Below are positions 1-64,000 of a DNA stretch of 64,000 nt, piece by piece. Positions within the stretch are counted from its first letter, which is position 1. The number at the start of each line of letters is the position of its first letter. Location: assembly GCF_006345805.1 (NCBI RefSeq), contig NC_043016.1, forward strand, positions 20,708,001 through 20,772,000, in the 5' to 3' direction. The translations under genes and the position numbers were made by a program. The DNA comes from Octopus sinensis. Its lineage: Eukaryota. The notes under the pieces were generated by a model. The model worked only from the letters and a program-made list of their open reading frames with translations. It did no database searches and was not told where the DNA came from.

Positions 1-765
1 CTTACCTAGAAAGGAATACTGAAGAGTGTTAATATCAGTAGAAGACGGCGTGGGTTTACCTAGAGTAGACTCCCATGTAGGTAACAGTGAAGAGAGAGCT
101 TATTAAAAGTTGCTAGAGTCACAGCAAGACATAGAGAAAACAAAAACCCAAACGAAGTTAAAAACCAAAAAAACTACAGAAATTATCTGACTGGCAAGAG
201 AAGGCGTTGCATGGTAGATTCCCAATAAGGCGGCGAGCTGGCAGAAACGTTAGCATGACGGGCGAAATTCGTAGCCGTATTTCGTCTGCCGTTACGTTCT
301 GAGTTCAAATTCCGCCGAGGTCGACTTTGCCTTTCATCCCTTCGGGGGTCGATTAAATAAGTACCAGTTACGCACTGGGGTCGATGTAATCGACTTAATC
401 CGTTTGTCTGTCCTCGTTTGTCCTCTCTGTGTTTAGCCCCTTGTGGGTAGCAAAGAAATAGGTATTTCGTCTGCCGTTACGTTCTGAGTTCAAATTCCGC
501 CGAGGTCGACTTTGCCTTTCATCCCTTCGGGGTCGATTAAATAAGTACCAGTTACGCACTGGGGTCGATGTAATCGACTTAATCCTTTTGTCTGTCCTCG
601 TTTGTCTCCTCTGTGTTTACCCCATTTTGTGGGTAGTAAAGAAATAGGTGGATTCCCAATGATAGTTGCAACAAATAGTAGTTGTGAGACATGACTATGG
701 TGCAGAAAGGGAAGCTGAAAAGGGAGACTGAAAGTTTGTTAGTAGCTGCACAAGATCAAGCATCA
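1..765 (+). mobile_element. Degenerate R4/Dong-like non-LTR retrotransposon fragment, split by a SINE
   Basis: Manual translation gives DWQEKALHGRFP (~189-224) and, after the SINE, KLKRETESLLVAAQDQA (~710-762). These match WQEKPLYGKYP and LKSETEGFIIAAQDQ in the 1250-2134 ORF. Confidence 0.7.
227..646 (+). mobile_element. SINE family A, with an internal tandem duplication of its 3' ~185 bp
   Basis: Head AAGGCGGCGAGCTGGCAGAAACGTTAGC and core GCCTTTCATCCCTTCGGGGTCGAT recur elsewhere in the window. Flanked by GGTAGATTCCCAAT (213-226) and GGTGGATTCCCAAT (647-660), a candidate TSD with 1 mismatch. Confidence 0.85.
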
Positions 766-1098
766 TAGCCATGTGTTGAGAGGGATTGTTTGGGGTTTGA
801 ATAATTCACTTCTGGAAACATGGGTGCTTCGTTCAACATCCTTAAACAGACCTTATTCAGGGAACTTTTGAGCGGGATGGGTTACTCGACCAGAAGAAAA
901 TTCTGACTGGGGCCCCCACCTGCAATGTGATGCGCTGTTTATCTTGATATGAGATCACCATGTCGCGCACGTATGGTTGTGATGCATGTGCCTAGTGTAC
1001 CCTTATCAGACGGGTAGTCATGATGGGTATACTGGGCTTCGTATATTTGTACCGCAGTGTCACTTTGGTGGCATGCACCGCTCTATCACATAATAACA
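766..1098 (+). repeat. Unclassified interspersed repeat ending in a microsatellite tail
   Basis: 943-1098 is similar to 27103-27260 (CTTGATATGAGATCACCA...CACATAATAAC). Confidence 0.6.
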
Positions 1099-2431
<1,333 letters not shown>

Positions 2432-2457
2432 ATAATAATAATAATAATAATTATAAT

Positions 2458-2544
<87 letters not shown>
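2432..2544. repeat. (AAT)n microsatellite, tail or target of the R4/Dong element
   Basis: Directly visible. Confidence 0.97.
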
Positions 2545-2560
2545 TGATGAACGAAACGGA

Positions 2561-3022
2561 AGTCTTTATTCAGTACGACGATCGTTTCGATCCCTCCCGC
2601 GACTGTCCTTTATGGGTGGGATATTGTGCATCCAACTGCATCGATTGGTACAGTCTGAGTCACATCAGCTATATGCATACATAAAGTCATGTCGCGCAAA
2701 ATATATTGAGTTCTCTCAATCATGTTGATGATTGCTCGCTGTTCCATGGTTAAAACCTAGCAAATAGAGCAAGCTACAGTTGTCCATATAATGAATAGTC
2801 AAACAAAATAATTGTTAACATAAAAATATAAACTATAAAAAAATGTAGGAAAAAATGTACAAGACAAAATAGAGACACGTTAAAGAAAGATTAGATTCCA
2901 TGAAGTTTGAAGACGGGTAGACTACACTTGCTAACATGAGCAGATGTGCAGGTGCATAGATGCACATACACACACACACACACACAAACACACACGCACG
3001 CACATACGCACGCACACACACG

Positions 3023-3069
<47 letters not shown>

Positions 3070-3132
3070 CATCCCACTCATAAAGGATAGTCGCAGGAGA
3101 GGTCGAAACGATCGTCATACTGAATAAAGACT
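2561..3132. repeat. 62-bp inverted repeat pair (2561-2622 / 3071-3132) enclosing a (CA)n tract
   Basis: AGTCTTTATTCAGTACGACGATCGTTTCG...GGTGGGAT versus ATCCCAC...CGAAACGATCGTCATACTGAATAAAGACT, with a handful of mismatches. Confidence 0.85.
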
Positions 3133-3314
3133 AATGCCAAGTCTATCTTTTATTATTATCTCAACTAACACTGCGGAATTCCTGAAGTAAATCCAGCGGA
3201 AATACACCCAACCGTGGATGACACCAGGTAGCCCAAACTAAGAACGTGCTTTACTCAACACACTAATTGACATATACCCATTAGTCCCAAAAATTACATA
3301 TATATGTATGTGCG

Positions 3315-3342
<28 letters not shown>

Positions 3343-3345
<3 letters not shown>

Positions 3346-4940
3346 TTTTTACTTGATCTGTCCCCCTCTCTCTCTCTCTTTTCTCTCTATTCATCTTCTC
3401 TTTCCTCTGATCCTTTGGTCTAGTCTTCCACTACCCTCCTATTTCTTTGTCTCGCTCTGCACTCACAGGTCATTCTTCGACACCCATCCCTTCTCCTCTC
3501 TGATTCCTTCTTTCTCTCTCTTCTCTCTCTTTGTTGCGTTTTGTTCCCCTTTCTCTCTCTCTCTCTTCCTTTGCTTCTCTTTCTTTTCTTTTCCCTCTTC
3601 TCTGTCACGTGACTGTTGGCCGAAATCTGCCTTTCAGCTCCTGACCCTCGTCGTGTTAACATCGTTGTTTTTCGTCCGCCGCTATAAAGGCTTTTTCCAA
3701 TGCGCCAGAGAAAAAATTGTTTGCTTGTTATCAGTCGTAAGACACTTGTTGTTTTCACCGTTAATGCTTCTGTATTTCATGTTTCTGTATTCCATTATTG
3801 TTTTTTGTTTTTTTTTTATATCTGTCCCTTTTGCTGTCCTGGTGTTCGTATGCATTCGATCCTTCTTCCAGGAAATCTACGCTTCCAGCTTAGTTTTTCT
3901 AATGCTCGTTGCTTAGTTTTTCTTGGAGGGCTGGCCGTGATCTAGTAATCTCAAGATTAATCAGCCGAAATTACTACGATGATCCGGTTCTTGACTGAAG
4001 ACTGAGGGGTTCGAATGTCCTGTCCATGTTTATTGTATCGTCTTCTAAGAGTTATACGTTCTTGTCCATGTTGTATTTTTCTACATACCTTAACATATAT
4101 TCCAGGCGCCCCGTACCCCCCTTATCATTAATGTGAACACATATTCTTAATAATTGGTACGACTCTCTGTTTGTCTCTCTCTCTCTCTCATTTTTACTTG
4201 ATCTGTCCCCCTCTCTCTCTCTCTTTTCTCTCTATTCATCTTCTCTTTCCTCTGATCCTTTGGTCTAGTCTTCCACTACCCTCCTATTTCTTTGTCTCGC
4301 TCTGCACTCACAGGTCATTCTTCGACACCCATCCCTTCTCCTCTCTGATTCCTTCTTTCTCTCTCTTCTCTCTCTTTGTTGCGTTTTGTTCCCCTTTCTC
4401 TCTCTCTCTCTTCCTTTGCTTCTCTTTCTTTTCTTTTCCCTCTTCTCTGTCACGTGACTGTTGGCCGAAATCTGCCTTTCAGCTCCTGACCCTCGTCGTG
4501 TTAACATCGTTGTTTTTCGTCCGCCGCTATAAAGGCTTTTTCCAATGCGCCAGAGAAAAAATTTGTTTGCTTGTTATCAGTCGTAAGACACTTGTTGTTT
4601 TCACCGTTAATGCTTCTGTATTTCATGTTTCTGTATTCCATTATTGTTTTTTTTTTTTTTTTTTATATCTGTCCCTTTTGCTGTCCTGGTGTTCGTATGC
4701 ATTCGATCCTTCTTCCAGGAAATCTACGCTTCCAGCTTAGTTTTTCTAATGCTCGTTGCTTAGTTTTTCTTGGAGGGCTGGCCGTGATCTAGTAATCTCA
4801 AGATTAATCAGCCGAAATTACTACGATGATCCGGTTCTTGACTGAAGACTGAGGGGTTCGAATGTCCTGTCCATGTTTATTGTATCGTCTTCTAAGAGTT
4901 ATACGTTCTTGTCCATGTTGTATTTTTCTACATACCTTAA
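3343..4940. repeat. Near-identical direct duplication, 3343-4093 and 4188-4940 (period ~845 bp), unclassified element
   Basis: Copies are near identical by eye and give duplicate ORFs (3308+ and 4171+). Confidence 0.92.
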
Positions 4941-4964
4941 TATATATATATATATAATATATAT

Positions 4965-5011
<47 letters not shown>

Positions 5012-5112
5012 GTGTAGTATGTATGTATGTATGTATGTATGTATGTATGTATGTATGTATGTATGCATGTATGTATATATGTGTATGTGTGTGTATCTAT
5101 CTAATTATATAT

Positions 5113-5480
5113 ATAATAAAGTAAGAGCAGGAAAAAATCACATTAAAAAATCATCGCAGAAGATATACGGCCAAAATAATATTGTATTAATAGATAGATA
5201 TATAAATATATAAAGTATGATTATTTAAGAAGTTTAAAATATCTTATGACCGTTTCGAACAGGAATCTAAAACTGATAATCATTATTAGGTAATACATCC
5301 ACTCGTCAGAGAGAAAAAGTGTGAATTTCCGTGTAGTCAATCGAATGCTATTTTAAGATATATGAAAAAGATGTTGTTTAAAAGTTTTTTAAACAACATC
5401 TATCTATCTATTAATACAATATTATTTTGACCGTATATCTTCTTTTTAATGTAATCTTTCCCGCTCTTACTTTATAATAT
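5113..5480. repeat. Inverted repeat (5113-5200 / 5401-5480) around a Penelope-like tail fragment
   Basis: ATAATAAAGTAAGAGC...AATAGATAGATA versus TATCTATCTATT...GCTCTTACTTTATAAT. Confidence 0.8.
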
Positions 5481-5512
5481 ATATTAGCTCTTATTAAATG
5501 TCTAAATACCTT

Positions 5513-6100
5513 TGTAGTGACCCTATAGCGGTGCGCGCTCGCGCACCGTCCATTTGTATTTCGCGCGTGTTGGTGCCTCTACCAAGGCACAGAAAGGAAG
5601 GGCCCTCTCGCGCATGCGCGAACCACCGGAAGCACGACCCTGGCCAAGGCAGGGGGATCGTAGAACGTTTGACCACTAGCAGCAGTCATCGGGGACTTGG
5701 GACCCAGCGATTGAAGGCGGCGGTCACGATATATTTTCTCTCCGGTTGATAGCAGCAGTCGGCCAAATGCCTTTAACCAAATTGTTGCCGACCACATTCA
5801 ACTTCCCTGTTCGACGCCATCTTGACCCCTTTCTGGTTTAGCGGCTGGACATTGTAAATATTACAATCTATTAACTTTCAGCCTTGCGCGCCCAGAATCA
5901 AGGACATCAGATAACACACTTATTGTTATTGTTACCAAGAAAGAGAATAGAGTAGTTATATATATTTTACGTCTGCGTCTTGTTGTTTCTGACTAGTAGA
6001 ATTCTGGATTGTTAAAGCAACGGCTAGTGAGAGTGATTGCTTTCTTGTACCCCGAAAGTACAAGACCGAGATATTTACTCACACATCAAGTTCGTTTCAC
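5513..6100. repeat. CpG-rich cassette, copy 1 (copy 2 at 7635-8216)
   Basis: Direct repeat with offset 2122; near identical for ~430 bp, then more diverged. Confidence 0.9.
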
Positions 6101-7634
6101 TGGTGACTCCCGACGTGATTCTGGTCTAAAACCAGAGATCACTTATCAACAAAAAAAATCCAGTTTTCTGCGAAGTCGGAACACGATTTAACTTTACGCA
6201 TTCATCTTTCGACGATTTGTTTCCGGCCACCACAAACAGTTGTAGAAGGAGCCCATTTTCTTATTCTACAGCAATGATGACGGACGCCATCATATCAACG
6301 ATGCTATTTCTCTGCCTTCGTCATCATCATCGTCGTTTTTCTACTTCACGTCGTCGCTATCTTCGTCGCCATCATCACTAAGAACGATGTTGTCCCAAGT
6401 CCACTACAGTCGCCTTCCACCACCGTCGGCCTCCACCAAGATGTACATAGCAACTCGCGGAAGTTTGGTCCACTTGCCGTTTGTGCATTAGCACACCAAG
6501 AATTCACAGCCCAGCACTATCTACGAGATTTCTTCTGTTCCAGTTAACCTGTCACAGCATTGAAGCCACAACCGCTACACGATATGTGTTCAACCGGCAT
6601 CTGCATTTTGTGATTTCAACATTTCTGTTACAGAATGAACTGCTATTGTACATCAGGCTATTACAGACTGGTAAATTAATTCTTGTCTGAAATGGCACTT
6701 GAGAGACATTTTTTTCTATGCGCTGTATTTTTTGTATTTTGCTCGGATTCACCTTGTATGTATTTCTGTCGCACACACGTACACACACATAAATGCTCTC
6801 TCTCACATACATACGTCACACATGCTTTTCTCGCTTGTTTGTTCCATGCTAAATTTGCCTTTTGTGGACACCCCTCATTTCTATAGACCCTAGGTCGGTC
6901 ACGTATACATAGAGAGGGTTGTTTGTCCATTATGACGCGCCAGCATGTCATACTTTTGTTCCTATACGAACGAAGCATATAATCGCTTAACCACTGGCAT
7001 ATTCATTGCTGTTTTTTCGGTCTGGCAAGCCCTTATTGCATTTCATGCGCCTTTTGCTTCGCACGTGTATTGCCTTGAATATTGCAACACGTTTGCGCTA
7101 GATTAATTCTTTTGCCGACTCATAGACGTCGGATGTTCACATGCGCTGCGCCATGTTTAGGCGTAATTATTTTTCCCTGTTAGACCACTGTTGGTCACGT
7201 AATTAACAGAGAAAATTATCTGTGTCGCGCATCACACCAGCATGTTTGCACCTTTGCCTTTTGTGTTACTAGCGAGCTTCTGCCAATTCCATTTCCTCTC
7301 CTGCAGCAATTGATTTAACTGCTATTTCGCAGGATCAACCACCTTTAGAGAAGTTGGATTTTAATTTCGTTTAGGTTCATTAACTGTGAGTTTTGCTTTC
7401 CCTCCGCTCCTTTCAGCGGAAGGGTTAATACTTTGTGACGTATACACTTTCATGCATGCACTCTTGATTTTGCTCATTGAGTATTTTTTCTCTTTTTCCT
7501 TTAGTAAATTTCTTGTGTATGTTGTAAATTTTGCCATTATATTAATGTGTGCTATTTAGTTATCTGGTGTCCACCTTGAGTTTTGCAGTCACTACAATAA
7601 GTTTCCTTTCGTGCGTACGCACTGGAGGGGAGCC

Positions 7635-8216
7635 TGTAGTGACCCTATAGCGGTGCGCGCTCGCGCACCGTCCATTTGTATTTCGCGCGTGTTGGTGCCT
7701 TTACCAAGGCACAGAAAGGAAGGGCCCTCTCGCGCATGCGCGAACCACCGGAAGCACGACCCTGGCCAAGGCAGGGGGATCATAGAACGTTTGACCACTA
7801 GCAGCAGTCATCGGGGACTTGGGACCCAGCGATTGAAGGCGGCGGTCACGATATATTTTCTCTCCGGTTGATAGCAGCAGTCGGCCGAATGCCTTTAACC
7901 AAATTGTTGCCGACCACATTCAACTTCCCTGTTCGACGCCATCTTGACCCCTTTCTGGTTTAGCGGCTGGACATTGTAAATATTACAATCTATTAACTTT
8001 CAGCCTTGCGCGCCCAGAATCAAGGACATCAGATAACACACTTATTGTTATTGTTACCAAGAAAGAGAATAAAGTAGTTATATATATTTCACGTCTGCGT
8101 CTTGTTGTTTCTGACTTGTAGAGAATCTGGATTATTAAAGCAACGGCTAGTGAGAGTGATAGCTTTGTGCACCCCAAAAGTGCACGAGGATATTCACACA
8201 CATAAGTTCGTTTCAC
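7635..8216. repeat. CpG-rich cassette, copy 2
   Basis: Matches 5513-6100; the duplicated ORFs in the track reflect this. Confidence 0.9.
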
Positions 8217-8599
8217 CTTTAATGTTTTAGACATTACCCTAGCAAGAACACTTACTCGAAATTCAGTATACTGTATTCTCATTGAATATATCTCTTGGTT
8301 TGCTATGTTGTGTGTGTGTGTGTGTGTGGCGTAGATTCTAATTATATCAGAAAATTATTGTGAAAAATATTTTTCCTCGGAGGATATTCGGAAAATTCAC
8401 ACAACTCGGCTATGTTTCCTCATAATTTCAGAAAAATAAGTATTTTTTTATGAAGTTTTCTCCAAATATATTTCAGATTATGAAGATTACGATTATATCA
8501 GAATTCAATATGAAAAGAAATTGGCAGGGTTCGCATACATACATACTGACATACACCACATATATCTACGAAATGAAATATGAAATTTTGATAAAAAAA

Positions 8600-9128
8600 T
8601 TGTGAAATTTGTGACTGTGTAATGCCCATTTCTGTCAAGGAAATATACATTGTTCTGGTGCAAGAGCTCCGAACTTTTGCGGCAAAATCTCTTCCTGAAC
8701 CCCTTCAAAACTTGTTGTCTGTCTGGCCAGTGAGAACTCAGTGGGGGTAAATAACGCCCTTGCTGTCGAAAAGGGGTACCAAGATGTGCTTCTCCGTAGG
8801 CTCACTTTGCTTGACTTCTTGTGCCATACAAGTTAATATATAAGCAATCTAAGTTTCTGTAGCATTTTTGCCCTGTTAAACAGAACTTTATTGCATAACG
8901 AGCTTCTAAATTGTCTTCTCGTCCCGACCACGTTCTGTAAAACTAGTCAACTGTGACAAGTAATGTTTAGTAGGCTATGTTCAAAGTGCTGTTACAGCCG
9001 TTTCCATCAATCTGGAATGGCAGATCAGCTTCTTATATAGTAATGATATTCTAAAATTACAATAATCTAGGAGGGTTATAATGGCCTCTCAAAAAAAAAG
9101 GCTCGCGACTTTTGGAACGCACATCGTA
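8600..9128 (-). mobile_element. Internally deleted mariner-like transposon remnant
   Basis: Minus-strand translations EDNLEARYAIKFC...GKNATET and FDSKGVIY...GFRKRFCRK...HQNN resemble mariner transposase. TIR-like TACGATGTGCGTTCCAAAAG at ~9128. Confidence 0.65.
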
Positions 9129-10227
9129 CCAGTATACATGGCGTACAAATAATGAATGCTGATGGTAATTATTCAGTCCTCCATCTAGAGCTAATCAAAG
9201 AACCTCAAAGATTCAATATCCCTTTGGACACTGCAATGTCATTCTCTGACTTGCAGACACACTTAGAAAGATTACACCACTCTTACCATCTTCATCACTT
9301 TCACTTAATTCATTCAGCATCCGTTTCTCCACTCCTAAGTGAAACTTGAAAAAGTCGACGTGGGTTTTACCAAAAACGAACATCTCTGGTGTCAAACATT
9401 TCGAACGTGTTCCATTATAGAATGTCTTTCGTTACAGACAGCATAGAAAGGAAAACTGCTTCTTCTCTTACTCATTTAAAGGGAAGTGATAGAGTAATCA
9501 ACATGGTAGACTCGACTGACGGTCCGTCCCGTCTCACACGCGAACAGTTGTTCGACACAACTCCACATGTCAGAAATACCAGGGAGTTGAATAAATGCGT
9601 ACAAGACGGTTTCATCTCAGATAAGCCGGTTTAACGGCACTTTCATGCCCGTAAAGTTTATCTCGTAAAGTTGAGCCCCTCGGTAGTAGTGCATGATCAA
9701 TGACTTCTGAATGTTATCGATAATGATCGCCAATCCAAAAGTTCTCCCAAACAAACTAAACTGCATTTTCGTTTGACACTCAGTTTCCTCGAAAACGTCA
9801 TCACTTTTTTTCCGCCATTAAACCTCTATAAACAACTACAATGGAACAGGCACCGATCCTGTTACCTCCCTTGTAGAGGACGATTAAAACATTTTAGCCT
9901 CCGAGCTCCTCATCTTGGTTTTTGCTCTTCCCTAACAGACTGCAGCTCCATTGAGGAGATGCTCAAAGGCGTGCCTCACAAACACGATCCAAAACCATTC
10001 ACCATCGACATTTTTTCTACTGAAGGTGCAACTTCAGCGCATGTCTGTGCATCAGCCATCAAGGCGTGCTTAAGCCGCCATGCAGAAAGTGTTGTCAGCT
10101 GATGAACCGCCCGTCTAGTGGAATGTGTCCTTCCCACAATAAGTTAATTAACAGACGCTAAAATTTGATTAGGTGATGGCTGGAGTAAGGCAGGAGAGTC
10201 AGGTGGTACACAATAACGAAAATGATA

Positions 10228-11220
10228 CAGGCATTCACCATCTTCCTTTCAGGGACAGATCTCTTTCGACCATACCCACCTCAGAACTGACTGTGTTTTC
10301 CCACACGGACTTCTTGCCGTTTCAGCAAAATGAACGCCGGCAAAGCGCCAGTCGGCATCATTTACGGTCCTGACTACGACGGTATCTGATCGCCTTCGAA
10401 TTTCTGACTTTCACTTTTGATCAATGTAAACTCGCTTGTCACTTGCCTTCAGTGCTGTGCGTCAGGTTGGTCAGACTCGCTCTGAGCAATCTAATTTTTT
10501 CACGGTAATTATACAAGCTGCTCGGACACTCGGTGAAAGAGAGCCCTCTGAAGAAGCTGAAACAACTATGAATTGGGTGCAAGACTGCAGGTCTCGAAAG
10601 AGTCCGGCGCCGTTATTTTTCGTTACTATCTCCCCGTACCACTCGTGGATAATTCACGCTGTTGTTGCCTTCGTTGGATATAGTCACCGTTTTGCTTTCT
10701 CCCTCTCTGGATTCAAACCCTAAATTCCCGTCACATATTTCCATCACTGTTGGCACATGTAAGTCGCTGAAAGTTTGACATTGCAGACTCACGAGGGCTC
10801 GTCGAGCGAAATCTACTCGATTCTAACTTGTACGCTCGTACTGACAGTTACCCAGTCACCAAAACTCGAAGGGTGTGACGCCGCCACGAGTCGCGAGTGC
10901 GACGACTGCTGTGGCGGCCCATCATTGTGAAAGTTAACCGCACTGTAGCACTTGTCCGCCGAACAGGCGCCGACGATGAGAGACCGAGGTGACTGTCGAA
11001 CCCCTTTTTTCGGCCCAATGCCCGAGTACGACCTGCGATCGCAGCTTTGGTTTCGTGTATTATCTCTAGAATTGCAAGTATTATTCAGCCTCCTAGTGGT
11101 GAGGAATACGGTCCTTCAGGAAAGGTCAAGTTCCTGAGCCATTTGCGATTTCACCATTCGTTCACAGCATGGTTTAAGCTTTGAGATAAGCATATGAGTA
11201 GTGTTAAGATCAACTAGAAA
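10228..11220 (-). pseudogene. 18S rRNA: Decayed 18S rRNA copy (5' and central domains) with internal deletions
   Basis: The minus strand shows colinear 18S motifs: CTAGTTGATC..CATATGCTTATCTCAAAG (5' end, 11220), AATTCTAGAGATAATAC, GGGAATTTAGGGTTTGAATCCAGAGAGGGAG, GACTCTTTCGAGAC, AAAAAATTAGA, GAAGGCGATCAGATACCGTCGTAGTC and GTATGGTCG. Confidence 0.9.
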
Positions 11221-12730
11221 TCAGTGGCGAGAGTGAGGATAACAGCGACACAGAGCAAAGGCAGAAGAGAAAAATGACAAGGGAAGAAAATGGTGGTTTC
11301 TCGGCAACAGCCCTTTTTTCCCTAATACCACAAACAGTGTGAGCGCATATTTGTTATCGCTCTTGTTGAAGATGAGGTGGGCTTAAACCACTGAAGAACC
11401 GCTTCTACCCGCGATAACATGAACCGATCAAACACTGACGACTGCGACTTGAAGATCTTGTGTTGATCGTTGAACGTTCGCGCGCACGTGGCCCCAACAA
11501 GCAAACAGTTGCCTATGAAAAATCGCCTGTTTGTTAGGGCTGTGAGGAACAGGCGGAAACGAGAGTTGGTCAAAACCGATAGCAACGCATGAAGCTACCT
11601 CAGATCTAAGTGTGCAACCGTTAAGTAAGCCGGGTCGAAAGTGAAACGAAGTGAAACGAAGTGACCGCGAAATCGGACGGAGTGTGCACCGTCTGTGATT
11701 GTGCCTCCGAAACTAGTTACACCGTACTCGTCCGCTGCTGCGTCGGTCTGCAGCCTGAGTGTAACAGGGAGCATGACGATTGGCGGGACTATTGTCGCCG
11801 GAGTGAAGCGGTATCACCGAATAACGAAGCAAAAAGTATCATGAACGCGAACAGGAACACGTTCATGATAATTTTCGCGACGGTGGTGCAGCGATACCCA
11901 TAAGTCCCACTAGTAATCCATTCTGGAAAGACAATGCTGCTCTCTTGCTTGTCAGCATAACACCGATGACGGATCTGAAAGTGATTGCTAATTCGTTCAC
12001 TGCGATGTAGCGACAAAGCATGAAGACAGTAATATACTCTAGCCGAGTCCACGACTGGAAAGAAAATAGCAAGTGCCTCCGCGATGGGAGAGGTGCAACG
12101 CACAGTGCACCCACTATGATTCAGCAGCATTCGGCGAGGACGTTGCGACATGCAACACTCTTCGCGGCCAAGGGTTTTTTTTCTGTACTTGTTTCAGTCA
12201 TTTGACTGCGGCCATGCTGGAGCACCGCCTTTTAGAGTGGTGAAAGAGTACAGCAGGGATCACCACCTCCTGCCGGAGCCTCGTGGAGCTTTTAGGTGTT
12301 TTCGCTCAATAAACACACACAACGCCCGGTCTGGGAATCGAAACCGCGATCCTCCGACCGCAAGTCCGCTGCCCTAACCACTAGGCCATTGCGCCTCCAT
12401 TGGCAAAGAACGAAGAAGAAGACACGAGTGAGATGCCGGGCGAGTGTTCTGTCGCTGCTAAGGAAAACAGCACGATGGTGACAGCGAACATGGGCACGAA
12501 ATGCCAGGAGGAAGTCGTTGTCGGAAGCTGGGCACGACGATTGAGGGAGCGACGGAATTCGGCGGCGAGTGTGAAACGGAGCCCAGGTTATGGGTGACTG
12601 TGACAGCAAGAGATATCAAACTTTCTTCTGATGCTACCGAACAGTGACCAACGAGGAAACGGAAACGGGCTGGCAAGTTTCCTGCTGCTGCTGAGCATAG
12701 GACGGGGGCGGAACAACTCTGATTACGAAT
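11221..12730 (-). other. Putative decayed rDNA 5' external transcribed spacer
   Basis: CpG-rich, non-coding, non-repetitive sequence directly upstream of the 18S 5' end. Inferred from position only. Confidence 0.45.
12174..12398 (-). mobile_element. SINE family C (tRNA-derived head)
   Basis: Minus strand GGAGGCGCAATGGCCTAGTGG (A box)...GGTTTCGATTCC (B box). Tail GCTCCAGCATGGCCGCAGTCAAATGACTGAAACAAGTA is shared with family B. Confidence 0.85.
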
Positions 12731-12789
12731 AAATCGCTCTCTCTCTCTCTCTCTCTCTATATATTATATATATATATATATATAATATA

Positions 12790-13293
12790 TATATATATAA
12801 AACTCTAGTTGTGTGAGTGTCTGTCCCCTTCGATTTAGATTCTTAACTCCTCCCACATTTTGCGGTGCAGTTTAACCAAATTCGGGTATCTTATAGTCGT
12901 GATTCATATCGAGCCCGTCTGGCTATTAGCGCGCGTCAACGATGAGTCTACGATTTTAAAAATAATTTAACATCATTTTTTATTCCATTTTAATGCATAA
13001 AATGCATCGTGTGTCGATGGCGGCGGAGTTGGCGTCCACGCTTACAGCTGCACCTGTTTGCTTCTCCCCTCTTTCCCTCCCTCGTGAAGCTGTGGGGAAG
13101 GAGTGTAAAGAAATCAACGTCGTAATGCGTTGTGAAGGAAACCAGCGTTCTTTTAGAACAACGACTTCATGGCTTGAAGACACCAAAATAAAAATGGCTA
13201 AGAAAGCCCGAATTTATAAGGGAAGTAACTCTCTAAAAATGCTTATATAGTTATTTCCCTTACAAACCCGAGCAACGCCGGCGATACTGCTAG
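12790..13293 (+). mobile_element. Non-autonomous Helitron family 1, copy 1
   Basis: Starts TATATAAAACT; ends with a hairpin-like CCCGAGCAACGCCGG then CTAG|T (13290-13293). Confidence 0.8.
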
Positions 13294-13806
13294 TATATAT
13301 ATAAAACTGTAGTTGTGTGAGTGTCTGTCTCCTACGATTAGATTCCTAACTCCTCCCACATTTTGCGGTGCAGTTTAACCAAATTCGGGTATCTTATAGT
13401 CGTGATTAATATCGAGCCCGTCTGAGTATTAGCGCGCGTCTACGATGAGTCTACGATTTTAAAAATAATTTAACATCATTTTTTATTCCATTTTAATGCA
13501 TATATTTCGTGTGTCGATGGCGGCGGAGTTGGCGTCCACGCTCAAACACACTGCACCTGTGTTTGCTTCTCCCCATTCTTCCCTCCCTCGTGAAGCTGTG
13601 GGGAAGGGAGTTTAAGGAAATCAACGTCGTAAAGCGTTGTCAAGGAGACCAGCGTTCTTTTAGAACAACGACTTCATGGCTTGAAGACACCAAAACAGAA
13701 ATGGCTAAGAAGCCCGAATTGGCATCTATAAAGGAAGTAACTCTCTAAAAATGCTTATATAGTTATTTCCCTTACAAACCCGAGCAACGCTGGGCGATAC
13801 TGCTAG
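13294..13806 (+). mobile_element. Non-autonomous Helitron family 1, copy 2 (head-to-tail with copy 1)
   Basis: Same sequence; ends CTAG|T at 13803-13806. Confidence 0.8.
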
Positions 13807-13817
13807 TATATATATAT

Positions 13818-13870
<53 letters not shown>

Positions 13871-13989
13871 GAGAGAGAGAGAGATCAGAAGTGTTCGTAA
13901 ACTGAGATACTACTGTATTAAATGTATATGAAAAAACTGGAGATAACGTACGATTTATTCGTAATCAGAGTTGTTCGAAAACCGAGGTT

Positions 13990-14190
13990 CTACTATACAG
14001 AAACTAAGGCCGAGAGAATGCTATCCTTGAATGGTCGGGCAGAGATGAAGAATGACTACATCGCCTCCGTTATATATTACCGCCTAACCGTCGTGCCTTG
14101 CACCAGTTCAGTCTGACCAGACTGGAGCATCTACTCTTCCGCTTTCTGTGAAAGGGAAGCATTCTACACTCCTTCAGATACCCAGAGCAA
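13990..14190 (+). mobile_element. Tx1/L1-like ORF2 fragment
   Basis: LSLNGRAEMKNDYIASVIYYRLTVVPC...LTRLEHLLFRFL resembles the post-RT region of L1/Tx1. Confidence 0.6.
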
Positions 14191-14194
14191 TATT

Positions 14195-15665
14195 ATTCCT
14201 TTGTTGAAGTGTTGCTATTTAGCTTATTTTGGTTGCAAACTGGGAGACCAGGACAAGTCATTTGCACCCCACAAAACTTGCAAGAGCTGCATTAGTAAGC
14301 TCCATATGTGGTCAGATGGAAAACTGAAATGTAGGCCCTTTGGAGTACCGATGGTATGGTGGGAGCAAATGAACCATCATGACGACTGCTATGACTAAAG
14401 TAGCTGAATTCAACAAGATGAAGGATCACATAATATACTTAAATTTTCTGTCAGCAATAAGACTTGTTCCACACTCAGATAATATTCCTGTACCTATACC
14501 ACCCAAGACATGGGAAATTTCATAAGAGTTTGATACTAGTGATACTAATGAGATGGAAGTAGACTATGAACCACCAACAAATGACAATCCCAAACTCTTC
14601 AAACAAGTTGACCTCAACGACTTGGTGAGGGACCTTTACCTTCCAAAATAAAGTGCACAGTTACTTGGCTCTAGACTGAAGGAACATTTGCTTGGAACAT
14701 TTGCTCGGTATCATCATCGTGAAGTGGAATTCACTCAGTTCTTTGAGAAACAGGATTCTCTAGTTTTCTACTCAAATATTTCTTGCTTTATTGAACACAC
14801 GGAGATGTCATACAAAATAGATGAATGGAGGCTCTTTGGTGATTCTTCTAACTGCTGCATCTGTGTCAATTGGCCATGTTATCCAAATGGCAGAAACTTA
14901 CGAAAATATGAAGACACTAATAACTGCCATCAAGTTCTGTAACCACAATTTTCTCATTTGTGATTTAAGAGTTATTGCTCTCCTACTAGGTTTTCAAGGG
15001 GGATACACCAAGTATCCCTGTTTCTTTTGTTTCAGATAGTATGGCAGACAGCCATCACTATGAACAAAAAGATTGGCCACCAAAAACCAGCTTCTTACCC
15101 AGAATTCAGTGTGAAAGCTGTGCCACAAGTTGACCCCAAGAAAATTCTGTTGCCACCACTCTACATCGAATTAGGACTTAGGAAAAATTTTGTGAAGACC
15201 CTGAACAAGAATGGAGCAGCTTCAAGTACCTGGAGTCAAAGTTTCCTCATATAAGAGAAGGCAAGCTCAAGGCAGGAATCTTCATTGGCGCTCATATTCA
15301 GGAATCAATGAAGGACAAGCATTTTGAGGAAGCATAAGCAGGTATCGAGGTGAATGCCTGGTTTTCCTTCAAACAGATTGTTCAAAATTTCTTGGGAAAC
15401 AACGACTCCTCAGAATATGAATATGAAAAATGATTCAAGACTTGGTGTCAAGTTTCCGACAACTTGCGTCCAGACTGAGTGTCAAGAGGCACTTTTTGTA
15501 CTCACATCTTGACTACTTTCCTGAAAACTGTGGTGACTACAGTGAGGAACAAAGAGAGTGGTTCCTTCAGGATATTTGCACTATGGAAACGCAGTATCAG
15601 GGTAAATAGAATGTCAGCATGATGGCAGATTACTGCTGGTCATTGAAACGTGACGGTCCAGATGC
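14195..15665 (+). mobile_element. Chapaev(3)-like DNA transposon, disrupted transposase
   Basis: YFGCKLGDQDKSFAPHKTCKSC...W...HHDDCY (Zn finger); GYTKYPCFFC; LLPPLYIELGLRKNFVK; HFLYSHLDYFPENCGDYSEEQ...MMADYCWSLKR. Many stops and frameshifts. Confidence 0.75.
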
Positions 15666-15917
15666 ACGGCACAAGTCGAATTCCTTTGGATCAATATGTA
15701 AGCTAACCATTGGAATCATATTTTTTTACATTCATTTGATTTGATGTTGATGATTCACGATTCATTTCATTTTGATTTGGAATACTTATATTCTTAAAAC
15801 TAACAGAATATACTTTTCCATGATTACTTGCCTTCATTTTAATAAAGTAACAATTTATTAAGAATTCACATTTTTTATATATCATTAATTTGTATTTTAT
15901 TGAAAATCTTTACACCA

Positions 15918-16470
15918 ACATCATCATCATCATCGTTTAACGTCTGCTTTCCCTGCTAGCATAGGTTGGACGATTTTGACTGAGGGCTAGCGAACCAGAT
16001 GGCTGCACCAGACTCCAGTCTTGATCTGGCAGAGTTTCTACAGCTGGATGCCCTTCCTAACGCCAACCATTCTGAGAGTGTAGTGGGTGCTTTTTACATT
16101 CCACTGCACGGGGGCCAGTCAGACGGTACTGGCAACGACCTCGCTCGAATCTTTTTATACATGCCACCGGCACAGGTGCCAGTAAGGCGACGCTGGTAAC
16201 GATCACGCTCGAATGGTGCCTTTTACGTGCCACCGGCACGGAAGCCAATTAGCCGCTCTGGCAACGATCACACTCTGATGCTGCTCTTAGCACCCTACTA
16301 GCACGGGCACAAGTGCCAGTAAAGTGACACTGGTAACGATCACACTCGAATGGTGCCTTTCATGTGCCACTGGCACGGAAGCCGGTTAGCCGCTCTGTCA
16401 ACGATCACACTCGCATGGTACTCTTTGCACCCCGCTAGCACGGATGCCAGTCATCGAATTTGATTTTGAT
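15918..16470 (-). mobile_element. RTE LINE 3'UTR fragment with (GAT)n tail
   Basis: (CAT)n followed by TTTAACGTC...CTGGATGCCCTTCCTAACGCCAACC, the reverse complement of the 3' end of the RTE at 31520-33145. Confidence 0.8.
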
Positions 16471-17073
16471 TTTGAGCCAAATGGTTTGGTTATTTAAAAT
16501 CAGCAACTCAAGAATATGTAAGATCACATCCTTGAATAAAAACGAAAATTTCCCAAATGCAGACAAGTGTAATCAGTGGGTCAGAAAAACAGACACTCAC
16601 ATATTTGCCAATAAAGTATGTATATTAATACTTATACAATGCAGTATGATAGATCCATTTCAGACTATTTTATCAATACTATTCCTAGAAACACTTTTGA
16701 CGTGTGCCTGTGAAGCATTTTCAAATTAAACCTGCCCTGCCCTCCCCTCATTCAGCTTACCTCCCAATAATTTGAATCTCGTTGATATTACCGAGAGGTA
16801 GGATGAAATTGATTTCAAGTTACTCTCAGAGATAATTTGAAATTCCTGGGGGAAACTTGAAATCGATTTCATCTTACCCTCTTATGATTTCAGATTACAT
16901 CCTTCAAATCTTTTCCCAAATGTTCATCGCCTTGGTGGAGTTCAAATTCCATTAAAGATCGATTTTGCCTTTCATCCTTTTGGAGGTCGATGAAATAGGT
17001 ATCAGTTATGAACTAGGTTTGATGTAATCAACTATGCCCCTCACTCCAAATTTCCGTCCTTGTGCCTCTAGAA

Positions 17074-17550
17074 CAGTGATTCTCAATGGGAGTCCATATG
17101 ACCTCTGAGGATCCATATAAGATTTTGGGGGTTCCACACAAGCAAAATAGTAAATTGGGTACACAGTAGTATTTTAAGGGTCATGAAACAGCAAATTTCT
17201 TTCTCTAACGTTTTACATGGTGCAACCAATTCCGGGTAAAAAAAAGGTCACGGTAATAAAGTCACAGGGTTTTGTCCGGGGGGGAGGGGATCCGAGGGGT
17301 GTGGTTATCCGAATCCCATAAATTAATTGTGACTTTTTGTCCTAGCCAAAATTATGACTTTATTACTGACTTTTTTTTCTGTGACTTTATTACCGGTTAC
17401 CAGTACAACGTGTACAAGTGACTGTGTAAATAACAAAATAGGAATTTTGAAAGAAATATCTATAAAACTTAGTTTTTAAACATCAAAAGGCTAGGAGGAT
17501 CCACCAGGATAGAATAGTAATCAAATGGGTTCACAGGTTAAAAAATACTG
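17074..17550. mobile_element. hAT-Charlie-like MITE carrying an internal insertion (~17220-17403)
   Basis: Left TIR CAGTGATTCTCAA; right end ...TACTG; 8-bp TSD CTCTAGAA / CTATAGAA. Confidence 0.65.
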
Positions 17551-18024
17551 CTATAGAAGAAAGGATGGATCCTTTTCGTTTTCTTCAAACCACAAATCTT
17601 AATCTGAAAATTTTCGAAAATGTACTTTTGGTATATAGTTTTGCAAGCTGGTGACGAATATCGCAATTACTGATTTAGAAAATTTATAATAAAGAAGTTA
17701 AAAGCATTTAAAGTTACGTATTTTTTAGCCAATGAATTTTAAGCCACTGTCCTCACGGCGGAAGATGAAACTGTTTATCACCATTGCGACTCCGCTTCAT
17801 TAATTAATTCGGACCTTTTTCGTTTTCTCATCCCAACAAATATTCAGGTGTAACTTCGGTATATATACCGGTGTAAATACCGGAAGTACCGGACACATTT
17901 CAAGAAAGTGTTTTTTTTTTATATATGGTGGGGGTTAGTGTTAGGGTTAGGGGTGGGAGAAAAGGGTTTCTGTTATCTTCAGAAATGTAAACAAAGTCAC
18001 GTGTGTATCTATCGAAGGTTCGCC

Positions 18025-19008
18025 GGATCTTTTCCTTTTGAACGGCACTTTTCAACACAATTTCTAGTTAACTAAACACTTTTAAACTTCGTATACTGGT
18101 AGAATGTGTTTATAAAACATCATTTTTTCTTGGCTTTATTGAGAAAATTCTATATGTTATAACATATTTCGTCTTTAATTTCGAGCATTTCGGCAATTTT
18201 AACCAATCGCTGACCTCTATTTAGGTAAATAACATTATGTGCATAATGAATATGTCCCTCCTTTAAGAAACAGATGAATCTTTTCCTTTTGAACGGCAGT
18301 TTTCAACACAATTTCTAGTTAACTAAACACTTTTAAACTTCGTATACTGTTAGAATGTGTCAAAATAAAACATTTTTTTCTCTTGGCTTTCTTGAGAAAA
18401 TTGTAATTTGTAAGTTTAATTTTTCGAATTTTAACCAATCGATGGCCTTTATTTAGCTAAAATCATTTGCTGCGTCTAAAACTGAAACAACATCCTGTCA
18501 CTGACCCGAACCCGAACCCTAAATTTTAGCCTTTCGTTTTTGTTTTTTTTTTCTTAATTTTTAAATTAATTAATTATTACGCGTGTGTCTAAAATTATTC
18601 GTGTTTTTTTTTGTTTTGAGATACACGTGATTGTTTTAAACTATTTTCCATTGCTAAGAAAAAAAAAACACGAAAGGCTAAAACGAAAGCAATGGAAAAT
18701 AATTTAAACAACTATCAAACAAATAATTCTATAAGTGTATGCACACGCTTTCCGAACATAAACATAACAGTGGCAGGATGTTGTCTCAGTTTTAGACGCA
18801 GCAAATGATTTTAGCTAAATAGAGGCCATCGATTGGTTAAAATTCGAAAAATTAAACTACGTTAAACTTACAAATTACAATTTTCTCAAGAAAGCCAAGA
18901 GAAAAAAATGATGTTTTATTTTGACACATTCTACCAGTATACGAAGTTTAAAAGTGTTTAGTTAACTAGAAATTGAGTTGAAAACTACCGTTCAAAAGGA
19001 AAAGATCC
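18025..19008. mobile_element. Long-TIR fold-back MITE (arms ~18276-18503 / 18768-19008) plus an extra arm copy at 18025-18275
   Basis: GAATCTTTTCCTTTTGAACGGCAG... versus ...CCGTTCAAAAGGAAAAGATCC; near-perfect ~230-bp arms. Confidence 0.8.
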
Positions 19009-19517
19009 GTGAATTCGAACTGAAACTAGTTTCAAATTAAAAGATAGTGAAAACTAACTTCAAATGCAAACAAGATATCAGTGGGGGTAAAAATAAACAC
19101 GGAGAGTCAGAATCTCTGATGTTCAAAGTTCTTTTTTAAGACATCATAAAAATGTTATGGATGTTTAAAAATACCTTTTCTTTATTTTCATTTTAAGAGT
19201 AGCTTACAATATTAAATGTTTATTGTTATAAAGGTAATATTAGTTGTGAACGCTAGAATTTATCATTTTAGCGAAATCAAATTGGGGTAAATGTGGAGAA
19301 TGCAGCTTTAATTTGAAATCATGTTCAGGCTATTCTCGGGAGTAACTTCAACTCGATTTCAGCTTACCGGGAGGTAATGGGGACTTCGGGATTAGGTTTG
19401 TTTTGTGTAATCAATAGCGACAGGAGAATTAATCCCAAAAGGCAATCTTAACGTCCAACTTAAACGTGGAGGCTGTTAGAACACAGAATACTGCATTATT
19501 TACCTTGAGAGAATCTC

Positions 19518-19985
19518 GGATCTTTTCGGTTTGACCGGCAGTTTTTTTCTTGCGGTGTCATATGAAATTGTCACCCATAATTATGACCCTAGTATCGATC
19601 TATTGCATTTCAATCTGTTTTAGGGTTAGGGTTAGAGTTAGAGTTAGTTAGGGTTAGGGTTAGGGTGGGGGAAGGATATCTTTTTTTTCTTCATAAATGT
19701 AAATAAATCCAATCTGTTTCTTAAACGAGGGACATATTCATACGGCACAGAATGTTTTCACCTCAATAGATGTCATTGATTGGTTGAAATTGCAGAAATT
19801 GAAGAAAAAACAACGCAGGAGTGGCTGTGTGGTAAGTAGCTTGCTAACCAACCACATGGTTCCGGGTTCAGTCCCACTGCGTGGCATCTTGGGCAAGTGT
19901 CTTCTGCTATAGCCCCCCCGGGCCGACCAATGCCTTGTGAGTGGATTTGGTAGAAGGAAACTGAAAGAAGTCTGTCGTATATATG

Positions 19986-20025
<40 letters not shown>

Positions 20026-20432
20026 ATATATATATATTATATATGTTGTGTGTGTGTGTGTTGTGTGTTGTGTGTGTGTGTGTTGTGTGTGTGTGTGTGT
20101 GTATGTGTTTGTGTGTCTGTGTTTGTCCCCCTAGCATTGCTTGGCACCGATGCTGGGTGTTTACGTCCCCGTCACTTAGCGGTTCGGTAAAAGAGACCGA
20201 TAGAATAAGTACTGGGCTTACAAAGAATAAGTCGCTCCAACATGGCCGCAGTCAAATGACTGAAACAAGTAAAAGAGAGAGAGAGTAAAATATCTTACAA
20301 ACTACAGAATTTTCTCAATAAAGCCAGAGAAAAAGATGTTTTATAAACACATTCTACCAGTATACGAATTTTAAAAGTGTTTAGTTACGTGGAAATTATT
20401 TTAAAAAACTGCCGGTCAAACCGAAAAGATCC
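19518..20432. mobile_element. MITE with 30-bp TIRs and TTAGGG-like tract, interrupted by a SINE
   Basis: TIR GGATCTTTTCGGTTTGACCGGCAGTTTTTT and its complement at 20403-20432; TSD AGAATCTC / AGAATCTG. Confidence 0.8.
19817..20290 (+). mobile_element. SINE family B (tRNA-like head, CORE-like CTTGGGCAAG motif)
   Basis: AGGAGTGGCTGTGTGGTAAG...GGTTCAGTCCC...CTTGGGCAAGTGTCTT; internal (TA)/(TG) tract; several further copies in the window. Confidence 0.88.
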
Positions 20433-20459
20433 AGAATCTGTCATGACTACATACATACA

Positions 20460-20819
20460 TCATCTTCCGTAGATGTTTTCCCGCTTTTGAAGGGCCCGTG
20501 CCACTCGAAACATTGCTTACGACGCATTGTCTCGTCACCGTAAGCTTGCAGAATATGCTCAATGTCTCTGTAAGCAAAACTTCCCAAGTTCAACGTAAAA
20601 TTTCACGTTGGTTCATTGTTCCAACTTCCTGTCCACGACAAAATTGCAGACAACATACACGTGATCAAAAAAAAAAAGCACAAATTTTACTACAGCGATG
20701 TCATTCGGTACACCGCCTCGTGAAAGTCACTGCCACTTCTCACTCTGCACACAACCGTGTGCTGCCATCTGTTGGCGCGCTGAAGAACTAACCTGGAAAT
20801 ATTTTGATACCACCTCATA
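20460..20819 (-). mobile_element. Mariner 5'-end fragment
   Basis: TIR-like TATGAGGTGGTATCAAAATA at the right end; minus strand encodes ...FKSGKTSTEDD. Confidence 0.6.
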
Positions 20820-21110
20820 CATTTATTTTCGATCACCATATAGTAAATATAGATGTCAGTGCAGAGAAATATAACATTGTAATACTTATATCCACAGGTG
20901 ATTTTCAACCAGCACATGAAGTTAAGCATAGAAGGCCTCTCCACATGCTAGAAATAACAGCTAAATCTTTTAAGTAAGCAAAATATATTCAGTTGAAAAT
21001 AAATAAGTAGAATAGAATAACAGAATACACTTCAAGAAATCTGTTGAAGCATAAATCCTACATAACAGAAGCAATCGAGTATTACGCACATAACATGCAT
21101 ACACACACAC

Positions 21111-21165
<55 letters not shown>

Positions 21166-21336
21166 TGTGTGTGTGCGTGCGTGCGTGTGTGTGTGTGTGT
21201 ATGTGATGGGAATCGAAGTGACTGTGAAACGTATTATCTTACAAAAAAAAGTTTGCAAAACTATGCCATCCTGACCTATTTCCTAAAATTCATATTTCCA
21301 GCTGCTTAGGCTGCATCGCTTTACTTGTTATAGTTC

Positions 21337-21371
<35 letters not shown>

Positions 21372-21373
21372 CA

Positions 21374-21430
<57 letters not shown>

Positions 21431-21470
21431 CTGTACGTGTGTCTGTGTATGTATGTCATATATGTATATG

Positions 21471-21508
<38 letters not shown>

Positions 21509-21510
<2 letters not shown>

Positions 21511-22330
21511 GCCCCACCACCCTACCTCTCCAACGCACCATTCTCCGAGCTTTCCAGCGACTCCAGTCCGACCCCTCCACTTCGCACATCTTCCCTAACC
21601 CAACCTCCCAACCCGGCTCGTTCTCCTGCTCCCGCCCACGCTGCCGCACTTGCCCTTACTTCTCCAACACCACCCTCCTCACCGGCACCCATCATCCACC
21701 CTATCATATCACCGACTCCTTCCCCTGCACTTCTACCAATATCTCCTGCTCTCTCTGCCTTTCTCTATACATCGGGCAAACGGGACGCCGCTTGGCTGAC
21801 CGGATCGCGGAGCACCTCCGAGACATCCGACTCGGCAATGACACCATGGTCTCGCGCCATTTCCGCTCTACTGATCACTCTTTGCAACACCTATCCGTGT
21901 TCGGATTGTCCTTACACAGGGACCATCCGGACTCCCGTTAATCTTCTCTCTTCGCTCCTTTGCACCACATGGGCTCAACTCTCCTCCCCTCGCCTCTCTC
22001 CCCCTCACACCTACTTCCTCCCACCCACTTCTCTCTTCTCGTCACTCCTACCCACCTCTTTCCCCCTTTCAATGTCACCCCTCCCTCGTAAGTCCACTCC
22101 ACTCCTACACATTCCACCCCCACCTTTCCTATCTTTCCCCATCACACCCTACCCCATCTCTTACACTCACACCCACGTACCCCACCTCAGCCTAACCCAT
22201 ACCCCACTCTTGCTTTCCCTACTTTCGCCTCCCCCACCTCCCAACACCATCACATCACACCACACTACACCTTACCACACCATACCACACAACACATCAT
22301 ATCACGACACACCATCATGCACACATCAGC
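21509..22330 (+). mobile_element. Penelope-like element 3' part: Cys-rich linker plus GIY-YIG endonuclease
   Basis: CSRPRCRTC linker; CSLCLSLYIGQTGRRLADRIAEHLRDI; after a frameshift LIFSLRSFAPHGLN. Confidence 0.9.
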
Positions 22331-22494
22331 ACTGACCACTTCCCATACCCACATTTTCACACCTACACACATACACATGCACACGTCAAAATCACCAGTC
22401 CTCTTCCACACGCACATACAAACTCTCTTATACACACGCACGTGCACCTTTGTTTTGGACTCAACACTACTTTATTATCTCCCCTTCTCCCTAG

Positions 22495-22780
22495 CTCATC
22501 CAAGTTCCTGGGGGAAAAACCTAATTTGGGATTTCAAAAGGATTATATTTTCCTCAAAGTTACGAGGGAATAAATTCAGATCTTGTAAATTTTCCGAAGT
22601 CCTCTCCCCAACTCCTCGCAAAAGATTTTCCCCACAAATTTCTTTATAATCGTAATCTATACCGTTTGAAAAGTATTTATATCATTTAAAAAATCCCATT
22701 TTCCTAAAAGTTATGAGGGAAAAACATCCTATCTTGTGAATTTTCCGAAGACCTCTTCCCACCGCCCGTTGCTTTCCCGG
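22495..22780. repeat. Unclassified interspersed repeat (inverted relative at ~56830-57098)
   Basis: CATCCAAGTTCCTG...AATCTATACCGTTTGAAA matches the reverse complement near 56.9-57.1 kb. Confidence 0.65.
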
Positions 22781-23689
22781 AATTTTTGTGTTCATATTCG
22801 TTTCCTACAACACATTTTTTACCCCTTTGCACTACTTTTTTTTTTTCGATTTTGCTTCCGGGTATTTATGTTAAGATTAACCGAATCTTTAGGGGGTCGG
22901 AAAACTGCCTAACTGTATTCCTTGCGACAATTTACGTTCTGGTTTCAAATCCCACCGAAGTCAATTTTGCCTTTCATCCCGGGGTCAATAAAAAAAAATA
23001 TATAAATGCCAGTCAAGCACTGGGGCCAATGCTTTTGACTAAGCTATTCTTTAAGGCTGCAGGCTTTGTACATAAATCAGAAAGCATTATTATTAAGTCG
23101 TCGAGTGCATTTTATTAAATAGGTCGTGTAAACCTCTTTTATTAGTGGTCTTTGGGCGGCATTTCGTCCGTCATAACGTTCTGTATTCAAATCCTGCCGA
23201 GGTCAACTTTGTCTTACAACGTTTAGAAGTTTATAAAATAAGTACCCGTTGAGCATTAGGATCGATGTAATCGAGTGAGAACCCTTCCTGAAATTGCTGC
23301 TCTTAACGCCATAATTTGAAACCATTATTATGTGCGATCTATCTTTATGACCTTTTAAAACACAACAAATGGACGACGAATACGTCTGGAAATTCCTCAA
23401 TCTCTTTAATTAATAAAATTAACTACACTCACATGCGCGCGCGCACACACGCACGCCCACACACGCACACACATGTATGTATATATATGAATGTGTGTCA
23501 AATCGTAATGCACCAAAGTGGTACATACTCCTAAGCGCTATCCGGCCGAAAGCCCCCTACGACAAAAGCTCCCCTAAGACAAAAGCTCCTCGTACAAAAG
23601 CCCCACGATTATATTTTTCAGTTCTTTTTTCTTTTTTTTTTTTCGCCTTTTGCTTGTTTCAGCTGGGTTCCATACAACCATCTAAAAAT

Positions 23690-24150
23690 TCTTCAAGGTG
23701 GTACCCCTAATAACAAGCAACAAGTAAAAAAATTTTTAATTCTGGAGTTGATATATTCAACTAAAAATTCCTCAGGGTGATGCCCCAGCATGGCCGCAGT
23801 CTGAAACAAGTAAAAAGATTTTTAGAAAATAGTAAAAAAAACGAAGAATAACCATAAAATATAACCAAGAGTGCTATAAAAATAATTTCAAGAGATTTGG
23901 CTGTTATTTCTAGCATGTGGAGAGACCTTCTAGGCTTACTTCATGAGCTGGTTGAAAATCATTAAAAAAATTCTGCTGTCGATACATTTGACTAAAAGTT
24001 TTTCAAGGTGGTGCCTCGTCATAGCCCAGTCTAATAACTGCAACAAGTAAAAAGGAAAAAAATTCCGGAGTCGTTACGTTCAACTAAAAATTCAAGGCAG
24101 TGCTCCAACATGGCCACAGTTTAATGTCTGTAACAAGTAAAAGATGAAAA
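23690..24150 (+). repeat. Tandem array of degenerate SINE 3' tails
   Basis: About four units of ...ACTAAAAATTC..AAGGTGGTGCCCCAGCATGGCC.CAGT...AACAAGTAAAA. Confidence 0.6.
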
Positions 24151-26631
24151 AAAAACATAACCACTTAATCACTTGTAGCGTAAGTAGGTGACCGTGTGGC
24201 GTTTAAAAGGAGATATTTCTGTCGCCAAACTCCTTTACGCACGGTCATTCACTACACTGGTGACCCCTCGTTTTCGCACATGCAGCCACTGTTACATTCA
24301 GTAAGCCTTATGCAGCCGCTATTATTCTCAGCAGACCTTACGTTCACTCAAACATCTACAAATTGGTGACCTAGTTCCAGTTTATTTGACCAACCATTCT
24401 GATATCACCTCTACGCTGCAGCTATATCCATTTTCTTTTATCGCTATTTTTTGCCTTCAACAAAACGTCTGATAGGGGAACTCTGTAGTGTAGCTCGGTG
24501 ATATTCTCACTGTTTGAGAGATATATTAGAAATGATGTCGTGTTAGATAGCAACCATCTTTCGGCTGCTTAGGCTCAGTTGTGTCCACTACTCTGATTGG
24601 TGCAGTCTTATTTCGCGCCAGTGTGTAAACCAACCAATCACAGCCTTAAGATAAGGTCCCATGACACAGTCTTTTGGATGTTCTGTGGAGCCTACCCTTA
24701 GCTTTAAAAGGTGTCAGAAAATCACTATTTCTCATCTTTGGTCTTCGGCCATTGACCACACCTCACCACACCATAGACAGCCAGTTCCAGTAAGACAGTC
24801 ATGTTCCTGCTACAGCCAGCAATGACACCAACATTCACCATCAAGTAGGACGTTTTCACTGTCACCTTCATCTCAATGTCGCCATTCTCTACCATCGCCA
24901 TCACCACTGTCGACTTCACTTTGACGCTGTCTTCGCCACCAACGCTGATACGTTCACAACATTCGTCCAGGTTTAACTTTTCACTGTTTGTGACTACTTC
25001 AAGGTTAACAGCCAGAATTACCTGCGAGATTTTCTATATCAATGTAGCCTGGCAATGGATTGAAGCACCAACTTCTACACGCGTAGTAACCGCTCTCCTC
25101 TTTGCCATCAAATTCATTGACACAGAACCCCTGCTATTGTGTACCTGTACAAACTGGTAAATCCATCTCCATCTTGTGTCTGGACATTCTTTCTTTGCTT
25201 GGTATTGTTGTTTCACTCTTATAACACACACAAACACACAGACACAGACACACTTGTCGCATGCACTCAGACAACCACTCTGCTAGCACTCACACACGCT
25301 CTCATCATTATTGTACACATCTGTAAGTAAAGTCTTCTTTCTCTTTCAAACAGTAGAACAGTTGTGTTTTTCTCCTTATTCTTTTCTTTACTAGCATTCT
25401 TATTCTTTTATACCACATACCTGGCTATCTTCTTTTGTGGGACGACTGTGCAGTGTTTAAAAGGGGATATTTTTATCACCAACTCCTTTTTTCTTTACAA
25501 TTCAAACATGTACATTGAGTAGTAAAGAGTCTTGTGTTGTTATTCTATTCTTATTTATTTTTGATAGAATATTTTTTTTTTACTTAAAAATTGGAATTTT
25601 GGAAAATAAAAGTTTTTCTTTACAACTGCAATTTCTATTTTTGTTTACGTGAAATTATAAAAAAGAATTTTTTAAAAATTTGGCTGTTTTTTCTAGCATG
25701 TGGAGAGACCTAGGCTTAACTTCATGTGCTGGCTGAAAATTATTTTTAAAAATTCTAGGGGTCGATACATTCGACTAAAAATTCCTCAAGGTGGTGCCCC
25801 AGCATGGCTACAGTTTAATGACTGCAACAAGTGAAAAAGAAAAGAAAAACCAAAAAATAACCCAAAAATATAACTGTGGGACTTTTGTCCTAGGGTGCTT
25901 TTGTCCAGATCCCTGCAAGGACATAGTGGTGGAACACACAAATTAACAGCTGAAAAGCATTATACCATATCTTTGATAGGGATCTAATCCCAGTAAATGA
26001 CAATTCTCTTCAGAGCAAGCAGAAAATATAGATCGTTCAATAATATTGATACTATACAAATGCACAACAGAGAATTGCTCTCATATCTTGGATGTTGCTG
26101 CTACTGCAGCTGCATCCATAGACATCCGAGAGCGCATCCAGAAAGGATCAGCTGACTGATGGACATAAACTCACTCGCTGACAGATTTGAACTGATGGCC
26201 CACTCGTGAATTGTCTCCTCTTTTTGTCTTTGCTGGTGCTTTTTATAATTGCTTCTGCCCTTCAAAGCTGGCCGGGGCTTATGGCATCTTTAGTGAAGCA
26301 TCTTATAACCTCGCCCATCTTATCAGTTCTTCGTCTTTTTTTTGCCCAAACCAATCTCACAAGCTCTTCTTTATTTTTTTTTTTACCAACTAACTATTCA
26401 ATTGTTTGTTTTATGTGTTGATTGAACAATCATTTGGTTGTTAACTCTCTCTGTCAGTGACCATTAGTTGCTATTAGTGACTTCAGCAATGACATGCTCT
26501 CGTTCTTCAAGGCCTGCTCTGTGTCTGTCTGAGAACTAGTCTTATGCTCACCTGCCTGCCTGCCTGCCTGTCTGTTTGTCTGTCTGTCTGTATACCATTA
26601 TTCAGTTATATTTCCAGATTTCTTGCCAATA

Positions 26632-26708
26632 GAGAGCGAGAGAGAGAGAAAGAAAGAAAGAAAGAAAAAGAGAGAGAGAGAGAGAGAGAGAGAAAGAGGG
26701 AGAGAGAG

Positions 26709-26771
<63 letters not shown>

Positions 26772-26860
26772 ATGAGGGAGAGAGAAAGAAACAAAGAAAC
26801 AAAGAAAGAGGGAGAGAGAGAGAGAGAGAGAAAGAAAGAAAGAAAGAAAGAAAGAGAGGG
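26632..26860. repeat. (GAAA)n/(GA)n polypurine tract
   Basis: Directly visible. Confidence 0.95.
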
Positions 26861-27344
26861 GGAAGCTGGTTTCTAGACTAGATCCAAGGCCCCATTGGAA
26901 TTTCAACAATATCAACAGGATATTTTTGCATGCATGTGTATATATGTGCAATATCTGGAGTCAGTGTGTGTTAGATCTGTTTGTTTTTGTTTATGCCTAG
27001 ACAGTGTGCAAATATACTTAGATGATAAACTTCTGGAAAGTTTTACAGATTTTTACTGTTCCAGTGAAGGCTTGGATCTGTAGTCTTCCAATCAGCATTC
27101 TCCTTGATATGAGATCACCACACTGTGTACGTATGGTGGTATTGCATGTGCCTGGTACACCCTTATTAGATGGGTAGTCATGATGGGTATACTGGGCTTC
27201 ATATATTTGTACCCCAATGTCACTTTGACAGCATGTGCAGCTCTCGCTCACATAATAACAGAGTCCATGAGAAGATAAATAACTTTTTGGAGAAAGCAAT
27301 GAGAATGTGGGAAATAGAACAGACAACATGCTAGGAAACATGAA

Positions 27345-27530
27345 TATGTGTGGAGCATTTTCCAAGGAGACTCACTCTTTCCATTACCCTTTGTCATTGT
27401 GCTAATCCCTCTGACAAGCATATTGAGAAAATCCAGGCCTACTTATGAGTTTACCAAAACCCAGATCAGAATAATCACCTACTTTATATGGATGACCTCA
27501 AGATATATGCAAAAGATTGAGAACCACAAA
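27345..27530 (+). mobile_element. R4/Dong-like RT fragment
   Basis: IFQGDSLFPLPFVIVLIPL, then in a shifted frame NHLLYMDDLKIYAK. Confidence 0.7.
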
Positions 27531-27579
27531 GTACTAAAAGATGAAACTAAATGTGGGCAATGAAGAACTTAACTGTCAT

Positions 27580-28800
27580 CCCGTTAGTTGTTGGGGAATT
27601 GGTAGCATTAACAACCAGGTTTGAGAGATTTGTTGGAGAAATTGAGATTGCTCCCTCCCCCTCTCCTCACTTTCTTCTTTATATGATATTGAAAAGAACT
27701 GACTAGAGCTTGGCCCGATAGGAAAGTGCCTATCTTCAAACCTGTCAGACAGATCCACCAATTTCTTTCACCACAAACACTAAACAGAGACAGATCTGTC
27801 ACTAGTTTTTCTTGAATCACCGATAATGCTTCACCAGTTGGGACTTTGGTGAACAGACTTATCACATCTACACCCACCATCTGGTTGGATTCAATGGGGT
27901 TATCTTTGATCAATTCTGTGAAGTGAGTGGAATACTTCATGTATGATGACTTTCCTGCTAATGGATTGATTAAATCCACAAGGAAGTGGCTCAGTGGATG
28001 ACATGCAGAACCTCTACAGCTCACTATAGGTCTTAATGGAACACCATCCTTGTGAATATTAGGGATACCGTACATGTGTGGTGGTTTACTGTAGTGTTGA
28101 GTCAGTTATCTGTACTTCATTGGTGTAAAGTGATCCTTGTTCTTGATCAAGATCTGTGACAACTTCCTCTCTGTTTTCAAAGTAGGGGTCTTTCTTTTCT
28201 TTGCTGTAGCTACCATCACTTATAAGACTTGCCAATTTTTCAGAATATTCAGACTTGTTTATCACCAATGTAGCATTTCCCTTGTCCACTGGAAGTATTA
28301 TGATGGAATTGTCATTCTGTAGTCTTTGGATAGAGAACTTTTCTTCCTTAGTGATGTTTGTTTTGGGAAATTTTGCTTTTTCTAGTACCTGTCTCACTTT
28401 CCACCTTAGTTCATCTCCCTGAGCTTTTGGTATCTTTATGGCTATCTCTTCAATAGTCCCTATTGCAATGTGTTCAGCTTCCATTCCTGGGTCTCTGCCT
28501 ATTGCCTATGAAGTCTATCTAGGTCAACCGTACAGATCCCAAATTTGTGATCTTTGTACCGACCACTTGAAATTGAACAACCTATGCTAAGCTATCCCTG
28601 ACCTGCAGAAAACTCCATCTAAATATGGTCTAGATAATTTGCTGCAGTTTGTCCATGTCCTCATTGGCACACTCAGGGAATCCAGTTGGCACCTGTCAGG
28701 CAGTGGGAAATATCTGGGCTTGTTTGGGAGGCTTTTGCATCCCTACTCCTATTGGCTAGCCCCACACAGTTCAAACACAAATCTAAGATACCATTCCAAT
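27580..28800 (-). mobile_element. Penelope-like reverse transcriptase remnant
   Basis: IIILPVDKGNATLVI (DKG motif); YGIPNIHKDGVPLRPIVS; VGVDVISLFTKVP. Frameshifted. Confidence 0.88.
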
Positions 28801-28979
28801 GACGCACTAAGTAATAAAGAGCTGGACATTCCTACAATGACCACTAGACAGTGAAAGTCATATCTTCAGACTGGTAGCCACCTTTGCCCTTGGCCCCTGT
28901 CAGGGCATAGACAGCACCAGTCTGAAGACATGGCCTTTGCTGACACCAACTTACTTACACCACCAACTTACCTCCGGGA

Positions 28980-30617
28980 TCCTGAAAGATAGTGTTGTTT
29001 TGGAAAGAGTTGGATATTGGGAAATCCTATTGGTACCTGCCAGACAGTTGGAAACACTTGAGCAAGTTTGCAAGCTTTTGCACTCTACTTTCCAATCAAA
29101 TAGTCCTACATAATCCAGACATATTCAAGATGGCATTCCAATCACCCACTAACTCTAGAGAGTGGGACATATCCCTGAAAATCTACAGGTGCCTTACAAA
29201 ATCTTGTCGTCCTGTCCCTGTTGAGGCATAGACAGCTACTATTCATATTCGGGGCTACCAACTTATCATCCTAGCCCAAGATGATCACTTGTATCTCAAG
29301 ACTCAGGCCTTTCCAAAACAACATTTCCAGTCCACCTCCAATTCAAGGATGGCTCAGAGATTCACAAATCTCAAAGTCATCAAAGATGGGTGCCATAGCA
29401 TGTGCATTGGAAATCCTGGTCTCACTGATGGCTATTGCATCCATAGCTAGTGACTAGAAGTCATTGAGCAGGTGCCCCTGCTTGCAGGTGACTCCAGGCC
29501 ATGTGCATTTATGCAACCCACTCTTAAAGCTACCATGTTAACAAGAAAGAAAGGAAGAAAATGGTTTTCCTGCAGGCAAATCAGGTGTATCAAAATCCCT
29601 TCTCAGTAAGAGGTTCCTAGGGAAAATCTTAATGTAACCTATACGATGCCATGAGGCCAGGATCCCCACTCTCATTTCCCTATATTTATCTATTGATTGA
29701 CTTGCCAAGTTCAGGATATTCAGGGCTTTCATTGTGCTTTTATTCTAAGTCACCTCTCTGTTTCTGTGTCTCCTCTGTAGCACAAAGTTGGATGTGGATG
29801 CAATCTGCTGTTGTTGCAGGTAGAGTCATGAATTTAGCTAGTGTTGATTTTGTTCTGGTTGTTGGGTTTGTATGTTTGCTGGGTTTTCTTTTCCTTGTGC
29901 ATCTGTTGCCATGTTTGTGTTTTCTTTTTGTTGCTGTTAAGGTGATGGTAGCGATGGTGTACTTGTTAAGGTGGTGGTGGTGGTGGTATCCACAACAGTG
30001 GAGCCCATCCTTTTTCTTTTCCAGCTTTGATTGTGTGAGCAGAAAGTTTTGAGATGGTTAGTTATTCCACGGATGTAGCATCTCAGTTGTTTGCCCTCGA
30101 GTTGTTCTAGGGAGACTTTCCACCTCTGACCTTACAACCAGTTTCGTTTTCTTCACATCCAGTAGTGTTTCGCTTCTATCCAACAATATGTATGTCAATA
30201 ACCACCAGATATCCATCTCTAGTGGGAACATTGATATTGCTACTTTTATTGTTCTTCTTTCCAAATAAGTTGGGGAAAATGTGAAGCCCTCTCTCTGCAG
30301 CGATTAATGTTGAATGTTATTCTGCGAGGGTCTCAATCTTAAATAAAACCTTTGAGCCCACCTTGCTCTAGATAAATGTTGAATAAAGGATGGGACTTTC
30401 TACATGTGAGTTCATGGCTGTTTTCTAGCAGACAGGTTGTTTTTGCATGATATAGAACAATCTTTCCGGTTGTTGCAGCTGGAATATCAAGGATGGGGCA
30501 CAAGTTTTGCAGGGGTTTACTTCGTGATGTAAGCCCTGTTATTATTGTTGTTATTGTTGATGTTGGTGGTGTTATTGATTTGTGTTCGGCCCAAGTTTTT
30601 GTTTTCATTGCAACTAT

Positions 30618-30648
<31 letters not shown>

Positions 30649-30900
30649 GCAGTTATTAATGTTCCTTTCACTCTTGTTGCTATCCCCACTGATACTACCA
30701 TCACTTCTGCAGCTGCCTCTGCTGCTATCATTGCTATTATTTGTAGTTTCAGAAAACAGGAAAATGATCAAACTAGCAAAAAGTTGGTATATTTCTTTTT
30801 GAGTCATACTAGACCAAACAGGTTCAGCAGTGTAGCTCAGAGTATCCTGTGTAAATAAATGCCATATGCTACAAAGTTCAGTTGATATTACCCTGCAATT
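28980..30900 (-). mobile_element. Decayed Tx1/L1-like element: gag-like ORF1 plus APE endonuclease
   Basis: Manual translation: CYIRGITNHLKTFC (CCHC with C>R) near 30050-30085; GCINAHGL...AISETR near 29420-29520; LVGDWNAIL near 29135-29160. Confidence 0.7.
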
Positions 30901-30945
30901 TTTATTAATATGTTTGTGATTTTCATCTTCATATTTTATAATATC

Positions 30946-31180
30946 TGTTTCTTTATTACCCACAAGGGGCTAAACATAGAGGGGACAAACAAGGACAGAC
31001 AAACGGATTAAGACGATTACATCGACTCCAGTGCGTAACTGGTACTTAATTTATCAACCCTGAAAGGATGAAAGGCAAAGTCGACCTCTGTGGAATTTGA
31101 ACTCAGAACGTAACGGCAGACGAAATACGGCTACGCATTTCGCCCGGTGTGCTAACGGTTCTGCCAGCTCGCCGCCTTTT
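30946..31180 (-). mobile_element. SINE family A
   Basis: Perfect 15-bp TSD ATATTTTATAATATC (30931-30945 / 31181-31195). Confidence 0.92.
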
Positions 31181-31519
31181 ATATTTTATAATATCATGTG
31201 TTCAATAGTGAGAAATAATCTGAAGAAGAATGTGACCCCTATCTGAATCTAGAAGAAAGCCTATTTTCTTTTTACTCATTATATGAATGATTCCATACCT
31301 TTTTAACCATTCAATAACTTTTTATACAACATAGAAAATCTATGACATTATTTTGATCACTATTATTCCTTAACACATAAATTTGGAAGGCATAATGATA
31401 AAATTTCTGAGTTTTTCTATAAACAGACTGGAAATATTCTGGATGATGTTCTGCAGTATTATCCTTTTCTCAAATTTAACATCACTATCTTGTACAATAA
31501 TCAGAAACAAGTTGTTAAA

Positions 31520-33145
31520 TATGTTTGGAGATACAGGTAGGGGTAGGAGTCCATCAAGGAACAGCCCTCAGCCCCCTCTTATTCATCATAGTTCTCCAGG
31601 CAATAACAGAGGAATTCAAGACAAGTTGCCCCAGGAGCTCCTCTATGCTGATTTGCTCTCATAGCAGAATCACTACCAGAACTAGAGAAGAAATTTCAGG
31701 TGTGGAAGCAAAGTTCGGAATCGAAGGGCCTTAGAGTCAAGGTTGCAAAAATTAAAGTCCTAGTAAGTAGGAAGGCGAACACATCACACACCCCTTCAGG
31801 TAGATGGTCCTGCTCGATCTGTATGAAAGGTGTAGGTAGAAACTCCTTAAGATGTACACAGTGTAAGCTATGGATACATAAGAGGTGCAGCAACATCAAA
31901 GGAAGGTTAACCGAGATGATATTTTTTGTGTACAGCAGATGCACAGGGGCAATAAACACTGCAGATGTTCAGAAAATAGATTCCATCACATGCCAGGGGG
32001 AGAAACTAGAAGTAGTTGATAACTTCTGCTACCTAGTGGACCAAGTCTGTAGTAGAGGTGGATGCTCGGAGAGAGTTGCCATGAAAATAAAAATAGCCAG
32101 GGCAAAGTTCAGAAAGCTCCTACCTCTACTGGTGACAAATGGCTTCTCACTTAGCGTGAAAGGTAGATTGTATGATGCATGTGTGCGAACAGCCATGCTA
32201 CACGGCAGTGAAACATGGGCCGTGACTGCTGAAGACATGCGTAGGCTTGAAAGAAATGAAGCTAGTAATGTCAGTGCACACACTGTGTAATGTCAGTGTG
32301 CACACATGACAGAGTGTAAGCACCCTGAGAGAAATGTTGAACATAAGAAGCATCAGATGTGGTGTGCAACAGAGACAACTGTTGGTATGTTCATGTGCTG
32401 TGTATGGATGAGGAGAGCTTTGTGAAGAAGTGTCACTCCCTAACATTGGAAGGAACGCATGGAAGAAGGAGACCCAGGAAGACATGGGACGAGGTGGTGA
32501 AGTATGATCTTCAAACGTTGGGCCTCACAGAAGCAATGATAAAAGACCAAGACCTCTGGAGATATGCTGTGATTGAGAAGACCCAGCAAGTAATGTGAGA
32601 TCACAGCCATAGTCTATACCAGTGTTGCATAACCAGCCCATTTAAAGGGTACCTTTGAATCATCAGGCAACATGCCATGCTTGAAGAGACCTTTTGAATC
32701 AACAAAATTCAAAATCAAAATCAAAAATCAAATCACAATCAAATAGAAATTGTAGTTGTGGCTAATGCCAGTGTTGCCTGACTGGCTCTTGTGCTGGTGG
32801 CATGCAATAAGCATCATTCACATGTGGGTCGCTGCCAATGCATAAAAAGCACCATCCAAACGTGGTCAATGCCCCCCCCCCCCAACTGGATCCTGTGCCG
32901 GTAGCACATAAAAATGTACCATTTGAACGTGGCTATGCCAGTGCTGCTTGATTGGCTCAATGCCAGTGGCACGTGAAAAGCACCCACTACACTCTCGGAG
33001 TGGTTGGCATAAGGAAGGGCATCCAGCTGTAGAAACATTGTCAGATTAGATTGGAGTCTGGTGAGGCCTCCTAGCTTGCCAGTCCGCAGTCAAACCGTCC
33101 AACCCATGCCAGCATGGAAAACAGACGTTAAAAGATGACGATGAT
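31520..33145 (+). mobile_element. 5'-truncated RTE-clade LINE (RT C-terminal half with PHD finger, 3'UTR, GAT tail)
   Basis: VGVHQGTALSPLLFIIVL, ELLYAD, KIKVL, FCYL, MLHGSETW; 3' end TTAAAAGATGACGATGAT. Confidence 0.9.
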
Positions 33146-33164
33146 TATATATATATTTAAGCAG

Positions 33165-33530
33165 TTCCTTTGAAAATATAGTTGCTAGAATAAGAACCAG
33201 ATGGACAAAGTTCAAAGTGCTATTATCTTTGTTGGTCAAAAACGGTCTCTTCCTCTGTGTGAAAGGTAGACCACATGATGTCTGTGTATGGACTGCTATG
33301 TTACATGACAGTGAAACATGGGCTGTGACTGCAGAGAACATGAGAAGGTTTGAAAAAAAAATGAAGCCAACATGCTCTACACGAAGTGCAATGTTGGTGT
33401 GCAAGTACAACAACGTGTAAATATTATGAGAGAGAAATGGTCTCCTGAGGTTGAATCTCACAAAGATGTCAAACAACTGAGACAACTGGCAATATGCTGT
33501 ACTTGAGAAGACCTGCCCAGCAAAGTAAAC
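33165..33530 (+). mobile_element. RTE LINE fragment
   Basis: TAMLHDSETWAVTAENMRRFE. Confidence 0.75.
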
Positions 33531-34136
33531 CTACAGCTGATGGCGCACATGCTCACCACTAATATTCCCCCCACCCCACCCCCACCCCACTTCCATTCTC
33601 CCTCATGTATCTACCTACCTGCACATAATATGCCCCAGTTAAATCCCTTCCCTTCCACCTCTATCTCTCATTCTCCATATAGAGTCTCTCACCTACCCAC
33701 CCTCTCCAATCCCTTGTTCATTCCATTATGTCCCTTCCCTTTCTCTGTATTTTTCATCAACGGAGAAGGTTGCTGTCCTCCAATTCGACACAAGAAATTT
33801 GGTGGAGGACACCACCCTCTCCAGATTGAGCAGCTGCTCAATTATTCTAAAAACTAGTTTAATTATGACATTTATGGACGAGGGTGCATAACTCTAATTT
33901 TCTTTCCATTTTTATACACCCTTTGTCATCTCATTCGACTTTTTGCATCGACCTTCTAATTTTGTTTTTTTCCTTGTAGTTTCCTATGTACCAGCATCCT
34001 GATTTCAGATAGAACAAACCATGTGCTCAGAGCTTAAAGACTGCTTGGAGACACAAGACACATTGTAAAACCCTGCCTAACCAAGTGCCTTCAAAGCAAG
34101 ACATTCTTAGTAGATCTTAAATGATATATACAGATG

Positions 34137-34137
<1 letters not shown>

Positions 34138-34173
<36 letters not shown>

Positions 34174-35945
34174 TTAACGTCTGTTGTCCATACTGGCGTG
34201 AGTTGGACGGTTTGATTGGGTTGGCACGCTGGAAGGCTGCACCAGACTCCAGTCCGACTTAGCATATGGCTGGAAGCCCTTCCTAATGCCAACCACTCTG
34301 TGAGTGTAATGGGTGCTTTTATGTGCCACTGGCATTGGTACCATTTGCATGACACCAGGGTGCATTTATGTGCTACCTGTACAGGTGCCAATTTGTGTGA
34401 CAATGGTATCTGCCACGACTGTGATTTTCCTTGGCTTGATGAGTCTTCTTCTCAAGCATGACCATAATGTAAAAGATCTTGGTCATTTCCTCCATGAGGC
34501 CCAACACTTGAAAGGGATTCGGCCACTTTTCCTCCGTGAGGTTCAATGCTCAAAAGGAACTCCGTCATCTTGCTGAGGTCCAACACTCAAAAGGAACTCA
34601 TCCACTTTGCCTCCATCAGGCCCAACGTTCAAAAGGAAATCAGTCACTTTGCCTCCGTGATGCCCAACGTTCAAAAGATTTTCTTTACATGCCACCAGTA
34701 CAGGTGCACTTGGCTTGATGGGCCCTCTCAAGTAGAGTACATCACCAAAAGTCTTGGTCATCAGTCATTGCCTCTGTGAGGCTCAAAGTTCAAAGATCAT
34801 GCTTCACTACCTCGTTCAATGTCTTCCTGGGTCTACCTCTACCACAGGTTCCCTCCACAGTTAGATATCAACACTTCTTTAAAAAGCTGTCCACATTCAT
34901 ACACATCAAATGACCATACTGGCAGTCATTTCTTTTGCACACCACATCTGATTCCTCTTATGCCTAACTTTTCTCTCAAGATGCTTACACTCTGTCAAAC
35001 ATGCACACTGACATTGTACATCCAGCAAAGAATACTGGCTTCATTTCTTTCAAGCCTATGCATGTCCTCAGCTGTCATAGCCCATGTTTCACTGCCATGC
35101 TGCATGGCTTTTTGCACACAGGCATCAAACAATCTGCTTTTCACTCTGAGAGAGAGGCCTTTTGTTGCCAGCAGGGGTAGGAGCTCTCTGAACATTATAC
35201 AGCCTAATCTTATTTTCAGAGCTACGCTCTTGGAGTATCCACCTCTACTACTAACTTGGTCACCTAGATAACGGAAGTTATCTACTACATCTAGCTTGCC
35301 CCCACACCGGTAGGAAGTTAAATGAGTCTATTTTCTACACATTTTCAACATTTATTGTACCTACGCACTTTCCACATACAAAAGTCAGTTTTCCTGTTAA
35401 ACTTCCTTTGATGTTGCTGCACCTTTTATGTGACCAAAGCTTACATTGGGTGCATCTTTTTTTTTTTTCTTGTTTCAGTCATTTGACTGCGGCCATGCTG
35501 GAGCACCGCCTTTAGTCAAGCAAATAGACACCGGGACTTATTCTTTGTAAGCCCAGTACTTATTCTATCGGTCTCTTTTGCCGAACCGCTAAGTGACGGG
35601 GACGTAAACACACCAGCATCGGTTGTCAAGCAATGCTAGGGGGACTAACACAGACACACAAACACACACACATACATATATATATACATATATACAACAG
35701 GCTTCTTTCAGTTTCTGTCTACCAAATCTACTCACAAGGCACTGGTTGGCCCGGGGCTATAGCAGAAGACACTTGCCCAAGATGCCACACAGTGGGACTG
35801 AACCCTGCACCATGTGGATGGTTAGCAAGCTACTTACCACACAGCCACTCCTGCACCTCTTATGGAGTTTCTACCTATACCTTTTCTACAGATTGAGCAA
35901 GGCCATCTACCTAAAGGGATTTGTGATTTGTCTGCCTTCCTACTT
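34138..35945 (-). mobile_element. RTE LINE (3' part), interrupted by SINE B
   Basis: (CAT)n tail at 34138; FRELLPLLATKGLSLRVKSRLFDAC...HGSETW; PHD RCTQCKLWSHKRC...FVCGKC. Confidence 0.88.
35461..35854 (-). mobile_element. SINE family B
   Basis: Reverse complement of the 19817 family; inserted within the RTE PHD-coding segment. Confidence 0.9.
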
Positions 35946-36899
35946 ATTAGGACTTTGGTTTGTGTGTGTGTGTATGGCAATGCATTTGTGTATGTGTACA
36001 TGTGCATGTGTGTGTGTGTGCTTGTATGTATATAAGTTCTAAGAAAAGTCTAAAAATGTTGAAATTAACAAGGAGTCCTAACCCACACTTCAGATATAAA
36101 CTAATAAGCATGTTCATGTCATACCTCATTGAAAGCCTAGTGAAGCATGAAAATGGCATATTTCCAGGATACAGAATATGTAATATGATTAATAAATCTT
36201 TACGATATTCTTACCTTACTTTTTCTATAAATAAGGAAGAGAAGCTTAAGTATGCTTTTTGTTTGAAATCCAGTACCTTGTTATAGGAGAGAAAAAAAAT
36301 CACATTGCTCATAAGAAAAATTAGGCTCCAAAATTTCATAATACAATTACATTTTTGTTATGTTTCATTTTTGGATTTGGTTTGCAAGATTCTTAATATG
36401 AGTTCATGTGTTGGAGCATATTCTGTTGTGTCTGGGGAGAGTCATTTTCTTTTTGTGCCTTATAATATAATAGCTTATTGAAAAGGTTGCAAGATGCAAC
36501 AAAAATTTTATGAAAATAAAAATAAGAAAAAAGTGGAAATTTTACCGGTGAGTGTGTTATATTATAAGGCACAAAAAGAAAATGACTCTCCCCAGACACA
36601 ACAGACTTTTTGTTATGGTCCCATGGAAATTTCCATTTTCTTTGGGATATTTTGCTTTCAGTTTATAAGTTTGTTGCTTTGTCTTTATAATTCTTACTTG
36701 AATAGGGGTGTTATGCAAGGATGCAGTGTATCTATTTAGAGCAATGTCTGTGTATTTTTGAGTATGTTTTATTAAGTTCTTGTCGTATGTATCTATATCT
36801 TTCCATTTAGTAATTTTTTCTTTGTCTTTTCACCAGGATACATTCTGGTGGGGTTCTGAGACTGTTTTCCTCACTAGATGAGTTTCCACAGTTGGAGAA

Positions 36900-37480
36900 A
36901 TTTAAGGCAGAGGGAGAGGTATGTATGCACAGTTGCACATTTCTAAGCTGAAGGTCTGGTCGACTGACTTCTCTCAATTGCAATGGTGTAGGTGTTGTTA
37001 TTGTTGTTTCTCCAATGTGGTACCAGTGTTTGCTGTTAATATTGTTGAATGGATCTTTCCAAATGCTCTCTCTGTTGTTTTGTTTTGGATGCTGCTGCTC
37101 TTGGAACTGATGCTGGTGGTGGTGGTGGTGGTGGTGCTGGTGCTGGTGCTGGTGCTGGTTCTGCTGCTGCTGCTACTGCTGCTGATGCTGTTGTTTTTAT
37201 AGCTTTGTTGTTGTGTTAGAGGTGTCTGTAGCATATCAGCATGTAAACAAGTGCCTAACCAATTCTCCTTTCCCATTTTATGGATTTGCAAAATTTTGTT
37301 TCTGTTCTCTATGCCATATAACATGGCTGCTACCAGCAAAGTGATGTCCACTTCTGGTAGCACCTACAGCACCTTTATTTTGCCCACCCTCTGACCAAGG
37401 TATGTTGAAATTAGCCATAATTCCTCACTTTTGAGGGTTGTAGCATATTTTTGACTAATTTTTCAATTGAAAATCTTGCC
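36900..37480 (-). mobile_element. Tx1/L1-like ORF1 remnant
   Basis: STYLGQRVGKIKVL*VLPEVDITLLVAAML aligns with PTYLERRTIKVAISMFPLEMDIWWLLTYIL of the 30 kb element; followed by an S/T-rich tract. Confidence 0.55.
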
Positions 37481-37545
37481 TAAAGTGTGCCAAAGCTTCT
37501 CCCACAGGGCAATATAAGTATTTAAGCCCTAGGCTGGAATTCATG

Positions 37546-37730
37546 AGACTTTATTCAGAACCATTATCATTGGTTTGACCCATCATGCACCAGTACCTTA
37601 CAGGTGAGATACTGTACAAACAATTGTCATGCACCTAAGATATGTGACAATTGTTTGAACAGTATCTCCCCTGTAAGGTACTGGTGCATGATGGGTCAAA
37701 TCAATGACAGTAGTTTTGAATAAAGAGTCT
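37546..37730. repeat. Near-perfect fold-back hairpin (62-bp core arms, 15-nt loop)
   Basis: 37568-37629 versus 37645-37706, 59/62 complementary by eye. Confidence 0.9.
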
Positions 37731-37908
37731 GATGAACTTTATTTCCTGTCTCATATTTTTAAATATAAACTCTACAGACACAAAGGAATTCCTGAAGTAA
37801 ATCTAGTAGCATATTGCTCCATACTATTGTTGACATCAGGTAGCCAAATACTGTGAACAGGCTTTAAACAGCATACTGCAAGGTGCTTACTGAATAATGA
37901 ATAATATA

Positions 37909-38152
37909 TGTTTCTTTATTACCCACAAGGGGCTAAACATAGAGGGGACAAACAAGGACAGACAAATGGATTAAGTCGATTATATCGACCCCAGTGCATT
38001 ACTGATACTTATTTAATCAACCCCGAAAGGATGAAAGGCAAAGTCGACCTTGGCGGAATTTGAACTCAGAATGTAGCGGCAGACGAAATACCGCTAGGCA
38101 TTTCGCCTGGTGTGCTAACGTTTCTGTCAGCTCGCCACCTTATTGAATGAAT
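37909..38152 (-). mobile_element. SINE family A
   Basis: Family sequence; candidate 16-bp TSD AATAATGAATAATATA (37893-37908 / 38153-38168). Confidence 0.88.
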
Positions 38153-38862
38153 AATAATGAATAATATAAATTGTTACTATATATGCATACATACATACAT
38201 ATATATATAATATATGAAAATATACACATTAAGAATAGGACATCACCAACAAGTGAGAAATACGTAAATACATGAGAGATAAATACAGAATAAAATACCA
38301 AAAGAAGTGTTTAACCCCACCTCAGTTGTTGACTGTAATATTACTCCCTGTTTCATACTTTCAACAACAAAACAGGAAAACTTCATAAGACAGCAGCATC
38401 CAGAAATTTTAAGAATATAACATTTGTGGAGGGTTAGGGCTTCAGACAAACAAATGACACCAGAGTGGATGTATAGAAGTAAACAATTGATGAAGACAGA
38501 CATTTAGGGCCATTAGGCCAAGATAAATTGTTATGGGTAATGCCTGGGAGACACTTTGAAAGGATACAGAATAAATAGTAGAAAAGAAAAAAATATTGAG
38601 AGGCGAGAGAAATGACATCCGGCTGGGTTGCCGTTCAACCTAGAAATGACAGAGAGACAAGAAAACGGCCTGTAGTCATGTGTGAGCAACAGGCAGAGGG
38701 GGAGGGAGACAAGAGAGAGGATGAGGGAAAGAAACAAAGAGTCAAGAGAAGGGAGAAGGGGGAAAAGATGGCAGAGAGTAGAAAGATAGACAGGGGACAA
38801 CAAAGAAGGATGGAGAGAAAAAGAAGCATAGAGGATGATAGAGGGAGAGAGAGAGAGGGGGG

Positions 38863-38909
<47 letters not shown>

Positions 38910-39564
38910 AGAAAAGAAAATAGGCAGGGAACAGAGTGTAGAGTCACAGAAAATATATATAAATGTAAAAACTTACTGTTGACAAAGCCTGCATGGCTTT
39001 CAGTTATTAAATAAATGAAAAAATACACATTAAGGACAAGACATCACCAGCGAGTGAAAAATACATAAACACACAATAGGAGATAAGTACAGGACAACAT
39101 ATCAAAAGGAGTCTAACCCCTCCTCAGTTGTTTATATCTTACTCACAGAACAAGAGATAAATTGATGAGTTTCCACTTGAGTTTGATCAAAGCACCACAC
39201 AATCCTGCCCACCTTCTTTATGTACCCAACATCTAGATACTGAAAATGGTCAATCTCAGAAAGAGCCCATAAGTAACTCAGATATTGGAGTATTTGAAAA
39301 AGAACCTATGTACTCTTGTTGGCTAGGTTACAGCAGTTCAAAAACCCAGGAAAAGTTTTCATATACAGTCTGTCTCTTGAATGTACCAATTTCATAAATC
39401 TGTTCCTGATCTTTTTTGTGGATCTTGACAGAGTTTTAAATCATCTAATTATTTTCTGTCTGCTTTCCAAAGCACAGTGAACTTTATATATTTCCAGGGG
39501 AGATGCACTGCACTGCTAACATTGTACTTATCTTCCCTAAGTTATATTCTTTTGGGTGGGAGTA

Positions 39565-39780
39565 CTCTCTCTCTTTTACTCTTTTACTTGTTTCAGTCAT
39601 TTGACTGCGGCCATGCTGGAGCACCGCCTTTTAGTCGAGCAAATCGACACCGGGACTTATTCTTTGTAAGCCCAGTACTTATTCTATCGGTCTCTTTTGC
39701 CGAACCGCTAAGTGACGGGGACGTAAACACACCAGCATCGGTTGTCAAGCAATGCTAGGGGGACAAACACAGACACACAA

Positions 39781-39813
<33 letters not shown>

Positions 39814-39973
39814 CAGCAGGCTTCTTTCAGTTTCTGTCTACCAAATCCACTCACAAGGCATTGGTCGTCCCGGGGCTATAGCAGAAGACACTTGCCCAAG
39901 ATTCCACACAGTAGGATTGAACCCGGAACCATGTAGTTGGTTAGCAAGCTACTTACCACACAGCCACTCCTGC
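39565..39973 (-). mobile_element. SINE family B
   Basis: Full-length family sequence. Confidence 0.9.
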
Positions 39974-41053
39974 ACCTTTAATTTTTTTAATATTTTTTTA
40001 ATATTTTCCCACTGCCCTCAACAATCTGTCAGCCATGTTTGTAGACCATGGCCTCTTCATGATTACAACTCCACAGGATTATTCAGCATCACTGATTATT
40101 AGATTTGGAAATAAAAAATATGTAAATTTCTTTTGCTGTTTCAGGAACCTACTGGCGATTCTTTGGTAACAGCAACTTTTGTGGTCCAATATTGTTAATT
40201 CTGGTTCTGCTGTCCTCATTACACTTTTTTCGTTTTTGAATTCTTCCAATGGAAAAAGGCTTTTAATGATCCTTACTTCCATATGAGTAGCAGGAATGAA
40301 AATTGATGATGCACAGCAGTTTTTTTTTTTTTTATCTGTACAACTATTCTCATTGCTTTTCTTTCTGCACCATCAATGGAGGTACAGTTCTAGTTTTGTG
40401 GACTTGGTGGGGAGAGTGAATATATTAGTGACTGCATGTCCATAGTGACCCCACCCAATTACATGTCTACATGCCTAGAAGAATTGAAAACAAACTATTT
40501 TTGACATTGTTTTTTTCATTACTCACATCTTGCAGATGACATTTATAAGTTGTATCACCAACAATCACTAATTAAAATGTCTGACACCACTTAACAAATA
40601 ACATATAGTAGAATTTCTACTGGAACTTATGTCATTAGAGATTATTAAATATTATTACTACATTAATGATAACAAAAGTAATAATGTTATTTCCATCTCT
40701 CTCTCTCACACACACACACACACTCTCTCTCTCACCCACCCACTCCACACATACTCTCACTCTCACCCACCCACCCCACACACACTCTCTCTCACCTCCC
40801 CCACTCTCTATCTCCTCATATTCTAGTTTTGAGATCTAATGACACTGTTTATATACTGACGCCATACAAGAATAAGCTAAATCATAATAACTTGCTTGAT
40901 TTCATGCTTTTTGCTAACAAAGTAACAATGCTTCAGACTTTATGATAGATATGCATATATGGTTCAAAAATATACAAAAAATTCAAAAAAACAGAGACAG
41001 GTGAAATAACAACTTACAGGGTGAATTAGTTTAGCACTCAGGATATATATATA

Positions 41054-42312
41054 TCATCATCATCATCATCATCATCATCATTTAACATCCGCTTTCCATG
41101 CTAGCATGGGTTGGACGGTTCAACTGGGGTCTGGGGAGCCCGAAAGCTGCACCAGTCCAGTCAGATCTGGCAGTGTTTCTACAGCTGGATGCCCTTCCTA
41201 ACGCCAACCACTCCGAGAGTGTAGTGGGTGATTTTATGTGCCACCGACACAGGTGCCAGACGAGGCTGGCAAACGGCCACGCTCGGATGGTGTTTTTATG
41301 TGCCAACGACACAGGTGCCAGACGAGGCTGGCAGACGGCCACGCTCGGATGGTGTTTTTTTTTATGTGCCACCGACACAGGTGCCAGACGAGGCTGGCAG
41401 ACGGCCACGCTCGGATGGTGTTTTTATGTGCCACCGACACAGGTGCCAGACGAGGCTGGCAGACGGCCACGCTCGGATGGTGTTTTTATGTGCCACCGAC
41501 ACAGGTGCCAGATGAGGCTGGCAAATGGCCACGATCGGATGGTGCTTGTTACGTGCCCACAGCACGGAGGCCAGTCGATGCGGTACTGGCTACGGCCACG
41601 TTCGGATGGTTTTCTTATGTGCCACGTGCCACCGGCACTGGTACCACAAAGATACAAATTCCATTGATGTTCATCTATTTTGATTTGTTTAGATTTTCAC
41701 TTGCCTCAACAGGTCTTCACAAGTGTCACAAGAAGGAAGGTATGCACAGGTGGACTGACTACGTCCCAGGTAGGGGCCATGGGTTATGGCCTGACTAGTC
41801 TTGCCGGGTCTTCGGATGGTGTTTTTATGTGCCACCGACACAGGTGCTAGATGAGGCTGGCGAACGGCCACGATCGGATGGTGTTGTCATGTGCCCACCG
41901 CACTGACTACGGCACTGATGGATTTCTTGTGTTCCACAGGCACTGGTACCACAAGATACAAATTCCATTGATGTTCATCTATTTTGTCTATTTTGATTTG
42001 ATTTGATTTTCACTTGCCTCAACCGGTCTTCACAAGTGTCACAAGAAGGAAGGTATGCACAGGTGGACTGACTAGACTTGCCGGGTCTTCGGAAGGTGTT
42101 TTTATGTGCCACCGACACAGGTGCCAGATGAGGCTGGCGAACGGCCATGATCGGATGGTGTTTGTTACGTGCCCACAGCACGGAGGCCGGTCGATGCGGA
42201 ACTGGCTATGGCCACGTTCGGATGGTTCTCTTGTGTGCCACCGGCACTGGTACCACAAAGTGTGTGCCACCGGCACTGGTACTACAAAGATACAGATTCC
42301 ATTGATGTTCAT
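41054..42312 (-). mobile_element. RTE 3'UTR with a 62-bp minisatellite and rearranged modules
   Basis: (CAT)n tail at ~41054; units start at 41236, 41298, 41364, 41426 and 41488, with extra copies near 41826 and 42102. Confidence 0.85.
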
Positions 42313-42714
42313 CACAATTAATTAGGTCATATATCATCATCATCATCATCATCATCATCGTCATATATGTATAGTGCAAGAAGACTCATGCACCTCAACA
42401 GAATTGAAATCCTTAATACCAAGGTGCTACATAAAAAGCACTAGTGTGAGTGCTGGTGCCATGTAAGAAGCACTGGTGATGGAGTGACATAAAAAGTATC
42501 CAGTATTCTCTGTAAAGTGGTTATCACTGGGAAGTGCATCTAGCAGCAGTAAAAACCAAGCCAAAACAGACTATAGAACCTGGTGCAGCTCTCCACCTTG
42601 TCAGTTCCTTTCAAACTATCCAACTCATGCCAGCATGGAAAACAGATGACGATGATGACGATGATGATGATGATGATGATGATGATGATATATGACCTAA
42701 TTAATTGTGGGTGA

Positions 42715-43640
42715 GGCTGTATAGAAAGTGTAAATTGCTAGAATAAAAATGGGATGGAGAAAATTTTACTTCTATTAGCAAACAAAGGTCTCCCTCTCCA
42801 AGTGAAAGGAAGATTGTATAATGCATGTATATGAACAGCAGTTCTGCATGGTAGCTCTGAATGCAGAAGACATGCAAAGGCTAGAGTACAATGAAGCTTG
42901 TATGCTATGCTGGATGTGCAATGTCAGTGTATGTGTGACAGAGTGCTAATGTATTGAGATATAAGTTAAATGTAAGAAGAATTAGATGCAGTATGCAAGA
43001 GAGAAGACTGCTCTGATTAGGTCATGTGATGCTGATGGATATAGACAATTGCATAAAGAAGTGCCAATTACTTAAAGTGGATGGAATTTATACAAGAGGG
43101 AAACCTAGGAAGGCACGGGATGAAATACTGAAGGCTGATCTCAGGATACTGAGCCTTACAAGATGACAAAGGATCAAGATATCTGGCACCTTGCTGAGCA
43201 CAAGTAGACCTGTCCACCACAGCAGAATTGTTAATGCTCTCCTCCCAACTGAAGGGGTTTTTATCTTGCAAGAGCCCCATGCCAGTGACACGTAAGAAGC
43301 ACCTGTGCTGGTGCCATGTAAAAGGCACCTGTCCCAACACTACATAAAATGAACCCATGCAGGGCCACATAAAAAGCAACCATGCCAGGCCATGTAAAAA
43401 AAACACCCATGCCAGTGCCACATACAAAGCACCTGTGATGGTGCCACGCAAAAAGCACCCAGCACACTTTAGGAGAGCATCTAGCTGTAGAAACCAAGCA
43501 AGATCAGTCTGGTATCTGGTGCAGTCTTCTAGCTTGCCAGCTCTAGTCAAAGCGTCCAACCCACGCCAGCATGGAAAATGGAAGTTAAATGATAATATTA
43601 ATGATTATTATTATGATATATATATATGGCGATGACGATG
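42715..43640 (+). mobile_element. Older RTE LINE 3' fragment
   Basis: Degenerate RT C-terminus followed by the family 3'UTR and ...GTTAAATGATAATA tail. Confidence 0.7.
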
Positions 43641-44449
43641 CTACCAATCTTCCTGAGCCGGTAAAAACTGTTATCTTCAATCATATTGTTTAGATAAAAC
43701 TCATCTATTATGAGGCTTAAACGTAACCTCTACTTCATCAGTTTAATTTAAATTTTTACCTAGTGAGAAAATGCAGAATTGATGGAGAAAATATCCAGAC
43801 TAATGATTATCATTATTATTTATGTTGTAAATATATAACTTCATGAAATATTTTAATTTAAATTTCTTTATAAAAATATTAACATCTAATAAAGAATTAC
43901 CTCCCTTATATTATTGAAACCCATTCTTCACATAAATTCGCCACCTTATTTTCGACTGCAATTACGTTTACCCTTACTAATGTTATTCGTAGCGTTGTGA
44001 CATTATTGAAGACTTTCTTTCGATTAACTTGTATTACATTTTGCAATGACAACTGTTTATTCCCCTCCGGGAATTCGATTTTGTTTTTCTTTTTACCACA
44101 AAATTACAAGCAAGATGTTTGAATTGAGTAATTTCCACTAGTCACTAATTAAAAAAACGGTAAATTTTCAGATTTACCAAAATATCAGACTCCACTTAGC
44201 AAAATAACTTAACATACAATAGTGCAACGATTCTACCAGCTCATCGCTTATATAACAGCTTAATAATGAAAGCTATTTTACGAAATTCTTCTTTATTTTA
44301 AAACTTATTTGAAATCATTATGAAGGTACCAAATATATTTATCGTACTAATCTCATTTGTTAATATATTCCTATTGAAATGTAATGATTTCTAATAAGTT
44401 TTAAAATAAAGAAGAATTTCGTAAAATAGCTTTCATTATTAAGCTGTTA

Positions 44450-44670
44450 TTTAAGCGACGAGCTTGCAGAATCGTTAGCACGCTGGGCAAAATGCTTAGC
44501 AGTATTTCGTCCGTCAGTACGTTCTGAGTTCAAATTCCGCAGAGGTCGGCTTTGCCTTTCATCCTTTTCGGGGTCGATAAATAGGTATCAGCTGAGTACT
44601 AGGGTTGATGTAATCGACTTTCTCCTTCCACAATACTTCAGGCCTTGTGCCTATAATAGAAAGGATTATT
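44450..44670 (+). mobile_element. SINE family A (diverged), head included in a fold-back
   Basis: TAAGCGACGAGCTTGCAGAATCGTTAGC...GCCTTTCATCCTTTTCGGGGTCGATAA. Confidence 0.8.
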
Positions 44671-44819
44671 AAGCTGGTGTTTGAATGAGAATTTAACACG
44701 AAAATTTTAATTCATATTACCTTTAAAAGGGGAAAGTTTGTATAATAGAATCATAGATAGTTTCAGTGAGATTCGTATCAAAATGGTTAATCAAATTGAA
44801 AATGATAAATATTAAAGTA

Positions 44820-45041
44820 CAGTAATTCCTCAACTATCGCAGGTGTTATGTTCCAAAACTCCCCACAATAGGTGAAAATCCGCGAAGTAGAAACAGAGCT
44901 GTACTGTATATTTTAAAAATTATTTTTATAATTTGCATATATTCATTTTATTATAAATGCAAAACAACACCATGGAGGAATCGACGTAAGCTTAAATAAT
45001 AAACCGTGATAGGTGAACCATGATACGGCGAGGGATTACTA
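44820..45041. mobile_element. pogo/Tigger-like MITE
   Basis: TA|CAGTAATTCCTCAACTATCGC ... CGAGGGATTACTA|TA. Confidence 0.65.
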
Positions 45042-46598
45042 TATTGAAAATTACTTTTAATTTCAAATCAGATATTTACATTTGGCACTATATTTTGGTT
45101 TAAACAATTTAGGAACTCCAGGGGTTATTTTTGTAAGTGCTTTTATTGAAAAACTTGTGAAAAGAAAATGTATAACTACAGTAAACAATTAAAGAAAGAG
45201 GGAAATCATTATTAATTTCTTCATGTTGATTTCTTTATAGGCACAAGTCTTCCAATTTGATTAATTGATATAGTCAATTAGATCAATTACTCTCTCTGTG
45301 AATTTTGGAATGTTTTATAAAAGATACTGTGATGTTTCTGAAAGAATGACTCAAGATGTAGAGGTATACAAGATAATTTCAACAATGAGGGCATCTGTGA
45401 AATAAAATCCAGGAACTGCTTTAACAACTCAATGGAGCTAATTGTTTTTGCCACCTCATTGATCTAATTAGTGCAAGAAGTAGCTGAAAGGAAAGTAGTG
45501 GAACTAAGAAAGGAATAGAAGAACCATAGGAAGCTATTGTTTTTGTTGAGAATAATGTTTCTTACCATCTGAAAGTCTTGGAGTACAAGGCTTGCATACA
45601 TTGTAATCAGATATGGGTATTAATTGAGGATGATGTTTCAGGATTGGAGAGAAATGAGAGCAACAGGATATGTTGGAAATGTAATCTTGGTTTCAAATTT
45701 TAGCACAAGGCAAGCAATTTCAGGGAAGGGGTAAGTTGATTACATCAACCCTAGTGCTCAGCTAGTATTTACTTTATTGGCCCCAAAAGGATGAAAGGTA
45801 AAGTCAATCTGTGCAAAATTTGAACTCAGAACATAAAAACAGATGAAATACTGCTATGCATTTTGCCTGGTTTGTTAACAATTCTGCCAGCTCACTGCCT
45901 TGTTGGATATGTAATATTAGCTTCCGTGAAAAGTAGAACATAAATGAGCTAGAGAGTGACAACATTAAATTACTAATAATAAATGAGTTGGAGAGTGACT
46001 ACAACGAATTACTAAGGGTTGGAACAAAATATGATATCTTTGTACAACACACTTTCCCAACACTTGACAGTAATGGAAATAAAGTTGCCAGAGTAATGAA
46101 TCATAATAATAATGATAGTAAAGACAAGGTGGTGTATTAAAACATGATGGTTTATTACTTAGACTCATGGCTAATATTCACAAGTGTTGGGAAAACACAC
46201 ATTAATTTCTGTATTTTATTGATTGTAGAGAAATAAAAGGTAAAAATGAGCCAGAATTGTTTAAACTGACTATAGCAGAATGAAACTGAATATTGTAAGA
46301 CAATTCTGAAATATTATAAAGCATTAAGTTTGGTATTCTATAGTTTCAGTTAATTCATCACTCGCAGTATTTGATAACAACAAGAACAATAATAATTATT
46401 ATTTCTAATATAGCACAAGGCCAGTGATTTTGAGGGTAGGAGGTTAGTAGAGGAAATTTATTCAAATAATAGACTGGTATTTCGTTTTATGACAAATTTA
46501 AATTTGGCAAAAATTGAACTCAAAGCAAAGACATATGGAACAAATTCCTTGTAGTAATTTGTTCAATACTTCAATGATTCTGCTAATCCTCTGCATTA

Positions 46599-46962
46599 TC
46601 TCTCTCTATATAAACGGCAAAATGTCTGCATGCATGTCCTTTATACAAATCCACAATTTTTCAGTTAGAGGGCTCACACTTTCTATGGTCATTGAAAACC
46701 GTCCAAGGGTGGTCGTGCACATCTTTACATTTCCCCAGTCACCCTGCAAAGCCATTAAAAAATCAATAGAAGTGACTTTTTTGAGAATTTTCTATCCAAA
46801 ACCCGATCAAAATGCCTGAAACTTGATACACTAATTGAATGCCAGCTAGCTGTATGTAATTGGTCAGAGATTTGGACAGTACTCGTGTGTATGTGTGCAT
46901 GCACGCAGCTGTATATGCATGCACTAGCATTATGACCCGGCGTTGCCAGGTCATAGTGCTAG
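46599..46962 (+). mobile_element. Non-autonomous Helitron family 2
   Basis: A|TC...TATATAAA at the 5' end; hairpin and CTAG|T at the 3' end. Confidence 0.7.
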
Positions 46963-47599
46963 TAATAATATTAATCTCTCTCTTTCTCTTCTAATTCAGC
47001 AACCTCACATAATAACATTCCCAAACCTCTTTCTTCTCAGTGTTGGTGATGGTGAATGTGTTGCAGTCATTCCATTTTCCCCAATAATATTTTGATTAGC
47101 TCTAACATATTACTTTACAATCCAGAACTCTTCCCACCTCTGATTTTCTCTTTGCAAAACATAGTGACTACTCTCTTATTTTCAGCTTCTTTCCAACCTA
47201 TAAACACATGATGCTTAGCTTCTCTTCTAGCTTCCTGATATTATTCTCTGTTCCTCACTATCTAATAATTTTTATAGGCATGTCACCTTTCGTACACTAT
47301 TTACAAAATTTTACAATATCCCAAGGGGACCATCACCCAAATCAATCAATAATCTCCAGATTTATCTGACTATTAAAGATAAATACCCCTTCCCATCTCT
47401 CTCTGTCTCCAGCCTACAGGTACGTATTTAGAGCAGATCCATTTTCTTCATCTCTATTCTCCTTTTGATAATTTTAATGGAGAGCTGTAGCCCACTTTCA
47501 ACTCTCCCCATCCTCTTCAAACGGAACTTCTGTTATAGTTCTTTTAGTCAGATCCACCACTTAACTCCTTTCCCCATGACCACCAGACAGGGGAAAACT

Positions 47600-47900
47600 G
47601 TCTGTCCTTCCATACTAAATGAAGTGAAAACTGAGAGGAAGTCAGTTTACAGTCAGGTTTGACAGCAGTTTTCAACTCCTTGTACATCTTGAATAGGCCC
47701 AGCTGCCAGTATTTTCATACATGTAGGGTTTGTTTTTGAACTGGCAAGCTTTCAGTAGTACTGTTAAGCTAGGAAGTTCTGGAAGTTATCTACATCCCCA
47801 GGCCAGAATTTCTCCAAAACATACTCGTCAGTTGATTTTCAGCAACACCTAGAGTTTCCTCAAGAGTGTCATTGTCCTTCCCTACCACTATTTACCAGGA
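47600..47900 (-). mobile_element. Tx1/L1-like ORF2 C-terminal remnant (similar remnant ~50500-50850)
   Basis: Frameshifted ...DNFQNFLA*QYY*.SLPV... resembles the Tx1 C-terminal region. Confidence 0.45.
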
Positions 47901-48880
47901 TTTCTCAAATTAGGTTCTATGGAATACAGCAGTCTTGCTTCAGCAATTTACTGGTCCTGTAACTGACTTTAGAAAAATAAACATGCAGTGTAGCAGCATT
48001 TTAGATTTACAAAGATAATTGCAAGGCAACATTAAAAAATGTTAATTGAATTAATGAAGCATGTCAGCAATTACCCTTCAATGATTGGTTGTTTTCCCTA
48101 CTTTTATGCCCTTAATAGTGCTTTTGACTGCAAAACTGTAAATTTCAGCAGCTAATTGTTCTACTGGTTCCCCTTAGGATAATATATCCCCTTTCTCTCT
48201 CACTCCTTCTCTTTCTCTCACACACTCCCCCCCTCCCTGTTATCTATACCTTCTCAACTTAATGACATTTCCAAGCCTCTTTCTTCTCGGCATTGGTGAG
48301 GATAATTAGAATGAACAAACACAATTTGCCACAAAACCATTCAAAGTGTCAAATGGCAAGTTTTGAGATTATGATAAAAACTTTAAAATTCAAATCCCAC
48401 TGCATTTCCTTTATCTTTATCAGTCTTCACTAACAATTCAGGACAAAGTAATACACCCTCCAAAGACAACATAGTGCAAAGATTAACAAATTAGGAACAA
48501 AATTTACACTAGTAATAAATAACCTTCCTTGAATTTGAACATAGAATGACAGAGCAATTGGAAAACTTAATTTTCACTTCTAGAGGCTTTGTTGAACATT
48601 CTGGAACATTTTGGCATGCTTATAAAATCCAGTAGTTCAGATTTCTACAGGAACATTTTTTCTGAAGCTCAGCAGTCCAGCTTATTGATAAGCATCTTTC
48701 TTCATTCGTTAAATTGTGAAGTTAAAGATTTAATCATAGTACCAATACTGTGCCCCTACACAAAAATTAAGACTGATATTTTAAAAAGAACATTTTGTTT
48801 GCAGCAGGAAAAAATTGATAAATTACTTCATTAAATGGTAGGAAGTCTTCAGAGTTATTACATAGAATGAATGGATTACC

Positions 48881-49117
48881 TATTTCTTTATTACCCACAA
48901 GGGGCTAAACATAGAGGGGACAAACAAGGACAGACATAGGTATTAAGTCGATTACATCGACCCCAATGCGTAACTGGTACTTAATTTATCGACCCCGAAA
49001 GGATGAAAGGCAAAGTCGACCTCGGCGGAATTTGAACTCACAAAGTAACACAGACGAAATACTGCTAAGCATTTCGCCCGGCATGCTAACGTTTCTGCCA
49101 GCTCGCCGCCTTTAAGG
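48881..49117 (-). mobile_element. SINE family A
   Basis: Perfect 14-bp TSD ATGAATGGATTACC (48867-48880 / 49118-49131). Confidence 0.92.
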
Positions 49118-49293
49118 ATGAATGGATTACCAGGAAATGATTCTCTAGCAGAGTCATTCATGAAGCAATTATTTTTACCCCATTTACCACCTAAAGTTCA
49201 GACCATCTTGCCATCTGCAAGTGACCACAGTATAGGAGATCAATTGGTTAAGTTAGTAAATGATATTGCTGGACATTTTCTTTTCACCATTAA

Positions 49294-49630
49294 TCTTTTA
49301 CTTGTTTCAGTTATTAGACTGCAGTCATGCTGGGGCACCATCGTAAAGAATTTTTTTGTTTGTTTTTTTGTCGAATGAAATGACCGCAGAACTTAAAGTC
49401 TGGAACTTAGGCTATTGGCTTCTTTTGCTGACTGCTAAGTTACCGGAGCGTAAACACACTAACACTAATAGTCAAGCAGTGGTGGGGGACAAACAGACTC
49501 AAAGACACACACATACATATATGATGGGTGTCTTTCAGTTTCTGCCTACCAATTCCACTCACAAGACATTGGTTCGCCCGAGGCTATAGTAGAAGTAACA
49601 TAGTTTAGAAGCAAGCTTCTCACCACACCT
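49294..49630 (-). mobile_element. SINE family B (old, diverged)
   Basis: Degenerate match to the family tail and body. Confidence 0.65.
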
Positions 49631-49659
49631 ATACCTTAAAATATACAACAAAATATCTG

Positions 49660-49750
49660 TGCCCCAGGTGAGGTTTGAACTCACAACCTCTGCATTCCTC
49701 ATCTGTGACTCATACAGTGAAGGTACTGTCTATAAGTATGGCACACTATT
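49660..49750 (-). pseudogene. tRNA-Ile(UAU) pseudogene retaining a 35-nt intron
   Basis: Minus strand TACT-TAT-A [intron 49730-49696] ATGCAGAGGTTGTGAGTTCAAACCTCACCTGGGGCA matches the 3' half of metazoan tRNA-Ile-TAT. The 5' acceptor and D arms are missing or decayed. Confidence 0.7.
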
Positions 49751-51108
49751 TATTCTTTTTTAAGATAGCCATTGAAAAAATTTTTTCATCCCATTCACCT
49801 TCACATTCCAAGAATTTGGCAACAAGCTACTCATCTGCCTCACATTCAAGGGCACATGCACTATGTTGGCACCATTTAATTTTCAATACAAATGCTCATC
49901 ACTGAAACAAGCTATGATTTTTTAAGTCTCCATCTCCTCCTCCTCCTCCTTCATAGCAGCAGCAGCAGCAGAAGTAGAAGAAGAAGAAGAAGAAGAAGAA
50001 GAAGAAGAAGAAGAAGAAGGAGGAGGAGGAGGGGGAGGGGGAGGGGGTGGAGGAGGGGGGCGACAACGACTCCTTCTCCTCCACCACCACCTCCCCTCCC
50101 CCTCTTCTTCTTCTTCTTCTCAACCATTCAAGGACATCTTTTTTCAGCTAATTCCTGGGTGGGGCTGACCACCCTGTACATAAGCTCATCCCAGCACCTG
50201 TCCATCTGAAGGTCCAGACTGAACCAGATCCCATCTGTTTAGAGACCTACAACACTGCTGGAACATAGACTCACCTCTCCAGATGTCAAGCTGCAAGCTC
50301 ACCAACTTTCTTTTCTTTCTTGACTACAAGGGTGTATGGATACAAAACAAAAATGTATTATACAAAAGTATAAAATATGTGAGAATGTAAAGGGGAGCAA
50401 AATATAGCGCAATATATTGTGACATGTTGAAAATTTAGGGAAATTGAACACACAGCAACAAACAGATTCTAATACAAGATAATGTCTGTAAACTTTATGT
50501 CAAACATGCAACCTACATGCTTGCTCTGCAGGAACAAAGATTTCTGAAATTTGCCCACAGACTCTTGAGTGAAAATCCTCCAGAACAGAGTGTTCACATA
50601 CTCTACCAAAGCTTAGAAATCCCCGAGAATATCTTTGCTCTTCCCCACCACTAAGTCTCTATATATTTTAAGGTTTGATGGACCCCCAATTGCATCAGCA
50701 TAAAGAACTGTGAGAGCCTGACAACATTCCAGATGCCAGGCACCCAGTCTTAGTGTTCACTTGATTCAGGATGGGATACTCTATCAGAACAGATGAGTTG
50801 AGGGCAAACATGCCTCAAAAACAATGACCTCAATCATTTACAAATCAGAAATCTCTGCAGATAAAGCAACCATGGCATATCAAACCTTTCATGAACAAGA
50901 GAGAAGGTGAGAAGAAAATTAAAAAATATTTTTGTTGTTTTTGTAAAATCTCAGAAGGCAGGCAAGAGAGGCAGCAGATGGAGATTTAGCGGGTACAAAA
51001 TAGCTGAAGGCCCAGATGTAAATATAGTAGAGAATAAGAGCAGGGACAATGTTAGGATGAAAGTAACGGAGGAAAAAGAAGAGTGGGTAGAAAAAGAGAA
51101 AGAGATAT

Positions 51109-51470
51109 ACTCTTTCTCTTTACTCTTTTACTCTTTTACTTGTTTCAGTCATTTGACTGCGGCCATGCTGGAGCACCACCTTTAGTACTTATTCTATCGG
51201 TCTCTTTTTGCCGAACCGCTAAGTAACGGGGACATAAACACACCACATCGGTTGTCAAGCAATGCTAGGGGGACAAACACAGACACACACATATACATAT
51301 ATATACATATATACGACAGGCTTCTTCAGTTTCCGTCTACCAAATCCACTCACAAGGCATTGGTCGGCCCGGGGCTATAGCAGAAGACACTTGCCCAAGA
51401 TGCCACGCAGTGGGACTGAACCCGCAACTGTGTGGTTGGTTAGCAAGCTACTTACCACACAGCCACTCCT
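51109..51470 (-). mobile_element. SINE family B
   Basis: Family sequence with an internal deletion. Confidence 0.88.
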
Positions 51471-51697
51471 GTCAGGAATTACTGTCAAAAAGGAGGTGCA
51501 AAGTCAAGGGAAAATATTACCTTACCTGGAAGCATGAAGGTTGGTAAGAGGAAGGGTATACGACTATTGATAATGTTCCTCAACAGATTCTGGCTGACAC
51601 ATGCTAGCTTGGAAAAATAGACATTAAAACGATGATGATGATGATGATGATGATGATGACAAAGACAACATACACATTACATATGCACACATGCACA

Positions 51698-52212
51698 TCT
51701 ATATATATAAAACTGTAGTTGTGTGAGTGTCTGTCCCCTTCGATTTAGATTCCTAACTCCTCCCACATTTTGCGGTGCAGTTTAACCAAATTCGGGTATC
51801 TTATAGTCGTGATTAATATCGAGCCCGTCTGGCTATTAGCGCGCGTCTACGATGAGTCTACGATTTTTAAAATAATTTAACATCATTTTTTATTCCATTT
51901 TAATGCATAATTTTTCGTGTGTCGATGGCAGCGGAGTTGGCGTCCATGGTCACACCTGCACCTGTGTTTGCTTCTCCCCATTCTTCCCTCCCTCGTGAAG
52001 CTGTGGGGAAGGGAGTGTAAGGAAATCAACGTCGTAAAGCATTTTCAAGGAGACCAACGTTCTTTTAGAACAACAACTTCATGGCTTGAAGACACCAAAA
52101 CAGAAAAGGCTAAGAAAGCCCGAATTGGCATCTATAAGGGAAGTAACTCTCTAAAAATGCTTATATAGTTATTTCCCTTACAAACCCGAGCAACGCCGGG
52201 TGATACTGCTAG
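51698..52212 (+). mobile_element. Non-autonomous Helitron family 1, copy 3
   Basis: A|TCTATATATATAAAAC ... CCCGAGCAACGCCGGG ... CTAG|T. Confidence 0.85.
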
Positions 52213-52742
52213 TATATACATATAAATAAATGTGCATATAACACACACATACACAAAACATGGAGAATTGATGTTAATGTCACAATGTAATTTACTTAAA
52301 TTACTGTTAAGCTTCTGGACAAACAATAAGCAGGGGAGACTAAATAACCTACATGATAGCTTTCTTGAAATGCTTCTGTAGATTTCTGTTTTAAACGGCA
52401 GATTATGGTTCTGTAAAAAATGTAAAAGAAATAATTCAAAAATTGCATCCCATGTCTCTGTTTAACCCTAAACCTGAACATTCTGAACAGTCTCATCTAC
52501 TTATCTCTTATTCAAGTGATGGTATACCATGTGGGTGTATTTGTTTGAAATTTACTCCTGGATTGTCTTTACACTTGGACTACTTTTCCAAACTTCTACT
52601 AGTGCTTTATGGCAAATGTGCTTTGTTCAAAGCATAGTCTTAGCTCCTTTCATTATTTATAATGGGTTAAATCTAAAAAGAAATGAAAATTGTATTATCG
52701 GATGCGAAACTGAATACATTTTTTGGGGGGAAAGGAGACATC

Positions 52743-52774
<32 letters not shown>

Positions 52775-52776
<2 letters not shown>

Positions 52777-54120
52777 TCATCATCATTTAACGTCCGTTTT
52801 TCATGCTGGCATGGGTTGGATGGTTTGACTGAAGTCTGGAGAGCCAGGAGGCTGTGCCAGGCTCCAATCTGATCTGGCAATGTTTCTACAGCTGGATGCC
52901 CTTCCTAATGCCAACCACTCCGAGAGTGTAGTGATTGCTTTTTACATGCCACTGGCACAGGAGCCAGTCAGGGAGCATTGGCATTGGCCACATTTGGATG
53001 ATTCTTTTTATGTGCCATTGGCACAGGAGCCAGTTGGGTGGACCTGGCATCGACTACATTTGGATGGTGCTTTTTATGTGCCACCAGCATGGGAGCAAGT
53101 CAGGGGTCACTGGCATCAGCCATGTTTGGATGAAGCATTTTACATGCCACCGGAATGGGAGCCAGTCAGAGGGCATTGGCCACAGCTATGATTTTGGTTT
53201 TACTTAACTCAACAGGTCTTCTCAAGCATATCATATTGCCCAATGCATCAAGGGTACTTTTAAATGGGCCAGACATGCAACACTGGCATTAGCCATGGCT
53301 GTGATCCCACTTGGCTTGCTGGGTCTTCTCAATCACAGCATATCTCCAAAGGTCTTGGTCTCCTGTCAGTGCCTGGTGTGAGGCCCAACATTTAAAGGTC
53401 ATGCTTCACCAGCTCATCCCATGTCTTCCTAGGTCTACCTCTTCCATAGGTTCCTTCCACTGTTAGGGTGTGACACTTCCTCACACAGCTGTCTTCATCC
53501 ATAAACAACACATGACCATACCAGTGCAGTTGTCTCTATTGCACACCACATTTGATGCTTCTTCTTTCAGGGTGCTCACTCTGTCGTGTATGCACACTGA
53601 CATTACACATCCAGTGGATCATACTAGCTCCATTTCTTTCAAGCCTACGCATGTCCTCTGCATTCATGGCCCATGTTTCACTGCTGTGTAGCATAGCAGT
53701 TTGCACACATGCATTATACAGTCTGCCTTTTATCCTGAGCAAGAGGCCCTTAGTTGCCAGCAGGGGTAGGAGCTCCCTGAACTTTGCCCAGGCTATTCTT
53801 ATTCTACACTCTCAGAGCAACCACCCCCACTACAGACTTGGTTGCCTTGGTAATGGAAGCTATCAACTAGTTCTAGTTTTTCTCCCTGGCATGAGATGAA
53901 ATCTGTTTTCTGTACATCTTCAGTGTTTATTACCCCAGTGCATCTGCCACACACAAAAACTACTTTCCCGGTTAACCTTCCTTTGATATTGCTGCACCTT
54001 TTATGTGCCCATAGCTTACATTAGGTACATCATATGGAGTTTCTACCCACGCCTTTTCTACAGTTCAAGCAGGGCCATCTACCCGAAGGGGGTTTGTGAT
54101 TTGTCAGCTTTCCTACTTAC
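52775..54120 (-). mobile_element. RTE LINE 3' part
   Basis: (CAT)n tail; KGRLYNACVQTAMLHSSETW; PHD remnant VCGRC. Confidence 0.85.
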
Positions 54121-54479
54121 TAAAACTTTGGTTTTGTTTTGTGTGTGTGTGTTAATTTAGAAAGAAAATATTGATGCATTTTTGACATAATTCCTTTTAG
54201 GGTACTTTTCAATACTTATGTTAGAATAAGCTTCATTTTTTACATTCTAGAAGAGCATTGTAGTTTGCTCGGAGCATTGTGATACAGATGTAAATAACAC
54301 AAAAAAACGTGAGTTTCTAACAAGGGAAAAAAGAAAAGTCTACTTTATTTTTTCCATTATTAGAAGTTCTCCTTTTACATTCTAATGCTTATTTCTTCTT
54401 GTTTTGCTCAGTTTTCAATTCTCTTTTCTTCCAGTTCTTTTCAAATTTGGTGTAATAAATATAGTTTTGTATGCTAATT

Positions 54480-55110
54480 ATCATCATCATCATCATCATC
54501 ATCATTTAACGTCCGCTTTCCATGCTGGCATGGGTTGGATGATTTGACTGAGGACTGATCTGGCAGAGTTTCTACAGCTGGATGCTCTTCCTAACGCCAA
54601 CCACTCTGAGAGTGTAGTGGGTGTCTTTACATGCCACCAGCACGAGGACCAGTCAGGAGGTACTGGCAACAGCCACACTCAAATGGTGTTTTTACGTGCC
54701 ACCTGTGCAGGAGCCAGTCCAGCGGCACTGGCAACAACCTCACTTGAATGTTGTTTTTCATGTGCCACTAAGACGATGCTGGTAACAATCACGCTCGAGT
54801 GGTACTTTTTACATGCCACTTGCATGGGAGCCAGTCAGTGGCCCTGGCAGCGATCACGTTCAGATGATGCTCTTATTGCTCCACTAGCACGGATGCCAGT
54901 TATGCGGAGCTGTTGATTTCACTTGCCTCAACAGGTCTTCACATGCAGAGTTTAGTGTCCAATGAAGGAAAGGTACACATAAGTGGGCTGATTACACTAC
55001 TGGCATAGGCCACGGGTTATGGTCTCACTTGGCTTGCCGGGTCTTCTTAAGCACAGCATATTTCCAAAGGTCTCAGTCACTAGTCGTCGCCTTGCTGAGG
55101 CCTAATATTT
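54480..55110 (-). mobile_element. RTE LINE 3'UTR
   Basis: (CAT)n tail plus family 3'UTR. Confidence 0.8.
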
Positions 55111-55114
55111 GAGG

Positions 55115-55600
55115 CACTGAAAAGTGCTGCTCAAACAAACTTCAAAGCGATAAATGCTCAACAAACATACTAAAATTGCAGTTCACATTTCGACATACTT
55201 CTTTACAGAAAACACAGCTGAAAATACTGCCACTTTGGTACCTTCAATGCCAATATACAATAAAAATTTGTTACCAGCCAGTAGCCATAAATGGACATCT
55301 AGTCTGTTAGAATTAGCAGCTAACATGGCCCAGACAGTCAAATTTTGTGGCCAGTTAGCAGTCGGCAACACAACACCGAATTGCAATCAAGCTGTTTTGT
55401 ACTCCATTGACTCCACAGATGAGACTTTCAAGAGTTCTTTCTTCGCATGTTTTATGGGATCGTTACGTTTCATTTCGTTTATATTTTAAAAAAATGTTTG
55501 CCCTGCAAACCTTATAATTCACAAGCGCATTTTATATCATTATAACAGACATGTCCAAGCTCAATGCCACATTCAATCTTTGCAAATGCACCTGCAGATG
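55115..55600 (-). mobile_element. hAT-like transposase C-terminal remnant
   Basis: Minus strand ...LQGK... and ILVCLLSIYRFEVCLSS resemble the hAT dimerisation motif. Confidence 0.4.
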
Positions 55601-57139
55601 ATAATTTCATACTTCTGAGTGAATATACACTATTTATGCATACATATTACTCTCTGTTCTCTCGCAATGGTTTAGCATAATGTTTCCGTTTGAATGTTTG
55701 CAGTTTTCTCATGATACTAAGTTTTGCAGCATTTTTCTTGTTAGAGTAAACAACGTGCATACATATAATTCAATTCGTGTTTGCTATGTTCTCTTGGCAT
55801 TTTCACACAGAAGAAACACAAACCATATTATTCTGCACTTTGCTTCCAACCTATCACTTTCCTCTCTTAGACTATTCTATGGTCATGTTGCATATAGAAG
55901 TAAGTTTAAATGGTTCAGCTCATCCAGCATTTCTCACAGCTTCCTCTAGCATACAAAATTAGAACACAAGCACTAATGTTCTTAAAAACTTGAAAAATTA
56001 CCCATTTTTTTCAGCATTTAGCAGAAAATTTTTGAATCTAGCATTTAGCAGGGAAAATAGGCTTAAAATTTTATATAGTATTTTTTAGCATTTTTCTCTG
56101 ATCATGACATTTCCACAATAGTTACCCTTTTTTTCTACTTTTTCTTCTTTTTCTACTTTCTTTAAAGTATCTTACAGCCAAATTTTAGTAATATCGGCTA
56201 TTTTGTCGAATTTTTGGTTGATGTTGACATTATTACCCGGAAACGAAATCAAAAAAAGAAAATAGTGCAAAGGGTATATAAAAAAAAGGTGTAGAAAACA
56301 AATCAGCAAGACTTCTGCCCATCCCTCCCACCCCAAAACCACCCTTTAAAAAAATTTTTATTTCCACACAAAACCCCCTGGGGAATACGAATCTGCAGAA
56401 AAATTGGTAAAAATTGGCATTTTTAGATTACCACCCTCACCCCACTTTCCTTCATTTCCTACTTTTTCAGAAATTTTTTTTTTTCAAAATATGTGGAAAA
56501 ATACGAAAAAAATATTTGTAAAATGTTTATATTTTTTTTTTTTTTTTTTTCTAAATATGCGAAAAAATACGGACATTGTGATTTGGACAAAAATTTCAAA
56601 ACATTTCTGTAGTTACAGTTAGGGTTTTAGGGTTAAGGTTGGTATTGGGGTGGGCTTTTAGGGTTAGGGTTAGTGTTGGGGAAAAAAGTCAAAATTGAAG
56701 AATTGGTGGGGGTGGAATTTTCACAATGCCAGTTTTTGGCAATTTTCTGGAACTTCTGTATCCAAAAATGGGGGGGGGGGGATAATAATAATAATAATAA
56801 ACAAATTTGGGAGAAAATGGTGGGGTGGGAGATGGGTGGAAGTCTTTCCATGTTGGCATTTCCCCTCATAACTTTTAGGAAAATGGGTATTTTAAATGAA
56901 ATTTTATACAAATACCTTTCAAACGGTATAGATTATGATTATAAATAAATTTGTGGGGAAAATCTTTTCCGAGGGGGTGGGGAGAGAACTTCGGAAAATT
57001 CACAAGATTCACAAGATGCAAGTTTTTCTCTCAAAACTTTGAGGAAAATATAATCCTTTTGAAATCATAAATTAGGATTTTCCACAGGAACTTGGATGCT
57101 AAACATCCCTTTGAAGGGTTTGGGTCCTTACTTCTATTA

Positions 57140-57410
57140 TCTATATATATATATAAAACTGAGAATGTGTGTGTGTGTGTCTGTCTGTCTGTGTGTTTCC
57201 CTAAAACTTGAGAACTACACAACCAATTTCATTCAAATTTTACACATGCCTTACTTAGGGTCCATGTAGTTTCATGGGCAAAAAAATGTTCAACTTCTTA
57301 CCTAGAGCGAGCCCATAGCAATATCATATCTTCTCCACTATTTCAGTATTACGTGTTAAAAGTGAAACAAAAACATTTCTCTATTTTATGTCAGATGCTT
57401 TCACTTTAAC
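57140..57410 (+). mobile_element. Helitron/DINE-1-like 5' fragment
   Basis: A|TCTATATATATATATAAAACT, a (TG)/(TCTG) tract, and CAACCAATTTCATTCAAATTT. Confidence 0.5.
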
Positions 57411-57744
57411 AATAAAAATAATAATAACAATTGAATTATATGTAGTAAGTAATAATTAAAATCAAACTAAAGTATAAGATTATCATAACATAACAAAAGT
57501 AAAAATAGCAATTGGTATAAAATTGCATCAATGACTTGAACTGGAATCAGTGGTTTCGCATGAATGGGAATAAATAAAAAATAAAATTTAAGGGCAGGAT
57601 AAAAAGTCACAGCATAATTAATCTAGAGTAGCCGGTAATAAAGTCACAGGAAAAAAAGTCACAGTTATTTTATGGGATCCGTACAAAACCCCTATGATTT
57701 TATTACAGTGACATTTGTTTCCTGTGACTTTGGAAATCATTATC

Positions 57745-59767
57745 AGACTAATTTACTTCTGTTAATCAGTTAATTCTTTAACGTTAATTTTTATTATAGA
57801 AAAAATGACAAAAAATCAGTTTTTGCTCTAAAAACACCTTTTTAAAAAGTGCCAAAACTATAAAATCAACTTTTTTGGGGCCTTTTTAAGGGCTTTAGAA
57901 CCCAAAAACTATAGTTTTTTTTTTAAATTTGCTTTAGAGTTAAAAATACTGATTTTATAGTTTTAACTTTTAAAAGACCTAAAAAAGGCTGATTTCATAG
58001 TTTGGGCCCCTTTTTTTTTTTTAGGTTTTTAAAGGTTTTTAGATTCAGAAAAGAGTAAAAAAAGTGCATTATTCAAGAGGCCCTACAGGGCTACCATGGC
58101 CAAGGCACATGCACTCTGGAATCAGTAAGATCTCAGCATTGTGGCAGCAGACAGTATCTACACTGAGGTGGGGAGGAGGCTGGTTGTCACCCTGTGGTCA
58201 CCCTCAACACCATCCTGGAGACTAAGATGTCTGTCTGTTCTCCACAGAGTCATGACCTAGTTGAAGGTCAACAGCTTCAACGACCAGGATATCAACTTAA
58301 TGAAGGAGTATGCCAAGATAATAAATTGATAATAAAATAATATTATATTTTATTATTATAATATATATATTATAGATAATATGTTTTAGTGGCTACAGTA
58401 ATTGCTTGTGCACAAGCTATTTGTAGAACCAGTATGTAATATTTGGAACACCTTGAAGACATTCAGTCTCTAGACACATATATATTGATTATTAATATAA
58501 TGCTAAAATAATATTATAGACACTAAATTATAAAATTAATATTGACATTTTATTTGACAATATATTTTTTACTAGTTTTTTCCCTACAAATTTGAGTCTG
58601 AAATTTGCTAATTCTCCATTATTTTATTTCCAGGTCATGTCACTTGTGGCCAAAGTACTCAACAAGATCCAGGCAAAGGAACAAGTCTACCCTGGGACTC
58701 TGTTGCCAACAGTTGCTGTGACAATCTTTAGGCTGAAGGACTTGAAGTCCAAGGGCCTTGTCTACAGCAGCTCCTTGATCAATGCACTTTTGGCAGGCAC
58801 CAACAAAAGGTGTAGGACCTTCCTGGAGGATCAGGAATGTTCATCTAACTGGATAAGTATGATAACACCAAGGTCGCCAAGGTGAGAAAAAGTATAGAGG
58901 TTAAGGCTGCGGAGGCCATGAAGCTGCAGTCTGATGAAATGAGCAACAATGAGGAGGAGGAGGAAGATTTCTTTAGTGCTGTCACCCAGCCAAAAGAGAG
59001 CAACAGGAGTCACTCAAGAACAAGGCCCAGAATTTGGTCAAGACCTAGTTGGAGACCAGCTCCAAGGACTTGCTGACAGATGCTGCCTTCTTGGGTGAGC
59101 AAGTGTTGATAGACTTGTTCATCAAGTTCAGATGCAGTGAAGCATTTGTTCTCTATGGCCAAGGACATCTTGAGGGCCAAGAGATCATCCCTGTCTGATG
59201 AAAACTTTGACAGGCTAATTTTCATGAAGAGCAACATGTTTCTCATGAACAAAATGGAGAACGAGAAGAAGAAGAAAAATTGAATTATGTATATATTGTT
59301 TTTCATTTTTAAAATATTTTTACAGACAATTTATCAATAAACTTTTTTAGTTTAACACTAAAATTTGTTTCATTTGAATTTTTTATACTATTTTCTGGTT
59401 CTAAAAGCCTTTAAAATCCTAAAAATAAAGGACCAAAACTATGAAATCAGCCTTTTTTAGGTCTTTTAAAAGTTAAAACTATAAAATCAGCATTTTTTAA
59501 CTCTAAAGCAAAAAAATTTTTAAAAAACTATTGTCTTTGGGTTCTAAAGCCCTTTAAAGGGCCAAAAAAGGCTGATTTTTATAGTTTTGGCATTTTTTAA
59601 AGGTGTTTTTAAGTGGTTTTAGAGCAAAAACTAATTTTTTGTTCTTTTCCATAGTAAAAATTAATGTTAATGGTTTGTCAATAACTTCCGTTATATTTTT
59701 AAAGAATTAACAGTTCTCAAATTTTTTGTTAGTGGATTAACTTTTCAATTAACAGTGCCCATCTTTG
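57745..59767 (+). mobile_element. Internally deleted hAT element with long subterminal inverted repeats and an intron-containing transposase remnant
   Basis: EYAK|VMSLVAKVLNKIQ...LLPT...ALLAG..KR; HLFSMAKDILRAKRSSLSDENFDRLIFMK. Arms ~57778-58010 / 59429-59670; right TIR TTAACAGTGCCCATCTTTG. Confidence 0.8.
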
Positions 59768-59786
59768 ATATATACATACATGCATG

Positions 59787-61600
59787 CAGTGGCCCGGGAA
59801 CGAAATTTGCTTAGGGTGTGTAAACTCAGGTCCAAAATGTTTTTACAAACAAGGCCGATTTATTTCAATCTTAATATCAAAGCAAACACAGGTATAATAA
59901 TTTTTTTTTTTATTATTATATATGGAAAAGTAATACTTCAAATCATTCCAAAAATGTTTCTATTCTTGCTTGTTTTGGCAATGAAGTTTTACAAGAGGAT
60001 TCCAAAGTGTTTTCATTGCACAAGTTTTTATATATATGCATTACAGCATAGTGTGTCAGATGGGGTTGCATCAATGTAGTGTGGAGTCAGGTCTTCAAAC
60101 AGCAAAGTTTGCTGAACAGTCTCTCGCTTGATGCAACAGACACAGGCTTCCAACATGATGACGTTCTCATCACAAAGGCTGGTCCATAGCGCTTTCAGAA
60201 GAATGGGGATTTGGTGAACAAAGTTCAATGCATCAGTAACTATGGCAACTGTATATCCAACTTCTTAGAGGACAAACTCCAGGGAGTCGTTTCCACAGTG
60301 TACAAAATATGTACCAGGAAACATGTATTTTAATCTCTTTTGTATGTCTGAAATGTTTCCGCTCATGGTACATGCACCATCAAAGCAAAGGCAGCATAAT
60401 TTTGAGCTTAGCTCAATGTTTAGGCAACATAAAACATTCAGAATAATATTTGTTAGTGTCTCCAAAGTGTAACCATGAGAAAAATCTTCATGGACATCTT
60501 GGTTTTCAGAAACATAACGACAATAGTTAATTTTTGTTCCATGCCTGAGCAATCACATATAATACCAAAAAACATGTATCTTCAACCTTTTTTTTCTGAT
60601 CTCATTTGGGGTGTTATGATCATATGCCTCTAGGATTTCATTTTGTATGGTATGAGATTTACAAAGTTTCCTGTGTTATGTGTTAACTTTCTCTTCAAAG
60701 AAGGAACTAATAATTTCATTTAGCTTTTACTAAGGTTATTCCTTGATCCTTCAACAATGGAACTGCAAACTGCTATTATCTTTTACTAAGGATTTCCTTA
60801 ACTCTTTGATCATGAAAGTGCTTATTCCTATTCATGGTTATTTGCTTAAAATCATTGCTAATATAGGAAACATCTATGTTGGAGATGCTGACACCGATAT
60901 TTTTTGGATAATATTTCAATTTTTGTATCCAACTTTACCAAGTGCCACATTATAATAGTCAACATTTTTGCCAAGAATATCCTTATTAGATGATAAATTA
61001 GAAATATTATAAACTAAAAAGTCTTTTACAGAACCAGGATGATTACTTTCAACAGTTATATACCTAAGATTAGTGTTGGAATTGTGGTATGGCTCATATT
61101 TACCTCTATTAAGATTAACATCAAGTAGTTAACAGATTCTTGTTATAGAGAGTCCAAAACTCTTTTTAAAAAAATCTGTAAAATTTCTTCTTATATAGTT
61201 TCATTTTCCTATTAGACAGGCTCCTAATGGTAAAAGGGACATCATTCCTATATAGACCTCCTTCAATTTCTGGAAAATCCCTTCCCAAGATAAAAAGATT
61301 ATAAATCCCAACTAAATCTGTAACTTGGGCAGAATCTGCCAATCACATGGCTATATCAAAGCCATCCCTACTATTTATTATAGTCCAATTGTTGTTCTCA
61401 AACTCTATAATTGTTCTTCCAGCAGCTAAAACAACATTAATTTCATTCATATTAATATTTGAGTAATTTTTCGTGAATAAAAGGGCTTTATTTAAAACAA
61501 TTTGTTTAATTGAAATGTAATAGCTATAAATATATATTTTCATAAAATTATTCCTACTTTTAAATTTAATTCTATTAAACAAATCTATTACCTCATAGGT
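59787..61600 (-). mobile_element. Second hAT (Tip100/ZMYM-like) transposon remnant
   Basis: CFDGACTMSGNISDIQKRLKYMFPGTYFVHCGNDSLEFVL matches the hAT YDGA..MSG...VHC..H.LNL motif; terminal CAGTGGCCC at 59787. Confidence 0.7.
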
Positions 61601-61842
61601 ATTAGACCAGAGTTGTAAACTAATTTTTCTTTAAGAACAGGTATATACTTATCCAAATAGCCTTACTAAGTTTACCCAGGTCCAATTTATCTGGGTAAAT
61701 CAATCTTACTTTAGGGTTTCTATAAAAATTTTCTTTGTGATCCTTTAAAATAATCCTCAGTCTTTTAAGAATAAAAAGTTCTGTCATCCAATTTGTAATT
61801 TTCCATAATTTGTTTAGAAATTAAGTTAGTAGTTCTTAATAT

Positions 61843-61906
<64 letters not shown>

Positions 61907-62006
61907 CGTGTGTGTGTATGTGTGTGTGTGTGAAACAAGGTGGAAAAAAGAGTACTCAAATACCAGTGGTAAAGTAATATGCTTTATTTAAAAGCAGCAG
62001 AAATAT

Positions 62007-62059
62007 AACAAAAGCTGTTACTCAGAGTTTCGCATTCCCATTCATCGGACAGTTTTGTT
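62007..62059 (-). ncRNA. Minimal type-I hammerhead ribozyme-like motif (partly decayed)
   Basis: AACAAAACUGU-CCGAUGA-AUGGGAAUGC-GAAA-CUCUGAG-UA-ACAGCUUUUGUU: 11-bp stem I, core with U4C, stem III, GUA triplet. Confidence 0.6.
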
Positions 62060-62578
62060 AAAATGGAACAGAAATAACAATATAATCAAAATTAGTTAAA
62101 GGATACACCTTTAAAAATGGATTTGTTTCATTAGTCCTTTCAATTAACAGTCTTAAGCATGCAATGAACAAAATAAATGAATCCAATATAAATTCATCCT
62201 ATTGCAAAATTGAAGAAAACTTTAAATCGAAGAGTAAATTCAAAATACATATTGTAAATAATTATATACGAAATACAAGTCAATAAATTAAAATTTTCAC
62301 TTTGTATTACATTAATATTTTACAACAGTATATACCCATACTAGACCATCTATAATATACATATATACATCAAAAGACACAGATGCATAATAGGAAGAAT
62401 CCTAAAAGTAACAGCTAGCAAAAGAAAGAGGGAAGTAAGGGGGGAGGGAGAAGAGGAACGCATTGTTTAAGGACGCTATCAAAGTAATGAATAGGGAGAG
62501 AAAGTATACTTTGCGTAAGGAAAGAAAATGAAAGAGGGATAGGTGACGGAATATGTGTAACAAACGTACACATAAAAT

Positions 62579-62614
<36 letters not shown>

Positions 62615-63379
62615 CAAATAAGAAAATGTAGAAGCACACTAGTTAGTTCATCAACTGTAGGATATTAAAATGTTGACTTATCTATTTATCAAAACGACAA
62701 CCATAATAACATACATACATATCGTATATTATTCTATGCATATGAGATAAGAATACAAGCAGTTATTAAAAAACATGAATATAAATTATTAAAATCACTT
62801 ACGGCTGTTTCAGATAAAAGCATCTCATTCTGCCTATATTAGCCAAGTGTATTGAGGTGATAGGCAGTTGAAAAGGATATATATATATATACATAAGTAT
62901 ATATTAGCATATAAATACACATATAAGATCACGTATATAAATATACGGAAATATGCATGTAAATACATATCCACACAAATATAAGTGTATACATGCATAT
63001 ATATATATACATCCATGTATGTATGTTTATAAATATAAACATACACGCTTACTTACACATATACACAAACGCATACATACAAATACATATGCATGCCTAC
63101 AATACAGACATCCACATAAAAACATATCTAGATCTTTTTTTTAAAAATTGCTAAGTGTATAATAATAAAAATCAGATAAAAGACATGCAAAATGAAACAC
63201 CATATATCGAATTATCTATACATATAGCAATTAAATGGGTTTATAAAATACAATAAAATGATATAAAAATAAAATCTTAAACATGAAAATAATATATACA
63301 TATAACAGTTGAAGGTTTTCTTAAGAAATACGTCAAAATATATACAAAATCTTTGCAATGCAAAATAAATCATGCATAT

Positions 63380-64000
63380 ATATATAAAAATGAAGCGAAG
63401 AATCGAAAAAAACGCAATGATCACCAGAAAGGAGTTGCAAGAAGATTTGTTAGCTTCAGGGACTAGTGTTAAACTATGAACAATCAGCAATGAACTTCAT
63501 AGGAATGAACTGAAGTCACACTCTCCTAGAAAAACTCTGCTGTTGACTATTTAAAATTTGTTTATGAACATAAAGATAAATCTGATACATTCTGGGAAAA
63601 CGTTCTATGGACAGACGAGTTGAAAATTGAATTGTTTGGACAAAATTTGCATAGGCATGTTTGGAGGAAAGATGGTACCACCTATTTGCCAAAAATTACA
63701 ATTCCTACAATAAGGTTTGGAGGTGGCAACATCATGGTGTGGGGGTGTTTCTCTGCAAATGATACTGGCAATTTACATGTGATAGATGGTAGAATGAATG
63801 CAGAGATGTACCAAAATATTTTGAACAATAATTTATGGGACTCTGTAGAAAAGCTCCAGTTTTGTGAAGAGTGGGTTTTACAACAGGGTAACAACCCTAA
63901 GCACATAACGAAGTCTACCAAAAAATGGATTGACAATCACAATATAAAATTATTAGAATGGCCAAGCCAGTTACCTGACTTGAACCCCATTGAAAATTTG
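63380..64000 (+). mobile_element. Tc1-like transposase remnant (runs off the window)
   Basis: FWENVLWTDELKIELFG...FGGGNIMVWGCFS...QQGNNPKH...WPSQLPDLNPIENL; the second catalytic D is substituted. Confidence 0.92.

What the first reader, a model, noticed from the sequence alone, without database searches (positions are those of the whole stretch)
10228..11220. Orphan, heavily decayed 18S rDNA copy lacking functional-centre helices
About 1 kb is colinear with 18S, but the universally conserved GTGCCAGCAGCCGCGGTAA (h18, 530 loop) region is deleted near 10570-10580, and a further central block is missing near 10465-10475. Many changes are CG>TG/CA (AACGATGCC>AATGATGCC; AACGAAAG>AGTGAAAG), and the helices I checked are not compensated, which argues for an old pseudogene outside the homogenised array. 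The alternative is an ancient insertion of rDNA from a symbiont or parasite.
Basis: partly seen in the sequence, partly recalled or inferred. Interest (0 to 1): 0.7.

Follow-up and report, generated by a model that had tools for sequence, protein, structure and literature searches.

The report
Dead partial 18S ribosomal gene copy
This is a solitary, broken and heavily mutated copy of the first two-thirds of an animal 18S ribosomal RNA gene, drifting as junk DNA in what is probably an octopus genome; it is an ordinary kind of pseudogene.

Summary
Window 10243-11220, on the minus strand, is homologous to eukaryotic 18S rRNA (Rfam RF01960, 115.9 bits, E 1.3e-30). A profile built from 33 real 18S sequences gives three colinear hits (E 5e-45, 5e-6, 1e-29).

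The copy covers only 18S positions 1 to about 1160. The whole 3' third is absent. About 208 positions that include helix 18 (the 530 loop) and V4 are replaced by 39 unrecognisable bases. About 143 central positions are replaced by 8 bases. The V2 region carries roughly 100 extra bases.

At 408 covered sites that are invariant in all 33 references, 28% are substituted. Only 70% of the 160 base pairs still present on both sides are canonical, against 96-100% in real genes. Independent neutral decay predicts 68 ± 4%. The substitutions are AT-biased, as in the surrounding genome.

No 5.8S, 28S or second rDNA piece lies anywhere in the 64 kb. The pseudogene reading is supported.

The CpG-decay argument is not supported (14/42 against 50/247, p = 0.07; local CpG o/e about 1.1). 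I could not determine the source lineage, host or foreign, because no cephalopod or parasite 18S was available. Rate: an ordinary rDNA pseudogene, low interest.

The parts
11040..11220 (-). Block A: the 5' end of 18S, from mature nucleotide 1 to about position 190. The start TTTCTAGTTGATCTTAACACTACTCATATGCTT corresponds to TACCTGGTTGATCCTGCCAGTAGTCATATGCTT.
   Evidence: Rfam alignment; blastn and nhmmer blocks; 82% identity at 90 reference-invariant columns.
10805..11039 (-). V2 region (helices 10-11), poorly alignable. It holds most of the extra sequence relative to the 33 references (insertions 11011-10997 and 10914-10904; the third, 10863-10789, runs about 15 nt into block B). It is GC- and CpG-rich and contains the hairpin GCCGCCAC...GTGGCGGC.
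   Evidence: MAFFT alignment. Whether the extra bases are a source-lineage expansion segment or later insertions was not resolved.
10590..10804 (-). Block B: 18S positions of about 306-520 (helices 12-17 region).
   Evidence: blastn at 69-70% identity, E about 1e-25; nhmmer; 70% identity at 111 invariant columns.
10551..10589 (-). A 39-nt stub standing in for about 208 profile positions (513-720). These include helix 18 (the 530 loop, GTGCCAGCAGCCGCGGTAA), helices 19-21 and most of V4.
   Evidence: Gap between nhmmer hits; no significant local similarity of the stub to that interval.
10474..10550 (-). Block C: the end of V4 and the GAAAAAATTAGAGTGCTCAAAGC region (profile 721-795).
   Evidence: nhmmer E 5e-6; blastn at 73% identity; Rfam local alignment.
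10466..10473 (-). Junction of the second large deletion. About 143 profile positions (796-938) are replaced by 8 nt. The missing part includes the AGAGGTGAAATTCTTGGA motif (690-loop equivalent by E. coli numbering; that assignment is from general knowledge).
   Evidence: Rfam shows 175 model positions against 38 nt.
10243..10465 (-). Block D: the end of the central domain (profile 939-1159). It includes GATCAGATACCGTCGTAGT and runs to AAAGGAA..., where homology stops. This is the 3' truncation point.
   Evidence: nhmmer E 1.4e-29; Rfam local alignment at 76.5 bits; 78% identity at 107 invariant columns.
11221..12170 (-). Upstream flank in the orientation of the 18S. It is unique in the window and has a similar composition (49.6% GC, CpG o/e about 1.0-1.3). 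It may be decayed 5' external transcribed spacer. Unassigned.
   Evidence: Composition; no repeats; no Rfam or Pfam hits. The ETS assignment is inference only.
9250..10242 (-). Downstream flank. It is unique, 43% GC, and has no detectable 18S 3'-domain, ITS, 5.8S or 28S similarity. Unassigned.
   Evidence: no hits; no protein domains.

Best explanation
The feature is a solitary, non-functional fragment of nuclear 18S rDNA, that is, an rDNA pseudogene or 'orphon' remnant. A piece of an rDNA unit holding the 5' and central domains of 18S (positions 1 to about 1160) came to lie outside the homogenised array. The source was most probably the host animal's own rDNA, and the piece possibly arrived with upstream spacer.

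Freed from concerted evolution and from selection, the copy accumulated about 0.27-0.35 substitutions per site with the host's AT-biased mutation spectrum. It also acquired two large internal deletions (helix 18 plus V4, and the helix 22-23 region) and extra sequence in V2. It cannot make a small-subunit rRNA and does nothing as one.

Shown: the homology, extent, lesions, loss of pairing, mutation spectrum and isolation from other rDNA. Inferred: host origin, a DNA-level mode of dispersal, and an age of probably tens to a few hundred million years, depending on an unknown neutral rate.
For: Homology: Rfam RF01960 at 115.9 bits, E 1.3e-30; three colinear nhmmer hits with a profile of 33 real 18S sequences; four colinear blastn blocks at 64-73% identity.

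Incompleteness: no 3' domain is detectable. About 208 and about 143 profile positions are collapsed to 39 and 8 nt.

Decay: of 533 reference-invariant columns, 125 are deleted and 113 of the 408 covered ones are substituted (72.3% identity). Real 18S sequences are 91-100% identical to the consensus at comparable (at least 90% conserved) columns.

No structural constraint: of 252 well-supported pairs, 92 have lost one or both sides. Of the 160 left, 70% are canonical, against 96-100% in references and 67.8 ± 3.7% expected from independent decay.

Mutation spectrum: GC>AT at 30% against AT>GC at 14% implies an equilibrium GC of 0.32, close to the AT-rich window background of 0.39.

Isolation: no other rRNA hit at E<=1 in 64 kb. 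Whole rDNA loci used as queries hit only 10242-11239.

Other points: there are no Ns, and the copy is embedded in unique sequence between host repeats. No protein domain occurs in any frame. Degraded rDNA dispersed away from arrays is a documented process (PMC5381670).
Against: The host's own 18S and spacers were not available. Host origin, the nature of the V2 extra sequence and the identity of the flanks are therefore untested.

The branch is so long that no affinity to any reference group is resolved.

The copy still has about 48% GC and a CpG o/e of about 1.1. This is unusual for very old neutral DNA in a methylated genome. It is explained here by its position in a part of the window (1-24 kb) that is not CpG-depleted.

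Copy number in the genome and conservation in related species could not be checked.
Confidence: 0.85

Rival explanations
1. Foreign origin. The fragment comes from the rDNA of a parasite, symbiont or prey organism. For a cephalopod host these could be dicyemids or apicomplexans. It was integrated long ago, or carries divergence inherited from a fast-evolving source, and has decayed since.
For: The copy is a very long branch with no clear affinity to any of the 24 reference clusters. Published cephalopod-specific V2-flanking primer sequences (PMC8074623) are not recognisable at the homologous positions.
Against: 28% substitution at universally invariant sites and pairing at the neutral expectation show in-situ decay whatever the source was. 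No unusual source is therefore needed to explain the divergence.

Residual motifs such as TAAATGATGCC (from TAAACGATGCC) and GCCGGCGTT match animal-type 18S in the references. The taxonomic meaning of these motifs is from memory only.

The host's own array is by far the most abundant source. The primer sites lie in the most decayed part, so their absence says little.
Confidence: 0.05
2. RNA-mediated origin. This would be a reverse-transcribed copy of 18S rRNA, for example made by template switching of a retrotransposon reverse transcriptase. That would explain a copy starting exactly at mature nucleotide 1 and ending at a domain boundary. It concerns the mode of origin only. The copy would still be a dead pseudogene.
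For: Detectable homology begins at mature 18S nucleotide 1 (11220). The window is rich in reverse-transcriptase-bearing elements.
Against: No poly(A) tract, target-site duplication or LINE 3' end adjoins the copy, and no protein domain lies in the flanks. Spacer sequence is not conserved between taxa, so homology stopping at nucleotide 1 is expected for a DNA-level copy too. The flanks share the element's GC-rich composition, which fits a longer DNA fragment better.
Confidence: 0.08
3. The sequence is functional: a divergent specialised rRNA gene, or an exapted non-coding RNA or regulatory element derived from 18S.
For: It has persisted in recognisable form and lies in a GC- and CpG-rich patch.
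Against: It lacks the 530 loop, the 690-loop region and the entire 3' major and minor domains, including the decoding centre. Base pairing is at the neutral expectation. No promoter, transcript or conservation evidence is available.
Confidence: 0.02

Closest known systems
Dispersed, degraded rDNA pseudogenes or 'rDNA-like' junk DNA away from rDNA arrays (human genome; Robicheau et al. 2017, PMC5381670)
   Same: rDNA-derived sequence displaced from the homogenised array, no longer under concerted evolution, degrading towards random sequence and pseudogenic.
   Different: Here only about 1 kb of 18S (5' plus central domains) is recognisable, with no 28S or IGS. The organism is a probable octopod. 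Chromosomal position (for example centromere-proximal) and copy number are unknown.
Functional eukaryotic 18S rRNA gene (Rfam RF01960) within a tandem 18S-5.8S-28S unit
   Same: Clear sequence homology and colinearity over positions 1 to about 1160.
   Different: It lacks helix 18 (the 530 loop), V4, the helix 22-23 region and everything 3' of about 1160. It is 28% substituted at invariant sites and only 70% of its pairs are canonical. There is no linked 5.8S or 28S.
rRNA pseudogenes escaping concerted evolution in fungi (PMC5555474; abstract only, seen)
   Same: rRNA gene copies that have escaped homogenisation and carry disabling changes.
   Different: Different kingdom. I saw no evidence here for a directed mutational process: CpG or RIP-like bias is not significant.
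rRNA-derived SINEs (for example PMC4994717; title and abstract only, seen)
   Same: Genomic elements derived from ribosomal RNA sequence.
   Different: There is no second copy in the window and no SINE architecture, tail or target-site duplication. The length and extent fit a gene fragment.

Membership tests
Eukaryotic SSU rRNA (Rfam RF01960): sequence homologue | Covariance-model score above the curated gathering threshold (50 bits) | tested here: met
   115.9 bits, E 1.3e-30; 76.5 bits for the central part alone.
Functional 18S rRNA gene | Full length, with all four domains (helices 1-45) including the 3' major and minor domains and the decoding centre | tested here: not met
   Homology ends at profile position about 1159 of 1816. 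Nothing further was found by Rfam, nhmmer or blastn.
Functional 18S rRNA gene | Universally conserved helix 18 (530 loop, GTGCCAGCAGCCGCGGTAA) | tested here: not met
   Profile positions 513-720 are replaced by 39 nt with no significant similarity.
Functional 18S rRNA gene | Near-invariance at universally conserved sites and maintained base pairing | tested here: not met
   72.3% identity at 408 invariant columns. 70% of pairs are canonical, against 96-100% in references, which equals the neutral expectation.
Functional 18S rRNA gene | Linkage to 5.8S and 28S in an rDNA unit | tested here: not met
   No other rRNA hit in 64 kb.
rDNA pseudogene / orphon | rRNA-gene homology combined with disabling lesions | tested here: met
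rDNA pseudogene / orphon | Location outside a tandem rDNA array | tested here: met
   It is a single copy in the window, flanked by unique sequence and host repeats, with no other rDNA within 64 kb. Its distance to the nearest array is unknown.
rDNA pseudogene / orphon | Neutral evolution (no constraint on structure; host-like mutation spectrum) | tested here: met
   Pairing is 70% against 67.8 ± 3.7% expected. The AT-biased spectrum implies an equilibrium GC of 0.32.
rDNA pseudogene / orphon | Derivation from the host's own rDNA | not testable with these tools
   No cephalopod 18S or ETS was obtainable. The NJ placement is uninformative and the cephalopod primer sites are not recognisable.
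Processed (retro-copied) pseudogene | 3' poly(A) tract and flanking target-site duplications | tested here: inconclusive
   None found. At this level of decay they could have been erased.
Horizontally acquired rDNA | Robust phylogenetic nesting within a non-host clade | tested here: inconclusive
   Long unplaced branch. Identity to all 33 references is 60-64%, with differences of a few percent at most. No parasite or host references were available.

The most novel reading that the evidence does not exclude
The fragment is not from the host's own array. It would be an ancient integration of rDNA from a cephalopod parasite or symbiont (for example a dicyemid or an apicomplexan), that is, a fossil of horizontal transfer into an octopod genome.
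Probability: 0.04. Interest if true: 0.55.

Novelty: new member of a known kind. Interest (0 to 1): 0.12.

Why it matters
It matters little in itself. It is one more example of rDNA escaping concerted evolution and decaying into junk DNA.

It has some practical value. Such copies can confuse rRNA annotation, 18S barcoding or PCR, and contamination screens. Rfam reports this one as a 'full-length' 1-1831 match although a third of the gene is missing.

If orthologues exist in other octopods, it could serve as a neutral marker for dating and for estimating the local mutation spectrum in an unmethylated compartment.

Tried and rejected
(1) By eye, 18S similarity seemed to continue downstream of 10243 (TTAATT..GGACAC, GCATGGC..). 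Rfam at E<=10, nhmmer --max and blastn at E<=50 find nothing, so I rejected this.

(2) MAFFT placed the 39-nt stub on the 530 loop. A shuffle test shows no significant similarity, so this is an alignment artefact.

(3) I tried to find the source contig or orthologues through ORFs overlapping or next to the element. They are not on record.

(4) I tried to pull related 18S-derived spurious ORFs, with organism names, using the element's translation. There were no candidates. I left the third protein search unused because its chance of success was low.

(5) A viral-contig scan for an 18S motif gave nothing.

(6) Published cephalopod-specific V2 primer sequences were tested as a host signature. They are not recognisable at the homologous sites, and none of the 103 fetched loci is cephalopod-like. 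Uninformative.

(7) NJ placement gave a long branch with no affinity.

(8) Six-frame Pfam on 8200-12300 gave no domains. My by-eye 'mariner' reading at about 8600-9000 is therefore unconfirmed.

(9) A search for direct or inverted repeats, target-site duplications or a poly(A) tract around the element found nothing convincing. The 18-nt direct repeat 9996-10013 / 10232-10249 does not bracket resumed 18S homology.

(10) CpG-decay hypothesis: not significant.

(11) ADAR-like A>G excess on the sense strand: 14/126 against T>C 6/90. This is small and I did not pursue it.

Full report
**What is there.** The only Rfam match at gathering level in the 64-kb window is SSU_rRNA_eukarya on the minus strand at 10254-11220 (115.9 bits, E 1.3e-30). 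Rfam reports it as model positions 1-1831. A local search of the lower part shows that the real alignment reaches only model position about 1116 at 10282. Nothing SSU-like is found in 9200-10300 even at E<=10.

To get real comparison sequences I scanned public metagenome contigs for a bilaterian-type 18S motif. This gave 103 loci. From them I extracted 63 full-length 18S genes, which are 33 distinct sequences in 24 clusters at 98% identity.

A profile of the 33 sequences, searched with nhmmer over the whole window, gives three colinear minus-strand hits:
- hmm 6-512 to 11218-10590 (E 5e-45)
- hmm 721-795 to 10550-10474 (E 5e-6)
- hmm 939-1159 to 10465-10243 (E 1.4e-29)

There was no other meaningful hit (a single E 8.5 match at 13704-13740 is noise). 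blastn gives the same four blocks at 64-73% identity to every reference. The true extent is 10243-11220.

**Anatomy.** Homology starts at mature 18S nucleotide 1 (11220) and ends at AAAGGAA..., the boundary between the central and 3' major domains.
- About 657 profile positions, the whole 3' major and minor domains, are missing. Rfam, nhmmer --max and permissive blastn find no trace downstream.
- Profile positions 513-720 hold helix 18 (the 530 loop), helices 19-21 and most of V4. They are represented by 39 nt (10551-10589). MAFFT laid these on the 530 loop, but a shuffle test shows no significant similarity to any part of that interval.
- Profile positions 796-938 are replaced by 8 nt at 10466-10473. 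This part includes AGAGGTGAAATTCTTGGA, the 690-loop equivalent by general knowledge.
- The V2 region carries about 100 extra bases, GC- and CpG-rich, relative to all references.

**Decay.** There are 533 alignment columns in the covered part that are invariant in all 33 references.
- 125 of them are deleted in the element. Of the 408 covered, 295 (72.3%) are identical.
- Within the four well-aligned blocks the figure is 70-82%.
- Real 18S genes are 91-100% identical to the consensus at comparable (at least 90% conserved) columns.
- The Jukes-Cantor distance is about 0.27-0.35 substitutions per site. With an unknown neutral rate this suggests tens to a few hundred million years. That age is inference.

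**Structure.** I derived a consensus structure for the first ~1,180 reference positions (the part the copy covers) from the references with RNAalifold. It has 252 pairs that are canonical in at least 90% of references.
- In the element, 26 pairs have lost both sides and 66 have lost one side.
- Of the 160 remaining pairs, 112 (70%) are canonical, against 96-100% in references.
- Random pairing would give 42%. Independent decay using the element's own substitution matrix would give 67.8 ± 3.7%.

Pairing is therefore exactly what unconstrained decay predicts, and there is no sign of compensation.

**Mutation spectrum.** The transition-to-transversion ratio is 1.17. GC>AT occurs at 30% of G/C sites and AT>GC at 14% of A/T sites. 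This implies an equilibrium GC of about 0.32, close to the AT-rich background (window GC 0.39).

However, CpG transitions (14/42) are not significantly more frequent than non-CpG C/G transitions (50/247; p = 0.07), and the element's CpG o/e is 1.08. The reason seems to be regional. CpG o/e is about 0.7-1.1 across 1-24 kb of the window and 0.1-0.5 across 26-64 kb. The copy therefore lies in a compartment that shows no methylation-type CpG loss.

**Context.**
- The window looks like an animal nuclear genome rich in retroelements and microsatellites.
- A reverse-transcriptase-related ORF has its highest-identity named match (77%) in Octopus bimaculoides. The host is therefore probably an octopod. 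This is a lead, not proof.
- There are no Ns in the window.
- The stretch of about 8220-12170 is unique within the window and bordered by host repeats.
- No 5.8S, 28S or other rRNA signal exists anywhere in the 64 kb at E<=1. Fifteen whole rDNA loci used as nhmmer queries hit only 10242-11239.
- No protein domain is found in any of the six frames of 8200-12300.
- The flanks 11221-12170 (49.6% GC) and 9250-10242 (43% GC) share the element's raised GC. The inserted piece may therefore have been longer, for example with 5' ETS upstream. Spacers are not conserved between taxa, so this could not be tested.

**Origin.**
- A neighbour-joining tree puts the element on a very long branch with no clear affinity. 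Its identity to all references is 60-64%.
- No cephalopod, dicyemid or apicomplexan 18S could be obtained. Published cephalopod V2-flanking primer sequences (PMC8074623) are not recognisable at the homologous, heavily decayed positions.
- Host versus foreign origin is therefore unresolved by data. Host origin is favoured on priors, and because the divergence is fully explained by in-situ decay.
- No poly(A) tract, target-site duplication or LINE tail supports an RNA-mediated origin. Such marks could have eroded.

**Comparison with what is known.** Degraded rDNA displaced from arrays and decaying towards random sequence is documented, for example in the human genome (PMC5381670). rRNA pseudogenes are reported widely. 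This locus passes the homology test for RF01960. It fails every test for a functional 18S gene: length, 530 loop, conserved sites, pairing and linkage. It meets the testable criteria for an rDNA pseudogene.

**Verdict.** This is an ordinary, old, partial 18S pseudogene.

Noticed in passing
window 1-24000 versus 26000-64000: CpG observed/expected is bimodal. It is about 0.7-1.1 in the first 24 kb and 0.1-0.5 in the rest, with TG+CA excess in the depleted part. This looks like a boundary between an unmethylated and a germline-methylated compartment, possibly a gene body.
   Followed up: partly
window 49928-50120: A purine microsatellite (GAA/GAG/GGGGA)n is followed by its pyrimidine mirror (CTC/CTT)n. 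Together they form a long hairpin that draws dozens of sub-threshold miRNA-family hits on both strands. This is a low-complexity artefact, not a miRNA.
   Followed up: yes
window 12787-13306, 13294-13818 and 51697-52225: A repeat of about 520 bp is present as two tandem copies next to the GC-rich block and as a third copy 38 kb away, at 92-95% identity. It is flanked by (TA)n, (CT)n and (AG)n microsatellites. The family was not identified.
   Followed up: no
window 1250-2134 (+): ORF of 294 aa that is the C-terminal part of a non-LTR-retrotransposon-type protein. It has hundreds of hits across cnidarians, echinoderms and crustaceans at about 50-58% identity, and 77% identity to an Octopus bimaculoides protein. 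This is the basis for guessing an octopod host.
   Followed up: partly
window 3308-3916 and 4171-4740 (+): Two ORFs with nearly identical low-complexity translations about 860 bp apart, indicating a local tandem duplication.
   Followed up: no
window 27608-28484 (-) and 31700-32290 (+): ORFs that look by eye like fragments of retroelement polymerases. They were not checked against any family library.
   Followed up: no
window ~8600-9000 (-): Translation fragments resembling a mariner-type transposase N-terminus by eye. Pfam found no domain at E<=0.1, so this is unconfirmed.
   Followed up: partly
window 12176-12235: A 50-60-nt motif recurs at 35457, 39585, 51137, 49299, 20271 and 25847 at 88-100% identity (80% for the 25847 copy). 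It is probably the core of a short interspersed repeat, and it marks the upstream edge of the unique block that holds the pseudogene.
   Followed up: no
window 41098-41798 (+): Overlapping ORFs with internally repeated peptide motifs (…HRHRCQTRLANGHARMVF…) point to a tandem repeat of about 100 bp.
   Followed up: no
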